Shown here in pieces: positions 1 through 33,455 of a DNA stretch of 33,455 nucleotides. The stretch is from Atractiella rhizophila (lineage: Eukaryota). The notes beneath the pieces are model-generated. The model saw only the letters and a list, made by a program, of their open reading frames with translations, was not told where the DNA came from and made no database searches. The stretch spans positions 1 through 33,455 of the forward strand of contig MU271670.1 in the NCBI GenBank assembly GCA_021432655.1, read 5' to 3'. The position numbers were made by a program, and so were the translations under genes. Position 1 is the first letter of the stretch, and every line of letters starts with the position of its first letter.

Positions 1-95
1 CAAAGTATATGTCCTTTGATCTCTTTCACACTAGGTTTAAACAACAATCCTTTCGTAAGCTAGGCACAAGACTTGACGTCGTTGGTCGTCGATAA

Positions 96-117
96 CAGCG
101 CTCCCACCACTACATTA
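96..117 (+). repeat. Left terminal inverted repeat of hAT element
   Basis: 13-bp perfect and 22-bp imperfect inverted match to 4230-4251; starts with CAG as is typical of hAT ends. Confidence 0.9.
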
Positions 118-737
118 CGTGTAATGGTTAATGTTGAATAATTAATGATAAACACATTAAATTATAAGCTAATGGCTCTGCCATTACTCACCTTATCTGA
201 GTAATGACATTCACATTAGCTGAACCAAGCAATTAATGGTGTTAGGGCTTATAATGCCTAAAATGCTCCACACTTCAAGTTTTCTTGTCTGATTTGTGCA
301 ATATTACTAAAATTCTCAGATCCACAAGCACAATGGCCTCCACCTTGAGTCAGAGCTCCAGCTGGATCCGGATTCAGCGGCTTAAGCCGAACTCGGAGGA
401 GTACCTACCCTCGGCCAGTTTTAAGTCACATGATTGAGCTAGGTCCCCTACGACTTTGGAATGCGGACCAAAGTCAGCAGCTGTCATATCAGACGAAGCA
501 CTGATGGGCTCACCTTCTGCCCCAACAACACCCATTTTGCAGTGCTAACATGCATCAAAACACCAACCAACAGCCTGTTCTAACCCATTGTCCAACTCTA
601 TCCACTTTTGTCGGTTATGCAGCCCGAGAGACACAACTTGTCATAAATGTGGAGGTTTCATGTTCCCAACGCTTTGGGGTATAAGTAAGCTTCTTCCTTT
701 CCTTTCAGATTTGCTTCAAGCAACCACAAGAACTAAT

Positions 738-3700
738 ATGAATACTCACAGCTCCAAGTCCGCTTCTATTCCCTCAAGGAAATCAATGCGAACTGCAAGC
801 AGCCCTGCAAGACTCAGTGACTTCGATCTATCTACTGATGACATTGATCCAGCTGTTGTCTCTGCCAATCTGCAATCTATGAGGAGGACCTCTGCTCTCC
901 ACAAGCGAAACCTTACAGAACATTCAGGTTCTGGAGATGAAGAAGAGAGTGAGAGCTTCTACCATGACAGCTCTGAAACAGAGATTGTGAGTGACAATGA
1001 ACGGGTACCCTTAGGATCTGATTGCGAGGTTGTGAAGGTATGCTTTTCTCTCATGAGCACAGGTTAGATTTTGATGCATGAATGGATGGGCAACAGACCC
1101 GTAAACCCTTACCCAAGACAGGAAAAATGGTTAGTTCTTACTTCATCATTCATATTCAGACTTATGCTTCTTTGTGGAAGCGTGTTGCCGCATCAACAGC
1201 TAATGAAAGTTATTCTGAAACTGACTTGCAACCAGTGGCCAAGAAGGTAGGTCGCTGACTTGCATGATATCAACATAGAATGACCAAGATATGTAGAGGC
1301 GATCCAATCCAGGGCTCCATACACGATTCGGGAAGAAGACGCCCAAGGAGAGGATACGAAGAGAGCCAAAATGTCGCTCTAAGAAGACCATTTTGTAGAT
1401 GCAAGCGGAGCTGGAAGCTATGGGACCAGATACGGAGGAGAGTGATGAGGAAAGAAAAAGGAAGCACGTTCGTAAGAATAGCTCCCGAGGGGAGGGTAAT
1501 CCTGCTATTTTCAACTGCTATAAGGTGCACTGTTCCTACTTTTTGATTGCCAACCTCATTGGAAAGTATAGCATGATCCATCTACACCAGCCTATCCATA
1601 CGGAACTAAGGACAATAGATGCAAGTATATATGTCTACTTTGTGGGTAAGCTTCTTTTTCTGAGTTTGAGTAATGCAGTTCTCTTATACAGAATTATAGT
1701 GCGGAGCGGAACATCTTTGGAAAGAATTACTCCAACATGAACACCCACCTGCATGATTGTACCCAACGTCACCTTGCCACTTCGAAAGGAATCACACTGT
1801 CACCTCAACCAGCCAAGGTCATTGCACGACAAAGTTTGGGTCAGCCAGAGGATCGATCCAGTTTCGCCTCCTTCAAGGTCCCGACAGCTATGGAGCTCGA
1901 TGAGGTTTTCCGAAAGTCGGTGGAATAGATAGTGCGATATGACCATGCAGTGAGCATCGTCGAGGAGTAAGGATTGAAGGATGTAGTTGAGCTGTTGAGG
2001 CATGGGGCAACACTCTATGGAGCAACGACGGCAAGCAAGTGGGCAGGAAGATTGTATGATGCACTGCAGCTTGTTGTGCAGAGCGAACTTGATGTCTGTC
2101 ATTCAATATTCTTACATCCCATCCATCTAACGTCAGGAATAGGCACATACCAGTATGGTTCATATTGAACATGACGGCTGGACAAGCTTTGGCACCCTCC
2201 ATCACATTCTTGCTGTTATTGGACACTATGTTGACAATAACTGGGTGAAGCAAGAGCGGGTTCTTCGAAGTTCAATCCTAGAAGGATTATCTACTGCACC
2301 GATCCTCTCCCGCAAACTCTCAAAGGTAATTGTGGACAAGAATTTGGTTCAGAAATTTGGTAGGCTCTCTTCTCACAGCCTATTGGAACTAATATTTGGT
2401 ACAGGAAACATAGGATCAGACCATGCCTCGAATGGACTAGCCGCCCTTCCCTACCTTGAAGCCGACCTCCTCTCTCATGGCCGCTTGTGGCAGGCTCAAG
2501 ATTCTCATGCTGGGTGTGCTCTTCATGCCGTCAACCTTACGGCAAAGGCAACCCTTCATGCTATAGGAGTGGGACCACCTCCTGATATGAGCATGGAGTC
2601 CAACACTCTCCTACGACCAGATGTGACAGAGTCGAGTGAAGTGGAGTTTGAGGATGATGACGATGAATCTGTGTGCAGTTTGGATGTGGAGAGGGATGCA
2701 GCAGATGGGGTGGACACAAGAGCTCGTATTGCAGCTGCTACACAAGGACTTGTGCCTGACCGAGCTGATAACTCTCCACGAGACAAGGTAGCAATTCTTT
2801 TCCCTCATAGCTATCGCACTAGTCGCTTATGTTGAGCGTAGGCTGCACTTCTTTGTCTTATGGTTCGAGCTTCCGGTGAACGCCTGCGTGCCTTCAAAAA
2901 GCTATCAAGAGAACTCTACCCAATCGGTCATACACAACGCAATCTACTCCCTCTTAAGGCAAATGGAACTCGATGGAATTCAGAACACAATGTATTAGCA
3001 AGAGCTTATCCTATCCGGCACGTAGGTATTCACTCTTCATTGCTACCATTCTTAATCCTGCTTCTTTTGTCAATTATAGGCGCTGCAGAAGTTCTGTGTG
3101 AAGTACTACATGACATTTGGTGCCTACGCTTTGAGCAAACCTGAGTGGAAGCAGGTGGATCTTATTGCAGATGTTAAAGGTGTGGCTATTGTCTTAATAT
3201 GATGGCTTTGTTTAACTGGTGCCATTTCTAGCCTTTCAAGGCTGTAACAATGCTTCTCCAGTCCTCCGAATCACATCTTGGCAAAGTCTTACCAACATTG
3301 TATCGCCTTCGGAAATCTTTGATAAAGATTATGGAAGATCCTATGAAGGCCAGTGTAAAGCATGCGGTCCTGGCCGGAATTGAGAAGCTTGATGCTTACT
3401 ACAACCAAATGAAAACCAAGAAGTGCTATGTTCTCGCAACTGGTTTGTTTTTCCTTGCTTAGAACCTAATTTATTTGATGACGACACCATAGCTCTTTCA
3501 CCAAAGTATCCCCTTAAGTTCTTTAATAAGCTTGGAGCCGATGTTTATAATGTAGTGGAAGCAAAGGTTAAGCAAGAATACATGAGGATATTCAATTCCT
3601 CTGTTGTGCCGTCTACTTCAACTACTATAAACATCACTACAGGAGTCGTCAGTTCTACCACCATTGCAGCTTTGGAGGACCTGTCAGATTGTGACCATGA

Positions 3701-4057
3701 GAGAGGAAGTGCAGGTTTGCATGAATATGACAAGTTTAACTTAACAGCACAGCTTGGGGAAGGGCAAACAGACTTGAACTACTGGAAGGTGAGTCAGCGT
3801 AGTTTATTGGCAAGTTGAACATAGGGCTTACTTTACTTGAGATCTAGCTCAATGAATTGGTCTATCCAACATGTGGTGACATGGCACGAAACTACCTGGC
3901 CACACTGGCATCCAATGCTGGTGTTGAAAGACTTTTTTCATGGGCAAAATGGATTAATACTGATAAAAGGGCATCTATGAGTGTGAAGAAGCTGGCTGAG
4001 CTAATGACAGCAAAGGCATGGATTATACAAGGAGTTAAAGTACCGAAGGGGTGGTAA
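738..4057 (+). pseudogene. Multi-exon hAT transposase with BED zinc finger, inactivated
   Basis: BED-like CKYICLLC...SNMNTHLHDC (~1620-1760). DDE core motifs EHDGWTS (~2170), GSDHASN (~2415), CxxH GCALH (~2515), TRWNS (~2970), and C-terminal YWK|...YPTCGDMARNYL...SNAGVERLFS (3780-3940). In-frame stops: TAG 1926-1928, TAA 1968-1970, TAG 2140-2142. There is an apparent 1-nt loss before the intron near 3180. Exon boundaries and start are approximate. Confidence 0.9.
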
Positions 4058-4229
4058 TTCAGGTCTTTACTATACTTCACTTTGTTCTATAGCATTTTAA
4101 TCCTTATATTCCTTATAATCTAATGACATTTAAATTACTCAGCTCTTGTGAATTTTCTTGCTCTGAGCATTAAAATTACAATGGCTGTTTTCATATTACA
4201 AATGATTAACATTACGGACCTTACCCTTA

Positions 4230-4251
4230 TAATGTAAGGGTGGGAGCGCTG
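4230..4251 (-). repeat. Right terminal inverted repeat of hAT element
   Basis: TAATGTAAGGGTGGGAGCGCTG is an inverted copy of 96-117. Confidence 0.9.
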
Positions 4252-4307
4252 ACACTGGCAAACATATTTCAGTGAGCCAATCTGGATATCTCACTCTACT
4301 GGCAGGT

Positions 4308-4671
4308 TGTTAGGGCTGACACTATGTGCGGTCGCCGACGGGCCATGCATCTGTAGTGGAGATAAATCTAAGTGCATGATATGACATGAAGACTAACCTG
4401 TAGTGGGGATAAGCCTAAGAGAATACTCTGAGGTCACCTCCACTACTCTTCGCTCTATATATACAAGCAGAATAACACTGCCACAGAGTGCAGAGGAGAG
4501 CAGATGAAACATGTAAGAGAACTAAAAGGGGGAAGTGACAGTGGGATTACACGGAGTTAATAGGAGGAGAATAGATACAAATGGGCTAAGTGGTGATGCA
4601 CTGCGTAGAGTGGTGACAGGAGACGCAGAGTGGCGAACAGGTGCCGATTTGCATAAGATGCAAACCTGACA
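4308..4671. mobile_element. Solo LTR of an LTR retrotransposon
   Basis: Begins TGTTAGG and ends CCTGACA (TG...CA with a short imperfect inverted repeat). Flanked by CAGGT (4303-4307) and TAGGT (4672-4676), a 5-bp TSD with one C/T difference. Contains a TATATATA stretch, and a diverged homologous copy follows immediately. Confidence 0.72.
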
Positions 4672-4714
4672 TAGGTCTTTGATATACAAGTTGTCATATC
4701 TTCCAGAACCTTCT

Positions 4715-4999
4715 GAATACTCTAGGATCACCTCCACTACTCTCCAATCTATATATATATAGGGAATAACACTGCCATAAAGTGTAGAGAAGAGTATACG
4801 AAACATGTAAGAGAAACAAAAAAGGAAAGCAACAATGAGATTATGTGGGGTTGATAAGAGGAGCATAGATATAATGGGACTAAGTGGTGATGGGAGTGCA
4901 ATAGGGGACTGGGCACTGACTCACACAGAACGCAAACAGGTGACCGGGCGATACAAATTAGGGAATGGGCACCGATTTGCATGGAAAGCAAACCTGACA
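4715..4999. repeat. Diverged second copy of the same LTR-like sequence (left part missing or interrupted)
   Basis: Colinear with 4421-4671: GAATACTCT..TCACCTCCACTACTCT, GAATAACACTGCCA, GAAACATGTAAGAGAA, CTAAGTGGTGATG, CCGATTTGCAT..GCAAACCTGACA, with the same terminal CA. Confidence 0.75.
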
Positions 5000-5399
5000 G
5001 TCAATTCTGCTGAGGGACTGAAGCCATTGTTATTAGAAGGCTTTACTAAGAGGCTAAGGCCAGTATAAAGGTGGCATGTTTCAAGTCAGATCAGTGGCTG
5101 AACAAGCATGGATTTTAGGTGAATTGCAAACACTACTTCCATAGACCATGGACACTTTGGTTCGGTGGACTATAGCAAGGAGTAGACGAGAAATGTGAGG
5201 TATAAGACAGAGGTTGTTATTGTTCCAGTCAACTTAATGAGTTACAGAAGGTCGTGAAGAAGATTATGGGCACATTACTAATGTTCAGCACATTCAGACA
5301 ACATCACACTCAGCCATGCATGCTTTAATCCCCTCTGCTCAGCGTACTAGTACCCACAATTGAACCCCTTACCTGAGCCACTTCTCTTGGATGATGCAA

Positions 5400-8300
5400 T
5401 CAATGTACATCAGCTATTAATCTGCAGCAATCTTCTTCACCTCCTTTGTCACCCACTTCCATGTAGATTAACTTTGCGTCCTCAAATGCTGCCAGAGCGC
5501 CCTCATTCCATCCACATTGAAGACTGATCTCTCCTATACTGAAGAAACAGTTGGCTTGACCCAGTCGATCTCCCACTTCTATATAGATTATCTTGGCCTC
5601 CTCAAATGCCTTCAGAGCATCCTCATTCTGCCCACGTCGAAAATCCATCTTCCCAATGTTACAAATGCATTTGGCTTGACCCTCTCGAGATCCTACTTCT
5701 GTATAGAGTACCTTTGCGTCCAAAAATGCTTTCAAAGCGTCTTCATTCCGCCCACATTGAAAATCAACCTCTCCAATGTTGTTAATACAGCACGCTTCAC
5801 CTCCGTGGTCGCCGACCTCTATACTGAGTACTCTCGCCTCCTTGAATGCCACCAAAGCATCCTCATTCCGCCCACATCGAAAGTAAATCTCCCCAATGTT
5901 ATTGACACAGTGACCTTCAGCCTGTCGATCTCCCACTTTCATATAGAGCCCCTTTGCCTCTGTGAATGCCTTCAACGCATCCTCATTCCGCCCACATTGA
6001 AAATCAATTCGCCCAACACAGCAGATACAGTTGGCTTGACCCAGTTGATCTCCCACCTCCATGTAGAGTATGTTCGCCTCCTCGAATGCCTTCAGAGCAT
6101 CCTTGTTCTGCCCACATCGAAAATCGATCCGCCCAATGCCACAGATGCAATTGGCTTGACCCTCTCGAGATCCCACTTCCACATAAAATACCTTGGCTGC
6201 CTTGAACGCGTTCAGTGCCTCCTCATTGCACCCACATTGAAAATCAATCTCCCCAATGCTGTAGATGCAGTTGGCTTGACCATGTCGAGATCCAGCTTCT
6301 GTATAGAGCACCTTTGCCTGCTTGAATGCCCTCAGTGCCTCCTCCTTCTGCCCACATCGAAAATCGATTTCCCCAATGCTGAAAAAGCAGCAGGCTTGAC
6401 CATGGCGAGATCCCAGTTCCATATAGAGCCCCTTTGCCTCCTCAAATGACTTCAGTGCCTCCTCATTCCGCCCACATCGAAAATGGATCTCCCCTATGCT
6501 GAAGGAACTGTTGGCCTGACCCAGTTGATCTCCCACTTCTATATAGATTACCTTTGCCTCCTCAAATGCCTTCAGAGCATCCTCGATATGCCCACATCAA
6601 AAATCAACCCGCCCAATGTTGTTGACACAGTTGGCTTGACCCTCTCGAGATCCCACTTTCACATATAATACCTTAGCCTCCTCGAATGCCTTCAGTGCCT
6701 CCTCATTCCGCCCACATTGAAAATCAATCTCTCCAATGCTGTAAACGCAGTTGGCTTGACCCTCTCGAGATCCCACTTCCATATAGAGTACCTTTGCCTC
6801 CTTGAATGCCTTCAGAGCATTCTCATTCTTGCCTTCAGCCCGAAAACAAAAGCCAAGAACCATTGTCAGCAAACGCTTTTGGGCCAACCATTTGGACTGT
6901 CTGTAGGTCAGAAAAAGTGACATTAGTCCCAACCATTTGGACTGTCTGTCACCAGGAGAAGACGGTATTCCCAGCCTCATATCTACGACATGCATTGCCT
7001 GTTGGAAGAGTGAAGGTGAGAGCCGATGTTTCAGGCGTAGGAAGTCAAATATGTTCTCTAAATGCTGAAGAATTGGTAGAGGGTCCGGTAGGTTCAACAT
7101 GCTTGTGAGAAGGACATGTTCAAGATTTGGATATTGTTCGCGGAAGAGAAACAGTGCATTCTGTTCCTTGTCGATTTCAAACTGTGTTATATTTTTCTCG
7201 GCTTTCCCCATGAGATACTTCACCAGAGGCAGGAGTGACAAAGGCACAGTCATCGAAAATGGTGGTTTGGAACGAGAGACAAGGTGGTTGAGGTATTCAC
7301 GGATAGGAGTAAGCATGCGCAGGTTGCGTTCCAGATCATCGGCAAGCCCAATCTTTGAAATCACAGAGATGACTTTGAAGACACTTTTAGATGTATACGA
7401 GCTTGAAATGAGTGTTGCCAAATCATGGTGGGATAGACCATCCGGCACCCATGAAAGTAGTGCAAGTGCAAAGACAGCACGCTTCCCTTCATTTTTGAGG
7501 GCAGGAGAATCGAGGGAAAATGATATCGAGGTTTTAAGCGTGATGGCATCTGGGCTGTCTTCGTCCCAGAAAACCTTTGTCTTTTTCTGCTTCCACTCAG
7601 CTACTAATTCTTTGATTGTCATAGTTGAATCCTCATGGGCACGCAGAGCGAATAGCTTGATAGACAGGGCGTGGAAGTCTAGCTGCTCTACTAGCTGTTG
7701 GACCAGTGGGAGCGAGAACCCATCCTCTCTCTGAAATGTGTTTTCGAACAGTGCAAGCGCACCGTCTCTCGGCAAACCACCAACTGAGATCTTGACAAAC
7801 TTTACAGGCCGTTTCCCCTTCACTTCCAGAGATTTCACATCCAAACTTTCCACTTGGTCTCCGCGGTGGGCCACGACAAGTACTGACCCCTCTGAGTTGT
7901 TTGAAAGAAGGGCCCGAAAAAAGTTTTGTTTATTGTCGCTGTCAGCACGCAGCGGAGTTTCAAAATTGTCTAAAACAAGAAGGCATTTTCGACCCCTGAA
8001 GTAGTCGGCCAAGGCCTTAAGTGAGGGTTCGCTGGATTGGGGCAGTGCGAAGACATCGTTGCGGATGTGGTCCGAAAGCTTGGCAAATGTATCAAAGTTG
8101 TCACAGCGAACCCAGTAGCGGAGATCTTCTCCAGTCCCTCGTGTCAAATCTGTGAAGAAACGCTTGACCTCTTCCAAGTGCACTGTGTCGAGTGCAACGG
8201 TGGTTTTGCCGTTTCCAGCTCCACCAACAATCGCAACGTGGCGCCCATCAAGTATAGCTTCTCTAGCACGTTGGATCTCATCCTCGCGGGCAAAGCAAGA

Positions 8301-9691
8301 ACCTGGAGGCGGTAATGGCAACCGTCGACGAACTGCAATCCGTTCACTGCAGACTAAAGAGCATCAACATGGTATCTGCACAAAGGTAACATACCCTGCA
8401 CAAGAAACTCAGCGGCATTGCGCGCTTCGAAACCCATTACTTCCATATAAGCCCTCGTACGGCCCACGACGTCCTCCGTTCGCTCCCACTCCTCCCACTT
8501 GATGTCGCCCATAGTGTAGACCGAAAAGCGGTGATAGCGATGTCCCAGACCTCCATGCTGCATCCTCATCTTCAACTGATCTGCGATGTGGGAACAATCG
8601 TGTACAATCGCCTTCACAGCGACTTCAATCTCGCTTTCAGTCTGGCCCCATTTGACAGCCGGAGCGATCCCTGACCCCAGAGAGACGAGACAGGCGATTT
8701 GGCTGCCTTCTCCCCAAATTCGCTGTGACTCTTCAATTGCTGTTATCGCTGGGTTATTGTTCCCTATGGCAACATATTTCGTTTTGTCGATGACAATAGG
8801 AGGAAAGAATCCAGGAGCAGAAGAAGTCGCTCTTGCGGCTTCCCACACCGTGCACAAAGCAGCAGAACGACCTGCAGCAGGGACGTGGTACGTGCGCATC
8901 TCTGTTGAAACAACTGCATCGGACTCGTACCTTGAGAGGACGAAAGTCCTGCACCTATCTTTGATTGGCTCGTCGTTCATTGGAATTTGAGAGGCCGACG
9001 CAGACGATGGAGCATGTCGCGCAATGATCTCGTGGAAGACGGTTTCGAGCCTCTCCGCAGAGTACACGGAGGCTTCTGTTGAAAGACGAGCTTTTTCGGG
9101 AAAGACACTCTGCACGATTTGTTCGTATGCGCTAATAGATTCACGAACTGTCATTCCCAACCGTCCAAGCATCAGCGCGATCCACCCTCCAGTAGAAGTG
9201 CCACAGATGAGATCGAAAACATCGCACGGCCGGACTTCCTCTCCTTCGGGAACTCCGAGGAGGTTTCCGACCTGGAGCATGACGACTTCGAGCATGTAAA
9301 GGGTGGAGAAGGTACAGATGCCCCCGTTGTCGACGGCGAGGATTCGGACACCTTTTTCGTTTGCCATCTTGACATTCTCTGGGACTTTGAAAACTTTAAC
9401 AGTTTGAGCGGGGGAGGAGACGTGAGATAGAAAAGCTGATGGAGTAGGTCCGGAAGTAAGGGGCGGCGTTGCGGTACCCGATAAGAAGCGAAATATCGGC
9501 TGAAATATTGTCTTTTTGACGTTGAGGAAGGGACTTGGTTGAGAATTTTGCCGCATCACAGAGTGGTTCCGACCTGCGTCGCGTTCCCCCAATGGCGTTT
9601 CTTGCGATTTGAGAATGAATGACTTGTCGTCGTCAGATACGTCCATGGGTTCTTCATGATCGTGATCGTTGGAAAAGGCAGAAGTATCCAT
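5400..9691 (-). CDS. Fungal NLR-like protein: patatin-like domain - STAND NTPase (NB-ARC/nSTAND-like) - TPR array; carries an in-frame TGA at 6597-6599
   Basis: Exon 1 (9691-8395) is patatin-like: RILAVDNGG, FDLICGTSTGG, WEAARATSSAP. A 41-nt GT-AG phase-1 intron at 8394-8354 joins it in frame to the NTPase ORF (Walker A GGAGNGKT, Walker B LLVLDNFE, LDFHALSI, RMLTPIREY). 40-aa TPR units follow. ORFs 6597-8321 and 5400-6536 are in the same frame and separated only by one TGA. Confidence 0.9.
5401..6840 (-). repeat. Tandem array of about 12 x 120-bp (40-aa) highly similar TPR-coding repeats
   Basis: Strict 120-nt period visible in the DNA (e.g. GTTGGCTTGACCC and AATGCCTTCAG recur). Consensus is approximately GQANCxxxIGEIDF(R/Q)CGRNEDALKAFEEAKVLYMEVGSRE. 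Confidence 0.95.
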
Positions 9692-10904
9692 CGTCTTGAT
9701 AAAGTATCAAAGGTGATGAAGATTACTGCGTTTGAACGCGAGGAACACTAAAGAAATATAAGCAACAATTCTAGTTGCGAGGAGCAGCAAAAAATAAACG
9801 GAACAGTACTTGAAATCGTGCTGATAGATGGTGAAGAGAGAAGAACAGACCAGGAATACTTCTCCAGATTCGATGGTGAACCTGGCGAGGTTCCAAGAGG
9901 ACTGAACCGATCCCAAACATCCGTACGTACGAATGCACAGATGATCATGATGAGATCACTGAGAGGATAAGTGAAGCTGAGGGCAAGTGATATGCGAATC
10001 ACAAGGACAAAAACTAGGAATATCAAGGATGGTGCACTACAGATCTTCCAGTGTTGAGTGAAGAACTGCTCTCCTAAGGACGTCAAACGGGTCCTCCGAA
10101 GCAATCATAAGAACATGCAAAGATGCATAATTTGAAACTTGAACGACGAAGAAACAGATAGAACGTGAAACCAGCGTAAGACCCTTCTCCCACGCCTCCT
10201 TCTAAGCAGCCATACCATTAGCCTCAGCTAGTCTCAAGCATCATGACAGGCTTCTACATTTGATACTCATAAGGACTTTCCCCAAATCGCAACTTACACG
10301 CAATTCAAAATCTAGTGCCTTAACAGCTGAATATCTTGTTTTCTCTGAAAGCTGTCGAAGCGAGCGACGTTGTCGATTGTTGGGATAGACTGACCCACAG
10401 CCTGTTCAACTGTCACGTGTTCCTTATTCTGGAATCGTCCGGACAGGTGGACGGATATGGTTAAGGTCAAGAGAAAGCTCATGAGCTCAGCGTGATCTGC
10501 CCGTGGCAGAAGGTTATATGCCTTGTTCAAAACAACGATCAACATCCCAACCACCTTCTCCTTCGCCGACCTTCACCAAATCAGCACCATCTTGCGCTCA
10601 TACCAACAGTTATCTGCTTTCCAGGCAGGAAGACGACGCTCTTTCACTCGTAACAGTTTTTATAAGCGTTATTTATCGTATCCCGTATCATTTCGGTGAC
10701 TTAATTCGAGAACCTTCAACAAACGCAAAGTGACTTTTGTTTGGAATATTCGGGGAAGGTAGCAATCAACAATAAGGTCCGTTTCTTTGTTGCTCCTATT
10801 GCCCAGCAAGGGATTGGGGTGTTGATCTTTGCTATTTTTTATACTTGCCCGCCCTTTCCCACGACGCCAGTTCGAAGTTCGAGGCTCGTAGCTTGACGGA
10901 AAAG

Positions 10905-13900
10905 ATGTCCTCTCCACTGGCTGCCTACCGTTTCCCGCCCCCGTCGCCCACCGTATCCTCTCCAACATCCTATCGCTTCCCACCAATCCCAAACAATCCT
11001 TCCTCTCGATCCTCTTCTTCGCCCTCCAAGCGAAATTCATCCTCCCCTCCTCCTGCTTTTACACCGCCCGCCAAACGCAACAGACTTTCCTTCGAGCGGC
11101 ACCCCTCATTTAGACGGCGCGGGTCTCTCCCTTTACCTCAATTAATCAACTCGGTACCTAATGGATCTGCTGGTGACATGGAAAATGGCCCAGCGTTCCT
11201 TAACGAAGCGAGGAGAGGGAGTCTCCCCGACATCTATGCGAATGTAGGGGCTGGGTGGGCCACGCATGCATGGGGCTCCAACGGACAGGGAAGCTCCAAG
11301 GGGGTTGCAGAAGAAGAGCCGGAGGAAGAGGAAGAGTATATGTCCGTTTCTGAAGGCGCTTCGGAATATGGGACTGTGAATGAGTCGTTCGAGAATTCGA
11401 AGATGGAAGTGGAAGTAGAAGAGACCCATGAACCGCCCATCATCGTCAATCCTCCGTCTCCTGACGCTCGCGCTTCCTTTCCGACATCGCAGGCAACCGC
11501 TGTCAGAACGACTGAACCGCAGACTCCTCCGCAGAGTCCTCCACCCAATGGATTGGGATTCAAAGGCTTCAACCTTCACTCTCTCTCCATAGCTTCCTCT
11601 CCTTCCGCACCGTTAAGTTCCCAACCACGACGCTTAAGCGTAGACCTGAAGTCGCCCTTGGCCTCGTCTAGTGAGAGGCGGAGAAGTGTGGATCTCCGAA
11701 TGGGAACGGGAGTGGGAATGGAAGGTGGAGGGACGAGCGGTTGCATGACTGGTTTTGGAATGGCAATGCAAATGGCCGAGGGGATGTCTAGAAAGGAAGA
11801 GGAGTATGTTTTCCAATCCCTCGTCTTTGCAAATGGCTAATCCTGTGGCAGATGGGGGAGGAACGTTCATTCCGTCCTCAAGCATTGCATCTCGCTTTGT
11901 TCCCTGAACGAATCCCCTATCCATGCTCACTCGCACGCACATACGCACTCTCATCCTTCCATCATCGCCGCCTCACTCAACGTTCCTTTACTCTCTCCCA
12001 CCTCGACCACTTCCTTTCCTCATTCGCCTGCTGGATCAACGGTCCCTTCCTCCTCGCACTCGGAAGATAGTCTTTCCACGGACGGTTCGAATCAGAGCAG
12101 AAGCAGTTCCATCTCCTCTCAAGGTGCGGCATTCGTGACTACGGCCATCGATGGATCACACGGTGCAGAGCGTGGGAGAGGGGAAGTGAGAAGGGAGGAT
12201 TTGCTACTCATGTTGCAAACCTGGGAATTCAGCTCCCTAATCCTCGAAGAGCATACCCTCCTAGCGGCAGCTAGGATTGTATTTGGCGCTGTCTTGAATT
12301 TGGAGGGAATGGAAGAGACATTGCGGCCACACTCTATTGGCGCAGGCGAAGAAGAGGAGGACTGGAAAAAATCGCTCGAGGGTCAGATCGCTCTTTTCCT
12401 TGCCTCTCTTGCTGGCGCCTACCACTCCAGAAATGGATACCACAACTTCTCTCACGCTGTTGACGTCCTCCAAACCGTCTATTGGATGCTGGAGAGAATG
12501 GGCCTCGTGCCGCCACTTTGGAATGAAAGGAAGGTGTGGAAGAGAAAGAGCAGCGTCAAGAAGAGCGTGGTAGCGAAGCTGTTGGGACCAGCAGAGTGCT
12601 TCGCTTTATTGATTGCGGCGGTGGGTCATGATGTAGGACATCCAGGACTCAGCAACGCATTTATGGTGCGTCTTTCGCAGTCTGCTTCCTTCCACTCATT
12701 ATTTACCCAATTTGCCGCGCAGATTAATGGACGAGCACCGTTGGCACAAGTGTACTCGGAAAAGTCGGTTTTGGAAAATTTTCATACCGTCACTCTCCTC
12801 CACATGCTCAAGCGGTTCAACCTGGGCTACCTCCTCGACGCGTCGTCTTCCTCAACAACCTTCAAGAAGACTCTCATGTCATCCGTATTAGCGACTGATA
12901 TGGCAAAACATTTTGGATTTGTGGAGCGCTTGGGACAAGTTGAGGAAAGAGGCGGATGGAGGGATGCAGAGGAGGACAGGTTGCTTTTGTGTTCGACGCT
13001 GATGAAATGCGCCGATATATCCAATCCTGTGGGTAGTAATCACTTGCTTAGCTTGCTTAGCTTATGATGCCTTTCCAGACGCGCCCACACGAAATCTCGA
13101 AGCTCTGGTCAACAGCGTTGTTTAAAGAATGGGCCGTCCAGAGCGAGTTCGAGTCTGAGTACTCGCTACCATTGACATTACCAAGGCTGGAGAGGGAGAG
13201 CGGCGAGGTTATTGGACCCAATGGCATTGAAGGAGAGATGGACGGCAAGAGTCGACTTCAACAAGCCAAGGGGCAACTTGGGTTTATCAACCTCTTTTGC
13301 AAACCCTTGTTTGAAAATATGGGAAAGGTCATCGAAGGTCAGTGCCTGCACCCGTCCCACGGCAAAGATTGAAGTTGCGTGAACGATGCAGAATTCGAGG
13401 AGTTGGTAGAAAGGCTTCAGGAAGGAATCGTGGCATGGGAATCCATCGCTAGTGGCGGTAAAACAGCTTCCCTAAAGTCTCATTCAACACCACGGCCGCA
13501 AAGACATTCCCCACCACTCGACGCCACACCGCGCCTCATCCAGCGCTCTGCCTCCAGTTCTCCTCCACCGTTCATCCCTCCTCTGCGCACGATTCCCTCC
13601 GCCCTTAAGACAACCATTATTCCTTCAGTCGCTGCAACAGTCGCCCCATTCTCTCCCTCTTTCCCACTGTTGGTCTCGCACACCGCACCCGAGGACCTGC
13701 TTCCGCCGAGCATGAACGTTGCACCTTCATGTGGTGGACGCTGTGGGGCATTTACTGCTAAGTGCTTCGAGTGCGTGCAGGCTGAGAAGGGAGATACGGC
13801 GAAGAGAGCGGGGGGTTGGGAGATTGAAACTGAAGAAGAGAGGAGAGAGTGGCCACCATATCCTTTCAGGCCAGCGAAGAAGAGATCTAGCAATACCTCT

Positions 13901-13912
13901 CTCTCAAGCTGA
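10905..13912 (+). CDS. PDE2: Class I 3',5'-cyclic nucleotide phosphodiesterase (PDE2-like, HD domain)
   Basis: Motifs YHNFSHAVDV, AAVGHDVGHPG, SVLENFH, LATDM, KCADISNP, QLGFI. GT-AG introns at 11804-11851, 12666-12722, 13029-13078 and 13338-13391 give one continuous frame. Long Ser/Pro-rich N-terminus. Confidence 0.93.
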
Positions 13913-14484
13913 GACTGTGGTAGAGTTGCTGCTGGGGGTGGAAGTGGTTTGTTTGAACTACCGTGTATGTCGTTCTTCCTTCGATGTTTCCCTTGGGTAT
14001 GAATCTTAGCAATTTGTTATGTTGTGACAATCCAAGCTTTAGCCTTTTCGTCCGTCCGTATTCAGTGGTAATAGAGGATGTTTATGTCCTTCATCATCAC
14101 ATCTCATCTGGTACCTGTTCAAGTTTTCCTCCATGGGTTTACTTTTCTTCTCGCGTCAACGTCAACTACGAAGTACGGCAACATGTTACCCTGTCTTCCC
14201 TATTTCATGTTGAAAAAACAAACAAGAATAACTAAGTGTGTCCGTTTTGTTCAGCCTCGTTCTGATTCCGATTTCCGGGCTTCTTATGCTTTTAAAGTGT
14301 GTAGATTGACCAACAATGTGTGAATTGAACTAGTCTGTTCTACATGATATTTGCGATTTAAGTGAGAAGGGAGGATTATTCGTAAAACAACTTCTTACTC
14401 TTGTTGTAAGTCTCCATGACAAGTTCAGTTTACGATCCACGGTCGTCTCAGACTCTGAAAACGGAGGCGCTTTCCTTCATACCT

Positions 14485-16026
14485 TCATACGTCTATCAGA
14501 CGACCCGTTCCCACCCCCACAGCTTCCTCCTCGTGAATTTCAGCTTCAATGTCACTTCCATACGCAACCAACCCATCCTCTGCCTCCTGCAGCCTCGATG
14601 AGACCTGTTCCATCAACCCCAACGCTCGATCTGCTTCGCTTCCTTCTATCATTTGCCCAACTTCTTTCACTTCCGCCCTCAAAATAACCCATTCACCTTG
14701 CCGTTCTTTCTTTTCTACTTCCACTGTTGCAACAACAAGGACGGTGGGAAACTCCACCATCATCTTACCCTTCAGGGCTACGAGCCAACAATCCGTGGGG
14801 GACAGAATATGGAACGTAGGTTTTGGTAGTTCTTTGTTCTCCGAAAATGATGGACGTGGTGACAGATCAGGTATTGAGTGATTTGTAGGGACGAACGCGG
14901 GGAGTTGAGCAGCAGGAGGGTTGACCTGAAGATTAGCAGGAGGGTTGACATGAAGATTAGGCACAGCAGGCCTAGCGGCGTGGAACTGTCGATGGTGAAA
15001 TGGATATGATAATTCGTGCCCGGGTGGAAGTAGCGGTTGCATGAAAGGCTCCAGCGGGAGAGGTTGGATTGCATTTTGGGTAACAGACGGAATCTGCGGC
15101 TGCAACTGAGGAGGTTGGAAATTATGGGATGGAGCCGCAGTTCCCCAGACCCGGATGCTCATATTTTGATTCGGATAGGATTTCGTGCGTTGTCCTTCAG
15201 GCTGCCATTGAGATTGCTCCTGATCTTCTTTCGTTGCTGGTGCAAGGAGATCCGAATTCTCACGTTTTCTTTTCTTCCCTGTCACTTCGTCACTGCCATC
15301 GTCGTCTTGAGTGAGTAACAGACTCGGAACGGCAAGGAGGAAACATCTCTCTCCTTCCTTGATATTTTCTGATACTCTCGGCCCTGGATCATTGATAAGA
15401 GATGCGACCGACGGATCAGCAAAAGCGCGGGAGAAGGATGCGCTGACTGTCTCGTCTGCGGGTACTAATGGTGTGATTTTGACGCTATTTTGTGGAGTGG
15501 AAGAAGCGTTCTCGGAATCGGGGGTTGAAGTGATGTTCCATTCGACCGTGAGGAAAATCTGCTTTCGTCTGTGTAAGTCAACAAAGAAAGTCAGCACGCC
15601 ACGACTATCATGGAAAGAAGTCAAAGCGCACTTATCATCCCATTTGCCCGTGTTCAGCTCTCTCCGCTCCATGCCGACGGGCATTCGCCTCACAATCCAT
15701 CCGTGCCTCCGAATTCTTCTCTCCCACTCAATCTGTTTCTTACTCGCCCGCTTCTTTGTCAAAGACGGGTCACGTTTCACGTCTCCCAAAACCCTCCCAA
15801 CCTCCTCCAAATATCTCAAATCATTGCCCATCTCCATATATCCATACTGCTTCAGGGGAACGTATTCCGCCACATCTCTGAGCCCATTGCATCCTTGCAC
15901 GCGAGAGTTCAAAATTGATTTGTGAGCCCGGACGCACGCAGCGCTGCAGGTTCGAAGAGAACAGCGAGGACAGGTATATTTGGATGGGCCGGATTGGCAG
16001 ATCTGACATAGGACGGGATGCACCAT
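14485..16026 (-). CDS. BCD1: Box C/D snoRNA biogenesis protein BCD1/ZNHIT6-like (zf-HIT)
   Basis: N-terminal CQIC..KYTCPRCSLRTCSAACVRAHK..GCNG zf-HIT, followed by NDLRYLEEV, MPVGMERRELN, TVEW and LKGKMMVEFPT as in BCD1. Probable in-frame 63-nt intron at 15631-15569. Confidence 0.88.
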   Translation of the reverse strand: MVHPVLCQICQSGPSKYTCPRCSLRTCSAACVRAHKSILNSRVQGCNGLRDVAEYVPLKQYGYMEMGNDLRYLEEVGRVLGDVKRDPSLTKKRASKKQIEWERRIRRHGWIVRRMPVGMERRELNTGKWDDKCALTSFHDSRGVLTFFVDLHRRKQIFLTVEWNITSTPDSENASSTPQNSVKITPLVPADETVSASFSRAFADPSVASLINDPGPRVSENIKEGERCFLLAVPSLLLTQDDDGSDEVTGKKRKRENSDLLAPATKEDQEQSQWQPEGQRTKSYPNQNMSIRVWGTAAPSHNFQPPQLQPQIPSVTQNAIQPLPLEPFMQPLLPPGHELSYPFHHRQFHAARPAVPNLHVNPPANLQVNPPAAQLPAFVPTNHSIPDLSPRPSFSENKELPKPTFHILSPTDCWLVALKGKMMVEFPTVLVVATVEVEKKERQGEWVILRAEVKEVGQMIEGSEADRALGLMEQVSSRLQEAEDGLVAYGSDIEAEIHEEEAVGVGTGRLIDV

Positions 16027-16095
16027 TGTTGGGTAGTAGTAACCAACAAGACCTAAGGGGCCGCTCATTAAGGCAGGAGCACCACCAACACAGAC

Positions 16096-18662
16096 ATGGA
16101 GCTGGGCCTGTTTTATGCCGTTGTTGGAAAGGACTTCTATAACCCTCCAGCATACATTAAGACGTCAACCCAATTTCCACTTGTATCCGAACTCATAGCT
16201 CAGCTTCAAAGCGCCACCCGAATGGCATCACTCACCCTCCCAACAGCGAGTGAAGGGGCTTGTCGACTCAGGCTTTGGAAAGTCGACGCCACTCCCACGA
16301 GCAAACCACTTTCGGTACAAAAATCGCATCTAGACTACACGGAATCGGTTCTCCGATCGCTCACGTTTCCCTGGAGCCTTCCTGAGAGCGATCATCATGC
16401 TGCTCCCCCCGAAGACCCTCATTTGGTATTGGAGTTTCTTGCTCCAGGTGATCCCCTCAGCGTTTATTGGACAACTCAACCGGATGTGTCTCGCCTGCAC
16501 ATTATTGCAGAAATTCTGCCGTGTCTCCCTTCCGATTGTGTGTCAGTCTCATCTCCAGCACTTTGCTTTTCTGACTAAATTGTCAGCGTCGGCATCGCAG
16601 CTCAAACCTCACAACCTCACGAAAATACAACGACTGGCGCGCTTCCAAGTTGAAAAGCAGCGATCGTTTTCTCCATCCCTGATTTCGATGAATAACATCC
16701 GCGACGTTACTCTGAGGTCTCCATCCGTGCTCACCGACGTGAAGGATGAACTAGAGAAAATTTTCATCGTGCCCCGTGGAACAGGAGCAACCTTGGTGCA
16801 TACGCTGGCGTGGCAAATGCTTTTGTGTCCGAATTTGGTGCTGGTCAAGCTACTTCAGACCGGCTGGTGACAAGGGCAGAACTTGTCCACTATTCTACGG
16901 CCGTAGAATATTGTGGCGTTCGACTCGAGCGCTATCATGAGGCTACGCAGGCATATTTTAACATGACATACATTCATGGATCCCGTCGCGATCGAGCTAA
17001 GTTCACGATTGGGTATCCCCTTGAGGTCCAATTTTTTAGCGTAAGCTCACCTTGCGACACCGGTTTCGAGCCGACACTTCACTTGACACTTGAGTTACAG
17101 CAATAGAAACTGGAAATTTCACTTACTGCCTTTCATATCCAAGCCGGACGAGCGTGGCGAGACGAGTTTAAATATCAACCTCGGAGCGATTACGAGCTTC
17201 GAAACGACGCTGACAAACTTCCGCGACTTTTAGTTCAGGTTCAGTCGCATGTGGACCAAGAGGACGAGACGCAAATGCTGCTACAAGCTGCTGTTGTGGT
17301 TAGGATCGCGCAAAACGCCATCAACAACGGTGGAACCATGGACAAGCCATGGCAATTCATCATAACTTGTTATTATGTGGATAAAGAGCTAGAGGTTAAG
17401 CGTTACCTAATGTGTAGTAAGGCTATCGAACAGCCTAACGTAAGCACATCACTATTTAGACGCTCGCTCTGAAGGCTTTGCAGGGGGAGTTGTTTACCGA
17501 TGTGACAAATTTTGTCTCACCTCTCGACGGGATGCATTCAGGTTTCTCCTCGGTCTGTACAATTCACCATCTGTGATCGACTGGAAGCACCCCATCGATT
17601 CGGAAAATATTCAGCAAGACCTGAATGACGACGAGTTAATGCAGCACAAATCTTTGACTAAGCTGGGCAGTGACAAGACAAGCCGAAAGCGCAAACCGAC
17701 TGACGAGAATGGCGGCGATCAGTCTCAAGCCAGGATGCCAAAGTCGCAGAAAGTAGATGGTCCTGCAGTCACAAACACTCTTCAAAGCGCAGGTTACTCC
17801 CTCATCCGCCTTGAACCCAATCGTTGGAAACTTCTTGACGAGGTGCATACTTGCTAGCCGAGAACGTTCAGCACTGATGACAACATTCCAGCCGTCATCC
17901 ATTCCTTCCCCGTCAGTAGCAATCGTTCGCCGACAAGGTGAAAAGGAACAAAAGTTCATCATCAAGGTAATTGAAGGACCCGATTATGAAGAAACGGAGA
18001 TCCACTGTTCTCTCGCCTCCATTGCCGACCCGAAAAATCATACCATGAAGATCATCGAAGTTTTGAAAGTGAAGACTATCAAATTCTTGTTCTTCCACTC
18101 GACAAACCTCTCCGCACTCTCAAAAGCCAACTTGAAACTGCCCTCGCAAGCTCTCTCTGTGAGCAACTGCTCGAAGCTGTCGGCTTCATGCACGGTCAAG
18201 GCTTTGTGCACTTGGATTTGAAACCCCCATAACCTCGTTGTCACGGGCGATACTCTCCAAATAATTGACTTTGGACTGTCTTGTCGAGTTGGCTGCAACA
18301 CATTATTGAGAGGTTTCAGAGGGACAACGTCGTGGGTTGCCCCCGAAGTCGGGGAAAACGAAGGACCGAAGCAGACGTTCGAGCCCATCCCTGTCCATCC
18401 TTGGGCTACTGGAAGCATTATCCTTCGTTTCTTCGGTGCATTCCTCCCAGCTGGCCACCAGCTTTTCAAGCTTGCAGGGCAATTGACCTCCCCTGATCCG
18501 AGGGCCCGCCCACGCCTTCCAGCGACTGGAAACCTTAAAATGAGGCCCATTGAATCCCATAATCTGCCTCTTAGTAAACACATGTTAGTCCGTCCTCCCA
18601 CCGTTTATTCGAAGTTGATTATATTTATAGCAGAAGAGATTACTCTCAGCACACGAGACTAG
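16096..18662 (+). pseudogene. Crinkler-like modular gene: CRN ubiquitin-like N-terminus + REase-like middle domain + Ser/Thr kinase, frameshifted
   Basis: N-terminus has LRLWKV...PLSVYW...LHIIA, equivalent to the CRN LFLAK/HVLV motifs. Middle: YQPRSD...PRLLVQVQS...DETQMLLQ (17170-17290). Kinase: FIIKVI, GFVHLDLKP(fs)NL, IIDFG, GTTSWVAPE. Frameshifts near 16790, near 18070 and in the C5 run at 18224-18228. Confidence 0.75.
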
Positions 18663-18997
18663 AGTATACACGCCTGCAGCCCTTCGAGCAGACTTCCGTT
18701 CGATAAGAACGGAGAACTCTTCCGTTACTTTGACACTGTTCTGCGATATTTCCTCTTTTATCTCCATTTATCACCTGTTCGCGGATCTCGTTTTAAGCTT
18801 CTCTTCATTGGTGGTCCGTGATATCAAAGTTATACGTTCTAAAATATTTCAACGGAAGCCCGTGCCCGCATGCTGGAAGTGAATGAAATTGTAAGACCTA
18901 AACACAGAGTTCCCACTTACACCCGGAACACGAGTTCCCACTTTCAACTACAACGCAGGTTCCCACTTCTACCCTCTTTTTGTGCAGGAAAGGCGTC

Positions 18998-21508
18998 TTA
19001 TTCAAACAAACTCACTCCTGTAGTCGTATGTTGCTCTGGCTTGGACGATGACGATGTAGTTGAACTTGTTCGTTGGACCTTTGATTGAGAACTGGATTGC
19101 CGCAGTGCAATTCTTTTCTTGCGGTTGATGTTGCTGGCGTTGCTGCCGACCTTAGTGAACCTGCTGACGCTAGGCTCCACTTCCATATATTGGAGAAGGA
19201 GGTCTGGTCAAATGTGATCCATCCGCTTTAGGGCATCGACGTGAGACGATTGGAGGAGAGCTGCCTTAATCACGTTGATCAGACATTTACAAGCTTCTTC
19301 GCATCAAACGAAAGCTTCATCTTTTTACGACTTGCCCAACGCGCAGCCTCAGCAGCTTCCTCCTCCCCGGTTGGTGGTTGCAAAAATCGCGACAACAGAC
19401 TGTCAATGTCGGAAAGCTCGAGCATTGCGCAACATTCTTTGGCTATATCATATCGAACCCTTTTCGGATCCGGACTTCTCGCGTAGCGAGTAGATAGGAA
19501 AAGGCGAAAAATAATTTTATGATAGGCCCAAAAATGTCAATCTGTATGATCTTGTCCTCTTTAAAGCCGTTGGCTTGGCCCATCATATCGTTATTTTTGA
19601 GTCTGCTGAGTTACTGCCAAGGTATCCGATGTTCTTTGAATCAAGTTGTGGGATGACTGTTTTGGTGATGTGCGCATAGGTAAGGACACACAAGATGTGA
19701 TAGATCGACTCGAAGTCGTCTGACAATATGTGAGATTCTTGTCCAGATATCCTCATGGCCGACATAAACATCCATGTTCCCTAAGTGAAATGAGCAATAC
19801 TCCCGATTGAAAGAGCTCTGATTCACTGTCCGCTAGTGACTGTTATCTCCATCTCCTTCCTTCTTGATGGCAAAATCTAAGACTTGAACCACAGCGTCTA
19901 TTTCCTCGTTTTCGTTGTTGGAGAGGTGAAAACCACGTTTCCTGGCTGATGTCTCGATGGAGTATGCCAACTTTATTCAGTTCAACGATACCTAAAATGC
20001 CAAATATCAGGTACATACTGACTTCACAGCTCTTTATTCACCTTGGACTGCCCCCACGATTGCGACAAGGAGTTCATACCCGTTCTTGAAAGTTGACAGA
20101 GAGCGAACAAATGGCAATACCATGAGGTGAAACTGTTGATTCAGAAACTGTACGTCCGTTTGAGCCCGACCGTTCATTTTTTCACTAGCCAATTCACCCC
20201 GCACCGAGTTGATTGTTGAATATTCACGACCGATAGCAGGACCACCATACAGCATTCTCTGAACGTGATTTGCCTTGAGTTTCTCCCGCTCCTGGTAGAT
20301 TGTAGACTCCGGCAGACGACCATTGCCTGTGTATGCCCAGCTCGCCTTGATGAAAACAAATTCGTCCTTGTCGCGGTCCCATCCCGCAAAAAACCTGGCA
20401 TTTCTCCCACACAGAGACCCCGGATACCTGCCCAATGGGATGGCAGTGACTTTCCGAATGGATAATCCAGAGGGAGGGGCGGAAGGTGTAGTCAGGCCAC
20501 TATGCCCAGTCTCACATGCACATGCACAGAGCGGTATTGCGATTTCCCAATAATTTGCAGACACCTGGGTTGGATCGTTAAAACCAGCCGCTTCGATTTT
20601 TGACACGTGCGCTATGAAGAATTCTCGAGCGAATTCACAATCGGCTGGTACCAGATTGAATTGTTGATTGATTCCTCGTTCAGATAGCGGCGAAGCAGAA
20701 AAGGTTTTCATAAATTGCAAGAATTGTTCTGCATCATCTTCGTTCTTGAAGACGAACATGTCGGTGAAGATGACGGCTTTCGGGCTTCATCGAAGAAGGC
20801 TCCTGGAACCTTTGAAGATGAAAACAAGGACGGCGCTCGTTCGATGTTGCGTCTGGGACATGTTGAAGAGATAGTGAAGCAGCTGATTGCAGCTGATTGA
20901 GCGCTTTTATACGGTTCTGAGTCAGGCTGACCTTCTTGTCGAACGGATCTTCGTCCTTCAACAACTTGAAGCGCCAATGAGTTCTGCGTGCAGCCAACAC
21001 ACTTTGTCTAATCAGCGTACTTCGTGACAATGGCCACAGCACTTTGTACCGCGCACTTTTTTCGTGTCGACTGCGAAGAAATCTGGTCGGTTAAGAGATG
21101 ACACTTTCTGGTCGCAACCCTTGTGAACATTATAAAGGCGTAAGTCTGATGACCTGCAGACTTCGTTAAGAAGTTCGATCTATAGCGGTGTGTATCAATG
21201 CCGGATGTTGAGGCAGTCGGTTCATGATTGTTGAAAACACAAAACAGGATCACTGCTTCTTTTGGGTACTTTTGTTGACTTCATCCATTTTGTTATTTCA
21301 GCTGAGGATATGGACTTATTGTCCTATCCCTGGAAAAATCGTGCGAGAAAGTCGCTCTTTGTGGCTCGAAAAAATCATCCCTGAGTTTGGGACGCGATTC
21401 TGTGGACATTAGATGTCTCAATGACATCGATCCTAGTCTGAACCGGTGTCGAGGTTTCTTCAAGGTCGTAAAGCCGGTGGCATCCATAGGAGAGTGACTT
21501 TGCTTCAT
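18998..21508 (-). pseudogene. Fungal-type protein kinase (FunK1 / Pkinase_fungal), decayed
   Basis: SLCGRNARFF, VFIKASW, LSTFKNGYELLVAIVGAVQG, GILHRDIS(fs)GNV (~19970-19930), RT|GTWMFMS, HILSDDFESIY. Several frameshifts and an in-frame TAG near 19833. Ends are approximate. Confidence 0.82.
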
Positions 21509-23299
21509 GGACGTAATAGACGTGTGGGTGGAGGTGACCGTGTTCGTAGGTACACCTTTTAGGTAACACAAAATTTGATGTTGGTTTGGGTTCAAATGTT
21601 CATGTTTGGGATGCTGGTTGTTGGAGTGCGATAGTGGTACAAGTTTGGTGAATCTGAATTCCAAACGTCCATAACATGAGCACTTTCTAGCCCCATTGCT
21701 GTCAACTTGACTCAATGTAAGTAAGTGCCACAAGTATTTCTTAAGTCTTGTCGGCGCTAAGGAGCTAATTCTCGCTGCTGGCACGCGACATTTGATCATC
21801 TTAAGAGAGCAAACAAAAGTTTTGATTGCTGTATCGGGCCCAAAATGGGACACTTAACAAAGGTTGTCTTTTCTTGTAGTATCTCCAAAAAAGACCTGTC
21901 GGATCCAGCAAGGTGACGAAACAAAAAACATGGAGCGCTTGAACCGGCCAACTGGGGAAAGACAGTGACAGAAAATCCCCAGTGGTGTACACGGCCCCTC
22001 CGATGCAACTGAGAATTGAGATTGCTTGGATGTGGACAAACAATGTGTCGGAGTTGCTCCACCACACTCCTCAGAGGAAGAGCTTTAAGGTGGTGGAAGA
22101 GTTGCCGATCGAAGTCATCGAAATGGTAGCTGGAGCCGGCGCTGATCGGATCGATGTCGATGGAGTGCTGAAGGGATGGACGGGTGTGCTACTATTAGAT
22201 AAGAGAGGAGATAAAGCCTTCTGTCGGGGACCCTTGGAGAAGGCAGATTATGTCGTCAACCATTCTATGGTCTTGGGTCACGATACTGCTGCCGCAGTCA
22301 TCCAGTAAGCTCTACCTATCCTACCTCTGATTCACGTCGTTAAACAGACCCAAAGTCATACATCTCAAGAAAAGATCGCGTCGTGCTTGATCTGGGAGAG
22401 AGTTGTGGGACGTGTTACAACTGCACAGGTGGTACGTATGAGCTGTGTTCAACCTCCATTCCCAACCCTGTCGCTTTGGCCAGCAGAGGACAATAAAGAT
22501 TAATTGGACGAGACCGAGGACGAGGTCGGAGAGGAGGATGTGGCCACCAACAACGAAGAGATCCTTTGTCGATGATAGATCTAAGCATTTGATCTATTTA
22601 CATTTCAGCTGTCGCCATTAAGGTTGAACTGAAATGCGAGTAGAGATGGATGGCAAATCAGAAATAGCGGCCTCCATGCTATAGCATGGATCGTCAACTC
22701 CCTATCGCTTATTAAAAGAGCCTATGTGACAGTAACTTGCACCGTACGCCAATGCATTGCGGCATATGAAGAGATTACGCAGAAAGTCGTTCTAGAATAT
22801 GCATCCAGTCCAAGAGGAGAGCACGCTTACTCCGAAGGTTAGCCATTATCCAGCATAGAGCGAACTCAAGCTCAAACGGCGCTCCCGAGAAATGTATTTG
22901 GTTACTTTTCAGTTCCATTTCACCCTCCAATGTAGAAGCTCTGACATACAATCGAGAAACCTCTTTCGCCATCTCTTGAAAGGTAGCTCATGATCTCTTG
23001 ATGTGTCGACTTGTCTTGAGGTCTCTCGGACAAATAGACATCCCATTCTGCCTCCTCTCCTCTTTCAGCAAGGCAGAATTCAACTCCACTCTCACCCTAA
23101 TTAGGGAGTTGCCTCCTGCTGGTTGCTGTTGCCTTCTTCTTCCTGACCCTAATCAGTGATAAGTTGATTTCTCATCACCCTACACTAATAGTCCCCAATC
23201 AGTTATCAGTGAGTGCAGACGTTATAAAGGGTTATATGAATAGGGTTAGGAAGAAGGGAAACATAAGAAGCCATACTGAACGTCACCCGTTGCACTCAG

Positions 23300-23826
23300 T
23301 ATAGAGCATGAAGTTGACCTCTTCAATAGAAATGCTCGCTTGAACGAAATCAGTTGGCTCTTCTATGGTGGAAGGTGAGTCAATCTCTTGATAACCCTCT
23401 TATGATTAACCTTTGGCCACAAAAGAACCATCACTACCCGACTCTCACAAAGATTGCACGTAACATCCTGACAGTCCCTGCCACTTCTGCAGATGTCGAG
23501 CGGCTCTTTTGGTGGGCTCAACATATCAACTCGGAGAGAAGAATCAAGAATGGCGATGAGGGTTCGTACCTTGGCTGAGACACTTATGACTAAGGTGTGG
23601 ATGTTGCAGGGGTTGAGATTCCGGAGACATGGTAACTGTTAATGGTTATTGTTGTTTTGCATTATTTAAGCATTATAACTTATAATGTAATTAAATTACA
23701 ATTACGAGACAGTCCTCAGATGCAACGGTAATTTAGATCAGATTATAAGTCTCAAAGTGTAGATTATTGATTATGTTTGATTAAGTTGCGGTATCATTAC
23801 ATTATAATGTAATCCTGTGAGCGCTG
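23300..23826 (+). mobile_element. 3' remnant of a second, related hAT element (dimerisation domain + right TIR)
   Basis: WWK|gtgagt intron in the same position as in the first hAT, then YPTLTKIARNILTVPATSADVERLF. AT-rich subterminal region. The end TATAATGTAATCCTGTGAGCGCTG (to 23826) resembles the right TIR at 4228-4251 (20/24). Confidence 0.85.
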
Positions 23827-24336
23827 TTGATGATTGAGGGACCCGAAATGCCCAAAAAAACATCACTGCCTAACCGCCGTTTTGAAAAGTAGCTTTGAGC
23901 CTCACATTAACTAAGGGTCATCTTGTTCAAAAACAACTTGCGGGTTCTTCACATATTAAGAGTACATTAGAACGCTTTACTTAGACAAGCAGAGCTAGAG
24001 GAAAGCAAGGAATCAAGCTGAATCTGGTCAAACACATAAAAAAAATCGTCGGGTGGCATTGCGCTGGCCTTGACTAGGATTGCGGCCACCTCAAGCGATT
24101 CAAGCGAGTAACGTGCGTCCACACAAGCTGAGTCAATAAGTATGTTTCAGTGGGGTTTCATGCAGCTTGAGTTCGCAAAAGGGAACTTGCAATCATTTCT
24201 TCGGCCTAATGTCAGACGCTCACTCCGCTTGCCTCTTCCCCCTTCCCAGCGAGCAATAGGAGTAGCGTCTGATTATTGAGACTGGGTCTTCATTTTTCAT
24301 ATCATGAATATGAAATTCATGTCATCGGATGCCTAA

Positions 24337-26258
24337 CTATTCGTACACTCGATTAAAGATCCTCTCATTGTTCTCCCGAGTAAACCCGCTCCTCTCGTTC
24401 GTCAACCTCACTCTCCAATTCAGGGCCTCCTCCTTCGAAGCCTTTCGTTGTCCTCCGACCTCCTTCAACTCTTCCGGAGTGTACCAATCCTGCTGTTGAG
24501 GTGGGATGATAGAGGTGTCAGGCACCTCATCGTTGGTTGGATTGACGAGGAAAAAAGCCAATATTTTGCGGTGTCCCGGTTTGGTTTTATCTATGAGAGA
24601 GAAGGAAGAGACCCGATGTTGGTCATTATTGGGAAAGCATATGCATCTCCCTTCTTTGATGGTCATGCTTCCTAGTGGCTGATTCAGCCGTCCACCGCTG
24701 TGCGCAGATTGAGCAGTCACAAACTAGGCAGGAGGAAAAGAGAGACGAACATTTTCAAGGCGTATTCGGCCATGAGTTGCGCCTTGTTTTCCCAATCTTC
24801 TGGCTAGTTACATTATTGGTACAAAGGACCAAGTTTGTGGTAGTAAAGGAAAAGACGAACCTCATCCACAGCCCGTCTGAAGCTCAACTTGCTCTCCGTA
24901 ATGTTTTCTTCGTCGTAATAATAGATTCCTGTCGCGGAGATAGCCTCGTTCATCCTACCTTCGACGCGCCACTCCCCGCCAGGATATGTCGGTTTCTCTG
25001 GGGTAAGAAGGATGTTTACGAGCTTGATGATGACTTTGGCCGGTACACCACGAATAGATATAGTAGGATAGTTGGCGAACTGTTTGGCGTGAACACCCTT
25101 CTTCGGATATTTCTTGACATCCGAGACGACAATCTGCCAAGCCCTCTTCAAATATTTCACATCCTGTTTTCTCACCTCGTATTCTGCCAGCTCGGCATTT
25201 GAAAGGAGGGGAGGCACGACGCCATCATACCTCGTCGGAGCTTGGGTTGGAGATGCTGGTGCCGAAGGTGCCTTCCCGCCGTCCTCTTCGTCCTCTTCCA
25301 GCTCTTCATGGTTGTCTTCGTCTTCCTCATCAAAGAACTCGCCATCTCCAACCATTACACGCTGTCGTGCTACATTTGGCAGCATCTGCAGGTCCGATAA
25401 GACCCTTTCGAACATAGGTACAAATAAGAGAAAGATATCTTCGAGCGCTTTGTAGACTTCCAGATATTTCTTCGGGTCCAGATTATTGATGTAGCTCGCA
25501 ATCTTGCACATCTTTCCATCTTCCGAAACTTTGAAAGGAGTAGGAAGCCAGCTAAACGATTCGGAGACGGTGTAGTCCTTTCTCCAAGGGGGAAAAGTCC
25601 ATAAGGAACCCACGGGACACCAGGGCAAAATCAGCTCTTGGATGTTCCACCAATTCCTTTCTTCAACAGGCATGGATCGTGAATATGCACGAGTGCGGCG
25701 GTAGACGATGGGGTAGAGGGAGGGATCGACAAGATTTAAAACTTGATTGTCCGAGCGAGGTTGCCAGTCCTTTTCAGATTCAGGGAGATTCTCGAGCGGA
25801 TGCAAGGAGGAAATGAGTGCCGAGCGCGTGTCTGGTGCGACCAAGGAATCGCTTTGCCAGATTCCATCGAAGCAGGAAACCTCGATACCTCCTTCCGTTC
25901 GAAGTCTGTCATATTCCTGTGGGAAGTTTGGCGGAGCTTATGAAAGAAGATCTGACGACACGCCTTCAGTTCCTTCAGCACCCAATCAACGGCCTCTGGA
26001 CTAAGGCACCCTTTCATAAAGTTTACGGGTATCACTTGCTCCAAGGCTTCCCTCTTCCACTTTTCACGAATATTCTTGTGCTTGTATTTCTGCAACGCAG
26101 GTGTTTCAGTCTGAAAGTAATTCCGAGAGAGCGAGAAGCTTGACCTCCCACCAGCGAGGTTTCGAGCGAATAGAAGCAGAGAGGAAACACATCCTCAGCT
26201 CCGTTGCAGAAAGCGCCGTGTGAGATTCATACTCAAAGGGGTTCAGGTGCTTTGACAT
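24337..26258 (-). CDS. DUF4246-family protein (fungal, 2OG-Fe(II) oxygenase-like)
   Basis: ELRMCFLSASIRSKPRWWE|K, VLNLVDPSLYPIVY, FSWLPT, SYINNLDP, VIIKLVNILLTPEKPTYPGGEWRVEG, FPNNDQHRV, GHRKILAFFLVNP. Introns at 26144-26090, 25963-25917 (GC-AG) and two more between about 24860 and 24700 give a continuous frame. The 3' end is uncertain. Confidence 0.85.
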
Positions 26259-26750
26259 CGTAGCACATGCAGATTCTGACGTTCCATGAATCCTATCCTT
26301 TTATGGACTTCAAAGGACAAATGCAAAAGAGTCGTATGACTGCTCGCTTAGCGCTCACTGCTGAACGGACACTCAGCTCAGCCACGAAAGTAGAACACGC
26401 ATGTACCTATGTGCGTTAGCAGATGGCGATGTTGCCAAGGTAGCACGTAAGTATGATATACTTGTATTTTCGAATGGATAAAGAATTATTATATTCGCAC
26501 CAAGGCACCCTCCGGTTAGCTCCGCTGCTCATGGTTCGAATGTACTTGTAAATACAACGAATCATGAAAGGAACGGACACTCTTGGCTGTAGCTCTGTTG
26601 GAACTGGAGTCCTTGCTGCTGGTCCGACAAATGTTCCTGGGCCATGACCATGTGAGCCCCAGGAACTTCGAAAATTGGCATTGACTTCAACAAGTCGCAG
26701 CATTTAAGAATTTACTTCACTTCCCCTCATCAACCAACAAGTGGGAAAAC

Positions 26751-28100
26751 ATGTCTCTTCCAGTAGATACTCTCATCCAAATCTTCAGGCTCGCCAGCCC
26801 TTCCCCTCCAGACCGTTTCGGCTTCCACAACCCTCCCAATTCTGAGCAAGCTAAGCATCGTCAACTTTACCCTCAAGTCCCTGATTCTATTGGCTCCGAA
26901 CGATACCCGTACGAATACCATGTCCACTATCGAGTTTATCAACAAGACCTCTTCCGGTTTGCTCGAGTGGCAAAGAATTGGAGAAGCGCAGTTGAGGAGA
27001 TGGTGAGGAGCCATTACATGACTACGAGGATCGAAAGCATGAACGATGTGCACGCCTTGAGAGCGATAGTTGGTGGGCAGAAGGACTCGAACTGGAGCTT
27101 TCAGAGACTCGTTTTCAATTATGATCCTTGGCTGAAAAGGGAGGATGCCGAGGGATTCGGAATGACTCCAGAAGAAGCAGAAGAGTCGGGTCTGCTTACC
27201 TGGCAGAATACAGTGGACCTTCTTCATCTTCCGGCATGCAGCAAGCATCTTCGATTCCTCTCCTTTGTCGATCCGTGGTCCCGAATCATAGAACTCCAGG
27301 GGGCAGATCAACCTTTCCAAAGGGACATGCCAACTATTTATCAGGGACTACCCCTCGCCTTCCCAGTTTTGACTGAACTCGCAGTTCAGGAAGCATTTAA
27401 CTTTCCCAAGCTTCTTCTCTTCTGCCTGCTCTCAAAAATGCCTCAACTGAAAATTCTGGCTCTTGCAGATGTTTACGACTCATCCAGTTCTACCGGCGGG
27501 TACCAGTATCCTTCTGAACCCACCTACCAACTACACACTCTCAAGATGAGTTTTGTGAATGACCAGACACCTAAATCGAGGCTATGGGATAACGACAAAA
27601 GATTTATCCTAACCTCGTCCCTTGCCGCAGGCTCAATTCGGACGCTATGCCTTGTGTGTCGTGACACCAGTGTAGACGGAAAGGGTCTTCTCCCTAACGA
27701 TATGTACGGTCCGCTGGCCTCAAACCTCAGGAGCGCTACATTCATCGATGTGCCGAATGCAGCAGCTCCTATTATCTCACATGCTCAAAATCTGAGCGAG
27801 CTGGTCTACGTCGATCATCTGAACAGAAAGCCTATGTTCGATCGCATTAAAGCATTTCCTGCAGAGGCATCGATCGAAAGGATTTGGGATCGCTACAATG
27901 AACATAACGATCGAGTGACCATGTCGGAGCTTGCGAAGTACCTTGATGTCGACAGCAAGGGAAGTTTTAAACGCCTCGGGTTAATTAGATTAACTTTGCT
28001 CGAATCCAACGTGGCAGAATTGAAGGAACAGCTTCAACCTCTCGTCGTGGCGTGCGACAAGTTAGGTGTCGAGGTGGAGTGGGACCTTGTGCGGTGGTGA
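26751..28100 (+). CDS. Hypothetical 449-aa protein, F-box-like N-terminus with LRR-like C-terminal part
   Basis: Uninterrupted ORF. MSLPVDTLIQIF...LFRFARVAKNWR resembles a split F-box, and LxxLxL-type segments recur (PVLTELAV, PQLKILAL, QLHTLKM, NLRSATF, NLSELVY). Confidence 0.65.
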   Translation: MSLPVDTLIQIFRLASPSPPDRFGFHNPPNSEQAKHRQLYPQVPDSIGSERYPYEYHVHYRVYQQDLFRFARVAKNWRSAVEEMVRSHYMTTRIESMNDVHALRAIVGGQKDSNWSFQRLVFNYDPWLKREDAEGFGMTPEEAEESGLLTWQNTVDLLHLPACSKHLRFLSFVDPWSRIIELQGADQPFQRDMPTIYQGLPLAFPVLTELAVQEAFNFPKLLLFCLLSKMPQLKILALADVYDSSSSTGGYQYPSEPTYQLHTLKMSFVNDQTPKSRLWDNDKRFILTSSLAAGSIRTLCLVCRDTSVDGKGLLPNDMYGPLASNLRSATFIDVPNAAAPIISHAQNLSELVYVDHLNRKPMFDRIKAFPAEASIERIWDRYNEHNDRVTMSELAKYLDVDSKGSFKRLGLIRLTLLESNVAELKEQLQPLVVACDKLGVEVEWDLVRW

Positions 28101-28449
28101 AGGTGTGCTGCTATTTCCATTTGTGTGATTGGACCGCATTGACTCTGATATCGACTAATTTAACAGTATCGAATAATGTATTCCCCAAGCCACCTATACG
28201 ATTTGCCGGCACTGTCTTTGCGTTCGCAACTGTCTTATTGTATGATCTCAGTTTCCGGCCTGTCAGTTTGCTTCAACGAAGTGCTCTCTCCAGGCAGGGG
28301 ATGAGAATTGCACGTTTACAACAATCTACTTATTATGTTTTACATAACTGAAATACGAGGATATTCGCCATTTTCTTTCTCTTTGTGATTTGCCCACAGT
28401 TCCAGAATCGCTTCCTACATTCTTAAAGCCAAGGTAAGCAGTTATGTTC

Positions 28450-29290
28450 TCATATTCTTGCATCAGCATTTTGAAACGAGACACATCCTGCAACATCAAT
28501 ACTGGGTGATAACGATACTACATATACCGACTGTTCTTCCTCATCAGACTCGTCGCTGATATCGCCCAGCTGCTTATTATCCTGCTGAGCGTTTCCTTTC
28601 TTCATTCTCTCGACTCCCTTTCCAATCTCCCTTCCTCTGTGTGCTTCATCTTCATTTACCCTCCCAAACAGAGCTCGTCTGGCCATTACAAAATTTGCAG
28701 GATCAACCCGCTCATCAAGCTTCTTCACACTAAGATCATATTGCAGTTGATCGAGTTCTGACGTTGAAGCAGGTGAAGGTAAAGGGAGCTCTGAGGAGAG
28801 GTCGAAGTGAGAAATTGTCAGGAGAACAAGCGCATGAAATTTTAGGATCCGGTACAAGTAGCTCAAGCGGTCAGCTTGATGGAGTATCGCAAAGTCATCC
28901 GTCTCTTTCAAAATTAAGTGGGTCATGGGTTTTGTCGGCACATGGAGAATCACTCACCTCTCCTGTCTCTTTCAAAATTAAGTGGGTCATGGGTTTTGTC
29001 GGCACATGGAGAATCACTCACCTCTCCTGTCGCAGAGAAAAGCCAGTCCTTCATCCAGCTTTCCGTCTCTTCGCAAATGGCAGGTCCAAATATTGACTCT
29101 GCCTTCACAGCAAGATCATCCATTGCCGCATCTCTTGCCTTCTTGTTATGTCGGTTAACAAAGCATAGTGTTGTTGGTTCGATGGAAGGTATTGGCGCTT
29201 GACAATCCGTTCGAGAGTTGGGATTGAGGAATCAAGGACTCCCTTCAGATCAGAAACCGAGACGTCTCGGGCCGTTTCCCAGTGACCCAA
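28450..29290 (-). pseudogene. Unidentified intron-containing gene, probably disrupted
   Basis: Protein-like frames (NRHNKKARDAAMDDLAVKAESIFGP...; TDDFAILHQADRLSYLYRILKFH...) joined by a GTGAGT...AG intron. An apparent frame change near 29160. No family recognised. Confidence 0.35.
28901..29028. repeat. Perfect 64-bp tandem duplication
   Basis: GTCTCTTTCAAAATTAAGTGGGTCATGGGTTTTGTCGGCACATGGAGAATCACTCACCTCTCCT occurs at 28901-28964 and 28965-29028. Confidence 0.95.
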
Positions 29291-29674
29291 CTATACACGT
29301 TCCATCAGCCTGACCTTGTGAATGAAGAAAGGGATGCACTGGGCAAGTATCAAACTCCTTCGGGATTGCCGTTTAGAATATCCTCCTTGTCACCGTACGC
29401 TTACGGTCCATGCACTCGATGCGATACTTTGCCTCTTTCCGTCCCTCCCAGGAATGATGTTGGGAAGTTGACCGTGCCAATACAATTTCTGATCCCTAAG
29501 AAGCACCACCTTTCCTTCCTCCAAAGTCCCATCCCCTTATCCATCAACAGCTCTATTAGCTCCCCAACATTGCCTTCACTATCACTCGGGCGCTCTCAGC
29601 CCCCTCATTCCCTGGTTCATTCTGTTATTGAACACAGTGGTAACCTGACGGGTTAGGTAAAGTGCAGCACATGT

Positions 29675-30380
29675 TTGGTACGGCATCCGGAACTCGAGAC
29701 AAACGAGACAAAAGATGACATCCACCGATCTCCAACACAATCTAAGATGGTCAAGACCAGTGAGCCAGAGCCCACTATGATGCCCATACCTACATTGGGT
29801 AAGTCCACATCGAAGGTTTTACGAGAGGTTCCCAGCACGCCGCACCACTACTCAGAAAATGCGACAACACCTTTCGCCCTGTCCTCGAATGCAGAGCACG
29901 CCTATTTACTCGCAGAGAGCGATGTCCGTGGAAAGTTCGAAGAGGTTTCCGTTGAGGAAATTCTTAAGATGCTCCCTGCACCAGAACCAGAGCAATACTC
30001 GGAATCGCGGCCTGCTCCTCGCCCTATCAAAATCTCTTTACCAGTCTTCAATGAAAACGAGCTATGTTCTCAAGTAGTGAGTGTTTCGAAACCCGGTGAT
30101 TCGGCTTCGTTGAGAAGCGGTTTAGATCACTGGCTTCAAGAGCTATCTCGCTTGTGATTGGCACTGGGCCAACACAACTAAGTTGCCCGACAAAACAATA
30201 CATCCTGTTTACGGCTACACTGCAGTAAAACCTGAGCTGGTGTTGTATTCAGCGGAAGCTGTCGCAGTGGAAGGAAACAGTATGCAAAATGTCGACATGT
30301 TTGCGCCAATTCTCTCGATCAATTCACCACCGCTCAGCACCTGGTGCACCTCATCAAACTTCCATCACCTGCCTCTCTGA
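29675..30380 (+). pseudogene. Truncated gene fragment resembling the N-terminal region of FunK1-type kinases
   Basis: Low-complexity start, then VRGKFEEVSVEEILKMLP...NENELC...AVKPELVLYS. No kinase motifs follow. The family resemblance is by eye only. Confidence 0.3.
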
Positions 30381-31381
30381 GTTCTCAACCTTCTCTCCGC
30401 TCCCCTAATCCTCATCAAAATGCCATCTGCTGACCCTATCCACCACCACGTCGCTCCAAACTCGAATATCAGCCCTCAACCTCAATCTCACCTTTAACCG
30501 CATAAGTCCCACGGAGGCTTGAGAACGGCAATGTCGATGCAACCGTCGGAGGAGAAGAGTCGTGGTTCAGGCAGTGAAAGTTTCGCGTAACAGGAGACTT
30601 AAGAGGTCTCCTACGATGGAGGATCGGGATTAGAATGTGGAAAAATTCGGGCTGGTGGGAGATCGGACTGCCTCTGGCCAATGGGCAACAGGGTTACCAC
30701 GAAGCTGTTGGTTGTCAAAGGACTCGTCTGGTGCGTCTTCTCCTCCTTATCCTTTTTGCCTACCTTCTTGAAAGTTTTAAAACATGATGGTTTATCACCG
30801 TGATGCTCCTATGGCTTGCAAAAGCATCGCAGCACACGGCGCTCCTCCTCGCTCCCTCACCCCAACTTACATACTCGTCAACCTGGCCATCCACCACTTA
30901 TCTGCGAATTATGACGTTAAAGCGGTGGTACGGGGCTAGAGGACTCTGGCAACATATCCCATCAACGTCCGAGTGGGGCCACGAGGACCAAAAACTCCAC
31001 AGATTACTCAGAGCACGCAAGTTGCGAGCAACTTAGGATATCCCACTCCGAGGAGCTGTCCATGATGATATGTTCATTAATCATTCAGAAAGTTCCTCAG
31101 ATCTCCGCGACCTTGAGTTAAGTACTGACTCGCCCACGGCCCGTGAAGTCTTTTAAGCCCATTTCAGTCCACGAATCTGCTCTTATAGCGCCAACATACG
31201 AGTTGGATAATCGAGAGAGAGATTCTCTATGGTTGGGGCTTCCGCTAGAAAATTGCATAACTGACCTTACTTGCACCTGAAGCACCTGAAGCCTATCTCG
31301 ATCTAGCCCAGATACCTCTAACATCCCATCTTTTCATCCCCTACCGCTCCATACGCACAGGCCCTCCATCATCTCGACACA

Positions 31382-33455
31382 ATGGCTCTCTTTCCTGCCC
31401 TCAAAAAGCCGAACGAGAAAGGGTTACGAATCCTCTCCATGGAGAACGGAGGTACTCATGGCTTTTCCACACTCTACACGGTGGAAGCTATCATGAAACA
31501 AGTAGCTGTCATCTTGGGTGTTCATGACCATCAGGAGCTCCGACCCTGCGAATTCTTCGATCTGATCTGTGGAACCTCGACTGGTGGCTGGATTGCTCTT
31601 ATGCTCGGAAGGCTGGGAATGACGGTTCGTCAATGTAACGATGCCTACCTTGACATTGCGGCGCAAGTCTTCTCGGAACGAGCACGCATGCCTCCATCAA
31701 ACAAGAACTCGGACATACCTCACTATCATTTCTCGGGGACGGAGTTCGATCAGGCGTTTATCAATCTAATCGAGAACCATATCTCCCTCACCGCCAACCA
31801 GGGCAGAATGGAGCCGATGAGGGATCCTGATCCTCTCTTTCAGCAGAGGTGTAGAACATTCGTCATGGGGACTGACGAGGCTAATGCTGTTGCGTGTGAA
31901 ATACGGACGTACGACTCTGTACTAAAGACTCAGTCTGCTGCCACCTGCACGATCTTGCAGGCAGCCAGAGCGACATGTGCCACACCAAACTTACTTCCTC
32001 CTCTCACTTTTGATAATAACGATGGAGTGTATAATCCCTTGGTCATTGCTCTTACGGAATCGAGGCGGATATGGGGCCAACAAAGCGAGATTGCCTGTCT
32101 CATTTCTTTGGGCACTGGACTTAGTCCGACCGTCACGATTGGACAAACTTTGGAGCAGCTCGATCGAACGGTGAACGAGATTGTGGTGGATTGCTCGAAA
32201 ATTGCCAATGAAGTCAAGGAGAGCGTACAAGAACGCAGGTTTGAGTCCTGTTTCCATCCATCGTGCATTGGTAATTAGGGCGACATTAGCTCTGAGGAAT
32301 CGATGGAAAAGGACAGATACATGGAAACTATGAGCCATCAAGGTGTTGATTTGGCAAAAACTCTAACTCAACGTATGTGGATCAATCATCCCTATTCTGC
32401 AATGACTGACACCTCAATGTGCAGCTCATTACAAACGGGCTGCCTTTCGCAGGCAGCTGCGATCGCCGACGTCTTTTACAAAGGACACAATGGCACGATC
32501 TCTCTCAGAAGTCGCTGAGGGTATCATACGCACTGGGTACAGCCATGTTGGCTGTGGCAGGAATGACGAGGCTCTGAAGGCGTTCCAGGAGGCGAAGAAG
32601 ATCTGTGCGGAGGCTAGTTTGAGGGACAGAGAGGCCTACTGTGTTAGAGGCATGGGAGAGATCAACCTTCAATGTGAGAGGTTCGACGAAGCTCTAATGG
32701 GTTTCAAAGAGGCGGGGGAGATCTTCCTCGAGCTGGGATTACACGAGGAATGGGCTGACTGTGTCACGGGTGTTGGAGATGTTCAATTTCAAAGCGGACG
32801 ATACGACGCGGCATTGGAGGCGTTTCACGAGGCAAAGGACATTTTCGTCCAGGTGGGGTCGCGCGATCGAGCCGCTCGATGTCTCAAGGACGTCGGAAAT
32901 GTCCATATTCAATGTGGCAGATATGATGACGCTCTGAAAGGATTCGAAGAAGCGAAGGAGGTGTATCTGGGGGTTGCACTGCTCAATGAGGTAGCCGACT
33001 GCATCGACTGCTTGGGAGAGGTTCACCTTCGGTGTGAGAGGTACGAAGAGGCTCTAAAGGCTTTTGAAGAATCGAGGCAGATTTGCATCGAGCTTGGGTT
33101 GCGAGATCGCGTCGCCAACAACATGAAGATCAGTGGAGAAATTGATCTTCAATGTAGCAAGTACGACAACGCTCTGAAGGCATTCAGGGATGCGAAGGAG
33201 ATTTACCTCGAGCTTGGATTGCGTGAGGCGGTAGCAGACTGCCTCAAAAACATAGGCGAAGTGGACCATCGATGCAGTAGGCATGTCAACGCTATCCTAG
33301 CCTTTAAGGAGGCGAAAGAGATTTACGTGGAGGTGGGATTTCGCCTTGGAGTGGCTGACTGCGTTAAAGGTGTTGGAGACGTCGAGTTTCGTTGTGGGAG
33401 GTACGATGAGGCTCGGAAGGCTTTTCATGAGGCAAAGGAAATATACCTCGAAACT
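31382..33455 (+). CDS. Patatin-TPR paralog lacking the NTPase domain; in-frame TAG at 32276-32278; runs off the window
   Basis: Patatin: NEKGLRILSMENGG, FDLICGTSTGGWIALMLGRLGMTV (identical to the paralog), QAARATCATP. After the TAG the same frame continues GDISSEE..YME..LTQ. A 52-nt phase-1 intron at 32373-32424 is followed by a stop-free frame of 40-aa TPR units to the window end. Confidence 0.88.
32530..33455 (+). repeat. TPR-coding array, 120-bp period, at least 7 units, more diverged than the 5401-6840 array
   Basis: Units read ADC..x.GEV..(Q/R)CGRYDEALKAF.EAKEIY.E.G.R with a 40-aa period. Confidence 0.9.

Follow-up and report, generated by a model that had tools for sequence, protein, structure and literature searches.

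A transcribed NOD-less patatin-TPR gene in Atractiella rhizophila, a probable member of an NLR-type family, with an in-frame stop codon located inside an intron

Background

Work on NLRs in fungi, plants and animals takes the NOD as the switch that links the effector to what the repeats sense. Truncated relatives of plant and animal NLRs (TIR-only or TN, CARD-only and PYD-only proteins) are NOD-less effectors or decoys and usually consist of the N-terminal domain alone. In the gene described here, by contrast, effector and sensor repeats are both retained and the switch alone is missing.

PLP-1 of Neurospora crassa and HET-Z1 of Podospora anserina are NLRs of allorecognition death which, like the gene described here, combine an N-terminal patatin domain having the GxSxG motif with C-terminal TPRs. 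Their order is patatin-NB-ARC-TPR, whereas the Atractiella gene has no NB-ARC or STAND domain, although its paralogs have a P-loop in between. As described in PMC12881547, PLP-1 self-associates, and the death it brings about depends on its P-loop as well as on the activity of its patatin domain. Passages retrieved from three fungal NLR surveys (PMC4986451, PMC12258605 and PMC9815663), which select genes by their NOD, contain no NOD-less effector-repeat proteins and mention truncated NLRs solely as lacking N- or C-termini.

The window analysed here comprises the 33,455 nt of an entire contig (MU271670.1) of A. rhizophila, a basidiomycete living as a root endophyte, and the patatin-TPR gene is placed at 31382-33455 on its + strand, with the 3' part running off the contig end. 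PLP-1 and HET-Z are partnered by a linked sec-9 SNARE gene; among the 14 ORFs of at least 150 residues in the window no SNARE family was detected.

Results and Discussion

Coding exon 1 (31382..32238, +) encodes the patatin-like domain and was delimited by Pfam Patatin, paralog identity, the NCBI model P0001 and AF2/Foldseek. It is followed by a lineage-specific 51-nt intron (32239..32289, +; GTTTGA..TTAG), by coding exon 2 (32290..32372, +), which is the end of the patatin cap region and is common to the P0001 model, the X3 contig described below and the spliced CDS, and by a phase-1 intron of 52 nt (32373..32424, +; GTATGT..ACTGAC..CAG). Beyond this lie a linker (32425..32474, +) and a TPR array of 40-residue (120-nt) units (32508..33455, +), made up of a half unit, seven full units and a partial eighth, which was recognised by Pfam, register and HMM and continues past the contig end. 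Upstream, the 5'UTR has an intron of 51 nt (31232..31282, +; GT..AG), immediately 5' of which a short uORF starts (ATG 31229-31231, +). The spliced CDS in the window has 657 codons and 0 stops. P0001 (638 aa, 99% identical to the query) is named "FabD/lysophospholipase-like protein, partial" from Atractiella rhizophila, and a search for longer versions returned no longer full-length protein of this gene among its 23 matches.

Contig evidence was drawn from four of 15 runs, X1 to X4, of which X1 and X2 are DNA and possibly derive from the source sample. Each of these two gives one contig (3,727 and 3,699 nt, respectively) over 31000-33455 with 0 mismatches, extending 1,104 nt past the end. Record 11 of X3, a separate run, is a contig of 4,691 nt which spans the patatin-to-TPR junction, also with 0 mismatches. 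Three GT..AG joints are present in X3 (51, 51 and 52 nt, for 31232-31282, 32239-32289 and 32373-32424) and none in X1 or X2. They are found at 31230>31282 (cut +1), 32236>32288 (cut +2) and 32372>32425, respectively, and the second is identical to the splice in P0001. The kind of X3 is labelled "?" and its organism label differs from that of the source; since the three skips are unseen in the DNA runs, we infer that X3 is RNA. On the evidence of this spliced contig the gene is transcribed, the junction at 32373-32424, for which the first-pass annotation had called for RNA support, is confirmed (32372/32425), and the TAG discussed below is spliced out in frame. X4, from another study and guessed to be RNA, contains 32652-32857 with one G>A change at 32711 (GAG>GAA, a synonymous third position), as well as 33194-33455, which crosses the window end. 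The gene is thus real, transcribed and correctly spliced, and its architecture, splicing, physical junction and homology are matters of direct observation.

The patatin assignment made in the first-pass annotation, which held that this domain is common to the NLR at 5400-9691, is well founded. The first 298 residues of the ATG frame, in exon 1, score 49.7 bits against Pfam Patatin (PF01734; cutoff 27.7), and 133 of 291 residues (46%) are identical to the patatin of paralog ORF 8354-9706(-), with an E value of 2e-83. The consensus of the family, taken from 61 aligned sequences, reads LDGGGVRG / GTSTGG / DGGxGxNNP / YFRFNV. The catalytic-Ser motif of the present gene, G64-T-S66-T-G68 (GxSxG; GTSTG at 31571-31585, +), falls in columns that are invariant or nearly so in these 61 sequences. 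Asp211 (32012-32014, +) is in a column at least 90% conserved and has the canonical spacing to N218-P219, its motif reading DNN and not DGG (D211-NNDGVYNP). The oxyanion motif is non-canonical, ENGGTHG (31442-31462, +), that is, NGGTHG in place of GGGxR/KG, against DGGGxRG in the family. Other Atractiella paralogs have NGGICTF and are without an Asp at the spacing of D211. An N-terminal extension of roughly 110 residues in the paralogs is lost in the patatin-TPR gene, and the C-terminal YFRFNV..GL segment of fungal NLR-type patatins is absent from its product, the homologous codons being the spliced-out intron 32239-32289.

An AF2 model built on the 61-row alignment has a mean pLDDT of 72.2 and a pTM of 0.57. 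In this model the patatin core (residues 10-290) is mostly at 80-95, residues 300-360 are at 35-59 and the repeats, which are all-helical, are at 60-77. With Foldseek the N-terminal part matched CapV, CapE and Pat17 at probability 1.00 (TMt 0.59-0.66) and the C-terminal part matched TPRs of the LGN/Pins type, and a sequence search of the PDB agrees with Foldseek on both the patatin and the TPR parts. Between patatin and the TPR units of 40 residues, which form a long superhelix resembling LGN/Pins, there are only about 45 poorly ordered residues. The patatin fold itself may nevertheless be damaged, as judged from the 17 residues that were intronised, a 7-residue gap after them and the low predicted pLDDT of residues 300-360.

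According to the first-pass annotation the reading frame of this gene had no stop inside the window. This overlooked a TAG at 32276-32278 (+) in the ATG frame, which lies inside intron 32239-32289 and is removed with it. The codons around the TAG (FESCFHPSCIGN*GDI) are gaplessly collinear with GHRYHRFSVYTMGDI of the paralogs, and in tblastn the paralog patatin aligns straight across the intron, up to 32377; the stretch with the TAG is therefore former coding sequence. The paralog models treat the homologous stretch as coding, and the intron retains a remnant of the family's Y-F/H-R-F-x-V .. GDI segment. P0001 skips the same 51 nt, reading VQER before the joint and SSEESMEKD after it. The length of the intron is a multiple of 3, and the splice removes 17 residues, among them the near-universal segment of the YFRFNV type, and downstream of the intronised piece the further gap of 7 residues is seen relative to the paralogs. 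The reading frame survives because this in-frame 51-nt intron takes out the TAG.

These features are best explained by a nonsense codon which arose in the cap at the C-terminal end of patatin, and by a new in-frame intron of 51 nt, made from old coding sequence (intronization), which removes the nonsense codon from the mRNA. Introns of 19 nt or 40 nt around the TAG were also considered and were rejected, being too short or frame-shifting, and X3 has the 51-nt intron. The donor of this intron, GTTTGA, is weak, and the contigs give no share of transcripts that retain it.

The intron at 32373-32424 had been reported as shared in position and phase with the NLR of the same window, and the comparison bears this out: it is in phase 1 (C/CT) and the paralog intron 8394-8354 is also in phase 1 (G/TC), in the homologous codon. 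The residues before it are LTQ in the patatin-TPR gene and LVQ in the paralog. The linker that follows (P-HYKRAAFRRQLRSPT) is homologous to the segment ahead of the NOD in the paralogs, as found with an identity test anchored at the intron. Over its first 16 residues it has 6 identities with P0004, 6 with P0002, 7 with P0006 and 4 with P0005, and these were matched by 6, 5, 1 and 182, respectively, of 20,000 shuffles. P0003, whose model no longer follows the family at the intron, and P0024, which is short, were excluded from the set of paralog linkers. The earlier statement that the linker is in the same register is consequently upheld for P0004, P0002 and P0006, with 6-7 of 16 residues identical and at most 6 of 20,000 shuffles reaching as many.

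In the same anchored comparison, identity to the paralogs beyond residue 16 of the linker is not above chance. An unanchored profile search with the paralog segment from linker to P-loop gave 1.1 bits, and 94 of 2,000 shuffles scored as high or higher. It was on this failure of the unanchored profile (1.1 bits) that the idea of residues 17-45 after the intron as a remnant of the pre-P-loop helix was dropped. In exon 3, residues 28-48 fit a TPR half unit instead (the second half; 4.5 bits, conditional E 0.0014), so that about 27 residues separate the shared intron from the first half unit, and the TPRs do begin soon after the linker as had been noticed.

No NTPase family was found by Pfam in either coding part at E<=0.01, no Walker A motif (G....GK[ST]) is present in P0001, and tblastn with the paralog NOD retrieved no other NOD copy in the window. 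In all five paralog models compared (5/5), Walker A comes 48 residues after the start of the shared linker. Measured from the intron that the two genes share, the distance to the first full TPR unit is 463 residues shorter than in the paralog. As there is neither a Walker A nor an NTPase family and the TPRs start close after the intron, about 463 residues are missing; the first-pass estimate for the absent STAND/helical part had been roughly 490 aa. With respect to the features by which fungal NLRs are recognised, the gene has an effector-type N-terminus and superstructure-forming repeats and is without a central NACHT/NB-ARC domain with Walker A. The whole nucleotide-binding module would thus have been lost, leaving 16 residues of the pre-NOD segment and about 11 unassignable ones ahead of the TPR half unit.

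The repeats were assigned by Pfam to TPR_12 (E 6.9e-35, in 5 stretches), and the profile check of the translation that had been advised gives Patatin and TPR_12 with no NTPase family. The first two full units score 69 and 68 bits, in register after the half unit. All seven full units (7/7) match, at 29-55 bits, an HMM built solely from the 8 paralog units of the window. The units are 53-66% identical in DNA, and TRF detects no DNA-level tandem repeat in the array. Between units the NG86 dN/dS has a median of 0.24 (15 of the 21 pairs usable), a figure that speaks for the past of the array only, since dS is about 1.6 and near saturation.

The array does not end with the window. In the X3 contig, base 33455 falls at position 2,478 and is followed by 2,213 nt, parts of which match the TPR units of the window at offsets of 360, 1,560, 1,200 and 1,320 nt, all of them multiples of 120. 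The X1 and X2 contigs are collinear with X3 for the 1,104 nt that they reach past the contig end, and three nearer offsets are also found in them. In addition two loose-end strings of 30 nt (virtual 34407 and 34644), both starting at codon boundaries, encode the TPR-like ISVGERLGIA and HLELGNLAQA. The array therefore stays in its 120-nt register over 1,218 nt or more past 33455 and comprises about 18 units in total; its open reading beyond the window is inferred from the register and the two 30-nt glimpses, and up to 995 nt at the end of the X3 contig are unseen. Provided that the unseen part carries no stop, this supports a product with 18 or more TPR units and a length of some 1,060 residues or more.

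A HMMER search against 1.84 billion representatives gave 3,142 matches at E<=0.001, the nearest non-self match being P0024 from Atractiella with 49% identity. A FastTree phylogeny was calculated from 141 patatin domains (rows with at least 215 query positions, from 169 proteins). In this tree the seven other Atractiella rows form the sister group of the patatin-TPR gene, with an SH-like support of 87, and P0038 joins at 99. The paralog in the window (5400..9706, -), which had been described as an NLR, combines patatin with a STAND NTPase (GGAGNGKT) and an array of TPRs, and is itself interrupted by an in-frame TGA at 6597-6599.

The site and phase of the intron, the anchored linker, the tree, the Walker A of the paralogs and the TPR type together point to descent from the patatin-STAND-TPR family of this species. 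The gene is thereby supported as a NOD-less member of that NLR-type family, with loss of the NOD as its most parsimonious history on sequence comparison. With no more than 46-49% identity to the nearest sampled copies, it did not arise from any of them by a recent deletion. The first-pass annotation had derived the gene from an NLR by internal deletion; what stands of this is a NOD-less relative in which tree, intron and linker make loss the parsimonious history, but a recent derivation from the NLR at 5400-9691 does not fit their 46% identity.

The Pfam scan covered 75 long matches (38 + 37), taken from 91 proteins with lengths of 500 aa or more. Those with repeats have mostly NB-ARC, NACHT or NPHP3_N between the patatin and the TPR, ANK or WD repeats. 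Like the present gene, a few uncharacterised ascomycete models have patatin followed by repeats and no Walker A. These are P0147 from Stachybotrys chartarum (patatin-ANK, 613 aa), P0011, P0013 and P0014 from Metarhizium and Trichoderma (patatin-ANK, 750-780 aa) and P0084 from Capronia epimyces (patatin with TPR_12, 578 aa), of which P0013 and P0147 belong to a 15-row clade adjoining the Atractiella family (support 79). Their identity to the Atractiella gene is 29-35%, and they differ from it in keeping the canonical DGGGxRG, DGG and YFRxNV and in having mostly ANK, not TPR. Moreover none of them has a remnant linker together with the common intron that mark derivation from an NLR. A bare patatin-repeat architecture is thus not unique; what is particular to this gene, on the sequences compared, is the combination of marks of NLR descent (intron, linker and TPR type) with an intronised nonsense codon. 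The units are of 40 residues and LGN-like, in contrast to the 42-residue TPR_10 of the P0008 and P0122 type.

Among solved structures the CBASS proteins CapV and CapE (PDB 9jek, 8zr9 and 9iom) are the best matches of the N-terminal domain in both sequence and fold. By their PDB titles they form ligand-bound filaments, that is, they are lipases switched on by assembly. They differ in being bacterial, single-domain and activated by cyclic nucleotides, in having no TPR and in sharing only 15-17% identity with the patatin-TPR gene. The C-terminal part has its top fold matches in LGN/Pins (PDB 3sf4, 5a7d and 6hc2), which likewise form a superhelix of TPR units of about 40 residues; identity is 16-18%, function and descent are unrelated, and the array described here is much longer.

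On this evidence a functional NOD-less protein, a lipase or pseudolipase tethered to TPRs, is favoured over a dead relic at about 60:35, which gives it a probability of roughly 0.6. Constraint is suggested by the 657 open codons, an intron whose length is a multiple of 3, the dN/dS of 0.24, the retention of S66 and D211 and the confident AF2 core. Without an ATP-driven oligomerisation switch, the patatin would be controlled or placed only by what binds the TPR array, and control could be exerted by partner-induced clustering or by relief of autoinhibition. Clustering driven by a partner is plausible by analogy, since the PDB titles of CapV and CapE describe patatin enzymes that can be switched by assembly. 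Alternatively the protein might titrate a ligand or partner of the full-length paralogs, as a decoy or regulator. The most specific form of this reading, that of an NLR lineage which lost its nucleotide switch and stayed functional, with the patatin under a TPR sensor of at least 18 units acting, independently of a NOD, as an effector of cell death or at membranes, or else as a decoy that tunes the paralogs, and which was rescued by intronization, is put forward tentatively and is, in all its parts together, rather unlikely.

Otherwise the gene could be a relic: derived from an NLR by deletion, it would have lost its function along with the NOD and be decaying while still transcribed, the 51-nt splice being a fortuitous cryptic intron. 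This is possible, and less probable than a functional protein. The TAG is in frame within ancestral coding sequence, but it is the sole stop seen and is spliced out in frame, and the 657 codons in the window are open, with TPRs that hold their register over 1,218 nt or more beyond. Both the YFRFNV-type segment and the N-terminal extension of about 110 residues have been lost, whereas the Ser and the Asp are kept and all seven TPR units retain the family consensus. The adjacent paralog is itself interrupted (TGA 6597-6599), and the dependence of PLP-1 activity on the P-loop, as given in PMC12881547, means that a NOD-less copy may be inert. Against decay it can be argued that the gene diverges by at least 51% from every paralog, over which many stops would be expected under neutrality, barring a closer unsampled parent.

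Conservation also bears on this alternative. The first-pass annotation had looked to recurrent patatin-TPR genes without a P-loop. No protein sharing the junction was detected: a search with residues 283-372 of P0001 returned only the query itself among 35 candidates, which, as the search needs shared 5-residue words, is weak evidence of absence. The gene is thus a singleton, as a relic might be, and with no conserved homolog of this junction among the candidates the view of it as a dead derivative stays alive. Conservation of the NOD-less form receives no support from the junction search, the nearest relative being 49% identical. The other observation that would have spoken for a dead derivative, lack of a transcript, is contradicted by the spliced X3 contig.

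A permuted NLR, in which the nucleotide-binding domain would lie downstream of the TPR array and past the contig end, is very improbable. The gene does leave the contig, and up to 995 nt of X3 after the last TPR glimpse are unseen. However, when the sequence was extended past 33455, as had been proposed, at least the first 1,218 nt proved to be TPR in exact 120-nt register, which makes an NTPase further downstream unlikely; some of the 995 nt left over has to be 3'UTR; and in the 75 scanned matches an NTPase (NB-ARC, NACHT or NPHP3_N) accompanied by TPR, ANK or WD is always placed between the patatin and the repeats and never after them. Hardly credible, finally, is an assembly artefact, that is, a collapse or chimera near 32450-32520 joining the patatin exon to the TPR array of another gene, an error for which the end of the contig within a repeat array and the many paralogs of the genome would give occasion: the two DNA contigs, independently built though possibly from the sample of the source, and the spliced contig from a different run all cross the junction with 0 mismatches, and units only 53-66% identical in DNA, in which TRF finds no tandem array, offer no long shared words to collapse on.

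Conclusions

The patatin-TPR gene is a singleton in one fragmentary assembly, and NOD-less patatin-repeat models were already present, unremarked, in other fungal proteomes, which limits its significance; this would be greater if the NOD-less form were conserved or active. An intron that removes a nonsense codon and was made from former coding sequence would be a clean and datable case of intronization, in a genome whose introns are of about 50 nt. For the NLR-type family, an expressed member having the sensor and the effector and no switch would be a natural experiment, in which TPR binding alone may control the patatin, or the protein may serve as a regulator or decoy.

Patatin motifs of the NOD-less gene and of its Atractiella paralogs

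In the full-length-type Atractiella paralogs encoded on other contigs of the species (P0002-P0007) the patatin domain reads NGGICTF where the family consensus is GGGxRG, and the Asp expected from the canonical DGGxGxNNP spacing is missing. The NOD-less gene (31382-33455, plus strand), in which patatin is joined to a TPR array, is nearer the consensus than these paralogs at both the oxyanion-type motif and the Asp spacing. Judging from the motifs, the less canonical patatin domains may be those of the Atractiella paralogs and not that of the NOD-less gene.

Several short, high-depth DNA contigs of runs X1 and X2 were found in the region 31574-31655, all of them matching only 31589-31635, with 2-4 mismatches, and having a depth of 103-320 versus 97-123 for the main contig. 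This stretch of the NOD-less gene encodes GTSTGGWIALMLGRLGM, and the short contigs are presumably the near-identical copies of this motif in many paralogs. The 5' leader of the gene contains a uORF (31229-31306), whose ATG (31229-31231) lies immediately 5' of the 5'UTR intron (31232-31282); translated from the spliced sequence, it consists of 8 codons followed by TAG.

Other genes in the window

The in-window paralog (5400-9706, minus strand), a patatin-STAND NTPase-TPR gene, has an in-frame TGA at 6597-6599 (minus strand) within its TPR array. The context is VDF*CGH, other TPR units having Q or R at the same place. As assembled, this paralog is either a pseudogene or cut off after two TPR units; its NCBI model (P0004) has a length of only 535 aa. 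The phase-1 intron of the paralog (8354-8394, minus strand) is only 41 nt long, and with the alternative acceptor, at 48 nt, the reading frame would be broken.

On the plus strand two ORFs (10776-11840 and 11841-13067) abut in one frame. In the second a 3'5'-cyclic nucleotide phosphodiesterase domain is recognised at E 1.8e-39, and the stop codon separating the two ORFs may be intronic. The minus strand also carries genes for a zf-HIT/BCD1 protein (14488-16164) and a DUF4246 protein (24816-25937).

Predicted NOD-less patatin-repeat proteins in other fungi

Five predicted proteins from Stachybotrys, Metarhizium, Trichoderma and Capronia (P0147, P0011, P0013, P0014 and P0084) combine patatin with ANK or TPR repeats and lack a Walker A motif. 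The NOD-less patatin-repeat architecture is found repeatedly in Ascomycota, in the form of predicted proteins.
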